Below, piece after piece: positions 1 to 50,546 of a stretch of DNA of 50,546 nucleotides (positions are counted from its first letter, which is position 1; each line of letters opens with the position of its first letter). Below the pieces are notes generated by a model, which did not search any database, was not told the origin of the DNA, and saw nothing but the letters and a program-made list of their open reading frames with translations. The stretch is from Bacillota bacterium (lineage in GTDB: Bacteria > Bacillota > Dethiobacteria > DTU022): the NCBI GenBank assembly GCA_016874655.1, contig VGTO01000003.1, forward strand, positions 1 to 50,546. Reading direction: 5' to 3'. The position numbers and the translations under genes are program-made.

Positions 1-1
1 C

Positions 2-295
2 TCCGGCGACGGTGCCGATGATTACTTTACCGGTGGTGGCGCTTTCGCCTTCCAACAGCAGCGGCTTGACTATGTTCATCCCGGCGTGCATCGCTTTCGC
101 CGCCATCATTACTTCGGGAACATACATATCGCCTTTCTTAAAACGGTCTCCGACTACGTTCATGCCGCTGATCAGACCCTGGTTGATAATCTCCGAGGGT
201 TTTACGCCTTCGTCAACCAGCTTCTGGGTTAACTCACCGGCCTTCGCCGCGTTACACTCAATTATGGCTCCCGCCAATGCTTCAAAATCTGCCAT
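2..295 (-). CDS. Corrinoid (B12-binding) methyl-carrier protein, MttC/MtaC-like; runs off the window's left edge
   Basis: Not in ORF track. Translated by hand from ATG at 295: MADFEALAGAIIECNAAKAGELTQKLVDEGVKPSEIINQGLISGMNVVGDRFKKGDMYVPEVMMAAKAMHAGMNIVKPLL...GKVIIGTVAG: B12-binding cap domain followed by the GTVxGD approach to the DxHxxG motif. RBS AAGGAG upstream. Confidence 0.92.
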   Translation of the reverse strand, partial: MADFEALAGAIIECNAAKAGELTQKLVDEGVKPSEIINQGLISGMNVVGDRFKKGDMYVPEVMMAAKAMHAGMNIVKPLLLEGESATTGKVIIGTVAG

Positions 296-540
296 TAATC
301 AAAAACTCCTTTCTTTTTATTTATTTTAAAAGCATCTTCAGACCAACAGAAAAAAACTTCTTTTAACAACTAACCGGCATCCATTTTAGATCAGCCAAAT
401 CATATACAGAAAAAAAAGGACAATCCTTTAGCTCAAAATATCACCCCTCAAAGACAAAGCTGGTCTCTATATTATGCTTAATTTAATTAAGTAAGGTATA
501 AAAAGAATGCTAAGCAGCTATTCTTCCTGTTGGTATAAGT

Positions 541-556
541 AGCAATAATTGTGCCA
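541..556 (-). promoter_or_regulatory. Sigma54 (-24/-12) promoter for the corrinoid gene
   Basis: Minus strand reads TGGCAC-AATTA-TTGCT, an exact match to TGGCAC-N5-TTGC, pointing at the corrinoid CDS and lying just downstream of a GAFTGA bEBP gene. Confidence 0.88.
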
Positions 557-641
557 CATCAGATAATCTGCTCTGATTGGCTTCTTAACCAGTTCTACGG
601 GCAAAACTAAATACCCCCATGCTGTTACAGCTGCAGGAGCA

Positions 642-743
642 TTCTCATATTAAGAAATATTACTTGGTTAAATATCTTGAAGCGCCTATTTAACAAACCA
701 AAACGATTATTTCTCACAATGAGACATATTCTCATTCTAAGAC
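642..743. promoter_or_regulatory. Putative upstream activator sites (three TCTCA-N3-TRAGA palindromes) for the adjacent bEBP
   Basis: ttctcatattaagaa (642-656), ttctcacaatgagac (711-725), ttctcattctaagac (729-743), about 90-190 bp upstream of the sigma54 promoter. Confidence 0.65.
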
Positions 744-2527
744 ACATCGACATTGATCGCTTTCAGCTTTCGGTAGAGGGTCGCCCGGCTAATGCCCAGA
801 GCAGAAGCCGCTTTCTCCTTGCCGTGGGTAGAACGGCCATATTTGAGCAGAGCTGCTTTAATGGCCCTGATTTCTAAGGTATCAAGATCTTCGGGGCCCT
901 CAACCCCACTGTCACTGAAATATTTAAGAACTTTCTCAGGCAGGCTGTTTCTGGTTATTCTCGAGTCAGCCTCGATATTTACTGCGTATTCAACAGCATT
1001 CTCCAACTCACGTACATTACCCGGCCAGGGATAGGCTAAAAGCGCCTCCCGGGCATCCTCCCGGAAACCGACAATTCTTTTTTCCAGGTGGCCGGAGTAA
1101 TAATCGAGAAAATGATGCATTAGCAGCAAAATATCGTCTCTGCGCTCGCGTAAAACCGGCAGGGTGAAGGGTATAACATTAATTCTATAGTAAAGGTCTT
1201 CCCTGAATTTGCCATCATTAATCATACTATCCAAATCACGGTTAGTAGCCGCAATGATGCGCACATCGACATCACGGAAAGAGACTCCGCCGATCCTGGC
1301 TATCGTTTTATTTTCGATTACATTAAGCAGTTTAACCTGAAATTCAAGCGGCATATCACCGATCTCATCTAAGAAAATTGTCCCGCCATGAGCCAGCTCA
1401 AATTTACCGGGTTTTCCACCTTTGCGCGCCCCGGTAAAAGCTCCTTCCTCGTAACCAAATAGTTCCGATTCAAGCAAGGGAGCAGGTATTGCTGCGCAGC
1501 TAATCGCCACGAAAGGGTTGTTATAGCGGGGGCTTTCCTCATGAATAGCCCGGGCAAAAATACTTTTACCGGTGCCGGTTTCCCCCCTGATCAAAATCGT
1601 TGAATCGGTAGCTGCTACCAGCTGCATTTTGTTTTTGATGCTGATGATCTCGGTGCTGGTACCGACAATACCCGAAAAAGTACTCTTGGTATTAGCCTTT
1701 AAAATCCTGTTGGCCATTTCTTCTACTTCTTCCCTGCGTTTGAACGAAATTACCGCCCCGGAAACACGCCCTTCTTCATACATCAGGGTTACATTGTAAT
1801 AAAGCCTTAAGTTTTTGCGCTCTGGTCCATTGTAGACCAATTCCCTGCTGTAATATTGTTCGTTATCGACTTCGCTATTGGCGATCATCTGGTCAAGGTT
1901 AAAATCGGGGAAGAGGGTCTTGATATGATGACCCTGCTTCAGCTTCTCTTCTAAACCCAAAAGCTCACCGGCCGCCTTGTTGATGTTGGCGATGCTACCC
2001 TGCAGGTTGATAGCGATGATGCCCTCATTAACAGAGTTAATCACATCTTTAAACTGGTTCATCAGGCTGGTGACCCTGGCTTCCATCTTCTTTTCATTAA
2101 AGGAGATGTAAATCATATTGTTCAGTTTGTTAAGGAAATCCTGCATTTTTTCGTAGTGGTTTAAAAGTTTGCGCCGGTGCTGTTCGTTGAGAGCCAGCAA
2201 CGATATGGTGCCAATTTTAATTCCGTTAAAAGTGATCGGCTGCATCATAAAAGCCAGAACATCACACTGGCCGGCGTAATGGCATTCGTTACAGCAAACC
2301 GCATGAGCAGTATTTTCGACAAAGATCGAGTCATCACCGGGCGATGAGAGAATCCGGTGAGTCATACAGCCTTCATCGTAGATGGCGCCGACCTCTTTTT
2401 CAAAGTAACCGCTTCCGGCGATTACTTCTAAATCCCTGCTGATCACACCGATCTCAATATCAACCACGCCAGCGAAGGCGCTGGTCACCTGCTGTAAGAA
2501 ACCCTGGATACTTTTCAGCTCTTGCAC
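737..2527 (-). CDS. Sigma54-dependent transcriptional activator (sensor-PAS-AAA+-Fis HTH)
   Basis: Walker A GETGTGKS, ESELFGYEEGAFTGA, Walker B IFLDEIG, WPGNVRELEN, C-terminal AASALGISRATLYRKL. Confidence 0.95.
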   Translation of the reverse strand: MQELKSIQGFLQQVTSAFAGVVDIEIGVISRDLEVIAGSGYFEKEVGAIYDEGCMTHRILSSPGDDSIFVENTAHAVCCNECHYAGQCDVLAFMMQPITFNGIKIGTISLLALNEQHRRKLLNHYEKMQDFLNKLNNMIYISFNEKKMEARVTSLMNQFKDVINSVNEGIIAINLQGSIANINKAAGELLGLEEKLKQGHHIKTLFPDFNLDQMIANSEVDNEQYYSRELVYNGPERKNLRLYYNVTLMYEEGRVSGAVISFKRREEVEEMANRILKANTKSTFSGIVGTSTEIISIKNKMQLVAATDSTILIRGETGTGKSIFARAIHEESPRYNNPFVAISCAAIPAPLLESELFGYEEGAFTGARKGGKPGKFELAHGGTIFLDEIGDMPLEFQVKLLNVIENKTIARIGGVSFRDVDVRIIAATNRDLDSMINDGKFREDLYYRINVIPFTLPVLRERRDDILLLMHHFLDYYSGHLEKRIVGFREDAREALLAYPWPGNVRELENAVEYAVNIEADSRITRNSLPEKVLKYFSDSGVEGPEDLDTLEIRAIKAALLKYGRSTHGKEKAASALGISRATLYRKLKAINVDVS

Positions 2528-2590
2528 AGGCTGCTCCTTTTATGCAAATAAGTTTAGATTTCCGGGTGATTTCTTGATAAATTAGGGTGA

Positions 2591-3079
2591 CTAAATTTTA
2601 AAAATCTCATTGCCGCAGTGGTTAAGAAATTTTTCAAAATCACCATAAGACAGAGTGATCGTTGCCGTATTAACATTGGGATGAAAGTTAACCAGCTCCG
2701 CTTTGGCCAGATCGCGATCGAGCACCACTTTAACAGCTTTTTGTGTGTCATTGATCAGGCCAAATGGCGATACAGCTCCGGTTTCAAGACCTAAGTGATC
2801 CATCAACCGGCGTTCGGAGGCAAAACTGAGCTTACCTGCTGCCAGCTGCATAGAAAGCCCCATCAAATCAGCTGTTTTAGATTCTTCGAGCACTACCAGA
2901 TAGTGTTGATTACCTTTATTATTTCTTAAAAAAAGGTTCTTGGCATGAGCCCCTTCAATCCCCTGCCAGTACTGCTTTGCCTCTTCCACCGTATAGACCG
3001 GCGGGTGTTCGTGGCGGGCGAAGCTGATATCAAGTTGTTCTAAAAGGTCATACAATTTTTGTTCATTTTCGATAATCAT
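2591..3079 (-). CDS. proX: Ala-tRNA(Pro) trans-editing deacylase, YbaK/ProX (PrdX) family
   Basis: EHPPVYTVEEA, KNLFL, LSFAS, G-AVSPFGLIND, FHPNVNTAT motifs. Confidence 0.88.
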   Translation of the reverse strand: MIIENEQKLYDLLEQLDISFARHEHPPVYTVEEAKQYWQGIEGAHAKNLFLRNNKGNQHYLVVLEESKTADLMGLSMQLAAGKLSFASERRLMDHLGLETGAVSPFGLINDTQKAVKVVLDRDLAKAELVNFHPNVNTATITLSYGDFEKFLNHCGNEIFKI

Positions 3080-3140
3080 TACAACTGCCCCTTTCCCTTA
3101 TTCCAAATATAACTACCAGCAGTCGGATCTAGCGGTCTAG

Positions 3141-4460
3141 TTATAGCTCTTTCAGCAAAAATGGCCCCAAGCCAAAAAACCAGAATCCACTTTTTAGCTG
3201 TTTGCCTGGACCCCTGATCACCGCCCGGCCATGACGGCGATCAAACAACCAGCCGCCGCTATAACATTCACCGGTTGGGCTGACCAGGTTTCCGATACCA
3301 TGGCGTTTGCCTTTGTCCCAGCGCCCACTATAGACCAGCCCATTTGCCCAAGTTCGCCGGCCCCAGTTGTGAAAGATGCCACCAACCTGTTCTCCCTCAT
3401 AACTACCCATAGGTTTAAAGGTAATCCGGGCAAAACCGGCCAGGAAACCTGCTTGCCACCTACCCTCGATTAAAGTGCCATCGCTTCGCTCAAGGCGGCC
3501 AAAGCCGTTAGGCAAACCGTAATCAAGATCGCCGTTATAAATAGAACCATCTGCCGGTAAGAACCGACCGCCGCCAGTTGCCACCCCGTTGATAAAAATC
3601 CCTTCAAAGCATGAACCGTCAGCAAATTTTAGCAGGCCTTCCCCATGCGGCAGGTTATCTTTAAATTCACCCTGATAAACTTTGCCATTAGGAAACTTTA
3701 GTTGCCCTGGTCCGGAGAGGTGACCTTCTTCAAATAAAGCGTTGAGTACCCGGCCATCGGGATAAACAGCCTGGCCTTTACCATACGGTAATCCTTCAAA
3801 TAGCGGTCCTTTATATTTAGATCCGTCGGGGAAAAAAAATGTTCCTTTAGTTGTGAATTTGCCATCCGCAAATAATCCTTCGAAACGGGAACCGTCAGCA
3901 AAAAAGAAAGTCCCCCGGCCATCCATCTTATTTGCGACCCATTGACCGGCGAACTTGCGACCATCAGGCCAAGACTGGGTTCCTTCGCCCTGCTTCTGAT
4001 CATTTTCCCATTGTCCATTATAGGATCTGCCATCCGGCCAGTTCATGTAACCCTGACCATTGCGTAAAGACCGTTTCCAGCGTCCCTTAAAAAGACGGCC
4101 GTCGGGCCAATGGTAGATGCCTCGCCCATCGTATAAACCATACTTGAAGTAGCCTTCGAACTTTTCACCACCTGGCCAGTAATAAGCACCCAGGCCATGC
4201 ATCTGATCTTCGCGCCAGGCGCCAGTGTACCTGCGACCGTCGGCAAAAAAGTATGTCCCCTGCCCATGCATCAGGTCTTCCTTCCAGGTGCCTTCATATT
4301 TATCGCCGTTGGTCCAGGTAAAGATACCTTCGCCGTGAAATAAACCATTTTCCCAATCACCACTATAGCTACTGCCATCAGGCCAGGTTACCGTACCCCG
4401 GCCATGCGGTTTTTTATTGCGGGTATCTCCTCTGTATTCTCCCTCTCCGGCAATTCTCAT
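3141..4460 (-). CDS. MORN-repeat protein
   Basis: Almost entirely 23-aa repeats of YxGxWxxGxxHGxGxxxWPDG type. Confidence 0.9.
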   Translation of the reverse strand: MRIAGEGEYRGDTRNKKPHGRGTVTWPDGSSYSGDWENGLFHGEGIFTWTNGDKYEGTWKEDLMHGQGTYFFADGRRYTGAWREDQMHGLGAYYWPGGEKFEGYFKYGLYDGRGIYHWPDGRLFKGRWKRSLRNGQGYMNWPDGRSYNGQWENDQKQGEGTQSWPDGRKFAGQWVANKMDGRGTFFFADGSRFEGLFADGKFTTKGTFFFPDGSKYKGPLFEGLPYGKGQAVYPDGRVLNALFEEGHLSGPGQLKFPNGKVYQGEFKDNLPHGEGLLKFADGSCFEGIFINGVATGGGRFLPADGSIYNGDLDYGLPNGFGRLERSDGTLIEGRWQAGFLAGFARITFKPMGSYEGEQVGGIFHNWGRRTWANGLVYSGRWDKGKRHGIGNLVSPTGECYSGGWLFDRRHGRAVIRGPGKQLKSGFWFFGLGPFLLKEL

Positions 4461-4594
4461 CCTAAGTCCTCAGCCTTTCTGTTTGTTACCCTCTACTTCA
4501 TTTCTACACAATTGGCAATTCTCCCTGCATCACTGGCTGCAAACGCGGTTCGTTCCGGGAGATAAGATAGCAGATTATAATTTATACAAAGAGT

Positions 4595-5362
4595 TTATTC
4601 GACTTCAATCGTGGTTTCTGCAACAAGCTTCTTTTTACGATTAGCCAGATATACCATGAATATTCCCAGTTCGTACAGGAGCATCAGGGGGATGGCCATC
4701 AGGACCTGGGAAAATACATCGGGGGGAGTAAGAATCGCCGATACAATAACATTGATCAAGAGGGCATATTTTCTGTTGCGTTTCAAAAATGCCGTATTCA
4801 AAAGGCCAATACTGCCAAGAAACCAGAAGACAACGGGTAGCTGAAAAACTAGGCCGAAGGAAAAGAGAAAGGTGGTGGTAAATGAGATATAGCGGGCGAA
4901 GCTGAAATTCGGCACCAGGTCGGCGGCGGCAAACCCGAGGAAAAAATTCAGGGCAAATGGCAAACCCACGAAATAGGCAAAAGAAAACCCTAAAATAAAC
5001 AGAAGATACATTAAAATAGCCAGAACAAAAGCAGACCGTCTGGCCATTCCGGCTGCCGCTGTAATCAGAGCGACCAGTTGATAAAGGATAATCGGCAGGG
5101 TAATCGTAGCGCTGGTAATAAAGGCCAACTTCAGGTTAGCCATTAGCGCCTCAGCCGGGGTCAGAAAGATCAGCTGTAAATCGATGCCCCTGGCCTCAAA
5201 ACCAAAAAAACTCATCTGACCCGGCAAAAGCAGCAGATGCCTGACCTGATCACTAAAGCTGAAACTGACGATCGCAAAAAGAAAAACCAGCACGATAATA
5301 ATAATGAGGCGTTTGCGCAGCTCTTCAAAAAAGATTATTAACCTGTCTCTATCCATAGGCAA
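4595..5362 (-). CDS. tatC: Twin-arginine translocase subunit TatC
   Basis: EELRKRL N-terminus, six TM helices, FGLVFQLP and LTPPDVFSQVLMAIPLMLLYE motifs. Confidence 0.92.
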   Translation of the reverse strand: MPMDRDRLIIFFEELRKRLIIIIVLVFLFAIVSFSFSDQVRHLLLLPGQMSFFGFEARGIDLQLIFLTPAEALMANLKLAFITSATITLPIILYQLVALITAAAGMARRSAFVLAILMYLLFILGFSFAYFVGLPFALNFFLGFAAADLVPNFSFARYISFTTTFLFSFGLVFQLPVVFWFLGSIGLLNTAFLKRNRKYALLINVIVSAILTPPDVFSQVLMAIPLMLLYELGIFMVYLANRKKKLVAETTIEVE

Positions 5363-5408
5363 TTAAGCCTTTACCTCCACCAGGTAGAAAAAATTACTGT
5401 TTTGCAGG

Positions 5409-6257
5409 CTATTCTTCGTCTTCCTGTACCGGTTGAACAGCCGGTTCGGTAATATCGTCCTCTGCAGGCTGCAGATAATCCCTATAGCTGAGAGCATCCT
5501 GGTAAACCTTACTATCCGCTTCTTCCTGCTCCAGGATCAAAGCTAACAGTTTCTCGGCTGCTTCCCGCTGATCTAAGTACTCACCCAGCAGCACAGTATA
5601 GTAAAAGCGATTCTGCCCACTTAGGGACCCGGCTTCCTGCATTTCTTCAAAATAAACGTTCAGCCACTGAATCTCTTCAGCTGCCAGTTCACCCAGGTCC
5701 GGCTTAGTCTCTTTGACCGAATTGAGCATACCAATAAGCGAAAGATGATAAAGCGGATCGGGCTGCTCACGAAGCCGCCCGAGTAAAAATGCGATCTGCT
5801 CAGTGGCAAGTTCGTCCTGATCATCCCCAAGCAAAAGATTGATCATTTCCAAGCGGTACTGAGGATTATCCGGTTCAAGTTCAATCAGCGAAAGGTAAAT
5901 CGCAGTCAGCTTACCCTCCGCTTGGTCAAGCTCTTCCTGATCATCAAAAAACATCTGCTGGATATAAACCAGGTAACGGTAGTTGTCTGCCAGTTCGAGC
6001 AGCACAGCCTCGGTTGGTTCGTTTTCTTCCAGGTAGAGCTCAAGGCTGTCAATTTGCTGCTGATAGTAAGCAAGATAATCTTCCGGCTGCTGTTCGGCTT
6101 GCTGCTCCGGCAGCGCGGTTTGCTGATTACCCATTAAGGCCTGTGATATGTATACGCCAACCAATGACAATAACATTGCAAGCGCCAGGATACCGGCAAC
6201 TATACCGGCCCAACGCTGTTTTTTTAAATCTCTTGCCCGCGGTTTGCTTTTCGCCAA
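5409..6257 (-). CDS. Membrane-anchored acidic helical (TPR-like) hypothetical protein
   Basis: Basic N-terminus, one TM segment, then Glu/Gln-rich helical repeats (e.g. LIELEPDNPQYRL). Confidence 0.6.
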   Translation of the reverse strand: MAKSKPRARDLKKQRWAGIVAGILALAMLLSLVGVYISQALMGNQQTALPEQQAEQQPEDYLAYYQQQIDSLELYLEENEPTEAVLLELADNYRYLVYIQQMFFDDQEELDQAEGKLTAIYLSLIELEPDNPQYRLEMINLLLGDDQDELATEQIAFLLGRLREQPDPLYHLSLIGMLNSVKETKPDLGELAAEEIQWLNVYFEEMQEAGSLSGQNRFYYTVLLGEYLDQREAAEKLLALILEQEEADSKVYQDALSYRDYLQPAEDDITEPAVQPVQEDEE

Positions 6258-6309
6258 AACACATACCTCCGGATCGTAATTATCTAAGTTATAATAAGGA
6301 GTTTAACGG

Positions 6310-7023
6310 TTAGTCTTCAATGATAACCAACAAACGCCCGCAGTTTTCACAATACACCATCGTTTCAGGATTGTAAAGGTGACCGCGCAATGCTCCGGAT
6401 ATGAAAACACGACAACCACCGCAGATATCATTATCTACCCGGGCCAGGGGCCTACCCTGGTGTTTTTCAGCCAGGATGCGGTACTTATTAAGCAGCTTTG
6501 AGTCGATCTCACCGGTTTTGTTAATGCGACGCACTTTAAGCTCTGCCAGTTTGCCATTTAATAGTTCCAGTTCCTCGGCCAGTTTTGCTTCCGTCTGCTT
6601 CAGCTTATTTTCATCCTGCTTTAACTGTTCATATAAAATGCCAATTCTCTCTTCCTGCTCTTCAATTGATTCCAGCAGGTTAATGAGCAAATCTTCAAGT
6701 TTTTTTCTTTCGGCATCAAGCTGATCCAAACGGCGCTGCTGCTGTTCAAGCTCTTTGACATTGACGTTTTTTCCACCATACATGCTTTCGTAAAGCTCTT
6801 TGCGTGTATCAATAGTTTTCTGGGTTTTCATCTCCAGCTCACGCATTTGTTTCTGATCCGCTCTAAGATTGGCATCGCTTATATCCCATTCGGCTCCAAG
6901 CGCTTCCAGGGCTTCGGCTTTCTCCTGTACTCCGCTTTTTAGCGGCGCATTGTCAATGTCCTCTTTAATCCCTTGAAGAGCAAGGTCAATTTCCTGAAGA
7001 TCCCAGAGCAATTTAAGCTGCAT
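6310..7023 (-). CDS. Coiled-coil / C4-type zinc-ribbon protein (DUF164-like)
   Basis: LWDLQEID start, long coiled coil, CGGC and CENCGRLL zinc ligands. Confidence 0.88.
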   Translation of the reverse strand: MQLKLLWDLQEIDLALQGIKEDIDNAPLKSGVQEKAEALEALGAEWDISDANLRADQKQMRELEMKTQKTIDTRKELYESMYGGKNVNVKELEQQQRRLDQLDAERKKLEDLLINLLESIEEQEERIGILYEQLKQDENKLKQTEAKLAEELELLNGKLAELKVRRINKTGEIDSKLLNKYRILAEKHQGRPLARVDNDICGGCRVFISGALRGHLYNPETMVYCENCGRLLVIIED

Positions 7024-7053
7024 CGCTTTACATCCTTTCTCGATCTAAGTAGA

Positions 7054-7077
7054 AGAAGCAGGCTTGCACCTGCTTCT
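7054..7077. terminator. Hairpin between dat and the zinc-ribbon gene
   Basis: AGAAGCAGG-cttgca-CCTGCTTCT perfect 9-bp stem right after the dat stop; weak U-tract. Confidence 0.45.
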
Positions 7078-7081
7078 ATAA

Positions 7082-7957
7082 TTAATGTTCATTCCGGTTG
7101 CAACTTGCTGCAATCCGGCTTCGAAACTCTTTCATCATGATCAGACAGACTGGCCCGGGTACCGGTGCTGGCAAAATCAGTGAATCAATACTGCGGGCCG
7201 GATTTACCTCCATGTTGGTCGAAGTAACCCAGACCTCTGTGGCTTTTTGCAGTTCTTCCAGGGTCAGAGCTTCTTCCTGATAGCTGATCTTCTTTTCGAC
7301 CAGAATATCAAGGACAATTTGGCGGCTGATCCCCGGTAGAATCAGGTTTGTGGCCGGATGAGTCCTGACTACTCGGTCAATTACAGCAAAAAAATTGGAA
7401 CGGGTACCTTCGGTTACGACTCCGTCCGGACGATAGAGAATTGCTTCTGCTGCTCCGGATTCAAATGCTTTCTGCCGTGCTAACAAGTTAGGCAGCAGGT
7501 TAACTGTTTTGATATGGCAGTTAAGCCAACGCTCATCCGGCAGGGTTATCAGATGGAGTGGTTTAACCTGCTCCAGTGGTGTTAGTGGTGGCATTTCACG
7601 CACATACATGATCATTGATGGTGTGCTCTCTTCCGGGAACAGATGATCGCGCTTGGCACTACCCCTGGTAACCTGCAGGTAAAGATAACCATTGTCGTAG
7701 CCGCTTTTTGCAATCAAATCATCGGCGGCAGCGATCATTTCGGCTCTTCGGTATGGCAGCATCAGTCTGATTGCTCTTGCACTGTTCTGCAGGCGATCAA
7801 GATGAGCATCAATGTAAAAGAGACAGCGATCGTAATAGCGGATTACTTCATAAACTCCGTCTCCTAAAAGATAGGCACGATCTTCAAGTGATACCTTAGC
7901 CGAAGATAACTCCACGACAGTACCATCAATCCAAGCCAGGTTCTGCATCATTTCCAA
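7082..7957 (-). CDS. dat: D-amino-acid aminotransferase (PLP fold type IV)
   Basis: EDRAYLLGDGVYEV, YLQVTRG..KRDH, RWLNCHIKTVNLLPN, TEGTRSN, ILPGISR. Confidence 0.88.
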   Translation of the reverse strand: MEMMQNLAWIDGTVVELSSAKVSLEDRAYLLGDGVYEVIRYYDRCLFYIDAHLDRLQNSARAIRLMLPYRRAEMIAAADDLIAKSGYDNGYLYLQVTRGSAKRDHLFPEESTPSMIMYVREMPPLTPLEQVKPLHLITLPDERWLNCHIKTVNLLPNLLARQKAFESGAAEAILYRPDGVVTEGTRSNFFAVIDRVVRTHPATNLILPGISRQIVLDILVEKKISYQEEALTLEELQKATEVWVTSTNMEVNPARSIDSLILPAPVPGPVCLIMMKEFRSRIAASCNRNEH

Positions 7958-8032
7958 CTCCGCTCCTCAATCTGTAGCATCTACGGTACCACAACCTTAG
8001 TTGGATGTCTATTGTCAATACCAGCTCTGCCT

Positions 8033-9493
8033 TTAACGGTAAGCAGCGATAATTAAATCAATTTCTTTTTTTAAACCTGGAGCAAGGGGCAGCGGATGAT
8101 GGTTTTCCAAAATCCACAACGCTTTTTCCCGGGCATTTTCTTCTGCTTCACGACATCCTTCCGCCTGCCATTTACCGTACGGGCTGCGATTAATCAGCTC
8201 TGGTTGCCACAGCTCGCGCATATGTTTAAATGTATGCGGTTCAACCATAAAATGGTCCTCAGATCCAACCCTGGCGATGGTTTCTAAGGCCAGGGTCTCT
8301 GTATCAACGGTGATACCGCCGACGGTTTGGCGGATTATTTCGTAAATTTCACAGTCCAGGAGGAGCTGTTCGAAAGAAAAAATTACCGCTCCGGCCAGCA
8401 AACCGGCCCCACACATCATATCGGCCCCGGCAAATGCACTAACCATTCCCGATAGGGCATTTTCCACCCCGGCATGCCAGTTGGAGGCCTTAGCCCCGGT
8501 GGCAAAGGTACCTACATTGGAGGGCAGCCCGTAATAACGGGCCATCTGGGCGGTAAGCGCCTGCAGAATAAAATCTTCCGGACCTCCACAGCAAACAGCC
8601 CCGGTTTTTAGCTCCATCACTGTGGCACAGGAGCCGTAAAATGTCGGCGCTCCGGGCCGATGACACTGCAGGAATACAATGCCGGCCAGCACCTCGGCGT
8701 TGGCCTGGGCCAGACTACCCGCCAACGTAGCCGGGGCAGTTGAGCAGCCAATCTGCATGGTTAAGAACCCGGTCGGAATACCGGCATCGGCAAAAATCAT
8801 GGCCGCTTCAAGCCCTTCCGGATCATAAGCCAGGGGACTGATACTGCACTGAAAGTTGGAGATTAGCGGTCTTCGGCGTAGAGTTTCACTGCCTCCGGCC
8901 ACCGCTGCCGCAAGCTCCACCGAACCGCGGGCAGATCGAGGGTTAACAGCAGTCATTGCCTGGACATGCTTAGCGGAAAATTGTAGTTGAACTGCCAATT
9001 CAGATAGAGGTTGTTGGGATTTTGGCTGATCCTGGGCACTGATGACCGGCCAGAGGAAAGCGATCTCTTCCAAATAATCAGCAACCAAGGTAGCTTTCTC
9101 CAGGTCTGACATATTTGACTTGCGCAATTTGCCGCTATCCAGATCGATTACCTGGAGGCCACAGCCATCCAGAGTCAGGTAACCGTGCTTGCCGTCTAAA
9201 AACAGATCATTTTCCGGATCACGGGCGCATAGGGTAAAATGGGCCGGAGCATGCTGCAGTGCCCTGTCCACTAAGTCCGGGGGGATAAAAACAAGGCTAC
9301 GACTGCGGTCTACTTTGGCACCGGCAGCTTCAAGCAGGTCAAGAGCGGCAGGTAGCGGCATCCTGATGCCGACCTTCTCAAGAATATAGCGGGATGCCTG
9401 ATCGATTTTCTCCGCCTGCTGCTGATCCATTAAATCAAGCTTAGTTTTAAAGATAAGCGGTTTGATGCCTCTTCTGTTATCTGCTGCAGCCAA
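8033..9493 (-). CDS. Trimethylamine methyltransferase (MttB) superfamily protein, non-pyrrolysine
   Basis: APAHFTLCARDPENDL, SISPLAYD, TAPATLAGSLAQANAEVLAG, MARYYGLPS, GAGLL motifs; 486-aa ORF with no in-frame amber codon. Confidence 0.92.
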   Translation of the reverse strand: MAAADNRRGIKPLIFKTKLDLMDQQQAEKIDQASRYILEKVGIRMPLPAALDLLEAAGAKVDRSRSLVFIPPDLVDRALQHAPAHFTLCARDPENDLFLDGKHGYLTLDGCGLQVIDLDSGKLRKSNMSDLEKATLVADYLEEIAFLWPVISAQDQPKSQQPLSELAVQLQFSAKHVQAMTAVNPRSARGSVELAAAVAGGSETLRRRPLISNFQCSISPLAYDPEGLEAAMIFADAGIPTGFLTMQIGCSTAPATLAGSLAQANAEVLAGIVFLQCHRPGAPTFYGSCATVMELKTGAVCCGGPEDFILQALTAQMARYYGLPSNVGTFATGAKASNWHAGVENALSGMVSAFAGADMMCGAGLLAGAVIFSFEQLLLDCEIYEIIRQTVGGITVDTETLALETIARVGSEDHFMVEPHTFKHMRELWQPELINRSPYGKWQAEGCREAEENAREKALWILENHHPLPLAPGLKKEIDLIIAAYR

Positions 9494-9550
9494 AACCGCA
9501 CCTTCCTCTGCTGTATCGAGCTGATTATATTAATCTACTGATCATTAGTC

Positions 9551-11602
9551 TTAAACTGCTGTTTTTTTAAGCTTCCTACGTCTGAGAACCAGAAAAACAA
9601 TTAAAGCAATAATGGCCAGAAGGATCAGGAGTGGCCACGTAACCAAAGGGATTGACCAAACCTGATTAATTCTGCCGGCGGTGGCAGCATAATATTCATC
9701 GATCTCCGGCAGTCCGGAATTCCCTACCTTCTGGGATGCGGCATACTCCAGAATCGTTGCCCACACTTTTAGTTCCTGGCCGTCAGTGTAGACGATCAGG
9801 CTGTCAAGCTGATCATCGGCTACCGGATTACCCTCGCTGTCTTTAAGCACCAGGTCCAGCTGAGGCATCATTTCTCCCACCATCGGCAGAAATGAAAGGA
9901 TATAAGTATCGGTAACCAGGCAGTAGAGCTCTTCGTCACCGCGCTCCAGCGGTACGTAAAGACTATCATCATCCACCTGGCGACCCCCTCCGCTATAGCG
10001 CTCGGCGCTGATTACTGCTCCACTGGGAAAAATCATCGTTGAAGGAAGTGGCTGATCAATGAAAGGGATGGTGAAGAGTACAGCATTACCGGGATTATAG
10101 TTGTAACGCAACCCTGAAAATTGCAGGAAATAGGTATCGCCATACATTTCGGATAACAGGGCTGCCACTTCCAGGGCGCGGCGCATCTCCTCTCCGGTCA
10201 GGTAAACAGCCACAATCGGGTAACCGGCATCGCCGTCAGGCCCGATGCCTAAGCCAATCAACTCGGCTAAATCATAGACCGAAATCTGACCAAAAGCGTG
10301 CGGCATGGTCCCCGGATTAATACTACCGCGGATTGAACCGTTGGCCTGCAAGGCAAAATCAATCTCGCGGCCGGTTTTCTCTGCAGTTACCAGACGCATG
10401 GCATCGGTAACAAAGTTGCCAAAAGGCGTCTCCTGTAGCTGCGGGGTATTGGGTATTTCAAAAGCAGCCAGTGCCACTCTGTCAAGCACGGATGTAAAAC
10501 GGCCACCAGTTTTTTCGGTAATCAGCTCGTTTAACAGAACCGTGTACTCTTCAATCACAGCATCAATTTCGGGATCCAGCGGTAAATTGTAATCCAGGGG
10601 AATCAGATAGGGAATGCCATTTTCTTCATTGCGGGCCCTTAGCTCTCCCGTTTCCGGGTTATATGCCAGGTCAAGGCGGCCTAAATTACTTAAGAGTTCT
10701 CCGGTTTGTACAATATAAGTTGAGCCTTCAATAATTGGGGCATGCAGGGCAGTGTGGCAATGACCGCTAATAATCACATCAATACCGGGTACTGTCATTG
10801 CAAGCTGCTGGTCTTCGCCGTTCTCAACCCCGCTGTGGCTGAGCGCAATCACCAGCTGGGCACCCTGGTTGCGTAGGTCTTCAACCAGGCGAGCAGCTGT
10901 CTCCTGCTGGTCAGCAAAGGTAACTGGCTCGTTTGCTGTGGTATATGATACTGCCTGTTCGCCAATCAGACCGAAGAGGCCTACCCGCAGACCATTGTCA
11001 AGTGTCATAATCACAGACTCACGAAACAGACCTTCTGTTGCCAATAGATGATTCGTGGGAACGATCGCATTTGAAGCGAGCACAATAGTTATGGCATGAG
11101 CTTCAGGGTAACCGGCTTCAATCAGGTAGTGGGCCAGGATATCGGGACCGTAATCGTACTCGTGATTGCCAATGGTAACTGCATCGTAACCGAGCAGCTG
11201 TTTTATGGTCAGCTCCATGGCGTAACCGCGTGGAATCAGCCAACTGTAAGGTGAACCGCCGATATAATCACCGCCGGACAGCAAGAGGACCGGTTCGCTG
11301 GTGGAGCTTTTTTCAGCTCGGATCTGCTTTACGGCTGCCGCCAGACGGGCATAGCCCCCAAGAGTAGGATTCTCCTTTGTCGGGTGATAGTCAACAGTGG
11401 GGGAATGTGGAATCACCGATCCATGCTCATCATTGGTATGGAGGATAGTCAGGTAAAGCTCTTCCGCAAAAGCAGTGTTAATACCCTGTGGACTGCACAT
11501 TAGCAGGGCAAAAGCAGCAAAAGTAATCAGGATAATTTTTAGGGTGGCTTCAAAGAAAGTTCTTTTTCCCTTTCCTTTGGTTAAGTTCAGTCCTTGAGTC
11601 AT
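9551..11602 (-). CDS. Extracellular membrane-anchored 5'-nucleotidase / metallophosphatase
   Basis: ILHTNDEH, GGD, GNHEYD, LSHSG, SGHCH motifs; 5'-nucleotidase C-domain (NGSIRG); signal peptide and C-terminal TM followed by RRRKLKK. Confidence 0.9.
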   Translation of the reverse strand: MTQGLNLTKGKGKRTFFEATLKIILITFAAFALLMCSPQGINTAFAEELYLTILHTNDEHGSVIPHSPTVDYHPTKENPTLGGYARLAAAVKQIRAEKSSTSEPVLLLSGGDYIGGSPYSWLIPRGYAMELTIKQLLGYDAVTIGNHEYDYGPDILAHYLIEAGYPEAHAITIVLASNAIVPTNHLLATEGLFRESVIMTLDNGLRVGLFGLIGEQAVSYTTANEPVTFADQQETAARLVEDLRNQGAQLVIALSHSGVENGEDQQLAMTVPGIDVIISGHCHTALHAPIIEGSTYIVQTGELLSNLGRLDLAYNPETGELRARNEENGIPYLIPLDYNLPLDPEIDAVIEEYTVLLNELITEKTGGRFTSVLDRVALAAFEIPNTPQLQETPFGNFVTDAMRLVTAEKTGREIDFALQANGSIRGSINPGTMPHAFGQISVYDLAELIGLGIGPDGDAGYPIVAVYLTGEEMRRALEVAALLSEMYGDTYFLQFSGLRYNYNPGNAVLFTIPFIDQPLPSTMIFPSGAVISAERYSGGGRQVDDDSLYVPLERGDEELYCLVTDTYILSFLPMVGEMMPQLDLVLKDSEGNPVADDQLDSLIVYTDGQELKVWATILEYAASQKVGNSGLPEIDEYYAATAGRINQVWSIPLVTWPLLILLAIIALIVFLVLRRRKLKKTAV

Positions 11603-11675
11603 GTCAACACCCCTCTTTTTTATTGTTGGTTAAGCTTATAAACTTCAACAATAAAGATGATAAATCCTGCCTCGG

Positions 11676-12743
11676 TCAGCTACGGGGTATAGTTTCAATG
11701 AAAAGATCCATGACCCCGCCACAGGCCATTCCTTCTTCCTCAGCGTCCTCAGCCGTCAAACGTTGTCTAAAGAGAAGCGGCTTGTCCTGATCAAGTTGTA
11801 GCAGCGCTTCACGCTTTGCATCAGCTTCGGAGCAACCACCGCCAATTGTGCCCACAATGTTTCCGTCGGGGAAAACAATCATCTGCGATCCAGGCTTACG
11901 GGGCGTTGACCCGAATGTTTCAACAATGGTAACCAGTGCTGCCCGCTGCTTTGATTGTTCAAGTGCTGCCAGGGCTTTAATCACGGCTACCGGTGCGACC
12001 TCCGCCCTGCTGCTGTTACGCCTGACGGCAGTTATTTCAGCCAGAATACTGAGGGCTATCTCCGGCTCGGTAATAGCCCCGATTGAAAGACCGATCGGGG
12101 CATGCAACCGGGTCAGTTGTTCCTTACTAGATCCTTCTTTTTCAAGCTCCTGCAGTAGGCCCCTGACCCTTTTCCGGCTGCCGATCATCCCCAGATAAGC
12201 AGCGCTACGGCTCAGGCTCTTTTCAAGACAAAGCCGGTCATAGCGGTGCCCCCTGGTTACAATAACAATGTAATCGGATTCGGAGGCTTCGAGCGAATCG
12301 ATAGCGCTCTCGAAAGAATCGCAAATCACCAGGTCAGCATCAGGATGGCTCACTTTGTTAGCAAAAGAGGGGCGGTCGTCGATCAACAATATCTGGTAGT
12401 CAAGCGGGGCGGCCATTTTACACAGTGCTCCACCAACATGACCACCGCCTAAAATGATCAACCGCGGCCGGGGCAGCAGCGAGTGGATAAAAAAAGTAAT
12501 CTCTCCGTACTTAGAAACAGCTTTTTTTATGATGCCGCTCTGACCGCCGGCGGTCATTTGTCCGATTAAAGTTTCAACTACCACCGCTGCTTCCGCTTCA
12601 AGGCTGCCGGCAAGCAAGCCTCTGTCTGAGTAAACCGCCTTGCTACCGATTAGCTTCGGGAAATCAGGGCAGCTTATAACCGTAGCCAGCAAAGTTGTTT
12701 CGCCTTTGTGCATTGAATCAAGAACTTGACGATAGAGCTCCAA
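11676..12743 (-). CDS. XdhC/CoxI-family molybdo-enzyme maturation factor
   Basis: GGGHVG, IDDRP, VTRGHRYD, YLGMIGS, LHAPIGLSIGAITEPEIALSILAEI, followed by a C-terminal CoxI domain (GSTPRKPGSQM, GTIGGGC, CGG). Confidence 0.9.
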   Translation of the reverse strand: MELYRQVLDSMHKGETTLLATVISCPDFPKLIGSKAVYSDRGLLAGSLEAEAAVVVETLIGQMTAGGQSGIIKKAVSKYGEITFFIHSLLPRPRLIILGGGHVGGALCKMAAPLDYQILLIDDRPSFANKVSHPDADLVICDSFESAIDSLEASESDYIVIVTRGHRYDRLCLEKSLSRSAAYLGMIGSRKRVRGLLQELEKEGSSKEQLTRLHAPIGLSIGAITEPEIALSILAEITAVRRNSSRAEVAPVAVIKALAALEQSKQRAALVTIVETFGSTPRKPGSQMIVFPDGNIVGTIGGGCSEADAKREALLQLDQDKPLLFRQRLTAEDAEEEGMACGGVMDLFIETIPRS

Positions 12744-12843
12744 CTAGCAGGACTCCTTTTATCCACTAACATTTAGTACTTGACTAACTGATCTGCCGAT
12801 CGAGCTACCAAAGTTGTCTGAAAGCGGCTGGTGAAAATAAGCT

Positions 12844-13680
12844 TTAGAATACTTTGCGGGTGCCCATTCCACCGGTGATATCAAGTACTTCGCCAGTAAT
12901 GTAATCCGCATCGGGCGAAGCAAAAAAAGCGACCGCCGCAGCTACATCTTCGGGTGTTCCGATCCGGCCAAGCGGCGTGGCTTTTGCTGCTTCGGCTGCC
13001 ACCTCATCTACACTTTTACCCATAATAGTTGCTTCTTTTTCCCAGCCCCACCTTTTAAACTCCGTTTCGATATCACCGGGGCAAAGAGCATTAACACAAA
13101 TTTTAAAGGGCGCCAACTCGATGGCCATTGAGCGGGTCAGGCCGATCAAGCCGGCCTTCGAAGCACAATAGGCATGGATCCAGATTGCCCCTCGGTGCGC
13201 CGCCCGCGAGGACATGTTAATAATTTTGCCGCCTTCAGGGTTATCCATCATCAGCGGAACAGCCGCACGGCAACAGAACATTGCACCGGTAAGATTAACC
13301 TCGATAGTTTTACGCCAGTCGTCGGGGTCCGTCAACACAAGCGGAGCCGGGCCGATCGTAGTGCCGGCATTATTAACAAGGATATCAAGACGGCCGAAGG
13401 TTTTTTTTACTGCTTCGATCATTTTTTCAACCGAACTTAAGTCAGTAACATTTACTTCAACCGCCAGCGACTGAACTCCGCAGGCAGCAATATCGGATGC
13501 CACACTTTCTAGTTCTCCACCCTGGGTCTGTTCATAGATTTCAGGGCCTGTCGTGGAGCCGAGATCAGCAACAACTACAGCCGCGCCTTCAGCGGCCAGG
13601 CGCATAGCGCAGGCATAGCCAATTCCTTTTTTTCGACCGGCTCCGGTTACCAGGGCGACCTTGCCTTGCAATCTTTTCAT
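12844..13680 (-). CDS. Short-chain dehydrogenase/reductase (classical SDR)
   Basis: TGAGRKKGIG, NNAG, YCASK catalytic motif, PLGRIGTPEDVA. Confidence 0.93.
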   Translation of the reverse strand: MKRLQGKVALVTGAGRKKGIGYACAMRLAAEGAAVVVADLGSTTGPEIYEQTQGGELESVASDIAACGVQSLAVEVNVTDLSSVEKMIEAVKKTFGRLDILVNNAGTTIGPAPLVLTDPDDWRKTIEVNLTGAMFCCRAAVPLMMDNPEGGKIINMSSRAAHRGAIWIHAYCASKAGLIGLTRSMAIELAPFKICVNALCPGDIETEFKRWGWEKEATIMGKSVDEVAAEAAKATPLGRIGTPEDVAAAVAFFASPDADYITGEVLDITGGMGTRKVF

Positions 13681-13698
13681 CTCTAAATCCCCTTCCGG

Positions 13699-15357
13699 CT
13701 AATGAATCGGCCAGGGCAAATCCATACCACCAAATAGCGCTTCGGGATCAGTACGGACATTGACACAAGCCGGTTTGCCACTGGCAAAGGCTTTTTGCAG
13801 CGCCGGCTTAATATCGGCGATTTTTTCCACATAAATACCGACGCCACCTAAGGTTTCCACCAGCTGATCGTAACGCATGAAGCCTAAGTCAGCACCGATT
13901 GTGCGTTCAGGACCGTAAGTCTGACGTTGAACACGGCGAATCTGACCCCAGCCGCTGTCATTGGAGACAACGCAGACAACCGGGATATTGTGGCGCACCG
14001 CGGTATCAAATTCCATCACGCTAAGCCCCAAAGAACCGTCTCCACTGATCAGCACCACCGGGCGATCAGGGTAGGCCAGTTTGCCAGCCAAGGCGAAAGG
14101 CAGGCCAACCCCCAGATGCCCAAAGGCCCCGATCCACTGTAGAGAACCGGGGCTGTATGCCTGCAGTGAGAGAACGGTAAAACCGGCAATATCGCCGCCG
14201 TCAACTGCAACTGCAGCATCCCGGGGCAGAAACTGCTGTATTTCAGCCACCAGGCGGGCCGGATGGATCGGTTCAGCATCTGATGTCGCGTGCTGATTGA
14301 TTGCATCGCGAGCCACTGCTTTGAGGGTCTGCACAGTAGAAGGCCACTGTGGATCGAGATTCATTTTAGCCCCGGTCATTGCCAGGGTTAACTGTTGCAA
14401 AATAGCCCCGGCATCACCGGGCAGAGCAACGTCAACCGGCCGGTTTTTGCCGATATCCTCGGTATGGATATCAACCTGGATTGTTTTCATATTTGCCTTA
14501 AAAAGAGGCGGACGGCCGTAACCGAGGGTCCAGTCAAAACGGGTCCCCAATATTAAAACCAGGTCGGCCTGCATCAGCCCTAAGGGGTAAAAGCCACCGG
14601 AAAGAGGATGATCTTCCGGAATTGCTCCCCGGGCCATGGTCCTGGTGTAAACCGGGATATTGGTTAACTCGGCAAAAGCGGCCAGCTCATCGGCCGCGCC
14701 AGACCACCAGACACCGCTACCAGCGATAATGACCGGGCGCTCGGCCTTGCATAATAAATCGGCAGCCTCTTTGACAGCATTTTCACAACTGAAAAGACGG
14801 GTCTGCGGACAATAAAGAGAAGGATATCTCACTTTGAGCTCGTCACCGACTTCGGCTTTGATGATGTCGATCGGGATTTCCAAAAACACCGGACCCGGAC
14901 GGCCGCTTTTTGCCTGGCGAAAAGCAGTGGCCACATATTCGGGCAGGCGCTCAACCTGGTAAACAGAACGGGCCCACTTAACCAGGGGCCTGACAATCTC
15001 CAGTTGGTCAATATCCTGCATCGAACCGAGATCACGCATCGCCAAAGAACTGCGCCCGGCAATAACCACCATTGGTACAGCGCTCTGGGCAGCTACAGCA
15101 ATTCCCGGCAGGGCATTAACCACGCCCGGCCCGGCAGTAACCACAGCTACTCCCGGTTGACCGGTAAAACGGGCCCAACCCTCAGCCAGGTGAACAGCCG
15201 CCTGTTCGTGGCGGGTATCAATGATCCGAATTCCTTCGGTTAGACAGCCATCAAATATTGGATTGATGTGACCACCGCTCAGGGAAAAGATCAGCTCTAC
15301 CCCTTCTTTTTTTAACATTTTGGCAACCAGGTTGCCGCCGTGCAGTCGCTTCTCCAT
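13699..15357 (-). CDS. ThDP-dependent enzyme, acetolactate-synthase-like / 2-hydroxyacyl-CoA lyase-like
   Basis: LSGGHI, DTRHEQAA, VTAGPG, GDGSLGLS...VSNDSGWG ThDP motif; no ilvN partner nearby. Confidence 0.88.
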   Translation of the reverse strand: MEKRLHGGNLVAKMLKKEGVELIFSLSGGHINPIFDGCLTEGIRIIDTRHEQAAVHLAEGWARFTGQPGVAVVTAGPGVVNALPGIAVAAQSAVPMVVIAGRSSLAMRDLGSMQDIDQLEIVRPLVKWARSVYQVERLPEYVATAFRQAKSGRPGPVFLEIPIDIIKAEVGDELKVRYPSLYCPQTRLFSCENAVKEAADLLCKAERPVIIAGSGVWWSGAADELAAFAELTNIPVYTRTMARGAIPEDHPLSGGFYPLGLMQADLVLILGTRFDWTLGYGRPPLFKANMKTIQVDIHTEDIGKNRPVDVALPGDAGAILQQLTLAMTGAKMNLDPQWPSTVQTLKAVARDAINQHATSDAEPIHPARLVAEIQQFLPRDAAVAVDGGDIAGFTVLSLQAYSPGSLQWIGAFGHLGVGLPFALAGKLAYPDRPVVLISGDGSLGLSVMEFDTAVRHNIPVVCVVSNDSGWGQIRRVQRQTYGPERTIGADLGFMRYDQLVETLGGVGIYVEKIADIKPALQKAFASGKPACVNVRTDPEALFGGMDLPWPIH

Positions 15358-15400
15358 CTACAGAACTCCCTTCTGCCTTAACTTTAAATGTCTTTGTATT

Positions 15401-16885
15401 CTATTCCCAAAATTTCATGGTGCCGGTTTCCAACAAACTGACGTGTAGCTGAAATGCATCACGTAGATTCTGGCTGATATGGCCTGAAGGTGACCCTTCT
15501 AGGTATCGGTGAAGGTAATCGCGATAATCAGGATGTGCGCATTTATCAATAATGGCGCGGCTTTTTTCCCGCGGGCCCAAGCCGCGCAGGTCAGCGAGAC
15601 CGTGCTCGGTAACCAACACCTGGACCGAGTGTTCATTATGATCGGGGTGTGTGACCATCGGTACAACGGTTGAAATTTTTCCATCCTTAATGGCTGAGGG
15701 CGCCATGAAAATTGACAGATAAGCATTACGCGTAAAGTCACCGCTGCCACCAATGCCGTTCATCAGCTCGGTGCCACAGACATGGGTTGAGTTTGAATGC
15801 CCGCCTAGATCAAATTCAAGCGCCGTGTTAAGGGCAATAACCCCTAAGCGACGGATGACACCGGGATTGTTGGAAAGCTCCTGCGGTCGCAGGACTATAC
15901 GCTGGGTGAAGAAATCCATGTTGTTATAGATACGCTGTAGATTATCGTCAGAAACAGTAAGACTACAGGTGCTCGCCCCTAAAAGGTGGCCTTGTTCCAT
16001 CAGATCAATCAATCCATCCTGAAACACCTCGGTAAACATCAGGAAGGGCGGAATATCAGGGTCGTCGCCCAGGGTTGACATCACAGCATTGGCAATGTTC
16101 CCAACCCCGGCCTGCAGCGGTAAAAATTCGGGAGGAATCCGTCCAGCCCGCTGTTCGTCAAGCAGAAAATCAACCACCTGATGAGCAATGCGACGGCTGA
16201 TCTCATCGGGCTGGTGTAGCGGGGCCATGCCATCAGGCTCATTATTATCAATAACAGCAACGATTTTTTTTGGATCAACCAAAGCATAGGGCAATCCGAT
16301 TTTATTCAGCGGTTCGTAAATCGGGATCGGGTTACGATGTGGGGGGGTAGGCAACATAACCACATCGGCCATTTCGCTTAAGCGGACCGAGTGGTAACGG
16401 TTTAGTTCGATGATCACTTTTTCGGCACAATGTAAAAATGTCGGTGACGCGCCAATTGAAGTCGAGAGATAAACCCGGCCATCCTTGGTGATTTCGGCCG
16501 CCTCGATAACCGCCCAGTCAACAGGCCCGAGAAACCCGAAGAGAACAGCCTGGGGCAGGTGCGAGAGGTGCATGTCGGTAAACTCAATTTTATTTTCATT
16601 AATTTGCTTGCGCATAATCCGGGAAGACTGGTAAGGGGCTCTCCAGGCCACCGCTTCTGCTTCAGCCAGTAAATCGTCAAGCTGGCCGGTTGAAGCGCCG
16701 GTAAGCACATTCAGTTTATAAGATTCACCTTTGGCATGCAGCTCTTTGGCCCGGCGGGCTAAGGCCCGGGGGATTGCTTTGGCTGAACCGGCAGCCGTAA
16801 AACCACTGAAGGCCACCGTCTGTTTGTCTTCAATAAATGCTGCAGCTTCTTCGGCTGAGATACGAGGAAAATGTAGTGGGGACAT
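15401..16885 (-). CDS. Family I CoA-transferase (succinyl-CoA:acetate CoA-transferase / acetyl-CoA hydrolase type)
   Basis: FSGFT, TGASTG, PLQAGVGNIANAV, FTEVFQD, LRPQELSNNP, MNGIGGSGDFTRNAY. Confidence 0.93.
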   Translation of the reverse strand: MSPLHFPRISAEEAAAFIEDKQTVAFSGFTAAGSAKAIPRALARRAKELHAKGESYKLNVLTGASTGQLDDLLAEAEAVAWRAPYQSSRIMRKQINENKIEFTDMHLSHLPQAVLFGFLGPVDWAVIEAAEITKDGRVYLSTSIGASPTFLHCAEKVIIELNRYHSVRLSEMADVVMLPTPPHRNPIPIYEPLNKIGLPYALVDPKKIVAVIDNNEPDGMAPLHQPDEISRRIAHQVVDFLLDEQRAGRIPPEFLPLQAGVGNIANAVMSTLGDDPDIPPFLMFTEVFQDGLIDLMEQGHLLGASTCSLTVSDDNLQRIYNNMDFFTQRIVLRPQELSNNPGVIRRLGVIALNTALEFDLGGHSNSTHVCGTELMNGIGGSGDFTRNAYLSIFMAPSAIKDGKISTVVPMVTHPDHNEHSVQVLVTEHGLADLRGLGPREKSRAIIDKCAHPDYRDYLHRYLEGSPSGHISQNLRDAFQLHVSLLETGTMKFWE

Positions 16886-16931
16886 GCTGCGACCTCCAGT
16901 CTGCTAATCTACAGTTTAAGCCTATTATAAT

Positions 16932-18149
16932 CTAATTATAGCGAAGCGGTTCGAACTTTTTATAGGTTAAACCCCGCCAGAGCCATTCCAACGGTCCGTA
17001 CTTAAACTTTTTAAACCAGAGATTACTCCAGAGGACCTGGAGCAGGTAAAGCGCAATGGTAATCACCACGCCCTGGGCCAGTGATACTTTGTAGAACAAG
17101 CCGAAACCAAACCCATAGAACAGGGTAATCAGAATCAGGGTCTGAGTCAGGTAATTGGTCAGGGCCATTCTGCCGGCGGAGGCAACCGGGGCAAGGATAC
17201 GCCGGCACCGATCAGTCTGCAGTGACAAGAGGACCAGGGCTACATAAGCGGGGAAAATAAAAAGCGAAGCCAGGTAGTTGGTCATCATCAGCATGGCAAT
17301 TCTAGTAGTGGGCCCTACCGGCCAGACAGCAGTTTCAAAAAGGATGTAGAGAAAAAGAAAAAAAGCGCCGACCGGAAAGCCGATTGTACATATTTTTATA
17401 AACAGCGGCCTGTTACCCTGAAGATCCCTAAATATTCCTTTTCTGCCGACATAAAGACCGCACAGAAAAAAGGCCAGGACCGCAGGAATCCAGACGAACA
17501 GGCTGATAATGATGTACGGCACTTCATTAACCAGCCGATAAAAAAACAACTCGGTGAAGCTTCCGGTGGAATAAACTGCAACAGCAACGCTGATCAGCTC
17601 GTTCATCATCTGGTCGTAACTATCACCGGCCATAACCTCTCCGAAGCCCTGCACAAAACCAAACAACCCCTGCAAAACCAGAGTAGCAATAAAAAGCCCA
17701 ATAATCCACCGCTTAACCTGCTGCTCGTTTTTACTGCGAAAGGCAAGAAGGATAAAGCCAGCCAGGGCATAGGTAAAGAGAATATCGCCGGACCAGAGTA
17801 AAAACAGGTGAATAGCTCCTATGATGAGCAACACCACTAACCGGCGGCGGTATAGGGGAACCAGCTCCAGTCCTTTTGCAAGGGTGCGTTCCATAAAAAT
17901 GTAAAAGCCAAGGCCGAAGAGAAAAGAAAAGATGGCGTAAAACTTGCCGGTAAATAAAAGCTGGATCAACCAGGCCACTGTTTGATCCAGACCCGGGGAT
18001 AAAGCTGAAGGCATCCGGTCCATCATCACCGGAATTTTAAAAAATGACATGTTAACCATCAGGATACCGAAGAGGGCAATGCCCCTGATAATGTCTATTT
18101 CACTGATTCTTTCAGCCGGTTGAACCGGCGTTGGCTGGATTGGTTGCAT
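16932..18149 (-). CDS. DUF418 (YeiB-like) membrane protein
   Basis: RISEIDIIRGIALFGIL, GKFYAIFSFLFGLGF, GRMALTNYLTQT, GPLEWLWR. Confidence 0.9.
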   Translation of the reverse strand: MQPIQPTPVQPAERISEIDIIRGIALFGILMVNMSFFKIPVMMDRMPSALSPGLDQTVAWLIQLLFTGKFYAIFSFLFGLGFYIFMERTLAKGLELVPLYRRRLVVLLIIGAIHLFLLWSGDILFTYALAGFILLAFRSKNEQQVKRWIIGLFIATLVLQGLFGFVQGFGEVMAGDSYDQMMNELISVAVAVYSTGSFTELFFYRLVNEVPYIIISLFVWIPAVLAFFLCGLYVGRKGIFRDLQGNRPLFIKICTIGFPVGAFFLFLYILFETAVWPVGPTTRIAMLMMTNYLASLFIFPAYVALVLLSLQTDRCRRILAPVASAGRMALTNYLTQTLILITLFYGFGFGLFYKVSLAQGVVITIALYLLQVLWSNLWFKKFKYGPLEWLWRGLTYKKFEPLRYN

Positions 18150-18205
18150 CTTAGCGCCTCCTTCTTAATGATGAGCTTAAAAATATCTTCAATACTTTAA
18201 TGAAG

Positions 18206-19003
18206 CTATCTGATTTTGCGATCCTGAAGAGCCGGGAATGTGGAGCGAATTCTTGTTGTTTCCTGCGGGTCGATACTGATTATTAGCTGTTCTTCAGTCA
18301 ATCCGCCGCGGGCCAAAAGATCTCCCCAGGGGCTGACCACCAGGCTGTTTCCGCCATACTGCCGATCACCCTGCCCACCGGCACAGTTGCAAGCCACTAA
18401 AAAAGCGAGATTCTCAAGAGCCCGGCTGCGGTTAAGAATCAGCCAGTGTTCCAGACGGGCCAGTGGCCAGGCGGCAACAACAAAGATAGTGTCAACTGCT
18501 GAATCGCTCATTTTGCGGTAGAGCTCAGGAAACCTTAAATCGTAACAGGTAGAAAACCCCCAGGTGCCGTACTTGCTTTTCAAAACATAAAGATCACTGC
18601 CTGCCTTCAGAATTTCACTTTCCGCCGACTGGTAACCAAAGAGGTGCATCTTACGGTAAATTCCGCTAAGAGAGCCACTTGGACTGATCAGCAAAGAAGT
18701 GTTGTAGTAGTTGTTTGCATCCCGCTCAACAATGCTACCGGCCAGCAGGTACGATCCGAGTTTTTCAGCCCAGGGTGCCAGACGGCTATAGGTTTCACCT
18801 TCCAGAGATTCGCTCTCCAATCGGTAGCGATCAAAGTTAAAGAAACCGGTCCCCCAGATCTCCGGCAGCATGATCAGCTGCAGTTGATCCTCTTCGGCAA
18901 CTGTCTGCTCCAGGATCTTTTCGACCCGCAGCAAGCGGTCATTTTTTGTTTCGCTGTCGTTAACTGCCAGCTGAATTATTTTCATCCTCAGCACTGGCGT
19001 CAC
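18206..19003 (-). CDS. Carbon-nitrogen hydrolase (nitrilase superfamily)
   Basis: LPEIW, YRKMHLF, TCYDLRFPE (Glu-Lys-Cys triad), RALEN. Confidence 0.92.
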   Translation of the reverse strand: MTPVLRMKIIQLAVNDSETKNDRLLRVEKILEQTVAEEDQLQLIMLPEIWGTGFFNFDRYRLESESLEGETYSRLAPWAEKLGSYLLAGSIVERDANNYYNTSLLISPSGSLSGIYRKMHLFGYQSAESEILKAGSDLYVLKSKYGTWGFSTCYDLRFPELYRKMSDSAVDTIFVVAAWPLARLEHWLILNRSRALENLAFLVACNCAGGQGDRQYGGNSLVVSPWGDLLARGGLTEEQLIISIDPQETTRIRSTFPALQDRKIR

Positions 19004-19806
19004 TTCCTTTTGTAGCTTTCAGCTATTGGAGAACAGTTAGTCTCTGATCCATGGCGGTGCCAGGCAGCGGTAAGTGAATGTGGCACCTCCAACCCATGAT
19101 CCTCCATCAGGCAGCAATTTGCCATCACCGTTGCCGGCTCCCCGTCAGCCTGAATCTTTCCCTGATCCAACACCATAACCCTTGTGCAAACCTCGAGAAT
19201 AAATTCCAGATCGTGCGAAGCGGTAAGCATTGTCTTCTGTTCCATGTCCTTTAGCATCCCAACCAAACGTCGACGGTAGCGCATATCGAGATCTGCTGTC
19301 GGTTCATCCAAGATCAGCAGCTCTGGTTGCATGGCTAAAACACCGGCCAACGCCACCAATCTTTGTTCTCCGCTTGACAGCTGATGGGGCACTCGATCGA
19401 ATAATGGAGTAATGCCCGTCGCCCCGGCCGCCAGGTCAACATTAGCGGCCACTTCTTCCACCGGCAAACCCATATTCTGCGGGCCAAAAGCAACATCTTC
19501 ACGAACAGAGGGACAGATCAGTTGATCAGCAGTGTGCTGAAATACCATGCCAACCGCTGGATTGAAGCGACCTTTTAAAACCGGGAAACCGCCGATTTCA
19601 ATTGTGCCCAATTTAGCACTGACAATCCCACAGATCAATAAAAAAAGGGTTGTTTTACCGGCTCCATTCGGTCCGATTAAACCAACCCGCTCTCCTCTGT
19701 GCACCTTGAAACTGATCGCTTCTAATACCGCGGCCTGCCCCGGGTAACCAAATGCAAGATCTATGATCGACAGTACTGAAGACAATAATCGGTCTCCTTT
19801 ATCCAA
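19000..19806 (-). CDS. cbiO: ECF Ni/Co transporter ATPase
   Basis: GPNGAGKTT, VAFGPQNMG, LSSGEQR, LDEPT; follows cbiQ. Confidence 0.88.
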   Translation of the reverse strand: MDKGDRLLSSVLSIIDLAFGYPGQAAVLEAISFKVHRGERVGLIGPNGAGKTTLFLLICGIVSAKLGTIEIGGFPVLKGRFNPAVGMVFQHTADQLICPSVREDVAFGPQNMGLPVEEVAANVDLAAGATGITPLFDRVPHQLSSGEQRLVALAGVLAMQPELLILDEPTADLDMRYRRRLVGMLKDMEQKTMLTASHDLEFILEVCTRVMVLDQGKIQADGEPATVMANCCLMEDHGLEVPHSLTAAWHRHGSETNCSPIAESYKRK

Positions 19807-19861
19807 ATTTCACTTGATTATATCACAAGAATTTTGCCCGGGCTTTGAACCGAGTTATCTT

Positions 19862-20629
19862 TCAGGAGGCTCGGAAATAGAAAAACTGCAGAAAAACAAA
19901 ACCGGCTGCCAGCAGCAGGGCTACTGCCAAAGCCAGCCTGTCACCAGTCCGAACCGGTCCAGCTTTCAAAACGAGGCTTTCTTCTCCGTAACCACGCAGG
20001 GTCATAGCCTGAAAAACCCGCTCTGATTGGTTATGACTGCGCACCAGGAGAGTGCCAACTATGTAAGCCAAAGGCTTCAGAGATCTAACCGAGCGACCTT
20101 TAAAGCCTCGCAACCCAGCTGCTACCTGGGTTTGACAAAGGTCTGTTAAGAGTTGATAGATATAGCGGTTAGTAAAGACCAGCATCTCAGCCAACAGCGC
20201 CGGTAACCCTAAGCATCGCAGGGCCCCAACCATTTTCTGTAAAGGAGTGCCGGCAAAAAGGACGAGGACAAGAGCAAAAATACAGAGAAATTTTCCCGCG
20301 ATCAATAATACAGCTAAGCTGCCCTCCAGTTTCAGGGCCAGAGGGCCGATTCTGGCCAGAACTGTGCTGCCGGCACCGAAAGGCAAAATGAGGGCCAGCA
20401 TTAACAAGAAAAACCCGGGCAGGCGGAGGCGCGTCCAGTAATAGGCAAAGCTAAGCTGCGACAAACTGTAAATAACCACAGTCACTAAAATAATCAGGGG
20501 CAGCAGCCAGAGCTCGCGGATCATTGAAAAGCTGAAGATTAACGCCAGCAAAGCAACCAGCTTATGGCGGACTTCCCAGCGTGACAAGAGGCTTGACTGC
20601 GCAGCTGTGGTGGGAACAGGAGTGATCAT
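19862..20629 (-). CDS. cbiQ: ECF Ni/Co transporter T component
   Basis: Multi-TM; conserved LRGF and SERVFQAMTLRGY arginine motifs. Confidence 0.9.
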   Translation of the reverse strand: MITPVPTTAAQSSLLSRWEVRHKLVALLALIFSFSMIRELWLLPLIILVTVVIYSLSQLSFAYYWTRLRLPGFFLLMLALILPFGAGSTVLARIGPLALKLEGSLAVLLIAGKFLCIFALVLVLFAGTPLQKMVGALRCLGLPALLAEMLVFTNRYIYQLLTDLCQTQVAAGLRGFKGRSVRSLKPLAYIVGTLLVRSHNQSERVFQAMTLRGYGEESLVLKAGPVRTGDRLALAVALLLAAGFVFLQFFYFRAS

Positions 20630-21276
20630 TTTTCTTCCGCCTCCAGCAGTTCTGGCTTAACCCGCAGCAGAAAGAGGACTACCAGCGCTGTAAAGCCCCC
20701 TTCCAGCAGGGCAACAGGCAGATGCGCCCCGGCCAGGGTGATGATTGCCGCCCTTTCGGCGGAAACATCTAATTGAGCGGGAATTGTATAGATTAAAAGC
20801 AGCGCCGCAACCAGTGCCCCTAAGCCTAAAGCCATAAAACTGCCAAGGAAAGCCAGCAAACCGTTAGTCACCTTATTATCTTTGCCAAAGTACCGGCGGG
20901 ATCGGAAAAGAGCACCGGCCAGCAAGGCCGGTATCCCGATCAGGCAGGCATTAATGCCCATGGTCGTTAGACCGCCATGTTGAAACATCACCGCCTGGAA
21001 AAAGAGCCCTACTAATATGGCGGGAAAGGCAAACCAGCCAAGAATTATGCCCAACAGGCCCGATAAGATCAGGTGGACACTGGTTGGCGGCACCGGAATA
21101 TGAATCAGCGAGGCGACGAAGAAAACAGCAGTCAGTAAAGATGCCCGCGGGATTAGCTCCCGTGGGTTTTTAAATATCGATTTAATCCTCTTCAGCGAAA
21201 ACCAGGTCATACCCCCTGCGGCTGCATAGCCGCCAAGGGCAACTGAAACCGGTAAAATGCCGTCAGGTATATGCAT
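20626..21276 (-). CDS. cbiM: ECF Ni/Co S component CbiM/NikM
   Basis: N-terminal MHIPDG metal-binding motif, SVHLILSGLLG, FQAVMFQHGGLTTMGIN. Confidence 0.93.
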   Translation of the reverse strand: MHIPDGILPVSVALGGYAAAGGMTWFSLKRIKSIFKNPRELIPRASLLTAVFFVASLIHIPVPPTSVHLILSGLLGIILGWFAFPAILVGLFFQAVMFQHGGLTTMGINACLIGIPALLAGALFRSRRYFGKDNKVTNGLLAFLGSFMALGLGALVAALLLIYTIPAQLDVSAERAAIITLAGAHLPVALLEGGFTALVVLFLLRVKPELLEAEEK

Positions 21277-21743
21277 TAGCTGCTCCTCCTGCTAAAGTAA
21301 AAAGCTGTGCCGATCGCGCCCCAGGCTACAACCAGGGCCATCACTATTTTTTGCAGGAAACTGAGCCCACCTGAGCCATCCACTACAGCTTCTTCAGCAG
21401 CTGTCACCTCGAGTCTAATTAGATCGCCATGCCCGGCCAGGCGAACCTGAATTTCCCACAATCCAGGCCGGCTATAATCGGGTACGAAGATAAAGCTTCC
21501 TTCTTCATCGCAGGTTCCGGTTAACCAGGGTTCAAGTGGCTCATCCGGAGCATAGATCGCTACCTGCCCACCGGCCATTGGTTTTCCGGAATCGTAAAGC
21601 GCGATCACTTCTACCGCACTGATTGGCACAGCACCGATATCGACTCCATGTGCAGAAACTATAAATGGAGAAAGAAGTAAGATCAGAGCGCTTGCCAGGC
21701 TGATCCAGCTTAATCGAAAAGCACGGTTATTTATTGTTTCCAT
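21276..21743 (-). CDS. Accessory Ni/Co uptake component (CbiL/NikL-like, carboxypeptidase-regulatory-like fold)
   Basis: Start moved to ATG 21743 (AGGTGA RBS). Signal peptide ending VSA-HGV (His at mature N-terminus), YDSGKPM, PWLTGTCD, AGHG, C-terminal TM. Confidence 0.7.
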   Translation of the reverse strand: METINNRAFRLSWISLASALILLLSPFIVSAHGVDIGAVPISAVEVIALYDSGKPMAGGQVAIYAPDEPLEPWLTGTCDEEGSFIFVPDYSRPGLWEIQVRLAGHGDLIRLEVTAAEEAVVDGSGGLSFLQKIVMALVVAWGAIGTAFYFSRRSS

Positions 21744-21783
21744 CCCGGATTCACCTGCCTCATTCAGGGATCGATAAGAATCG

Positions 21784-22629
21784 TTATTCCAAAAAGGCAG
21801 CCAGGGCATGACCTTCGCCAACATGGGCCAGATGAGTCATCACCGCGACCAAAAGCTCAAAATCATCTGCTGCTAACATGCTTTCCAAATCACTTAAGCT
21901 AACCGCAAGAGTACCATCGACTGCCAGGGCAGCCATCGGTCCGAATCCAAGCGCTTCCATATTGATATCATCGTCTGGATCTTCGTCAAAATCACCGAAG
22001 AGGTGATCAAAGTGAAAAGTCATCTCTACAGTGGCGCTGCCGCCGGCCTGCAGAATGCCCTTTCTTTCATCTCCAACGTATTCACCACCCAGGTAAGCAA
22101 CCTCACGGTCGAGTCCGATCTCGAAATCAACTGTTTCTCCATTTTTCTCAGCTGTGCCGACCAACAGTACCACAAAGCCATCCGCCGGGCCGCCTGTTGC
22201 CCGGACCATTTCCCAGTAAATGGCGTTATAGCGGCCGGACGGAACAGCCTCTGCTTCGCCAACCACAGCAGGGTCAGCATCCGGTGAGGCCAGGTCAACT
22301 GTAAGGACTCCGCCCAGGTCAACTCTGCCCTGGATCAGATCCTCAAACTCCCAGCCCAGATCAGTTTCAAAGGGCGGATCGGTCTGAAAAGCCGAAACTG
22401 AAGCCAAAGTTACGTAAGCATGATCAAAGCTAAGCGACCAACCATCTTTACAAACAAAACCTTCCCGGATAAATTCTTCTCCATTAGCGGTAAAAATTAG
22501 AAGTCCCGTTTGGTCTGTTTCTTCCGGGGGTAGCTCTTGCTCGACCACCTGCTCCGCTGTGCAGCCTGCCACTAAAAGCAGGGCCAGAAAAATCGTTGAA
22601 AAAACAGCCGGTAAAACAAATCTTCTCAT
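21784..22629 (-). CDS. Acidic lipoprotein (DUF4382-like), first gene of the Ni/Co operon
   Basis: Lipobox VAGC; ANGEEFIREGF, GGEYVGDERKG, EMTFHFDHLFGD, HVGEGH motifs. Confidence 0.7.
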   Translation of the reverse strand: MRRFVLPAVFSTIFLALLLVAGCTAEQVVEQELPPEETDQTGLLIFTANGEEFIREGFVCKDGWSLSFDHAYVTLASVSAFQTDPPFETDLGWEFEDLIQGRVDLGGVLTVDLASPDADPAVVGEAEAVPSGRYNAIYWEMVRATGGPADGFVVLLVGTAEKNGETVDFEIGLDREVAYLGGEYVGDERKGILQAGGSATVEMTFHFDHLFGDFDEDPDDDINMEALGFGPMAALAVDGTLAVSLSDLESMLAADDFELLVAVMTHLAHVGEGHALAAFLE

Positions 22630-22678
22630 TCACCTAAACCTCCTGATTCGTATTTTTAAAGACGACACCACTCTGGAA

Positions 22679-22706
22679 GTAGCACGTTATTATATTTTAG
22701 TAATAC
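22679..22706. promoter_or_regulatory. Putative NikR operator
   Basis: GTAGCA-N16-TAATAC, NikR geometry (GTATGA-N16-TCATAC), 50 bp upstream of the operon start. Confidence 0.65.
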
Positions 22707-22707
22707 T

Positions 22708-22734
22708 ATTCACGAAAAAATACAGTATTCCTGC
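22708..22734 (-). promoter_or_regulatory. SigmaH-like promoter of the Ni/Co operon
   Basis: Minus strand GCAGGA-ATACTGTATTTTTTCGT-GAAT (AGGA-N17-GAAT), abutting the NikR-like site. Confidence 0.5.
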
Positions 22735-22789
22735 CTGCAATCATTATTAATATCATTATTTTTGGAATTGAGTCGGAGAAGACGACAAA

Positions 22790-23899
22790 TCAAATCGCCC
22801 TGTCAATGAGGCCCCCGCCGAGGACCTCGTCTTCATTATAGAATACCGCCGACTGGCCAGGCGCAACTGCCTTTTGTGGTTCACTGAAAAGCACGCGGGC
22901 TGTTCCCGCTTCCGGCGGGTAGAGCAAAGACGGCACAGCCGGGGCACGGTAACGGATTTTGACGGCTATCTCCTGTGGTTCGAGAGGAATTACTCCACCG
23001 ACAAAGCTCAAGGCGTTAACAATAAGACCGCTACTATTAAGATCCTCTTCCCGGCCAACAACGATCCTGTTCTGAACGGCATCAATACGAACTACATAAA
23101 GAGGCCATTTTGCAGTAATGCCCAACCCTTTTCGCTGACCAACAGTGTAAAAAGCGATACCGCGATGACGTCCAAGAAGCTCTCCCTCTACCGAATAAAT
23201 CTCACCCGGCTGCACAGCTGCGGGACATTCGCGTTCTAAAAATCGATGGTAATCATGATCCGGAATAAAACAGATCTCCTGGCTTTCAGCCTTCCTGGCC
23301 ACAGGCAGTTTTTCAGCCGCCGCTAGATCGCGAACCTGTTCTTTGGTCAAGTCACCCAACGGGAACAACGTTTTTGAGAGCTCCCGCTGGCCGAGCATAT
23401 AGAGCATGTAGCTTTGGTCTTTTTGCAGATCCCGGCCGCGATAAAGGCGGTAGCGGCTGGCAGTCGCATCAAAGTGATTGTTTACATAATGGCCGGTGGC
23501 AATATAATCAAGGTCCAGACCCTCTGCCTTTTTCAAAAGCGCAGAAAATTTTAGATGGCGGTTGCATTCCACACAGGGGTTCGGAGTTTTTCCCTGCAGG
23601 TAATTTTCTTTAAAATTTTTCACTACAGTATCATAGAAAAGATCTTTTAAGTTAAAGGTATAGTGAGCTATACCTAGTTGATCTGCTACCCGTCGGGCGT
23701 CGTTTACCGCTTCCAGCGAACAGCAGCCCTGCTGCTGATCATCTGCCCGCGCTTCAGATTGCGGATCAACCCAGAGGCGCATAGTTATCCCGACCGGTTT
23801 GTAACCGGCACGTAATAGCAGGAGGGCCGCCACTGAGCTATCAACCCCGCCGCTCATCGCTACCAGCACTTTTTTATTCATGCTATCCGGTTCCATCAT
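22790..23899 (-). CDS. mnmA: tRNA 2-thiouridine(34) synthase
   Basis: AMSGGVDSS, TPNPCVECN, IATGHY, KDQSYML, ESQEICF, YTVGQRKGLG, PGQSAVFY. Confidence 0.97.
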   Translation of the reverse strand: MMEPDSMNKKVLVAMSGGVDSSVAALLLLRAGYKPVGITMRLWVDPQSEARADDQQQGCCSLEAVNDARRVADQLGIAHYTFNLKDLFYDTVVKNFKENYLQGKTPNPCVECNRHLKFSALLKKAEGLDLDYIATGHYVNNHFDATASRYRLYRGRDLQKDQSYMLYMLGQRELSKTLFPLGDLTKEQVRDLAAAEKLPVARKAESQEICFIPDHDYHRFLERECPAAVQPGEIYSVEGELLGRHRGIAFYTVGQRKGLGITAKWPLYVVRIDAVQNRIVVGREEDLNSSGLIVNALSFVGGVIPLEPQEIAVKIRYRAPAVPSLLYPPEAGTARVLFSEPQKAVAPGQSAVFYNEDEVLGGGLIDRAI

Positions 23900-23919
23900 T
23901 ACTGTTCCTCATAAGATAA

Positions 23920-23949
23920 GGCACCCCTGAACCAAATTCAGCGGGTGCC
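23920..23949. terminator. Hairpin terminator between the secreted hypothetical gene and mnmA
   Basis: GGCACCC-CTGAA-ccaaa-TTCAG-c-GGGTGCC stem-loop; minus strand followed by TTATCTTAT. Confidence 0.55.
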
Positions 23950-23988
23950 CATAGGTTATTAATCATCGATTTATTTTAAGCTATTAAC

Positions 23989-24648
23989 TTAAGGCAGGCT
24001 CCACCAGCCGACTTTACTGCCGCCGCTATCCTCGATGTAGGTTTCGAGGATCTGCGAATAACCATCTACATTAATTGTCGTTGTGGAATCGTTAGTTTCT
24101 TTGGAAACCCTGGTAATACCATCACTGGTTCCGGCACCACTACTGTGACGAAGGTAATAATAGTTCTCACCGTCACGTTTATTATAACTGCTTGAAATTG
24201 TATCACTAACGTATCCTTTTTCGCCTGGTTTAGGCATAACCCCAACAGAGCTGTTGTGCCAGTCTTGGATCGAAGTGCCACTGATAATCCTCATATACTG
24301 ACCCGGTAAGGCATCACGGGCGGTTGCCCCGTGAAAATAACCGTAACTGCTCACATACTTGTAGTTGTCATAGACTGCCTGGGCAGGTGTTACCTTGGCG
24401 GCTACAGACCAACCATCATGCACACCGCTGGCTGATCCCATTCCAGCTGCGAAAAAACCAGCCATACCTCCATCAAAAGCATAAACGTGCTCATGCTCCA
24501 CTCTTCCGGTATGGATAAAGACATTGGTAAAACGGGTCATTACCTCCTGAAAACGGGTTGAGGCAAAAACTGCCGACCCCTGGAAAACAATCATAAAAAT
24601 GATCACGATGACAAGTAAAAGTGTTCCCGGTTTCCTGACTTTTTTCAA
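23989..24648 (-). CDS. Secreted hypothetical protein (Gly/Ser/Tyr-rich, beta-rich)
   Basis: AAGGAGG RBS, TTG start, signal peptide ending AVFA; no family recognised. Confidence 0.7.
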   Translation of the reverse strand: MKKVRKPGTLLLVIVIIFMIVFQGSAVFASTRFQEVMTRFTNVFIHTGRVEHEHVYAFDGGMAGFFAAGMGSASGVHDGWSVAAKVTPAQAVYDNYKYVSSYGYFHGATARDALPGQYMRIISGTSIQDWHNSSVGVMPKPGEKGYVSDTISSSYNKRDGENYYYLRHSSGAGTSDGITRVSKETNDSTTTINVDGYSQILETYIEDSGGSKVGWWSLP

Positions 24649-24828
24649 AGATACAGCCTCCTTGGAAATCGCTCAAAAAGCAAAAATGATAGTGAGAAGA
24701 TAGTATCATTTTTCTTCCCGTTTATTTTACTATAAAACTCATCAACATGCCAACCTTAAAAAAAATGACTCAAGTAATCACTAAATCGATCCATCTACCA
24801 GCAGGAGAGCATCGCCTCGACTGCCAGT

Positions 24829-25770
24829 TTAGGTGATGATCGTCCCCGTCTTACCTTCCAGGGCATCCAGCGCCTTATAAAGCGAAGTAATGATCGCTTT
24901 TTTGCCAGGGTTATCCTTGACAAAATTCACTGCCGCCTGCACCTTCGGCAACATGCTGCCCGGGGCAAAATGACCTTCAGCTATGTACTGTTTGGCCTCC
25001 TCCACGCTTACCTGGTCCAGATCTTTTTGATCCGGCTGATTAAAGTTAAGTGATACCTTATCCACTTCGGTAAGGATCATCAAAACATCGGCCTCTATAT
25101 CATCGGCCAGGCGTGCAGCTGCCAAATCTTTGTCAATCACAGCAGCCACTCCGCGTAAGGATCCGTCTTTGTTCTCGACTACCGGGATCCCTCCGCCCCC
25201 GGCGGTAATCACGATAGTGGTATCCCAGAGTTCTTTTAAGCAGGAAAACTCCACAATCCGCTTCGGCATCGGCGAAGCAACTACCCTGCGCCAGCCACGA
25301 CCGGAATCTTCTTTCATGATATAGCCTTTTTCAGTCTCTATCGACTTGGCTTCTGCTTCACTGTAGAAAGGCCCGATCGGTTTGGTCGGGTTCTTAAAGG
25401 CCGGATCGTTTTCATCAACAACAACCTGGGTAATGATCGTTACAACCGGCACGTTGCGATTTTTTTTCTGCAGGGCGTGCCTCAGCGCCTGCTGGATATG
25501 GTAACCGATGTAACCCTGGCTCATCGCTCCGCAAACATCAAAGGGCATAACCGGCACTACAGCAGCTGCCGCTTCGCTGGCCAGGACAATATTGCCTACC
25601 TGGGGTCCGTTACCGTGGACAATTGCCAGCTCGTAATCCAACCTGCTCATCTCTGCAATATACTCAACTGTTTTTTTGACCACCTCGAGCTGTGCATCGG
25701 CTGTTGCCGGCGCTCCTTTACTCTGCAGAGCGTTACCACCAAGAGCAACCACTATCTTTGCAATTGCCAT
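24829..25770 (-). CDS. arcC: Carbamate kinase
   Basis: VVALGGNAL, HGNGPQVG, PTKPIGPFY, GWRRVVASP, GGGGIPV, AVIDKD, GSMLPKV. Confidence 0.96.
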   Translation of the reverse strand: MAIAKIVVALGGNALQSKGAPATADAQLEVVKKTVEYIAEMSRLDYELAIVHGNGPQVGNIVLASEAAAAVVPVMPFDVCGAMSQGYIGYHIQQALRHALQKKNRNVPVVTIITQVVVDENDPAFKNPTKPIGPFYSEAEAKSIETEKGYIMKEDSGRGWRRVVASPMPKRIVEFSCLKELWDTTIVITAGGGGIPVVENKDGSLRGVAAVIDKDLAAARLADDIEADVLMILTEVDKVSLNFNQPDQKDLDQVSVEEAKQYIAEGHFAPGSMLPKVQAAVNFVKDNPGKKAIITSLYKALDALEGKTGTIIT

Positions 25771-25907
25771 CAGATCGCCTCCACCTATCCGGTTGATAAA
25801 TAACTAATAATTAAGTAATTGAACCAGCAATAAAGTGATACCTTTAACAGATGTCCGTTAGCTGATTACAGGGTCATTATATCCGGAGATGGGGGTGAAG
25901 GCAATAC

Positions 25908-25946
25908 TGACAATGCCATTTATGACAGTGTCATTTATGTGCCATT
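25908..25946. repeat. 15-bp tandem direct repeats containing a palindrome, upstream of arcC
   Basis: TGACAATGCCATTTA TGACAGTGTCATTTA TGTGCCATT; ATGACAGTGTCAT (25922-25934) is palindromic. Confidence 0.55.
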
Positions 25947-26110
25947 AATAAAATGGATGCAACTCACTTAAATAGCTAGACCCGCATTAAGGCTCCCTTT
26001 AATTATTATATTTTATGCGGTTAAGATGAAGCTATCTTCGCTGAATTCAAAAACAGCACTGGCAAAAACATTAACCCCGCTCTATTTAAAATTTTGCTCA
26101 GCCTACTGGC

Positions 26111-26536
26111 TTAGCTTCCGCTCTTGCTGCAACAGCTGCAAACACCCTTAAGATAATAGCGTTGCTCTTCAACAATATAATCCTGCTGTAATTCAGAGAT
26201 TGCCGGGATATCGAACTTTTTCAGGCATTCACATTTTCCACAGCGGCGGCAGAAAAAATGAGGGTGACAATGGCTGCTCTTCTCGCAAGTACAGAGGGCA
26301 AAAAGCCTGGTACGGTTGTCATCCTCCACTCTGTGAACAAAGCCAGCTTCAACAAAAGAATCAAGAGAACGGTAAACACTGACCGGGTCATAGAAATGAT
26401 CTCCCAGGACTGAGCAGATATCCTTGTGAGACAAAGGTTTGCCGGCTTTGATTAAAACCAGTAATATAGCAAGGCGCCCTGCAGTCTGTTTTAAGCTGTG
26501 CTCTTTCAGAATTTCAGCTGCCAATTGATCAGACAT
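26111..26536 (-). CDS. zur: Fur-family regulator, Zur-like
   Basis: SVYRSL helix, HCHPHFFCRRCG and CSCC zinc sites; last gene of the znu operon. Confidence 0.85.
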   Translation of the reverse strand: MSDQLAAEILKEHSLKQTAGRLAILLVLIKAGKPLSHKDICSVLGDHFYDPVSVYRSLDSFVEAGFVHRVEDDNRTRLFALCTCEKSSHCHPHFFCRRCGKCECLKKFDIPAISELQQDYIVEEQRYYLKGVCSCCSKSGS

Positions 26537-27368
26537 TTTCGCTCAACTCACTGTCTTTACGCCTGCTGTTTAAGATTGGTCTTGTAATCATAGCCAGGAT
26601 GAATAGCGCTGTCATCAGCAGAACAATCGCGGCTCCTGGCGGGATTGGAAAGTAATACGATAGTAATAGCCCACCAACGCTGCCCAGCAACCCCGTGAAC
26701 AGTGTTAACATAAGCATACCCCGGTAATTAGAGCTAAGCCGGAAACCGGTAGCACCAGGGACCACAATCAGAGCAGCAACCAGAACTACCCCCACCAATT
26801 GAACTGAGATCATAATTGCCAGACCAATTGCTGCCAGAAGGCCCATGTAAATCAGATTTACGGGCAGGCCACCGGCCAGGGCCATCTCTTCATCAAAACA
26901 AATTGCCAGCAGCTCTTTAAAAAAAAGAAGCAGGGTCAAAAGAATAACACCACTGACGATCGTAATCAACCATAAATCCTGGTTTGATACCGCAAGGATA
27001 TTACCGAAAAGCAGTGAGAATAGCTCCGGATAATAACCTTTAAAAGTACTAATCAGAGCAATACCCAGCGCCATACCAAAAGCATAAAAGACGCCGATTA
27101 TTGTATCTTCACTTACTTTACCGATTCTACTTAGATAACCGGTGGAAACCGCCGCCCCCACAGCAAAAATACTGCCGGTCAAAACCGGATTTAGCCCGCA
27201 TACCAACCCGATCGCTATCCCGCCGAGAGCGGTGTGAGAGATGCCGGCCCCCAGGAAAGAGAGCTTTTTTAAAACCACGAAAAAGGAAAGTGTAGAGCAT
27301 AGCAAACCAACCAAAACGGCGGCAACCAGGGCGCGCAGCATAAAACTGTAGGAGAAAAGCTCACTCAT
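26529..27368 (-). CDS. znuB: Zn/Mn ABC transporter permease
   Basis: GISHTALGG, SEDTIIG, LFGNIL, VGVVLVAALIVVP. Confidence 0.9.
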   Translation of the reverse strand: MSELFSYSFMLRALVAAVLVGLLCSTLSFFVVLKKLSFLGAGISHTALGGIAIGLVCGLNPVLTGSIFAVGAAVSTGYLSRIGKVSEDTIIGVFYAFGMALGIALISTFKGYYPELFSLLFGNILAVSNQDLWLITIVSGVILLTLLLFFKELLAICFDEEMALAGGLPVNLIYMGLLAAIGLAIMISVQLVGVVLVAALIVVPGATGFRLSSNYRGMLMLTLFTGLLGSVGGLLLSYYFPIPPGAAIVLLMTALFILAMITRPILNSRRKDSELSENV

Positions 27369-28129
27369 TTTCGCTCCTCCTCTAGTTGAAAAGCGGTGCT
27401 TAAGTAATCAAATTCACAACGATAAGCATCATGAAGCTCATGACTACGCAAGACTTCACCGGGACTGCCGTGAAGGTGCATCCTCTGATCAATGCAAACC
27501 AGTGAATCTGCGATCGCAGCAACCGATACCAGGTCGTGGGAAACCATGACCACAGTCAGATTCTGCTGGCGGTGAAGCTGCAGCAGCAGTTCAGTAAACT
27601 GCTGCTGCGCAGGAAAATCAAGGCCTGCGTTGGGTTCATCCAAAAGCAGCAGTTCCGGTTTGCGAACCAGCGAACGGGCTAACAAAATGCGCTGCTGCTG
27701 GCCTCCTGATAGCTCCTGAAACGGGGTTAAACGATACTTACCCATGCCAACCAAAGTAAGGGCTTCCGCCACCTTTTGTTCAATGCCTTTGATCTGCTTT
27801 AAGAGTGTAAAACGGGTTAACAGCCCGGTGGCTACCGCATCACCAACCGAGAGCGGAAAATGCCTTTCAAACAATAGGCGCTGAGGCATGTAACCAATCC
27901 TATTTCTCTGATCGTTAATCCGACTCACTGGTTGTCCCAAAACCGTCAACTCTCCAGCACTGATTGAAACCAAGCCCAAGATCGCCCGTAGCAAAGTCGT
28001 TTTGCCGGCTCCGTTCGGACCGATGATCCCAACCATTTGCCCAGGATTAACATTAAAAGAAATATCTTCTAAGACTGTTTTACTGCCCAGTCTGACAGCC
28101 AGATTGCAGCTGCTAATTACCGGTTCCAT
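27365..28129 (-). CDS. znuC: Zn/Mn ABC transporter ATPase
   Basis: GPNGAGKTT, IGYMPQ, LSGGQQQR, LLDEP, VSHDL. Confidence 0.92.
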   Translation of the reverse strand: MEPVISSCNLAVRLGSKTVLEDISFNVNPGQMVGIIGPNGAGKTTLLRAILGLVSISAGELTVLGQPVSRINDQRNRIGYMPQRLLFERHFPLSVGDAVATGLLTRFTLLKQIKGIEQKVAEALTLVGMGKYRLTPFQELSGGQQQRILLARSLVRKPELLLLDEPNAGLDFPAQQQFTELLLQLHRQQNLTVVMVSHDLVSVAAIADSLVCIDQRMHLHGSPGEVLRSHELHDAYRCEFDYLSTAFQLEEERK

Positions 28130-28147
28130 AGTGAAAGCCTCTTTTCG

Positions 28148-29152
28148 CTATTCCAGAGCTTCCTGAAATACTTTCAGGTTATAACGCATCAAATCCTGAT
28201 ATGTTCCCCTGCCAGGCAGGTTCTCTCCTCCAAGGGGATCAACAGTAAGCATCTTGATCTTTGCTTCAGCAGAGATTGCGGAGGCCAGATTTTGAGAAAA
28301 TTGCGGTTCAACCAAGATTGCCCCTACATCGTTCTCGCTGATGATTTCGATCAGTTCGGCTATCCAGCCGGCCGAAGGCTCTTGTCCCGGAAAGGAGGCC
28401 ACCACCGCCAGCTCATTTAAACCGTAGCGCACTGCAAAATATTGCCAGGCCGAATGAAAAGCGATAAAGTCTTTCCTGCCAGTAGCAGCAAGCTGAGCCT
28501 CGATCTCCTGATTCAAAACAGTCAACTCCGCCTGTACGGCAATTAAATTTTCATAAAATAACGGCTGCTTCTCTGGTGCTATCAAGCATAGTTGATCATA
28601 AACCTTAGGTAAAAGCTGACTGCTAACTAAAACGGGATCTAGCCAAAAGTGTGGGTCGGTCGCACTCTCGTGATGATGATCACAATCATCCTCGTGATCG
28701 TTATTAGCTTCTGGATTTACACTGTCATGCTCGCAGTAATAGGCAGGGTCAATTTCATCCTCATGGTCGTGATCATCACAATCATCAATACCCATCAGCT
28801 GAATATAGCTGGCAAGCTCCAGAACCGTCAGATTTTCACTTCCGGTTTCAATAAGTTTTACAGCCCAGTCATCCAGGCCGGCTCCAACATAAATAAATAG
28901 TCGAGCATTAGCAACCGAACGGGCTTGATCGGTAGTCGGTTCAAACGTGTGAGGGCTTGAACCGGTGGGAAGCAAGTAACTGACCTCTACTTGATCACCG
29001 CCCAACTGCCCGATCAAATCAGCCAGGGGGAATATGGTTGTTACAATATTAATAGGCTCTTCAATAGTGATATCCAAAACTTCTTCATTGCTGCAGCCCA
29101 CCATGGAAATGATTAGCAGGCTAAGCAGCGACAGTGCAACTTTGGTCTTCAT
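28148..29152 (-). CDS. znuA: Zn ABC transporter solute-binding lipoprotein with His/Asp/Cys-rich loop
   Basis: Lipobox MVGC, SPHTFEP, DPHFWLDP, FHSAWQYF; start set to ATG 29152. Confidence 0.92.
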   Translation of the reverse strand: MKTKVALSLLSLLIISMVGCSNEEVLDITIEEPINIVTTIFPLADLIGQLGGDQVEVSYLLPTGSSPHTFEPTTDQARSVANARLFIYVGAGLDDWAVKLIETGSENLTVLELASYIQLMGIDDCDDHDHEDEIDPAYYCEHDSVNPEANNDHEDDCDHHHESATDPHFWLDPVLVSSQLLPKVYDQLCLIAPEKQPLFYENLIAVQAELTVLNQEIEAQLAATGRKDFIAFHSAWQYFAVRYGLNELAVVASFPGQEPSAGWIAELIEIISENDVGAILVEPQFSQNLASAISAEAKIKMLTVDPLGGENLPGRGTYQDLMRYNLKVFQEALE

Positions 29153-29250
29153 TTCAGCCCTCTCCAAATAGATGATATTATTAACCTGGATGTCAAATAG
29201 GTACCCGACAATGAACTAAATCGGGTTCAATAAACTTTAAGATAGCATTT

Positions 29251-29273
29251 TAAATGCAACGCAGTTGCATTTA
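29251..29273. promoter_or_regulatory. Zur box (perfect 10-3-10 palindrome)
   Basis: TAAATGCAAC-GCA-GTTGCATTTA between divergent znuA and the MetE-like gene. Confidence 0.8.
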
Positions 29274-29392
29274 CATCCTAAAAGTATCAGATCCGGGCAA
29301 TTAAAGCAACCAAACCTATTGCATTTCAGGGCAGGTTCTTTTATCGCCAAACGAGAATAACATATCCACTAATTAATCTGAGGTGATCACCC

Positions 29393-30409
29393 TTGAAACT
29401 TGAAGGTAACTGCCAGACTACAGCAATGGGCATTATGCCCCATACCGATGTGAAAGCGGCGCTTAAACTGGCCATGACCCTTGATATTCCCTACTGGCCA
29501 CAGCTGCCGAAAGTGAACTTTTTTGAAGATATGTATGCCCAGGTGTCGGAACACTTTCCCGGGATTATCTTAGATGTAGAGAAACGGGACGTGCGCTTTT
29601 CTATTGAAAAATTTTACAGCGAGCTGGAAGAATACCTGCCCCGCTGGGAGGATGAGGATTTTTTCCGCCTCTCCCCCGATTTCTCGGTCGTCTTCCACCG
29701 TTTTTTAGAACTCGACCTCTCACCCTACCAGTATGTCAGAGGTCAGAGTATCGGGCCGGTCAGTTACGGCCTTAAAATAACTGACGAAGAGAAGAAACCG
29801 ATGATCTACTATGACGAAGTAAGAGACATTGTTTTTGACTTCGTGGCCAAAAAGCTGCAGGCTCAGCTGAGTGAAATGCAAAAAGTTCATCCGGGATCAT
29901 TTGTCTGGGTTGACGAACCAGGCCTGGAAATGATCTTTATGGCCTTTACCGGTTACACCAGCGATAGGGCGACTGAAGATTACCGAGCATTCCTCGATAA
30001 GTTTCCCGGCCCATCCGGGGTGCATCTCTGCGGCAATCCCGACTGGTCTTTTCTCTTACAGTTAGAGCTTGATGTGCTTTCTCTGGATGTCTTAGCCCGC
30101 GGCCATATCTTCAGCCGCTACAATGATGATATAAAAACCTTTCTTGATCGGGGCGGCATTATTTCCTGGGGCATAACCCCGACCCTTACTGAAGAATTTG
30201 AGCGGGAAAATGTTAAATCGATGATTGAGAACCTGGACAACCTCTGGAACAGCCTTGATAAGGAAGGTATCCCCCGAGAGCAGATTATAAAACAGGCCTG
30301 GCTGGCCCCGGCCCGCTGCTGCCTGGTCAACCTCGACGGTGAAGAAACGGTGGCCAAATCCTTTCGCATGCTGCAGGAGGTAGCTGACCACTTTAAAAAC
30401 AAGCTTTAA
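29393..30409 (+). CDS. Single-domain (core) MetE-family methyltransferase, MesB-like
   Basis: 338 aa; PYWPQLP, VDEPGL, GVHLCGNPDW (HxC zinc ligands), WGITPT, PARCC; lacks the second barrel of full-length MetE. Confidence 0.75.
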   Translation: MKLEGNCQTTAMGIMPHTDVKAALKLAMTLDIPYWPQLPKVNFFEDMYAQVSEHFPGIILDVEKRDVRFSIEKFYSELEEYLPRWEDEDFFRLSPDFSVVFHRFLELDLSPYQYVRGQSIGPVSYGLKITDEEKKPMIYYDEVRDIVFDFVAKKLQAQLSEMQKVHPGSFVWVDEPGLEMIFMAFTGYTSDRATEDYRAFLDKFPGPSGVHLCGNPDWSFLLQLELDVLSLDVLARGHIFSRYNDDIKTFLDRGGIISWGITPTLTEEFERENVKSMIENLDNLWNSLDKEGIPREQIIKQAWLAPARCCLVNLDGEETVAKSFRMLQEVADHFKNKL

Positions 30410-30545
30410 TAATCGCTATCAATTCGACGCAGACAATTCCTTTATCGCAAAAAAAGCAAAGTCATTCAAACTTTGCCATTGGAGTCTTTTCTTTTTTCAT
30501 CTTTTACAAGCTGGTTTATGACATATATAGTACTAAGAATCCATA

Positions 30546-30580
30546 AAAGGGCTCTCGGAAGGTACTTCCGAAAACCCTTT
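30546..30580. terminator. Terminator hairpin downstream of tRNA-Val
   Basis: AAAGGG-ctc-TCGGAAG-gta-CTTCCGA-aaa-CCCTTT. Confidence 0.65.
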
Positions 30581-30585
30581 ACTGG

Positions 30586-30660
30586 TGGTGGGCGAAGTAG
30601 GATTTGAACCTACGACCCCCTGCTTGTAAGGCAGGTGCTCCCCCGCTGAGCTATTCGCCC
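30586..30660 (-). tRNA. tRNA-Val (TAC)
   Basis: Minus strand GGGCGAATAGCTCAGCGGGGGAGCACCTGCCTTACAAGCAGGGGGTCGTAGGTTCAAATCCTACTTCGCCCACCA: cloverleaf, TAC anticodon, GTTCAAATC T-loop, encoded CCA. Confidence 0.97.
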
Positions 30661-30682
30661 CTGATGTTATTACTGCCTCATC

Positions 30683-30711
30683 ATTATAATGGCTTTTTAA
30701 ATAGATGTAAA
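30683..30711 (-). promoter_or_regulatory. SigmaA promoter of tRNA-Val
   Basis: Minus strand TTTACA-N17-TATAAT ending 22 bp before the tRNA 5' end. Confidence 0.7.
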
Positions 30712-31626
30712 GAGCGCGGAGGAGCTCGGCAAGAAAACTGCCTGCATTGCTAATGCCCGTTTTGTCTGCGATAAATGGCTAAGGCCATAGACCGAATGGC
30801 TACAACTAATTACCTTGCTTTCATCCAGTTCAAAAGTAACATAGCTTAGTTTGTGATCCGGCTGCCCCGCCTGGATGCAGATAGTATCGCCGATTCGATC
30901 AGCCCAGATCCCACCATTATATTTTGGAGCTTCGTGAATGTGCCCATGGATGGTCAGCAGTGGCTGTCTTTCAGAAATAAAGTTTAAAACCAGCGGGCTG
31001 CCCACTTTAGCCCCGGTAGCACAGTGATCAAAACCTAAATAGGCGGGGGGTTCATGGATCAGCCAAATCGACCGTTTCATATTTTTTACTTTAGCAGCCA
31101 TCTTCTCCAGCGATTCCATAATCGACATTTTACCCTGCAGGTAGCTTTCTAAGTCGGGTATTGCTTTAAGCTTATTCATTTTATCAATTAACAGGGGCGG
31201 CCCCAGCTGCCAATCATTAATAGAGAGTTCCTCTTTACTGTCCGGGGCTACCCAGTATTTATAAGCGAAAGGATAATCCCTGATCCAGGGGCAGCCGCAA
31301 AATTCGTATCCTCTAACTTTACGGACCCGATCGGCGACATAATACCATAACCCCTCTTTTTCTCCACGTTTAAACTCCGGAATCAACAACTGGTTATCAT
31401 CGTTCCCAAGGATCAAAACTAACTCCGCTCCGGTACCCCTTATTTTCCAGGCGCAGTCTTTTACGTGAGGGAGGTAGTCTAACTGGGCCAGGGTGCCATT
31501 GCTTTTTAGCATTAAATCTCCAGCAATCGCTACAATATCCGGCTGTTGCTGACGAACTACATCGACAAGTTGTTCCCATTTCTCTTCGGAGTGATGGACA
31601 TCAGCCAGAGCTATAAGTTTCACCAT
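30697..31626 (-). CDS. Metallophosphoesterase (Icc-related)
   Basis: ADVHH, IAGDL, LGNDD, IHEPP, HGHIHE; start set to ATG 31626. Confidence 0.85.
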   Translation of the reverse strand: MVKLIALADVHHSEEKWEQLVDVVRQQQPDIVAIAGDLMLKSNGTLAQLDYLPHVKDCAWKIRGTGAELVLILGNDDNQLLIPEFKRGEKEGLWYYVADRVRKVRGYEFCGCPWIRDYPFAYKYWVAPDSKEELSINDWQLGPPLLIDKMNKLKAIPDLESYLQGKMSIMESLEKMAAKVKNMKRSIWLIHEPPAYLGFDHCATGAKVGSPLVLNFISERQPLLTIHGHIHEAPKYNGGIWADRIGDTICIQAGQPDHKLSYVTFELDESKVISCSHSVYGLSHLSQTKRALAMQAVFLPSSSALFTSI

Positions 31627-31684
31627 TAAATATACTCGCCTTTCTCTTCTTATAGATGACCGATTGATCGTTTTGTTATAAGCG

Positions 31685-32575
31685 TTAATCGAGCAGGTTC
31701 GTTTCAATGATCTGATTTACTGTAAAATCATGGGCCTGCAGGTAAAAGTGGACCAACTCTTCCAGGGCATTTAAGGGCACTGGCCCGACAAATTCCGCTG
31801 CTGCCACGGTTACCCCGTACCTTGCCGCCTCCGAGCGAATTGTTTCCATCACCCGATGAATCGGGGTTTTCGTATAATCGGTGAGGTTCATCGAAACCTG
31901 AACCTGACCCAGCTCAGTCAGGTTGACCCCAATGGCCCGTACGTAACGGTAGCCACCGCTTAAATTGCGCACATTCCTGGCAATTTTATCGGCTATCTCC
32001 ACATTGGTGGTATTCAGGTTTACATTGAAAGCGATCAGGGGGAACCTTACTCCCACCGCCGTTGCTCCTGCTTTCGGGTTAAAGAGCGCCGGGCCGCGGT
32101 CAGGCTTCCAGGCTTCACTTTTAAGTTTTTCTTCAAGCGCTTCGTACTGACCTTTACGGACCGCGGCTAAATTGTTACGTTCCGCTGTAGAAGCGGCATC
32201 CTCGTAAAAATAGACAGGCACCCCTTTCCCGCCCAAATAATCACCGAACTCGTAAGCAACCTTTAGAGCTTCTTCACCGGTGACATTTCTAATTGGAATA
32301 AATGGCACCACATCCACTGCTCCCATCCGGGGGTGATCGCCATGATGAACGCGCATATCGATTCCTTCCAGGGCCAGATCAGTTAACTTCTTCGTAGCCT
32401 CCAGCACCTGCGCCGGTTCGCCCAGATAGCTGATAACTGAACGATTATGATCCCGGTCTGAAGAAGCTTCCAATAACTTAACCTTCTGCGTTGTTTTTAC
32501 AGCCGCGGCAATGTTATCAATGAGGGCCAGATTTTTGCCCTCGCTGATATTCGGCACACACATTAATACTTTCAC
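31685..32575 (-). CDS. ftcD: Glutamate formiminotransferase (FTCD transferase domain only)
   Basis: CVPNISEG, DRDHNRSV, HPRMGAVDVVPFIP, LIAFNVNL, QVSMNLTDY; GTG start at 32575 with AGGAG RBS. Confidence 0.93.
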   Translation of the reverse strand: MKVLMCVPNISEGKNLALIDNIAAAVKTTQKVKLLEASSDRDHNRSVISYLGEPAQVLEATKKLTDLALEGIDMRVHHGDHPRMGAVDVVPFIPIRNVTGEEALKVAYEFGDYLGGKGVPVYFYEDAASTAERNNLAAVRKGQYEALEEKLKSEAWKPDRGPALFNPKAGATAVGVRFPLIAFNVNLNTTNVEIADKIARNVRNLSGGYRYVRAIGVNLTELGQVQVSMNLTDYTKTPIHRVMETIRSEAARYGVTVAAAEFVGPVPLNALEELVHFYLQAHDFTVNQIIETNLLD

Positions 32576-32802
32576 CCGCCAGCCACTCCTTCTTGCGTAT
32601 ATTGTTTTTCGACAATAATAACATTCTCCTTTTAATAAATACGAAACGAAACCGCTTATTTCCTGCATCTTTTCTTGACATCATGATATCTTTTCGCCTT
32701 CCACCCCGCCCAACCTGCTAACTTTATTGCCTGCGTTAGCTATCGGTGTTATGATCTTCTCCAAGAGGCATCCTTACTGGTTACAGCTCAAGGAGAGATT
32801 AC

Positions 32803-34134
32803 ATGAACGAAAAAACTTTACTATATAGGCCCGAGGAATTACCCCCAGCAGGAAAAACAGCAATCTACAGTTTGCAATGGGTGATCTTTTCACTAACTGT
32901 CTGTGCCGTTATCCCCGGCGTGGTCGGCACCGGTCTCGGGTTAGATCAGACTGAAATTAGCAATTTTATCCAGCGCACCTTTTTCTTTTGCGGACTCTTT
33001 TCAATCCTCCAGCTATACTTTGGTCACCGTCTGCCAATCTTTGAAGGAATCGGAGCCATGTGGTATAACGTGCTAATAATCATCGGTTCTGTAGCCCCCC
33101 AAATTGGAAAACCGCTGGCCGAGGTCCGTGGTAGCATCATATTCGCCATGCTGTTAGTGGGTTTAATTTATATCCTCCTCGGTGCATTTAAGCTGCTTAA
33201 GTATATTTTATTTATCTTCACACCGGCAGTTAAGGGAACTTTCTTTCTGCTCATGAGCCTGCAAATCAGCGGCTCAATTATGCGGGGCATGCTCGGCACC
33301 TGGCCACATGGCGGAACCATCAACCCAGCCGGGGTGCTACTATTTATTGGTATCGCTGGTCTGATTATCTGGATCTCGCTTAAACAAAAGGGATTTCTGC
33401 AAAGTATCGGGATTTTTATCGGCGCGATGTTCGGGTGGCTAATTGCTATTGTTGCCGGTATATCCGACCCACCTGTCTTAAGTAAGACGTTGATTTCATT
33501 GCCAGAGCTACTACCCTGGGGAACGCCGCAATTTGATCCCGGCCTCTTGATCATATTGCTGGTTGTTGGTTTTTTTACTCTTTCCAACCTGGTCACCAGT
33601 GTATCAAGCTTTTCTGAATTAGTAGGCCAGAAAGCCTCCGAAAATGATTTTAATCAGGCGACGATCATCACCGGTATCGGCAACGTTTTCGCCGGATTTT
33701 TTGCCCTGATCGGTTTCGTGCCCTTCGCCTCATCAATTGGCTTTGCCCGCGTTACCGGGGTTGCAGCCCGCCGTCCATTTCTTATTGGAGCAGTTATCCT
33801 AATGCTGCTTGGTCTATTCCCGGCCGTTGGGTTGCTATTTGTTGCCATACCACCCCAGGTTGGTTTTGTAGTTATTTTGATCATGTTTTGCCAGCTTCTG
33901 TCAGTGGCGTTCGATGAATACCGCAAGGTTATCTTTGATAATCGCAACGGTTTCATCGTCGGCATCTCACTATTACTGGGTGTTGGCATCATGTTTATTC
34001 CTCCCGAAGCAATGGCTTTGATGCCGCTCTTAATTAAGAGTTTCGTCGGCAATGGCTTAACCGTAGGGTTGATTATCTGTGTGCTGCTAGAACAGGTTTT
34101 ACTGCCTGAACGTAAAAAAGAACCCGGCCGCTGA
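32803..34134 (+). CDS. NCS2/NAT nucleobase permease (YwdJ-like)
   Basis: SLQW, GHRLPIFEG, FASSIGFARVTGVAARRPF, GNGLTVG; many TM segments. Confidence 0.88.
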   Translation: MNEKTLLYRPEELPPAGKTAIYSLQWVIFSLTVCAVIPGVVGTGLGLDQTEISNFIQRTFFFCGLFSILQLYFGHRLPIFEGIGAMWYNVLIIIGSVAPQIGKPLAEVRGSIIFAMLLVGLIYILLGAFKLLKYILFIFTPAVKGTFFLLMSLQISGSIMRGMLGTWPHGGTINPAGVLLFIGIAGLIIWISLKQKGFLQSIGIFIGAMFGWLIAIVAGISDPPVLSKTLISLPELLPWGTPQFDPGLLIILLVVGFFTLSNLVTSVSSFSELVGQKASENDFNQATIITGIGNVFAGFFALIGFVPFASSIGFARVTGVAARRPFLIGAVILMLLGLFPAVGLLFVAIPPQVGFVVILIMFCQLLSVAFDEYRKVIFDNRNGFIVGISLLLGVGIMFIPPEAMALMPLLIKSFVGNGLTVGLIICVLLEQVLLPERKKEPGR

Positions 34135-34141
34135 CCGGGTT
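34114..34141. terminator. Bidirectional terminator
   Basis: AAAAAAG-AACCCGG-ccgctga-CCGGGTT-actgtttt between convergent genes. Confidence 0.7.
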
Positions 34142-34248
34142 ACTGTTTTACTAATTCCCCACTAGGCAGGTGAGACCACCTGGTGGAACTGACTATATAA
34201 TCAAAGAAGTTCGCACATACCACGAATACCAGCAACGCGGATCAAACT

Positions 34249-35052
34249 TTATGCAGCCTGACCCTTGCGCCTGGTTACTAAAAGATACAAAACGCCAGCC
34301 AGTAAAGCAGCAAGGCTGATGATCGTGATCATAGTTACCGGTGGGTATTGGCCGGCAAAACCGGCAGCCGAGGTATGTTTGATCACAATGCCTAAGTAGG
34401 CCCAGATGATTACCAGTCCATAGGCTATACTTTTAAACCTAAACATGGTGAGCAAGCCGATAATTGCGCCAACCGGCACAATGACCAACATCCAGGTGAC
34501 ATCTGATATGCCGAACTGATTCCAACCGGAAAAGACAAGCAGCGCCGTAACGTTAGCAATCATTGCCACAGTGATCCAGCCGAAGTAAACATTAAATGGC
34601 AGCCTGATAAAAAACCGCTCCTGCGGATTAAGTTCTTCGGCGGTTATAATCAGGTTAATTTTTGCCAGAAGCGCCAGGATGACCAACATCAGTAATAGTG
34701 AAAGAGCGATATTTAAATAGTGCCAGGCTAAGATCCAGGAGGCATTAGCCAGTGATGAGAGGGCAAAAAGAAGGCCGATTCTGGTCAATAATGCTGATCT
34801 GCCGGCACCTCTATTTTTCTGGAAAAGCCCAAGCTGATAAAGTGTGTAAGCTGCCAACAGCAAATAGATCAGGCCCCAGATTGAAAAGGTAAGGCCGGCG
34901 GGGGCGAAAAGGTTGGGAAATGAATCGGAAACCTGCCCCGTATCCATTCCGTTAATCGGTAAAATGCTGGCCAGGGCATTTACCGCAACCATGACCAGGT
35001 AGGTAATAACTACTGCTACTTTTACTATAAGAGAATTGCTTTTTTCTGCCAT
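34249..35052 (-). CDS. TspO/MBR-related tryptophan-rich membrane protein
   Basis: VNALASILPING, FAPAGLTFSIWGLIY, NASWILAWHY, YFGWITVA. Confidence 0.8.
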   Translation of the reverse strand: MAEKSNSLIVKVAVVITYLVMVAVNALASILPINGMDTGQVSDSFPNLFAPAGLTFSIWGLIYLLLAAYTLYQLGLFQKNRGAGRSALLTRIGLLFALSSLANASWILAWHYLNIALSLLLMLVILALLAKINLIITAEELNPQERFFIRLPFNVYFGWITVAMIANVTALLVFSGWNQFGISDVTWMLVIVPVGAIIGLLTMFRFKSIAYGLVIIWAYLGIVIKHTSAAGFAGQYPPVTMITIISLAALLAGVLYLLVTRRKGQAA

Positions 35053-35125
35053 GTGAAACAGCTCCTTTGTTTAATTTAGCTTTACAAACATAATCATTAC
35101 TAAAACATTATATTATAATATTTAG

Positions 35126-36220
35126 CTATTCGCAAGATCCGTTGCAATCAAAGAAGTTTTCCATCAGTTCCCAGATTTCGGGAGTTTCCAGGCCACGACG
35201 CCACCCGGCCAGGCCGGCCAGATTATACTTTTTTACCAGCTCGAGACGCCGGCGCATCGAAACACTATCCTCAAGCCACATTTTATAAATCAGCCCTTCC
35301 TTTTCATAGACGGCCAGATGCTGGCCGGCCTGATCATCAAAGGTTATTAAAGCCTCATTTTCAGCTACTATCTCGGCAACCCGCATCATCGAATACGACC
35401 ATGAATTGACCACCTTCGGAATGGCAACAGTTTCGTCGATGACCCAGAGACGGGTGTAAAAAGGGATGCCCAAAATCAGTTTTTCGGGAGGAACCTCATT
35501 TAATAATTGCTGCAGCCCGGCTTCGACCCAGGGCAGTGAGGCAACTGAGCCGGCAACGGGCGAAGAAGCCCAATGCTCATCGTAAGCCATCAGGATGATA
35601 TAATCGGCCACCGCAGCAAGCGCAGTCCGATCGTAGCCCCTGCTCCAGTACTCCGAGTTTGATGGCATGGTAACATCGACAGAAAGAACCAGGTTTTCTG
35701 CATAGCACAGCTGAGCCAGCTCGGTGATGAAGCTGGTAAAGTGATCACGGAAATCGTAGTGAAAGTTTTCAAAATCGATATTTAGCCCATCAAGTTTATT
35801 TTCAACCGCCAGGTCAACTAAATTTTGCGCAAATTGGTTGCGGTGCCGTTTGTTTACCAACAGATCCGCTGTCAGATCCGGGTCGAATGAATTGGTAACC
35901 AGGGCCCAAACCTGGTAGCCTCGCTCCCCGGCCCACTGCCGATAAAGCGGATCAAAATCACTGCGAACATTGCCCAGGCCGTCACTTAAGTGAAACCAGG
36001 TCGGAGCAACTACCTGCACCGGGCCAAGGTCCCCAATTAGATCGTAGTCGATTTCAGAGCCAACTAGCTCCCAGACAATAACCAGGGGATCGCCACCAGG
36101 GTTGCTGTTATTCTCTATCCCGGTATCAAATAGTTTGCCAACAGTAAAAACTAAAATCAGCAATCCAACCACAGCAAGAATAATCACCAGGGAAGCTCTT
36201 ACCTGCCTGCGGCTGTTCAA
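35126..36220 (-). CDS. GH18 glycosyl hydrolase, membrane-anchored (spore-cortex YdhD/SleL-like)
   Basis: LDGLNIDFE catalytic motif, LMAYDEHW, LGIPFYTRLW, AGWRRG; TTG start at 36220 with GGAGG RBS. Confidence 0.9.
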   Translation of the reverse strand: MNSRRQVRASLVIILAVVGLLILVFTVGKLFDTGIENNSNPGGDPLVIVWELVGSEIDYDLIGDLGPVQVVAPTWFHLSDGLGNVRSDFDPLYRQWAGERGYQVWALVTNSFDPDLTADLLVNKRHRNQFAQNLVDLAVENKLDGLNIDFENFHYDFRDHFTSFITELAQLCYAENLVLSVDVTMPSNSEYWSRGYDRTALAAVADYIILMAYDEHWASSPVAGSVASLPWVEAGLQQLLNEVPPEKLILGIPFYTRLWVIDETVAIPKVVNSWSYSMMRVAEIVAENEALITFDDQAGQHLAVYEKEGLIYKMWLEDSVSMRRRLELVKKYNLAGLAGWRRGLETPEIWELMENFFDCNGSCE

Positions 36221-36382
36221 TCTAAATTCCTCCCTGCTTCGGCAGCAACGAAACCAGCTCAAATAATTCTATTTTCGGCGGCTACTAACACATAAGTATA
36301 GTTTGTAAAAATATAACACAAAAGCAAATGCGCCGTGCTATAATCAAAAAAATGACCACTCCAAAGAGGTGCATAACCGGTT

Positions 36383-37561
36383 GTGAATAACAATAAGCTA
36401 AATTACGAAGTAGTTGTTGTCGGTTCGGGGCCGGCCGGAGCATTCACGGCAGCTCTATTAGCCGGAAAAAATCATGATGTGCTATTACTGGACAAAGATG
36501 ATTTCCCCCGTGATAAAATCTGTGGTGACGCCCTGCCAGCCAAAGCGCTGGAGTTGCTTTACACTGCCGGGATGGGGGAAGCAATTGATGCGGCTTTCAA
36601 GAACGGGAATATTTATCCCTTAAAATCCATGCGGCTGGTATCGCCCAAAGGCCACCAGAGAAGCTATCCGTTAATTAAAAGCGCCGGCGGTTACAGTGCC
36701 GCAGTAGCGCCTCGCATCTTTTTTGATGCCCTGATCCGGGAAGAAGCGATTCGGGCAGGTGCAAAAGTTCACCGGGCGGCTGTAGAAAAGCCGATCATTG
36801 AAAACAACATGGTAGCCGGAGTTAAAGTGAGCAACGGGCAAGAGAGCTTAGAAATACGGGCAAAAGTTGTTATCGGTGCAGACGGTGTTGCCTCCAACCT
36901 GGCCCGTGCCCTGCGAGGGAGAGAACGCCATACCAGATGTCACCGAGCTATCGCTATACGGGCTTATGCTGATAATATCGAGCTTTATCCGCAGGAGGTG
37001 GAATTTTATATCTATGACCATATCCTGCCCGGCTACGCCTGGATTTTTCCGCTTTCTGACAACCGGGCCAATATTGGCTTAGGGATGCGCTTAGACCATT
37101 TTCGCAGCGAGCCGCGTAATTTAAAAAAGATGCTCGACCTCTTTTTGAACCTGCCGCTGATCAAGCCCCGGCTAAAACCTGGCTTTAAGCTTGAAAATAT
37201 TGCCAGCTGGCCGTTAAACTTCGGCTCACAGAAAGGCCTGCAGTATGCGTTTCCCGGAGCACTGCTGGTGGGTGACGCCGGCGGTTTTATCAGCCCGCTA
37301 ACCGGTGGCGGGATTAACCGCAGTTTACTCTCGGGGCAACTGGCAGCAGAAGTGGTTCACCAAGCTTTGGTTAAAGGTGACCTGTCGCTAAATACTCTGG
37401 CGCAGTACGAAATGTTTTGCCGGAAAAAGCTTTTAAAAAGCTTAAGGAAAAAACACACCTTAGCCAATACCCTATTTCTCTTTCCCGGTCTGGTTGATCT
37501 TTTTGTGCACCATTTAAATGATCATAATCCCCTGGCCAAAGCTTTCACCAGTAAGCTTTAA
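36383..37561 (+). CDS. Geranylgeranyl reductase family flavoprotein
   Basis: VVGSGPAG, FPRDKICGD, IGADG, PGYAWIFP, ANIGLG, LLVGDAGGFISPLTGGGI. Confidence 0.9.
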   Translation: MNNNKLNYEVVVVGSGPAGAFTAALLAGKNHDVLLLDKDDFPRDKICGDALPAKALELLYTAGMGEAIDAAFKNGNIYPLKSMRLVSPKGHQRSYPLIKSAGGYSAAVAPRIFFDALIREEAIRAGAKVHRAAVEKPIIENNMVAGVKVSNGQESLEIRAKVVIGADGVASNLARALRGRERHTRCHRAIAIRAYADNIELYPQEVEFYIYDHILPGYAWIFPLSDNRANIGLGMRLDHFRSEPRNLKKMLDLFLNLPLIKPRLKPGFKLENIASWPLNFGSQKGLQYAFPGALLVGDAGGFISPLTGGGINRSLLSGQLAAEVVHQALVKGDLSLNTLAQYEMFCRKKLLKSLRKKHTLANTLFLFPGLVDLFVHHLNDHNPLAKAFTSKL

Positions 37562-37656
37562 CTTAAGGTAAAGGATAGGCCGAGCGGATTTGCCGGAGAG
37601 ACGCTTGCAGGGCAAACTGCAGGGCAAACAGGCGTAAGAATCTGCAGTTCCTTGCC

Positions 37657-37685
37657 TTGACAGGCCTCTTTTTCTTATCTATACT
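37657..37685 (+). promoter_or_regulatory. SigmaA promoter of the isoprenoid-alcohol kinase gene
   Basis: TTGACA-N17-TATACT 50 bp upstream of the ATG. Confidence 0.7.
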
Positions 37686-37735
37686 TTAGCTGTTTGGTAC
37701 TCTGGCCCGCAAAAAGAAAGAGTGATGCCTAGCTA

Positions 37736-38518
37736 ATGCAGAAATTGCTGATGATCATAGCCAACTATACAACATCAGACCTTTTATATGACCTAGCCCT
37801 GGTTGGTATTGCTTACGGTTATGTTTTACTGGCTATTGCTATCCCCGTATTCCTGAAAAAGAACAATATAATTTCAAAATTTCACGCCCGTAAGATTGTG
37901 CATCTCTTCGCCGGACTAATTGTTTTGGTTGTCCCTTTTTTTATCATGCCCCTTTTTGCCGTATTTATCGCCTTAAGTTTGGCCATAGTAGTCTTTTTCA
38001 GCTCCCGTGACAGTTCGGTCAAACAGCTGCAGGAGCTCTATGAATCGATCGGCGAAGAGGCTGAGGAACGAAGCGGGCGTCTTGAAGGCCCCTTCTTTTA
38101 CAGCGTTTCAATTACTCTCTTAATCGCCATCTTTGTTTTTTTTGCTCCCGACCGCCTTTATTTTCCGATCTGCGGTATTCTGATTATGATCATCAGTGAC
38201 ACCTTTGCTTCAGTAATCGGTAAAAAATATGGCACGGTTAAAATTAAGATTGCTTATACCGGCACAGAACGTACCGTAGAGGGTTCGCTGACCTTTTTTA
38301 TTTCAGCCTTCGTGCTCTGTTTTGCCGCATTCTCTTTTTTTGGCCTGCTTAACCCGATCAACCAGCACGAACTAACCTTAAGGACTGTCATCGTTTACTC
38401 TTTTATCACCGCTGGGATCGGCACAGTAATCGAACTGTTGTCGCCTTCAACAATCGACGACCTAACAGTACCGATCGGCACCACGATGGTCATCTACCTG
38501 CTCTCTCTACTCGGCTAA
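37736..38518 (+). CDS. CTP-dependent isoprenoid-alcohol kinase (phytol/dolichol kinase, VTE5/SEC59/DGK1 family)
   Basis: RKIVHL, SDTFASVIGKKYG, RTVEGSLTFF, IELLS..IDDLTVP; multi-TM. Confidence 0.85.
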   Translation: MQKLLMIIANYTTSDLLYDLALVGIAYGYVLLAIAIPVFLKKNNIISKFHARKIVHLFAGLIVLVVPFFIMPLFAVFIALSLAIVVFFSSRDSSVKQLQELYESIGEEAEERSGRLEGPFFYSVSITLLIAIFVFFAPDRLYFPICGILIMIISDTFASVIGKKYGTVKIKIAYTGTERTVEGSLTFFISAFVLCFAAFSFFGLLNPINQHELTLRTVIVYSFITAGIGTVIELLSPSTIDDLTVPIGTTMVIYLLSLLG

Positions 38519-39366
38519 CCTGCTCCCAGCACCACTGCCAAATACCAAATAAAAAAGCTGTATTTCATAATTGTGCTGTTCTTTTCAAGGATCTCGCCGG
38601 AGGCATCGCTTTTGGTGTTAATTGCAATATAGGTCAGGATTGGGTAGATACCAAATATAATCAGGTACAAATAGACGGGACTATACTGTTCAACAAAGTA
38701 AGTGACCAGCATCAGAACCGCTGACAGGGCTAAAAACATGATGGTGTAACGGCGAGCCACTAATTTACCCTTTACCGTGGAAATTGTATTGCACCGCTGA
38801 GCAAGGTCACCCCGGTAGTCAGCCATAGTCTTTAAGATTTCGCGTCCCATCATTGCCATAAAAACAGTAGCGGCCAGCATCAGCGTCGGGCCGGTGTTAC
38901 CGGCTGCCACCCCACCGAAAATAAAGCAGAGGCCAACGATCAGGGCCACAGTTATATTCCCCCATAAAACAGTGCATTTTAACTTCCAGGAATAAAGGTA
39001 AAGTAAAATGTTAGCCCCAACGGTAATTAAAAAGGCCGGCAGGTTAATTAAGGTGGCAATTAACAGGGACAAAGCGGTCCCGATTATAGAAAAGATGAGC
39101 GCCCCTTTCGGGCTGATCGTTCCCGCCGGTAGCGGCCGCGCGGGTTTGTTGATGCGGTCAATTTCAATATCTAGATAATCGTTCCAGGCATTGGTCGAAA
39201 CGGTAATCAATAATACCGACAGTGCTGCGGCGATCACCGGCCACCAGGAAAGCGGCTCAGCAGCATAAGCGCTGACAAAAACCGCCAATACCCCTGCCAG
39301 GGCATTGATTGGGCGGCCCAACCTGTAATATTCCATGATCATTTTTTTCTCCTGATCTCCTATCAC
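38515..39366 (-). CDS. UbiA-family prenyltransferase, DGGGP-synthase-like
   Basis: RLGRPIN, NAWNDYLDIEIDRINKPARPLPAG, YSWKLK...GN, REILKTMADYRGD. Confidence 0.85.
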   Translation of the reverse strand: MIGDQEKKMIMEYYRLGRPINALAGVLAVFVSAYAAEPLSWWPVIAAALSVLLITVSTNAWNDYLDIEIDRINKPARPLPAGTISPKGALIFSIIGTALSLLIATLINLPAFLITVGANILLYLYSWKLKCTVLWGNITVALIVGLCFIFGGVAAGNTGPTLMLAATVFMAMMGREILKTMADYRGDLAQRCNTISTVKGKLVARRYTIMFLALSAVLMLVTYFVEQYSPVYLYLIIFGIYPILTYIAINTKSDASGEILEKNSTIMKYSFFIWYLAVVLGAG

Positions 39367-39671
39367 TTATTATATAGCCAACCAGGCATTCAAGGCCCTA
39401 ATTTTAATCAGCAAAACCGCTCTTTGATCGAAAGCATTTAACTTCCACTTACATTATAACCGGATAACTTTTTTAAACAATACGGCTTAGTTTGGGTCGT
39501 ATTTATGATAAACAATAAATCTCAGTTTTTCGATCCGGATCAGCACAACTCGACTTGCCCGGTTAGCTTGTGCCCACCAATTCATCCTCCAACCTGGGCT
39601 TTGCCGCACCCCGGCCCCACAGACTAAAATGACGATGCTTCACAAAAACGCTTTGAAAGGAGGTGAATCAA

Positions 39672-39896
39672 ATGGCAGTTAACGCTATTCCTTTAACCGC
39701 TCGCCTGCAATTGCGGCTGAACACCGGATTGGATGACAATTTTAATCCGATCTACCGCACCCGCTCTTTCTCCAACGTTAAGACCACCGCGGACAACGAA
39801 GACCTGTTCGAACTGGCAGAGGAGATTGGCAGCCTGCAGCTGCACACCCTGGAAGCTGTGCGCCGGGTAGACGAGTACGAACTTGAAGAAGTGTAA
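39672..39896 (+). CDS. DUF1659-family small protein
   Basis: GAAAGGAGGTGA RBS; RLQLRLNTGLD..G/NP.YRTRSFSNVK..A..E.L..LA..I..LQ pattern. Confidence 0.8.
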   Translation: MAVNAIPLTARLQLRLNTGLDDNFNPIYRTRSFSNVKTTADNEDLFELAEEIGSLQLHTLEAVRRVDEYELEEV

Positions 39897-39942
39897 AAGT
39901 AATTCCTAAGTTACAAAATTATCAAGCGAAGGAGGTGATTAA

Positions 39943-40161
39943 ATGAGCGCAACTTTACAGATGATCTTCCGCAATGCGGCTAATAGCAACACTACTGTTT
40001 CTATAGCAGATCCTGACCCGGAAATAACAGCAATGGAAGTAGAAGCGGTAATGGATTCGATAATCAGCCGCAATGTTTTCAACACTTCCGGCGGTGACCT
40101 CGCAAGCAAGGTCAAAGCCCAGGTGGTTTCCAGAACAGTAGACGTATTGGGTGAATATTAA
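39943..40161 (+). CDS. DUF2922-family small protein
   Basis: AAGGAGGTGA RBS; TLQMIFRN...TVSIADP..EIT..EV..VMD.II..NVF....GDL....A.VV pattern. Confidence 0.82.
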   Translation: MSATLQMIFRNAANSNTTVSIADPDPEITAMEVEAVMDSIISRNVFNTSGGDLASKVKAQVVSRTVDVLGEY

Positions 40162-40166
40162 AACTG

Positions 40167-40197
40167 AGGGGGGTGGGCTCAGCCCGCCCCCTGTTTT
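40167..40197 (+). terminator. Internal terminator-like hairpin between DUF2922 and yvrJ
   Basis: AGGGGGGTGGGCT-c-AGCCCGCCCCCT followed by GTTTT. Confidence 0.6.
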
Positions 40198-40217
40198 GTA
40201 GGAGGTGAGTTAAGGTA

Positions 40218-40358
40218 ATGGAAGAAATGGTTGTTTTAATCGGCAATTTCGGCTTTCCCGTTGCAGTCAGTATTTACCTGCTGGTGCGTCTGGAGGGTAA
40301 GCTGGAAACCCTGACCGACAGCATCCATTCCCTATCGGAAGCCCTGGTCAAGCATTAG
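40218..40358 (+). CDS. yvrJ: YvrJ-family small membrane protein (46 aa, holin-like)
   Basis: Below ORF-track cutoff. AGGAGGTGA RBS; MEEMVVLIGNFGFPVAVSIYLLVRLEGKLETLTDSIHSLSEALVKH with the GNFGFP..V..YLLVR.E.KL signature. Confidence 0.88.
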   Translation: MEEMVVLIGNFGFPVAVSIYLLVRLEGKLETLTDSIHSLSEALVKH

Positions 40359-40383
40359 GTAGGCGCACTACCTTAGATCAAAA

Positions 40384-40406
40384 CCCTCTCCCGCGCAGGG
40401 AGAGGG
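40384..40406. repeat. CCCTCTCCC/GGGAGAGGG hairpin between yvrJ and the amidase
   Basis: Perfect 9-bp stem with GCGCA loop; no U-tract. Confidence 0.6.
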
Positions 40407-40442
40407 CCATCATTAAGAATAGTAGAAGGGAAAACTAACAAC

Positions 40443-41162
40443 ATGCAAAAACCGGTAATAGTTTTGGATCCCGGACACGGGGGATATGATTCAGGAGCAA
40501 GTTATCATGGTCTGAAAGAAAAAGATTTAAACCTGGCTCTGGCCTTAAAAGTTGCTGCCCGGCTAAGTGGCTACAAAATATTACTAACTCGCGAACGCGA
40601 CATTTATGTATCGCTGGCTGATCGCGTCGCTTTAAGCAAAAGAGCTGAAGCCGATCTTTTTATATCACTGCATGCCAATGCCGGAGGAGGAAAGGGTTTT
40701 GAGTCATTCATTTACAGCGGTCTGGGCGCCAAAGATCCGGCAGTACCGATGCAGCAGGTGATCCATAGAGCGATTATGAAGGCTCTGGGCCGCTGGGAAA
40801 TAGTCGATCGCGGATTAAAAAGGGCTTCTTTTTACGTGCTGAAAAGTAACCCCCGCCCGGCTATACTAATCGAATCACTCTTTCTCGATAACATAAGGGA
40901 GGCGCAGATCTGGCGGGAACCGCTCTTTACTGAAACACTGGCCGGCAGCCTGGCAGACGGACTCAGCATTGCCCTTGGTTCAAGCAATAATGAATCGCCA
41001 GCATCGGCAAGCCCTACTGCAAACTCATCAACATCATCCCCTCACTCAGGCCTTTACACTGTGCAGGTAGGCGCTTTTGCCCACCTTGAAAATGCCCGCC
41101 AGCGCCTGGCTGAAGCACAGGCGGCAGGATTTGGTGATGCCTACATCTATCAGAAACAGTAA
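40443..41162 (+). CDS. N-acetylmuramoyl-L-alanine amidase (Amidase_3 + SPOR), no signal peptide
   Basis: LDPGHGG, EKDLNL, ISLHANAGG, ILIESLFLDN, Ser/Pro linker, YTVQVGAF SPOR domain. Confidence 0.93.
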   Translation: MQKPVIVLDPGHGGYDSGASYHGLKEKDLNLALALKVAARLSGYKILLTRERDIYVSLADRVALSKRAEADLFISLHANAGGGKGFESFIYSGLGAKDPAVPMQQVIHRAIMKALGRWEIVDRGLKRASFYVLKSNPRPAILIESLFLDNIREAQIWREPLFTETLAGSLADGLSIALGSSNNESPASASPTANSSTSSPHSGLYTVQVGAFAHLENARQRLAEAQAAGFGDAYIYQKQ

Positions 41163-41170
41163 CCTGAACT

Positions 41171-41207
41171 AGCGGGGGATTCTATCCCTGTGATAGTAAC
41201 CCCCGCT
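41171..41207. terminator. Hairpin between convergent amidase and ComK-like genes
   Basis: AGCGGGGG-ATT-CTATC...GATAG-TAA-CCCCCGCT long stem. Confidence 0.65.
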
Positions 41208-41244
41208 TGCATTAGGATAATCATGCTGATTATAAGCTGTTTTT

Positions 41245-41871
41245 TTATATTCTAACGTCAGCCAACAACTGGTATAAAAAGCTGCTGATTGTGTTAATCT
41301 TCTCATACAAATCAGGACCGTTCCTGACCTGTTCGGCAATAACCAGCGGTTGTTGCCGATGAATACCTGCCTGATTGTGTAGAAGACGGTAACGATCAAG
41401 GGCCAGGCGGCCCTGGTTGAGCCTTTTTTCAATGACCTGTCGGGTGAAGCAGCAGGGCATACTTAAACCACCATTTAAATGAATGCGGCACTTAATCCGC
41501 TGATCTGTATCAAGGCTGTCCTCTTCACAAATTTTTAAAACATCGGCAACACTAACATATCCGCTCGCCCCATCGTTTTCTACCAGCGGATGCCGCATCT
41601 TAAGCGGAACCAAAACTAAATAGTGACTAACCGGCAATGGAACACACTGGCCACAACCGAGATAGTTTTTATAGTTCTTACGTAACTCAACCAAGTCATA
41701 ACCGTAATACTTAAGAAACCTGTTCAAAATAGTCTTTAGCCTGCGGTTATCCTCAATCACCTCACCCTGGCGGGTGTAGATCCGGGTTGTGTTTCCCCCT
41801 TTTGGCCCATAACATGGTTCCAATGCAATAATTGACTGAATGCAGTTTTCTAATGTTTTTATCTGCTTCAC
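41245..41871 (-). CDS. ComK-like putative transcription factor
   Basis: IIALEPCY...TRIYT....LKTILNRF...YGYDL..LR......LG....VPL......VLVPLK.R...ENDG..GYV order matches the ComK-family layout; GGAGGTGA RBS. Remote similarity only. Confidence 0.65.
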   Translation of the reverse strand: MKQIKTLENCIQSIIALEPCYGPKGGNTTRIYTRQGEVIEDNRRLKTILNRFLKYYGYDLVELRKNYKNYLGCGQCVPLPVSHYLVLVPLKMRHPLVENDGASGYVSVADVLKICEEDSLDTDQRIKCRIHLNGGLSMPCCFTRQVIEKRLNQGRLALDRYRLLHNQAGIHRQQPLVIAEQVRNGPDLYEKINTISSFLYQLLADVRI

Positions 41872-41882
41872 CTCCCTGGCCT

Positions 41883-41911
41883 ATTATAGGCGAACATATG
41901 TTTTTTGTAAA
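41883..41911 (-). promoter_or_regulatory. SigmaA promoter with LexA (SOS/Cheo) box in the spacer
   Basis: Minus strand TTTACA (41911-41906)-N17-TATAAT (41888-41883); spacer holds CGAACATATGTTTT (41891-41904) versus Bacillota consensus CGAAC-N4-GTTCG. Confidence 0.8.
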
Positions 41912-41992
41912 GATCAAAACGTTCCGGAAAGAAGGATCTAGTTGGAGCAAAGAGAAGAATACCACTGTAAAAAGACAGGAGGAAATGCATCA

Positions 41993-42571
41993 ATGGAGAA
42001 GAAACCGACCCGCGAAGAGGCATTGGCTTTACTGAAAAAATATAACCGAAGTGACGCCCTGATCAAGCATGCCCTGGCCGTGGAAGCTGTAATGACCTAT
42101 TTTGCCGAAAAATATGGTGAGGGAGATCTGGAAAAGTGGCGGGTCATCGGTCTGGTTCACGACTTAGATTACGAGCAATACCCGGAGGAACACTGTCATA
42201 AAACCAAAGCGATCCTCACTGAAGAGGGCTGGCCGGAAGATTATATCCGGGCGATCATCAGCCACGGCTGGAAAATCTGCACCGATGTCGAACCGTTGGA
42301 AACAATGGAAAAAGTGCTTTATACCACCGATGAGCTAACCGGCCTGATCGTGGCCACTATTTTAATGCGGCCCAGCAAAAGCATTCTCGACTTAGAGCTA
42401 AGCTCGGTGAAAAAGAAATATAAAAATAAAAATTTTGCCGCCGGAGTCGATCGCAGTATTATTGAAGAAGGGGCCGCCATGCTGGGGATGAGCCTCGATG
42501 AAGTAATCCAGGAGACAATCAATGCCATGCGGGCCGAAGCAGCCGCTCTCGGTCTGGAGGGAAGTGCTTAA
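41993..42571 (+). CDS. HD-domain (HDIG-like) phosphohydrolase
   Basis: KHALAVEAVM, GLVHDLDYE, IISHG, DELTGLI, FAAGVDR; ATG 41993 with AGGAGG RBS. Confidence 0.88.
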   Translation: MEKKPTREEALALLKKYNRSDALIKHALAVEAVMTYFAEKYGEGDLEKWRVIGLVHDLDYEQYPEEHCHKTKAILTEEGWPEDYIRAIISHGWKICTDVEPLETMEKVLYTTDELTGLIVATILMRPSKSILDLELSSVKKKYKNKNFAAGVDRSIIEEGAAMLGMSLDEVIQETINAMRAEAAALGLEGSA

Positions 42572-44004
42572 TCATTTAAGGGTGGCCGGCGATCATGCCA
42601 CGATTGCCGGCTTTCGAAACAGGCGGCAGCTATCAGCAGCTCGCGCTCGCCGCCCGGCTTGCCCGCCAGTTGCAGTCCAACCGGAAAACCCTCCTTTGTC
42701 CAGCCACAAGGGATACTGATGGCCGGCAGTCCGGTAACTGAAAAAGCATAGGTCAGCATAATCCAATCAATATAGCTTTTCATCTCTTGGCCGTTTATTG
42801 ATGTGGGATAAGCAGTATCAGCCGGGAATGGTTTAATTGGCACGGTTGGCACAGCGATCAGGTCATATCGCTCAAAAAAGCTGAGCATTTGCTGCCAAAG
42901 GCGTGAGCGATACTGATCTGCCTTGGCAATGGCCGCTGCCGAAAGAGCCAGCCCCTGCCTGGCGTTGCTTATAACATTTGGGTTAACCAGCTCTAAAAAC
43001 TCCGGTTTTTCGAGTTCGTCCTGGTAGAGGGCAGCATAGCGAACCCCGCGCAAAACTGCTGCCGTCTCCTGCAATCCGCTGTAATCAGGACAATCTTCAA
43101 TTACCGTGCATCCAAGTTGTTCAAACGTCTTAATCGATCTTCTGGCTACCTGAAGCACTTCATGATCAACCGGCGTTAGATTAAGGTTATCGCTCCAAGC
43201 CACCTTAAAGCTACATTTACTGCCAAGGCCCATTTTTAAGCTTTCATGGAAACTTTCTTCACCGGGCATCAACGCCACCGGGCTGCGTCGATCAGGTCCT
43301 GCCAGCACATCAAACATCAGAGCCAGATCTTCAACATTGCGGGCCATTGGGCCTTCCAGTGACATCGTATCCCAGTAGAGATCATTGGGGTAAAAGGGTA
43401 TCCGGCCCGGCGATGGCCTCATCCCCACGATGCCGCAAAAACTGGCCGGGATCCTTAGTGATCCACCCAGATCGTTGCCCTCGGCCAATGCACAGAGACC
43501 GGCGGCTACAGCGGCAGCAGAACCACCGCTGGAGCCTCCGCTATTATACGCTGTGTTCCAAGGCGTGCGGGTAGGGCCAAATAGATCGTTATACGTAGAA
43601 CCTCCGGCAGCGAATTCTGGGGTGTTGGTTTTTCCCATAATGATTGCTCCTGCTGCTTTTAGACGCTCCACCACCAGTGAATCTATCTGCGGCACATAAT
43701 CTTTATATAACAGCGACCCAAATGTAGTTCTGATCCCTTTAGTCAGGGTTACGTCTTTGATGGAAACCGGCACTCCGGCCAGGGACCCAATGGGTATTTT
43801 GGCCTTTATCTTTTCTTCCAACTCGCGAGCCGCTCTGAGGGCTGATTCTTCAGCCACCGTGCAATAAGCGTTGATTAGGGGATTAATCATATCGATCCGC
43901 TCCAGAAAGGTTTTTACCACTTCTGTCGGCGAAACCTTTTTTGTCTTAACCCGATCAGCAATAACTGTGGCAGGCATGTAACAAAAATCTTTTATGCTGC
44001 TCAT
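42568..44004 (-). CDS. Amidase-signature family enzyme
   Basis: GVPVSIKD, GKTNTPEF, GGSSGGSAAAV, DLGGSLRIPASFCG. Confidence 0.93.
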   Translation of the reverse strand: MSSIKDFCYMPATVIADRVKTKKVSPTEVVKTFLERIDMINPLINAYCTVAEESALRAARELEEKIKAKIPIGSLAGVPVSIKDVTLTKGIRTTFGSLLYKDYVPQIDSLVVERLKAAGAIIMGKTNTPEFAAGGSTYNDLFGPTRTPWNTAYNSGGSSGGSAAAVAAGLCALAEGNDLGGSLRIPASFCGIVGMRPSPGRIPFYPNDLYWDTMSLEGPMARNVEDLALMFDVLAGPDRRSPVALMPGEESFHESLKMGLGSKCSFKVAWSDNLNLTPVDHEVLQVARRSIKTFEQLGCTVIEDCPDYSGLQETAAVLRGVRYAALYQDELEKPEFLELVNPNVISNARQGLALSAAAIAKADQYRSRLWQQMLSFFERYDLIAVPTVPIKPFPADTAYPTSINGQEMKSYIDWIMLTYAFSVTGLPAISIPCGWTKEGFPVGLQLAGKPGGERELLIAAACFESRQSWHDRRPPLND

Positions 44005-44236
44005 CTTTATCTCCTCCCTCCTTTCCCGGGGAAAATAACTTAGTCATGTCTTATAATATTTTCTGCTGAACCAGGAAATATCCTCTAACCCTTATTAATT
44101 GACAAACTCTGACCAATATAATACGCTACCAGCAGTAAAAACAACAGAGCAGGGGGCAAAATTGTTTACACTTAGGAATTAATATACATTATCAACCATG
44201 TGTCGACCTGACTCTATTAAGGAAGGAGTATCAGCA

Positions 44237-44800
44237 ATGAGAACTTTTTTCATTATCTTAATGTTACTGTTAGCCTTCGCCATTGCAGCTGTCGCGATCG
44301 CAAACAGTGAAATTGTTACTGTTAGTTACCTCTTTGGTCAGATCGATCTGAATCTTTTTGCGGTAATTCTCGGATCAGCCCTCGGAGGTATTATGGTGAT
44401 GATCTTTTTTATGATTTATCGCGGTATTCACAACTACATCAAATCGGAAAGTGTACGTAACCTGAAAAAGGAGCTGCAGCGCCAGGTACAAAGCTTAGGA
44501 GCTGAGAATAAAAAGCTGGAAGATGAGATCAGCAAACTGCAAAGAGAGCGTGAAATTGCCGCTGAAAAAGCACGCACTGAACTGGAAAACGAGAAGAAGA
44601 AACTGGAAGATGAGTTGACCAGGCAGCAAAGAGAGCGCGAAAATACTATGGCCAGAGAGCAGGCTGAGCTTGAAGCAGAAAAACACAAACTCGAAGAAGA
44701 ACTAAAGAAACACCAGGGAGTAATAGGAGCCCCGGAAGCAGAACTCACAGGAGAAGACCCTACAGTCAAAAAAGGATTTTTTGACTTTTTGAAGAAGTAG
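44237..44800 (+). CDS. LapA/DUF1049-like membrane protein with repeated coiled-coil tail
   Basis: Two TM helices around N...VTVSYLFG; charged C-terminal repeats; ATG 44237 with AAGGAG RBS. Confidence 0.7.
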   Translation: MRTFFIILMLLLAFAIAAVAIANSEIVTVSYLFGQIDLNLFAVILGSALGGIMVMIFFMIYRGIHNYIKSESVRNLKKELQRQVQSLGAENKKLEDEISKLQREREIAAEKARTELENEKKKLEDELTRQQRERENTMAREQAELEAEKHKLEEELKKHQGVIGAPEAELTGEDPTVKKGFFDFLKK

Positions 44801-44853
44801 CGAAAACCAGGTTGGCCTTCACCCCCCACCTCCAATTTCGAGGTTAGAGAACA

Positions 44854-44890
44854 CCCCCACCCCGACCCTCCCCCCTCAAGGGGGAGGGGG
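44854..44890. repeat. REP-like palindromic element
   Basis: CCCCCACCCCGA-CCCTCCCCCC-TCAA-GGGGGAGGG between convergent genes. Confidence 0.55.
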
Positions 44891-44899
44891 TTTTAGGGT

Positions 44900-46120
44900 T
44901 TATTTTTGATCCAGGGCCAGCAGGCTGTGCAGAATCACATTGGCGCCTTTCCAGCATTGCTCCAACGAGGTATGCTCCTCTTCACAGTGACTAAACCCTG
45001 TATCGCTCGGCACAAAAATCATTGTGGCCGGTACCAGATCAGCGATATACTGGGCATCGTGGCCGGCGCCGCTATACATCCGCTTATAGGGGTAGCCCAG
45101 AGTTTTTGTACTCTCTTCCACGATTCCTACCATATCCGGTTTGAAATCGATGGTGTTACGAGCCCACTGCTCACGGTAAGTGACTGGACAACCGCGGATT
45201 TCCGCCGGTAAAGATTCAATTACTTTTACCACCTGCCGGATCACTTCCGGGTCACGGTGCCGCGCATCAATGGTAATGCGCACGTTATCCGGAATTACAG
45301 TGTGAACATTTGGACCGCCACTGAATTCACCGGTAGTATAGACCAGGGATGGATCAAGCTTGTCCAGTTCATCATGCAGGTACTGGATTACCGCCACCAT
45401 TGCATAAAGGGCATCTTTACGCAACGGCATCGGAGTGGTGCCGGCATGGTTGGCCTGGCCACGGGTCTTGATCTCGTAATTAACCATCCCCAGCACTCCT
45501 TCCACCACACCGATATCTTTACCTTCGGCCTCCAGGACCGGACCCTGCTCGATATGCAGTTCCAGGAAGGCGCTGTAACCCTTTGTGCTAAAGCGATTAG
45601 TCGCATCGCCCTTAAAACCACTGGCCTCCAGAGCATCTTTGAAAGCAATACCTTCTTCATCCTTAACCGCCAACATGGTGGCCTGGTCAAACTTACCGGC
45701 AATCACTCCAGAGGACATCATCGCCGGCCGAAACCGGGAACCCTCCTCGTTGGTCCAGACCAACACAGTCATCGGATGGCGGGTTTCAATTCCTTCAACA
45801 ATCATTGTTTCCAGCGCCTCCAGACCGGTTAACACACCCAGGACGCCGTCAAAATTGCCACCCCTGACCACCGAATCAAGGTGCGAGCCAACAGCAATGG
45901 CAGGCAAATCCTCTTTACCCGGCTTGGTAGCATAGATATTACCCATATCATCGGTTTTAACCGACAGGCCAAGAGCCTCGCAGCGCCGGCAAAATTCAGC
46001 GCGCGCCTGCAGGTTGGGCTCTGTAAAACAAAGTCTGGTTATCCCACCCTTGCCGGTATCGCCATACTTACCAAAAGTCTTGATCTTATCTTCTAGCCGC
46101 TCCATGCTGCACTTGATCAA
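44900..46120 (-). CDS. M20-family Zn hydrolase (N-carbamoyl-amino acid hydrolase / beta-ureidopropionase-like)
   Basis: GSHLDSV, FDGVLG, TNEEGSRF, ELHIEQGP, HAGTTPM, SGAGHDA, SHCEEE. Confidence 0.92.
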   Translation of the reverse strand: MIKCSMERLEDKIKTFGKYGDTGKGGITRLCFTEPNLQARAEFCRRCEALGLSVKTDDMGNIYATKPGKEDLPAIAVGSHLDSVVRGGNFDGVLGVLTGLEALETMIVEGIETRHPMTVLVWTNEEGSRFRPAMMSSGVIAGKFDQATMLAVKDEEGIAFKDALEASGFKGDATNRFSTKGYSAFLELHIEQGPVLEAEGKDIGVVEGVLGMVNYEIKTRGQANHAGTTPMPLRKDALYAMVAVIQYLHDELDKLDPSLVYTTGEFSGGPNVHTVIPDNVRITIDARHRDPEVIRQVVKVIESLPAEIRGCPVTYREQWARNTIDFKPDMVGIVEESTKTLGYPYKRMYSGAGHDAQYIADLVPATMIFVPSDTGFSHCEEEHTSLEQCWKGANVILHSLLALDQK

Positions 46121-46356
46121 CTTAACATCAACCCCTTTGCTTTTTAGGATTTAAGCTTGCCGGGAGTTACTCACATCTAAACAATAACAAAATTTTAGCT
46201 GCGTCACAACATTAAGAGCCTTTCTCCAGCTCACAGATGTCAGAAGGAGGCCGTTTAACTTTGAATGCTTTTAACAACTGGACACTCCGCTTCGGCAAGT
46301 GGTATAATCGGCAACGGCATTACAATGCCAGAATAAGCTAAGGACTTTACAAAAAC

Positions 46357-47007
46357 ATGGAGAACACCAAACGCATAAAAATCATCAATGAAATCGCAAA
46401 CACCATAACCCACGGAATCGGGGCACTCATGGCCATTGCCGGTCTGGTTTTGCTGGTTGTCTTTGCTGCCCTTTACGGCAATGCCTGGCACATCGTCAGT
46501 GTTAGCATCTATGGTTCAACTTTGGTGCTGCTTTACCTGGCCTCCACCTTTTATCACGCCATCCAGGCCCCCGAAACAAAGCGCATCTTGCGGATTGTCG
46601 ACCACTCAGCAATCTACCTGCTCATAGCCGGCACCTATACTCCATTTACCTTAGTCACCCTTCAAGGCTTGCGTGGCTGGGTAATGTTTGGCATCATCTG
46701 GGGCTTGGCTTTGCTTGGTATTCTCTATAAGATATTTTTCATCAACCGACACGTGGTAATCTCCACTCTTTTCTACCTCGTGATGGGTTGGCTGATTGTC
46801 TTTTCCATTGGTGATCTGTTCCGGGGTTTAAGCACAGGTGGCATGATCTTTTTAGGCGCAGGGGGATTGTCATACACCTTAGGCATGATCTTCTATGCCG
46901 GCCGTGAACGCCTGCTGATGCACGCCATCTGGCACCTCTTCGTCCTCGGCGGCAGTATCTGCCATTTTTTCGCCATTTTTTTCTATGTGCTTCCACTTAA
47001 AGCTTAA
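46357..47007 (+). CDS. trhA: Hemolysin III / PAQR family membrane protein
   Basis: EIANTITHG, STFYHA, DHSAIYLLIAGTYTP, HAIWHLFVLGGSICHF. Confidence 0.92.
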   Translation: MENTKRIKIINEIANTITHGIGALMAIAGLVLLVVFAALYGNAWHIVSVSIYGSTLVLLYLASTFYHAIQAPETKRILRIVDHSAIYLLIAGTYTPFTLVTLQGLRGWVMFGIIWGLALLGILYKIFFINRHVVISTLFYLVMGWLIVFSIGDLFRGLSTGGMIFLGAGGLSYTLGMIFYAGRERLLMHAIWHLFVLGGSICHFFAIFFYVLPLKA

Positions 47008-47201
47008 GCAACAGCTGTTTTTCCCCTATGCAGATCGTTTATTTTCCGGTACTTCTGGCGTTTACAAATAATTAGCTGCCTGGTGTAATCAAGGGGTAAT
47101 TTGAATTTTTCATAAAAAGAAAACACAAAAACAAGGATTGGGGGCTGGCTGACTGGAATTACACTGATGATTATTAGATCGTAAAAAATGTTAGTTTTGA
47201 G

Positions 47202-47741
47202 TTGAGACTGGAGGGATCGGCAGCGGTGATCAAAAAGGAGTATGATGAACCGGAATTTATCGATGTAACCAAGGGCCGAAATGAACAGATGGGTGAACAG
47301 ATAGTGACCGAAATCAGGGATCTCTGTATCGAGCAGCCTTTTGCCGTATTATCGACCCAGGGCGACGAACAACCTTATACCAACCTGATCAGCTTCGCCT
47401 TTAACGAAGAGCTTAACCGGTTTGTCTTTGCGACTCCGGCCCAGACCAGAAAGTACACTTTAATTTGCAGGAATGGAAAAGTATCACTGCTGATCGACAA
47501 CCGCTCCCAGCAACCGAACAGCATCAACCTGATTCGGGCTGCAACCGTAACCGGTAAAGCCAGGGTCCTGCAAGAGCCCACTGAGATTGATCAGTGGGCC
47601 GCACTGCTGATCAAGCGGCATAGTTACCTGGAGAAATTTATAAAGTCACCCACATCGGGATTAATACTCGTTGAGGTCATCCGCTTTTTCTATGTGCGGC
47701 GCTTCCAGGAGGTTTACCAGTGGATACCCAACAAGACCTGA
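47202..47741 (+). CDS. Pyridoxamine 5'-phosphate oxidase-like (split-barrel FMN-binding) protein
   Basis: QPFAVLST, PYTNLISF, FATPAQTRKY, VSLLIDNR; true start uncertain. Confidence 0.8.
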   Translation: MRLEGSAAVIKKEYDEPEFIDVTKGRNEQMGEQIVTEIRDLCIEQPFAVLSTQGDEQPYTNLISFAFNEELNRFVFATPAQTRKYTLICRNGKVSLLIDNRSQQPNSINLIRAATVTGKARVLQEPTEIDQWAALLIKRHSYLEKFIKSPTSGLILVEVIRFFYVRRFQEVYQWIPNKT

Positions 47742-47873
47742 TAATCCCTCTGCCCGAGGCTTCACTATACCGAGTTGATTGAAACAGGCAATCTGGTTAC
47801 CGTCAACGGTGACCTGGGAATAGTCGTGATTGGTGAACCTAAATTCGACCTTGAAAAAGGATGGCCAGGCTAA
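47720..47873 (+). pseudogene. Internally deleted PEP-utilising enzyme (PEP synthase / rifampin-phosphotransferase-like) remnant
   Basis: AGGAGG RBS + GTG 47720 gives MDTQQDLIIPLPEA... stopping after 20 codons; another frame from 47769 gives TELIETGNLVTVNGDLGIVVIGEPKFDLEKGWPG*, resembling the I.TGD.VTVDG..G.V end of the PEP-utiliser mobile domain. Confidence 0.6.
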
Positions 47874-48146
47874 GACGGCATTAAATGTGCAGTCATTATA
47901 TCTATCGAGGCTTTACAATAAACCAAAAAATAGCTTAAACATCAATTAATACAATTTGATAGCTGAAAACCCTCTTTTTCGTTAAAACAGAGATATCGCT
48001 AAACCTCTTTATAATCAAATACTGATGCTCAACCATCCTTGCAATAATAACTTCAAAAGCATCCGTTTCTATTGCCATAATACCTTACAACTTCACAGCC
48101 ATAATGGATCCTTTTGATAAAAAGGATCATCTAACTGGGAATCGTT

Positions 48147-48554
48147 CTAGATTGAGCGCATTCGATTGTTCCTCGGGTTATGCTCAAGCTCGCAGAGACC
48201 AAGCACCTCCATCAGTGGTGGGATATAGACCCCAAAGCGCCCGCGCAGCCCCTTCTTCAAGCCATACCAACCGCCAATCGGGTTGTCCGGAGAGCGGCCC
48301 CAAGCCTCGACTGTCCCTTCCTTGGCGGGCTTTTGCTCATCAGCGCCGCCAAGTTCCACCCAATCACCAGCCGCCTTTAGCATGGTATACAGATCATCCA
48401 CGCAACGGGCATCATAGAAGAGGGTCGTCGTGCCGACAGTGCAGACCAGAACGCGCTTGCCGTCCTTCTCGTCGATATGCATCTTGTACTCGGCTGTTCC
48501 AGGAGGGGTCCTGAGAACCCAGGGGTTATCCTTTGTGCGATCCAATTTTTCCAT
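48147..48554 (-). CDS. Conserved hypothetical protein (DUF6855-like)
   Basis: AGGAGG RBS; PWVLRTPPG, GDWVELGGADEQKPA, VEAWGR...NPIGGWYGLKKGLRGRFG motifs. Confidence 0.7.
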   Translation of the reverse strand: MEKLDRTKDNPWVLRTPPGTAEYKMHIDEKDGKRVLVCTVGTTTLFYDARCVDDLYTMLKAAGDWVELGGADEQKPAKEGTVEAWGRSPDNPIGGWYGLKKGLRGRFGVYIPPLMEVLGLCELEHNPRNNRMRSI

Positions 48555-48683
48555 ACTTTTCTATCCTCCTTGTGTTAATTATTCGTAGGTCAGTGTAATG
48601 ATATGATCAAAGGACTCACAACTTTCGTTTGCATCTTCGTTATCATACTGAGACCAAAAAACAGACTTTGGCCTGAAAATGCA

Positions 48684-49094
48684 TTACACTTTGTCTGTTT
48701 TCATTTTATCCCCAAAGTAGGCTTTCATTGGACCGAAATATGCATCAATCCAGCCTTGTTGATACTGCTTTCCGTGCGCAGGAAGATTGGAGTGCCGGAT
48801 AGTAACTCTTGCTCCCACGCTTGTCTTTTCGAATAAGATTTCCAACCGTGAATTTGTTTCGGTTTCATCAAACTCAGTTGTTCGCCACTCTTGAAGAATC
48901 CTTCTGGGATATTCTAGTTCGAGATTCTTTCCTTGAATGTACCCATCCCACGCTTCAAAAGTATCACCCACATTGGGGGAGACCTTTGCTTGACCACCTG
49001 TCATTCTTGAATGTTCTTCAGAATCAAGCCAAGCTTCATAGGCTTCTTCTGGTGTCGCTGGAATCACATCTGAAACTTCAAATTCGATACTCAT
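48684..49094 (-). CDS. SRPBCC/AHSA1-domain protein
   Basis: YEAWLDS..HS.MTG, FEAWDGYIQG, RILQEWRT, QGWIDAYF.PMK.YF. Confidence 0.85.
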   Translation of the reverse strand: MSIEFEVSDVIPATPEEAYEAWLDSEEHSRMTGGQAKVSPNVGDTFEAWDGYIQGKNLELEYPRRILQEWRTTEFDETETNSRLEILFEKTSVGARVTIRHSNLPAHGKQYQQGWIDAYFGPMKAYFGDKMKTDKV

Positions 49095-49127
49095 TCTTCA
49101 CCCCAGAATTGTAGTAGTGGCCGGCTC

Positions 49128-49796
49128 CTAGCCAAAGACGGCGAACACCACGATTAAGTAGTACAGCGCCACACCGACCATCGTCAGGCCAGCGACGACG
49201 CTGATCTGGCGTTCGTAGGTCACAAGAGCGCTGATCATCCATCGACTCGCGGCGGGACTCACAAGCGAGAAAGCGATCAGCGGGGCGCAGATGCCAAGTG
49301 TGAAAGCGGTGAATAGCGAGATGTTGGCCACCGCGTCGGTGGCTGTTGCGACGCGCGCGAAGAACGCAGCGATGATGGCAGGGTTGCACGGAATGACGAT
49401 GGCGCCAAAGAAGAAGCCGTATGCGAGCGCAGCCAGATACGGATTGGCTATGCGGTTCGGGCGGACCTTGCGCTTGGGTTTGTAGCCCACCAGCAGAACA
49501 ATGCCGGCGACGAGGATGATCGCGAAGGCGATCGGCGAGACGATGCCGATAACGCGCGTGAGAGACTCCTGAAGCCACATGGTGAACACTACGCCGATGA
49601 GCGCCATGAACACGATGACGCCCACGCTGACGAGGAGGCCAAAGAGCGCAAGGTACCGGCGTGAATCATGACGTTCTCCGACGGTGCGAGCCAGGCGCGA
49701 GAGAAACGCGGGGTAGAGCGGCAGCACGCACAGCGCGGTTGTCGGCGTGAGAACGCCGAGCCAGAAAGTAACCGCAAGATCGGCAAGCGTCGTCAC
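49128..49796 (-). CDS. ccdA: CcdA / DsbD-beta family membrane electron carrier
   Basis: Two redox Cys motifs (ALCVLPLYP and IVIPCNPA), six TM helices. Confidence 0.85.
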   Translation of the reverse strand: MTTLADLAVTFWLGVLTPTTALCVLPLYPAFLSRLARTVGERHDSRRYLALFGLLVSVGVIVFMALIGVVFTMWLQESLTRVIGIVSPIAFAIILVAGIVLLVGYKPKRKVRPNRIANPYLAALAYGFFFGAIVIPCNPAIIAAFFARVATATDAVANISLFTAFTLGICAPLIAFSLVSPAASRWMISALVTYERQISVVAGLTMVGVALYYLIVVFAVFG

Positions 49797-50401
49797 CGGG
49801 CACCTTGCGCTTTCTCAAGCAGGTCGGCCGCTGACATGACGCCGGTGAAGAACTCCGCGTCGGTCTGATCGGGGTTGAGCAGAATCTTCGGCGAACTCGG
49901 CGGGTTGATGATTCCGGTACCGTACTCATCGATGAGAAGGCTTGTCATTTCGGCCGGCGCCACGACAAATATGCCGGCGAAATCGTTGCGCTCAATGTGG
50001 TCGCGGACCGCCTGCTCATCCTCGTTCTGATCGATATCGACGGCGATCACGACGACGTCATCGGTCTCGCGGGTCAGTTTGCTCGTCTCCGCCAACTGGC
50101 GGCGACAGATGCTTCACCAGACCGCGAACGTTTTGACGAGCACCGGCTTCCCACGGAAGTCAGCGATACGCAACGTCTCTCCGGTCAACACGTCCGTGAG
50201 TTCGATGTCGGCCCACGCAAACTGCGCAGCAGGTTGCTCACCGTCTGCGGAACCCTGCTCATCCGGTGCAGGAGTTTCAGATGGCACGTCGGGTTCGCTA
50301 ACGTCCGGCTCGCTCACCGCAGCCGAACAGCCTGCGAGCATCGACAGCGCGAGAACGGTCGCAAGCAGGGTGAGCAAAACAGTGTTTCGGCGACGGTACA
50401 T
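49793..50401 (-). CDS. Selenocysteine-containing thioredoxin-fold (TlpA/redoxin) lipoprotein, UxxC
   Basis: Track ORFs 50114..50401 and 49793..50095 are in one frame separated by TGA at 50116-50114: ...DFRGKPVLVKTFAVW-U-SICRRQL...; lipobox LAGC; overlaps ccdA start by GTGA. Confidence 0.85.
50085..50106 (-). promoter_or_regulatory. Candidate bacterial SECIS hairpin
   Basis: GTC-G-CCGCC-AGTT-GGCGG-A-GAC starting 7 nt after the UGA. Confidence 0.55.
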
Positions 50402-50459
50402 GGCAGGTCCTCCTCAGAGATAGATATAATGGAAGGGCCAGCCCCACACGCGATACGTA

Positions 50460-50546
50460 GGTTAGGCCTGCTATAATAGCAGGAAAAGAGCTACATGCGA
50501 GGAGGCAGACCCATGATCAATAATACCATATTTGTAGGGCTTGATG
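50460..50546 (+). mobile_element. Left end and transposase start of an IS110-family element (truncated by window end)
   Basis: GAGGAGG RBS, ATG 50513: MINNTIFVGLD(V), the FVGLD start of the DEDD RuvC-like domain; TATAAT at 50472 inside a CCTGCTA/TAGCAGG inverted repeat. Only 11 codons visible; left boundary approximate. Confidence 0.65.

What the first reader, a model, noticed from the sequence alone, without database searches (positions are those of the whole stretch)
39672..41911. Candidate DNA-damage-inducible module: ComK-like regulator + DUF1659-DUF2922-YvrJ-amidase, with no phage genes
Seen: four co-directional genes with very strong RBSs (two ~73-aa DUF proteins, a 46-aa single-TM YvrJ, a signal-peptide-less Amidase_3-SPOR) converge on a ComK-like gene whose promoter carries an SOS box. 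No integrase, terminase, tail or replication gene is nearby. Known: a small TM protein directly before a signal-less amidase is the holin-endolysin layout; LexA boxes confer DNA-damage induction; ComK proteins are activators. Inference: a minimal domesticated circuit LexA -| ComK-like -> two abundant small proteins + lysis pair, for programmed lysis/eDNA release or release of a protein assembly. I know of no functional description of this five-gene unit.
Basis: partly seen in the sequence, partly recalled or inferred. Interest (0 to 1): 0.82.

Follow-up and report, generated by a model that had tools for sequence, protein, structure and literature searches.

The report
LexA-controlled ComK-like five-gene stress module
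A chromosomal set of five genes (a distant ComK-type regulator with a DNA-damage operator in its promoter, two small partner proteins, a tiny membrane protein and a cell-wall amidase) recurs across many anaerobic Bacillota and looks like an undescribed branch of the DNA-damage response that ends at the cell envelope.

Summary
Pfam confirms DUF1659, DUF2922, YvrJ and Amidase_3+SPOR. The convergent 208-aa gene is a remote ComK relative. Its near-consensus promoter carries a LexA-type box between the -35 and -10. The promoter and box are identical in 7 of 7 genomes of the genus. Equivalent boxes sit before ComK-like genes in other families: 12 of 21 and 12 of 21 in two samples, against 16 of 524 control ORFs. 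ComK-like and DUF2922 co-occur in 141 genomes (8 ComK-like only, 56 DUF2922 only, 196 neither). The gene order with an amidase recurs in 12 of 52 families, using Amidase_2 or Amidase_3. No phage genes flank the locus. The genus has no Spo0A or SpoIVA match, so a sporulation (CwlC-type) role is rejected. DUF1659 and DUF2922 are predicted to bind each other. Their S. aureus homologues SroA and SroB interact and are induced by DNA damage. Not shown: that ComK-like activates the operon, and that YvrJ plus the amidase lyse the cell or export proteins. Best reading: LexA represses ComK-like, which turns on the small-protein pair and a holin/endolysin-like pair. The closest known analogue is the C. 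perfringens uviAB-bcn system. I rate it a new variant of a known kind, of high interest.

The parts
39601..39630 (+). Candidate promoter of the DUF1659 operon: TTGCCG, 18 nt, TAAAAT. It has a weak -35 and no LexA-type box.
   Evidence: 9 of 12 match. The -35 block, the -10 and the following TGACGATGCTT are conserved in the genus genomes while the spacer varies; the L069 row holds a run of N further upstream.
39672..39896 (+). DUF1659 protein, 74 aa, SroA-like, with a strong RBS (AAAGGAGGTGA).
   Evidence: Pfam PF07872, E 1.3e-24. AF2 model pLDDT 92.9 with a beta-beta-alpha-beta layout. No PDB fold match at E<=0.001.
39943..40161 (+). DUF2922 protein, 72 aa, SroB-like, with a strong RBS.
   Evidence: Pfam PF11148, E 2.6e-24. 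Predicted to bind DUF1659: score 0.71 against a best control of 0.00.
40168..40199 (+). G+C-rich hairpin followed by GTTTTGT, between DUF2922 and yvrJ. Terminator or attenuator-like.
   Evidence: 11 pairs, 9 of them G-C.: -26.1 kcal/mol, z -2.67.
40218..40358 (+). YvrJ, 46 aa. One N-terminal hydrophobic helix followed by a charged helix. Candidate holin-like membrane protein.
   Evidence: Pfam PF12841, E 1.2e-20. PHROG phrog_4898, annotated 'holin', E 1.8e-6. The topology is read from the sequence.
40384..40406 (+). 9-bp G+C-rich hairpin between yvrJ and the amidase gene, with no T run after it.
   Evidence: the 90-nt stretch folds at -29.9 kcal/mol, z -4.21.
40443..41162 (+). N-acetylmuramoyl-L-alanine amidase, 239 aa: Amidase_3 plus a C-terminal SPOR domain, no signal peptide (CwlC-type architecture), weak RBS.
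   Evidence: PHROG endolysin families, E 3e-44. The C-terminus matches the SPOR domain of a 'sporulation-specific N-acetylmuramoyl-L-alanine amidase' (1x60), E 7.7e-7; that this chain is B. subtilis CwlC is my recall.
41171..41207 (.). Hairpin in the 82-bp gap between the two convergent genes. A T run follows at about 41237-41247.
   Evidence: -30.6 kcal/mol, z -4.30.
41245..41871 (-). ComK-like protein, 208 aa, GTG start only 11 nt after the -10. Candidate transcription activator.
   Evidence: Atlas neighbours carry ComK in 13% and 10% of members. AF2 model pLDDT 88.5.
41883..41911 (-). Sigma-A-type promoter of the ComK-like gene: TTTACA, 17 nt, TATAAT. The LexA-type box (41891-41904) lies in the spacer.
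   Evidence: 11 of 12. The 33-nt block is identical in the window and in 6 of 6 other genus genomes, including two where the upstream gene differs. The box has one mismatch to the lexA operators of the genus.

Best explanation
This is a chromosomal, phage-independent sub-branch of the SOS response. Step 1 (supported by sequence comparison): LexA sits on a box inside the promoter of the ComK-like gene and keeps it off. DNA damage removes LexA and the ComK-like protein is made. Step 2 (inferred): the ComK-like protein, a remote relative of the activator ComK, turns on the neighbouring operon. That operon's own promoter has a poor -35 and no LexA box. Step 3 (predicted, with experimental precedent in S. 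aureus): DUF1659 and DUF2922 are made in quantity and form a heterodimer. By analogy with SroA/SroB they tune the response after transcription. A hairpin after DUF2922 lets less transcript reach the last two genes. Step 4 (inferred from gene order and domains): YvrJ, a 46-aa single-helix membrane protein, lets the signal-less amidase reach the wall. There its SPOR domain would bind peptidoglycan. The outcome would be wall remodelling, lysis, or holin-type release of cell contents in badly damaged cells.
For: LexA step. The genus lexA operators are CAAAC-N4-GTTTG. In G000 the same motif marks a dinB-like gene and the start of a gene cut off at the end of a contig, with an operator identical to the genus lexA operator. 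The window box lies in the spacer of an 11 of 12 promoter. Promoter and box are identical in 7 of 7 genus genomes, although the proteins are only 71-79% identical and the upstream gene differs in two of them. In other families the same position holds perfect boxes (G294 CGAACATATGTTCG; G415 CGAACACATGTTTG). One locus per family: 12 of 21 ComK-like genes have a box with at most 1 mismatch within -220 to +40 (7 perfect), against 16 of 524 control ORFs (2 perfect). Second sample: 12 of 21 (10 perfect). Linkage. DUF2922 is in 197 of 401 and ComK-like in 149 of 401 genomes of the phylum sample. Both 141, ComK-like only 8, DUF2922 only 56, neither 196. ComK-like lies within 7 kb in 21 of 52 loci, 15 of them on the same strand just downstream. 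The layout matches the window in 6 of 6 genus genomes. Cascade. A LexA box directly before DUF1659 occurs in 6 of 15 loci from genomes without ComK-like, against 4 of 36 with it (perfect: 4 of 15 against 1 of 36). A T-tract promoter element occurs in 13 of 36 against 0 of 15. Pair. Complex score 0.71, best of 3 controls 0.00; that mark was reached by 58 of 80 solved complexes and 2 of 110 mismatched pairs; the runs share at least 98% of contacts and partner pLDDT is at least 89. In S. aureus sroAB is MMS-induced through SigS and SroA-SroB give a positive two-hybrid signal (passages). SroA overexpression raises sosA (section 20). Envelope step. A signal-less amidase follows YvrJ in 12 of 52 family loci (Amidase_2 in 10, Amidase_3 in 2), and in 4 of 5 cassette-bearing loci of the second sample. 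YvrJ hits a PHROG annotated as holin.
Against: No expression data exist for this organism. The window box has one mismatch, and the genome holds 134 such sites. ComK-like genes of four other genera of the same family show no box by my criterion (L160, L161, L162, L168). Of 42 ComK-like genes sampled, 18 have none. Activation of the operon by ComK-like is not shown. In this genus the operon promoter has neither the T-tract element nor B. subtilis-type ComK boxes. I defined the T-tract element by eye on the same loci I then counted, and the tests are post hoc and not corrected for phylogeny. Most cassettes (40 of 52) have no amidase beside them, so lysis cannot be the core function unless the amidase is encoded elsewhere. 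YvrJ shows no Pfam similarity to BhlA or other holin families, even at E<=1. The S. aureus work points to regulation inside the cell, not to release. One genus genome (G405) has a TAG at codon 3 of the ComK-like gene.
Confidence: 0.5

Rival explanations
1. Purely regulatory, or a cell-cycle checkpoint. DUF1659/DUF2922 act as SroA/SroB-type post-transcriptional modulators. YvrJ is the SOS-induced small membrane inhibitor of cell division, the role that SosA, YneA and SidA play elsewhere. The SPOR amidase remodels septal peptidoglycan. No lysis occurs.
For: SroA stabilises sigS mRNA and SroB counteracts it. SroA overexpression raises the division-inhibitor transcript sosA. YvrJ is a LexA-linked single-helix membrane protein. 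Most cassettes (40 of 52) lack an adjacent amidase. That SPOR domains target septal glycan, and that small membrane proteins are the usual SOS division inhibitors, is established knowledge that I recall and did not test.
Against: The amidases beside YvrJ lack signal peptides and so need some export route. Two unrelated amidase families recur at the same position, which is the pattern of holin-endolysin pairs. YvrJ hits a PHROG annotated as holin. No homology to any known division inhibitor was found or tested.
Confidence: 0.2
2. A chromosomal bacteriocin-type release system, like colicins or Bcn5. The DUF1659-DUF2922 complex is the cargo. YvrJ and the amidase release it after SOS induction. 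ComK-like takes the place of the UviA sigma factor.
For: The parts list matches that of C. perfringens Bcn5: a LexA site, a dedicated regulator, a single-helix BhlA-family holin, an amidase and a signal-less cargo (passages). The operon order is cargo, hairpin, release genes. Strong RBSs precede the two small proteins. A small sigma-70 r2+r4 gene stands directly before DUF1659 in 4 of 52 loci.
Against: No immunity gene is evident. The small proteins have no toxin-like family or fold match. The S. aureus homologues act inside the cell. The pair occurs without YvrJ in 13 of 52 loci.
Confidence: 0.15
3. Damage-induced competence or recombination regulator. ComK-like mainly switches on DNA-uptake or repair genes elsewhere in the genome, and the neighbouring cassette is only one target or a modulator.
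For: Remote ComK homology. G000 has a ComEC gene. A ComFC-like gene lies near the cassette in 4 of 52 loci.
Against: The co-occurrence is with DUF2922, not with competence genes, which I did not survey. ComEC is present in 10 of 14 control genomes whether or not they are competent. No ComK-box pattern was seen in the window.
Confidence: 0.1
4. Remnant of a prophage lysis cassette.
For: All four operon proteins hit PHROG families. In genomes with 7-8 copies, DUF1659-DUF2922 pairs sit beside DUF3102 genes; that DUF3102 is typical of mobile elements is my recall.
Against: No phage-type family among the 18 flanking proteins scanned. No tblastn match of DUF2922 in 50,697 phage records. It is mostly single-copy in 197 of 401 genomes and conserved in order across 52 families. 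No PADLOC hit.
Confidence: 0.05
5. Sporulation function: CwlC-type mother-cell lysis under sigma-E or sigma-K.
For: The amidase has the CwlC architecture and its SPOR part matches 1x60. A 2010 paper grouped DUF1659 with sporulation domains (one passage).
Against: Spo0A_C and SpoIVA gave no match in 6 of 6 genomes of the genus (completeness 86-98%), although all six keep the unit. In the phylum sample DUF2922 barely tracks SpoIVA: 167 both, 30 DUF2922 only, 157 SpoIVA only, 47 neither; odds ratio 1.67.
Confidence: 0.03

Closest known systems
S. aureus SigS-SroAB circuit (bioRxiv 10.1101/2022.10.19.512975; PMC13192611)
   Same: A DUF1659 gene followed by a DUF2922 gene on one transcript, each with a strong RBS. 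Induced by DNA damage (MMS) through a dedicated regulator. The two proteins interact. There is a link to SOS genes (sosA).
   Different: The regulator there is an ECF sigma factor, not a ComK-type protein. No LexA box is reported in the passages I read. There is no YvrJ and no amidase. The authors say the staphylococcal sequences are conserved only within the staphylococci.
C. perfringens uviA-uviB-bcn (Bcn5) SOS-inducible bacteriocin locus (passages in PMC4459074 and PMC9527704)
   Same: A LexA-binding site, a dedicated secondary regulator, a very small single-helix holin-like protein, an N-acetylmuramoyl-L-alanine amidase and signal-less proteins to be released. Induced by UV or mitomycin C.
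   Different: The regulator is a group-5 sigma factor. The holin is of the BhlA family, and YvrJ shows no detectable similarity to it. The cargo is a large bacteriocin and the locus is often on a plasmid. Here the unit is chromosomal and spread across many families.
B. subtilis ComK, the competence master regulator (Pfam PF06338)
   Same: Remote sequence homology through intermediate family members. Similar length (208 aa here; ComK is about 190 aa by my recall).
   Different: The window protein is below Pfam's cut-off. It is LexA-controlled and linked to DUF1659/DUF2922/YvrJ rather than to competence operons. No K-box pattern was seen.
B. subtilis CwlC (PDB 1x60 is listed as a sporulation-specific amidase; that it is B. 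subtilis CwlC is my recall)
   Same: Amidase_3 catalytic domain plus a C-terminal SPOR domain and no signal peptide.
   Different: CwlC is a sporulation gene under sigma-K (my recall). This genus shows no Spo0A or SpoIVA match, and the gene sits in a damage-linked operon.
B. subtilis SigO-RsoA regulon (oxdC-yvrL, yvrJ, yvrI-yvrHa; passage in PMC8103513)
   Same: A YvrJ-family gene under a dedicated, unusual transcription factor.
   Different: A different regulator, and an acid-stress context (my recall). The B. subtilis control genome gave no PF11148 (DUF2922) match.

Membership tests
ComK (PF06338) | Score above Pfam's gathering cut-off (22.3 bits) | tested here: not met
   12.4 bits, E 0.14, over residues 14-83. 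A genome-wide PF06338 search in G000 found nothing above the cut-off.
ComK (PF06338) | Homology through intermediate sequences | tested here: met
   The profile of the window family finds 759 representatives at E<=0.001. Of 80 sampled from the best 150, 18 hit ComK at E<=0.01 and 6 at E<=1e-5. Atlas neighbours carry ComK in 13% and 10% of members.
ComK (PF06338) | DNA binding at AT boxes and activation of competence genes | not testable with these tools
   No fold match in the PDB at E<=0.001; only weak RemA rows. No K-box pattern upstream of the operon in the genus alignment.
LexA (SOS) regulon member | Operator matching the clade's own lexA operator and placed over the promoter | tested here: met
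   One mismatch to CRAAC-N4-GTTYG. It lies between the -35 and -10.
LexA (SOS) regulon member | Conservation of the operator at orthologous promoters | tested here: met
   7 of 7 in the genus. 12 of 21 and 12 of 21 in two samples, against 16 of 524 controls.
LexA (SOS) regulon member | Induction by DNA damage; LexA binding | not testable with these tools
   No RNA run holds the stretch. The organism is uncultured (record titles).
SroA/SroB-type pair (DUF1659 + DUF2922) | Both Pfam domains, adjacent, DUF1659 first | tested here: met
   The same order holds in 51 of 52 family loci.
SroA/SroB-type pair (DUF1659 + DUF2922) | Physical interaction of the two proteins | tested here: met
   Prediction only: score 0.71 against a best control of 0.00. 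Two-hybrid evidence exists only for the S. aureus proteins.
Holin-endolysin pair | Small membrane protein directly before a signal-less peptidoglycan hydrolase | tested here: met
   It recurs with Amidase_2 or Amidase_3 in 12 of 52 loci.
Holin-endolysin pair | Membership of a curated holin family | tested here: inconclusive
   Only PHROG phrog_4898, annotated 'holin', at E 1.8e-6. Pfam shows YvrJ alone even at E<=1.
Holin-endolysin pair | Membrane permeabilisation and lysis | not testable with these tools
   Needs expression experiments.
CwlC-type sporulation amidase | Amidase_3 + SPOR, no signal peptide | tested here: met
CwlC-type sporulation amidase | Host sporulates; mother-cell expression | tested here: not met
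   Spo0A_C and SpoIVA gave no match in 6 of 6 genomes of the genus.

The most novel reading that the evidence does not exclude
The unit is a phage-independent, SOS-triggered commitment and release device that is widespread in anaerobic Bacillota. A LexA-gated ComK-family switch commits heavily damaged cells to YvrJ/amidase-mediated lysis or non-lytic export. This releases a new two-protein complex (DUF1659-DUF2922) that acts outside the cell as a bacteriocin or public good. A corollary is that the original role of the ComK family was as a branch of the DNA-damage response, and competence control in Bacilli came later.
Probability: 0.15. Interest if true: 0.85.

Novelty: new variant of a known kind. 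Interest (0 to 1): 0.72.

Why it matters
The finding ties three domains of unknown function (DUF1659, DUF2922, YvrJ) and an unstudied branch of the ComK family to one testable context: the LexA-controlled response to DNA damage. About half of the sampled genomes of the phylum carry DUF2922 (197 of 401), so the assignment would touch many genomes. It offers candidates for two open questions in anaerobic Bacillota. One is which genes couple the SOS response to the cell envelope, by division arrest, autolysis or DNA release. The other is what ComK relatives do in bacteria that are not known to be transformable. It also places the S. aureus SigS-SroAB work in a wider frame. There, the same small-protein pair is wired to DNA damage through a different regulator. 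Here, comparative data suggest that LexA acts directly on the pair where ComK-like is absent, and through ComK-like where it is present.

Tried and rejected
The sporulation reading (CwlC-type mother-cell lysis) is rejected. Spo0A_C and SpoIVA gave no match in 6 of 6 genus genomes, and DUF2922 associates only weakly with SpoIVA.

The prophage reading is rejected as the main explanation. The flanks are housekeeping genes, DUF2922 has no tblastn match in the phage collection, and no protein hit PADLOC.

I tested whether DUF1659 and DUF2922 are paralogues. hhalign gave probability 0.16%, so it is not shown.

Fold searches of the ComK-like and DUF1659 models against the PDB gave no match at E<=0.001. 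The weak rows (RemA; phage p56) are not used as evidence.

The absence of lexA from G000 is an assembly gap and not a loss. An operator identical to the genus lexA operator, and the first codons of a gene, lie at the end of contig C148. All 6 other genus genomes have lexA.

Expression: no RNA holder was listed for the stretch.

Neighbour clustering found no further conserved partner beyond amidases, a small sigma factor (4 of 52 loci) and a ComFC-like gene (4 of 52 loci).

Literature searches found no paper that describes the five-gene unit or a LexA-controlled ComK relative. The C. difficile LexA paper contains none of the words ComK, competence, hypothetical or cell division in its main text. 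The C. acetobutylicum LexA passages do not list such genes. Supplementary tables were closed and may list such genes.

Sampling limits. The 52 loci are one per family, taken from the best 150 of 249 DUF2922 matches. Families seen only among the 99 unlisted matches were not sampled. L138 is a 3.1-kb contig without the DUF1659 region. Eight extra loci (L141-L148) are second copies and were left out of the counts. The control ORFs are mechanical ORFs of at least 150 aa, not curated genes.

Full report
WHAT IS THERE. Between 39672 and 41162 four genes lie on the + strand. They are DUF1659 (74 aa), DUF2922 (72 aa), YvrJ (46 aa) and an Amidase_3+SPOR protein (239 aa), and all pass Pfam's cut-offs. 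The amidase domain begins at residue 6, so the protein has no signal peptide. Its SPOR part matches chain 1x60, listed as a sporulation-specific amidase; that this is B. subtilis CwlC is my recall. The first three genes have GGAGGTGA-type ribosome-binding sites and the amidase has a weak one. A G+C-rich hairpin followed by GTTTTGT separates DUF2922 from yvrJ. A second hairpin separates yvrJ from the amidase gene. A 208-aa gene converges on the operon (41245-41871, minus strand). The flanks encode a UbiA prenyltransferase, a geranylgeranyl-reductase-like flavoprotein, a GH18 protein, an HD protein, an amidase-signature enzyme, a DivIC/LapA-like membrane protein, an M20 peptidase and others. None of them is phage-like. 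The genome is a 2.13-Mb assembly of 152 contigs, 96.5% complete. Records of close relatives are titled uncultured Syntrophomonadaceae or Bacillota bacterium.

THE CONVERGENT GENE IS A REMOTE ComK RELATIVE. The protein itself is below Pfam's ComK cut-off (12.4 against 22.3 bits) and has no match in NCBIfam, PHROGs or PADLOC. A profile of its close homologues finds 759 cluster representatives at E<=0.001. Of 80 sampled from the best 150, 18 hit PF06338 at E<=0.01 and 6 at E<=1e-5. The protein-atlas neighbours carry ComK in 13% and 10% of their members. The AlphaFold model is confident (pLDDT 88.5): a beta-rich core followed by long C-terminal helices. It has no PDB match at E<=0.001.

THE SOS BOX IS REAL IN THE COMPARATIVE SENSE. 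lexA was not found in G000 but is present in 6 of 6 other genomes of the genus. Their lexA operators read CAAAC-N4-GTTTG, and those of order-level relatives read CGAAC/CAAAC-N4-GTTCG/GTTTG. In G000 only 5 perfect CRAAC-N4-GTTYG sites exist. One lies 21 nt before a dinB-like polymerase gene. One, identical to the genus lexA operator, lies before a gene start at the very end of contig C148. lexA is therefore lost to an assembly gap. The window site CGAACATATGTTTT (41891-41904) has one mismatch, and 134 such sites exist in the genome, so on its own it proves little. It does lie exactly between a -35 TTTACA and a -10 TATAAT. The 33-nt promoter-plus-box block is identical in the window and in all 6 other genus genomes, including two where the upstream neighbour is a different gene. 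In other families of the order the same position holds AAAACAGGCGTTCG (G413), a perfect CGAACATATGTTCG (G294, G417) and CGAACACATGTTTG between TTTACA and TATAAT (G415).

ACROSS THE PHYLUM SAMPLE. With one locus per family, 12 of 21 ComK-like genes have a box with at most one mismatch within -220 to +40 of the start. Seven of these are perfect, and most lie at -52 to -77. The control was 16 of 524 ORFs, with 2 perfect. In a second set of 20 stretches, 12 of 21 ComK-like genes have a box, 10 of them perfect, including 7 of 15 genes that stand alone. Four genera of the window's own family lack a box by this criterion.

THE UNIT IS CONSERVED. DUF2922 occurs in 197 of 401 sampled genomes of the phylum, mostly once per genome. 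The ComK-like family occurs in 149 of 401, nearly always once. Both are present in 141 genomes, ComK-like alone in 8, DUF2922 alone in 56 and neither in 196. The odds ratio is 62, but relatives are not independent. In 52 loci from 52 families (7 kb on each side), DUF1659 precedes DUF2922 in 51. YvrJ is present in 39, directly downstream in 34. ComK-like is present in 21, and in 15 of those it is on the same strand within 2.5 kb downstream. An amidase without a signal peptide follows YvrJ or adjoins the pair in 12 of 52 loci. It is Amidase_2 in 10 and Amidase_3 in 2. Amidase_2 also lies between YvrJ and ComK-like in 4 of 5 cassette-bearing loci of the second sample. Usually all genes are co-directional, and the amidase has been replaced by an unrelated family in some lineages. 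The window's genus (6 of 6) differs only in having the ComK-like gene inverted. Order-level relatives G294 and G415 have the same Amidase_3 after YvrJ, with ComK-like 2.6 and 5.2 kb further on the same strand.

NOT SPORULATION, NOT A PROPHAGE. A 2010 paper grouped DUF1659 with sporulation domains (one passage). In this sample DUF2922 hardly tracks SpoIVA: 167 both, 30 DUF2922 only, 157 SpoIVA only, 47 neither; odds ratio 1.67. The window's genus gave no SpoIVA and no Spo0A_C match in 6 of 6 genomes, yet all six keep the unit. DUF2922 has no tblastn match in the phage collection. The PHROG hits and the multi-copy pairs beside DUF3102 genes show that relatives also occur on mobile elements.

HOW IT MAY WORK. 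The operon's own promoter in the genus (TTGCCG, 18 nt, TAAAAT) is conserved, has a poor -35 and has no LexA box. This fits dependence on an activator. Across families the wiring is complementary. A LexA box directly before DUF1659 is found in 6 of 15 loci from genomes without a ComK-like gene, against 4 of 36 with one (perfect boxes: 4 of 15 against 1 of 36). A bipartite T-tract element in the -35 region (13 of 51 loci against 20 of 458 control ORFs) is found only in genomes with ComK-like (13 of 36 against 0 of 15). These tests are post hoc and uncorrected for phylogeny, and I defined the T-tract motif on the same data. Still, they are what a cascade from LexA through ComK-like to the operon predicts.

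THE TWO SMALL PROTEINS. They are predicted to form a heterodimer. The score is 0.71 and the best of 3 controls is 0.00. That mark was reached by 58 of 80 solved complexes and by 2 of 110 mismatched pairs. The runs share at least 98% of contacts and the partner's pLDDT is at least 89. No similar solved fold exists, so the pass is unlikely to come from memory of a known structure. Their S. aureus homologues SroA and SroB are induced about 1000-fold by the ECF sigma factor SigS. They are induced by MMS in a SigS-dependent way, interact in a two-hybrid test, and have opposite effects on sigS mRNA (passages). SroA overexpression raises the transcript of the SOS division inhibitor sosA (abstract and section 20).

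THE ENVELOPE STEP. YvrJ has one N-terminal hydrophobic helix with aromatic residues, followed by a charged helix. A review describes this topology for the BhlA/UviB/TpeE holins (passages). YvrJ also hits a PHROG annotated as holin. No similarity to a curated holin family was detectable.

COMPARISON AND VERDICT. The nearest known system by its parts is the C. perfringens uviAB-bcn locus. It has a LexA site, a dedicated regulator, a one-helix holin, an amidase and a signal-less cargo, and is induced by UV or mitomycin C (passages). The nearest by homology is the S. aureus SigS-SroAB circuit. B. subtilis yvrJ is under SigO-RsoA (passage). In all three cases the cassette genes answer to a dedicated, unusual regulator. 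In 4 of 52 loci here a small sigma-70 gene stands directly before DUF1659. I found no paper describing this unit or a LexA-controlled ComK relative (searches; supplements closed). It remains inferred for activation by ComK-like and for lysis. I rate it a new variant of a known kind, with high interest.

Noticed in passing
G000:C148:1906-1987 (own genome, outside the window): An operator identical to the genus lexA operator (CAAACAATAGTTTG), a -10 and an RBS are followed by the first codons of a gene at the very end of a 1987-bp contig. lexA seems to have been lost to an assembly gap.
   Followed up: partly
G000:C10:33133-33146: A perfect LexA-type box lies 21 nt before a dinB-like Y-family polymerase gene (N-terminus MNKKVIFLADMESFYASVE...). 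It serves as an internal positive control for the motif.
   Followed up: partly
L089, L097-L099, L116, L118, L120, L125, L127, L132-L134, L137 (about -50 to -95 before DUF1659): A recurrent promoter layout: a hairpin, T5-7 N1-3 T4-5 C, then about 12-16 nt, then TAnAAT. It occurs in 13 of 51 loci against 20 of 458 control ORFs, and only in genomes that have a ComK-like gene. It may be the ComK-like binding site. It is absent from the window.
   Followed up: partly
L092, L094, L109, L139 (directly upstream of DUF1659, same strand): A small sigma-70 family gene (regions 2 and 4, 175-202 aa) precedes the cassette in 4 of 52 family loci. This recalls SigS, SigO and UviA.
   Followed up: partly
L141:6402-7352, L142:5978-6898, L143:8001-8744: In genomes with 7-8 DUF2922 matches, DUF1659-DUF2922 pairs without YvrJ sit beside genes that are DUF3102 by Pfam in L141 and L143 (the L142 gene was judged by likeness only). 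This may be a mobile-element version of the pair.
   Followed up: partly
G420:C58:38581-40604 and G060:C153:14272-16852: In two order-level relatives a gene with an S24 peptidase (LexA-like C-terminal domain; 63-69 bits to the lexA model) lies 1.2-1.8 kb from the ComK-like gene.
   Followed up: no
window 41869-41888: The GTG start of the ComK-like gene lies 11 nt after the -10 and overlaps a GGAGG. The mRNA would have almost no leader. This stretch is identical across the genus.
   Followed up: no
L074 (G405:C31), codon 3 of the ComK-like gene: CAG is replaced by TAG in one of six genus genomes. This is either a pseudogene or a sequencing error.
   Followed up: no
L085 (G406:C13:5226-7320): A second cassette in one genus genome: weaker DUF1659 and DUF2922 matches, then ComK-like, DUF1659, DUF2922 and YvrJ, all co-directional and without an amidase.
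   Followed up: no
L003 (G000:C129), ORF 1480-1689: A second, solitary YvrJ-like ORF (69 aa) lies directly after a 320-aa ORF that looks like a 6-phosphofructokinase by eye (not scanned). It has no DUF1659 or DUF2922 beside it.
   Followed up: partly
window 44198-44800: A 200-aa membrane protein with LapA-like and DivIC-like coiled-coil matches and a highly charged E/K-rich tail lies 2.3 kb from the unit.
   Followed up: no
G000 and G401-G403, G405, G406 (whole genomes): No Spo0A_C or SpoIVA match in six genomes of the genus, while 5 of 6 other genomes of the family have SpoIVA. The genus appears to have lost sporulation.
   Followed up: partly
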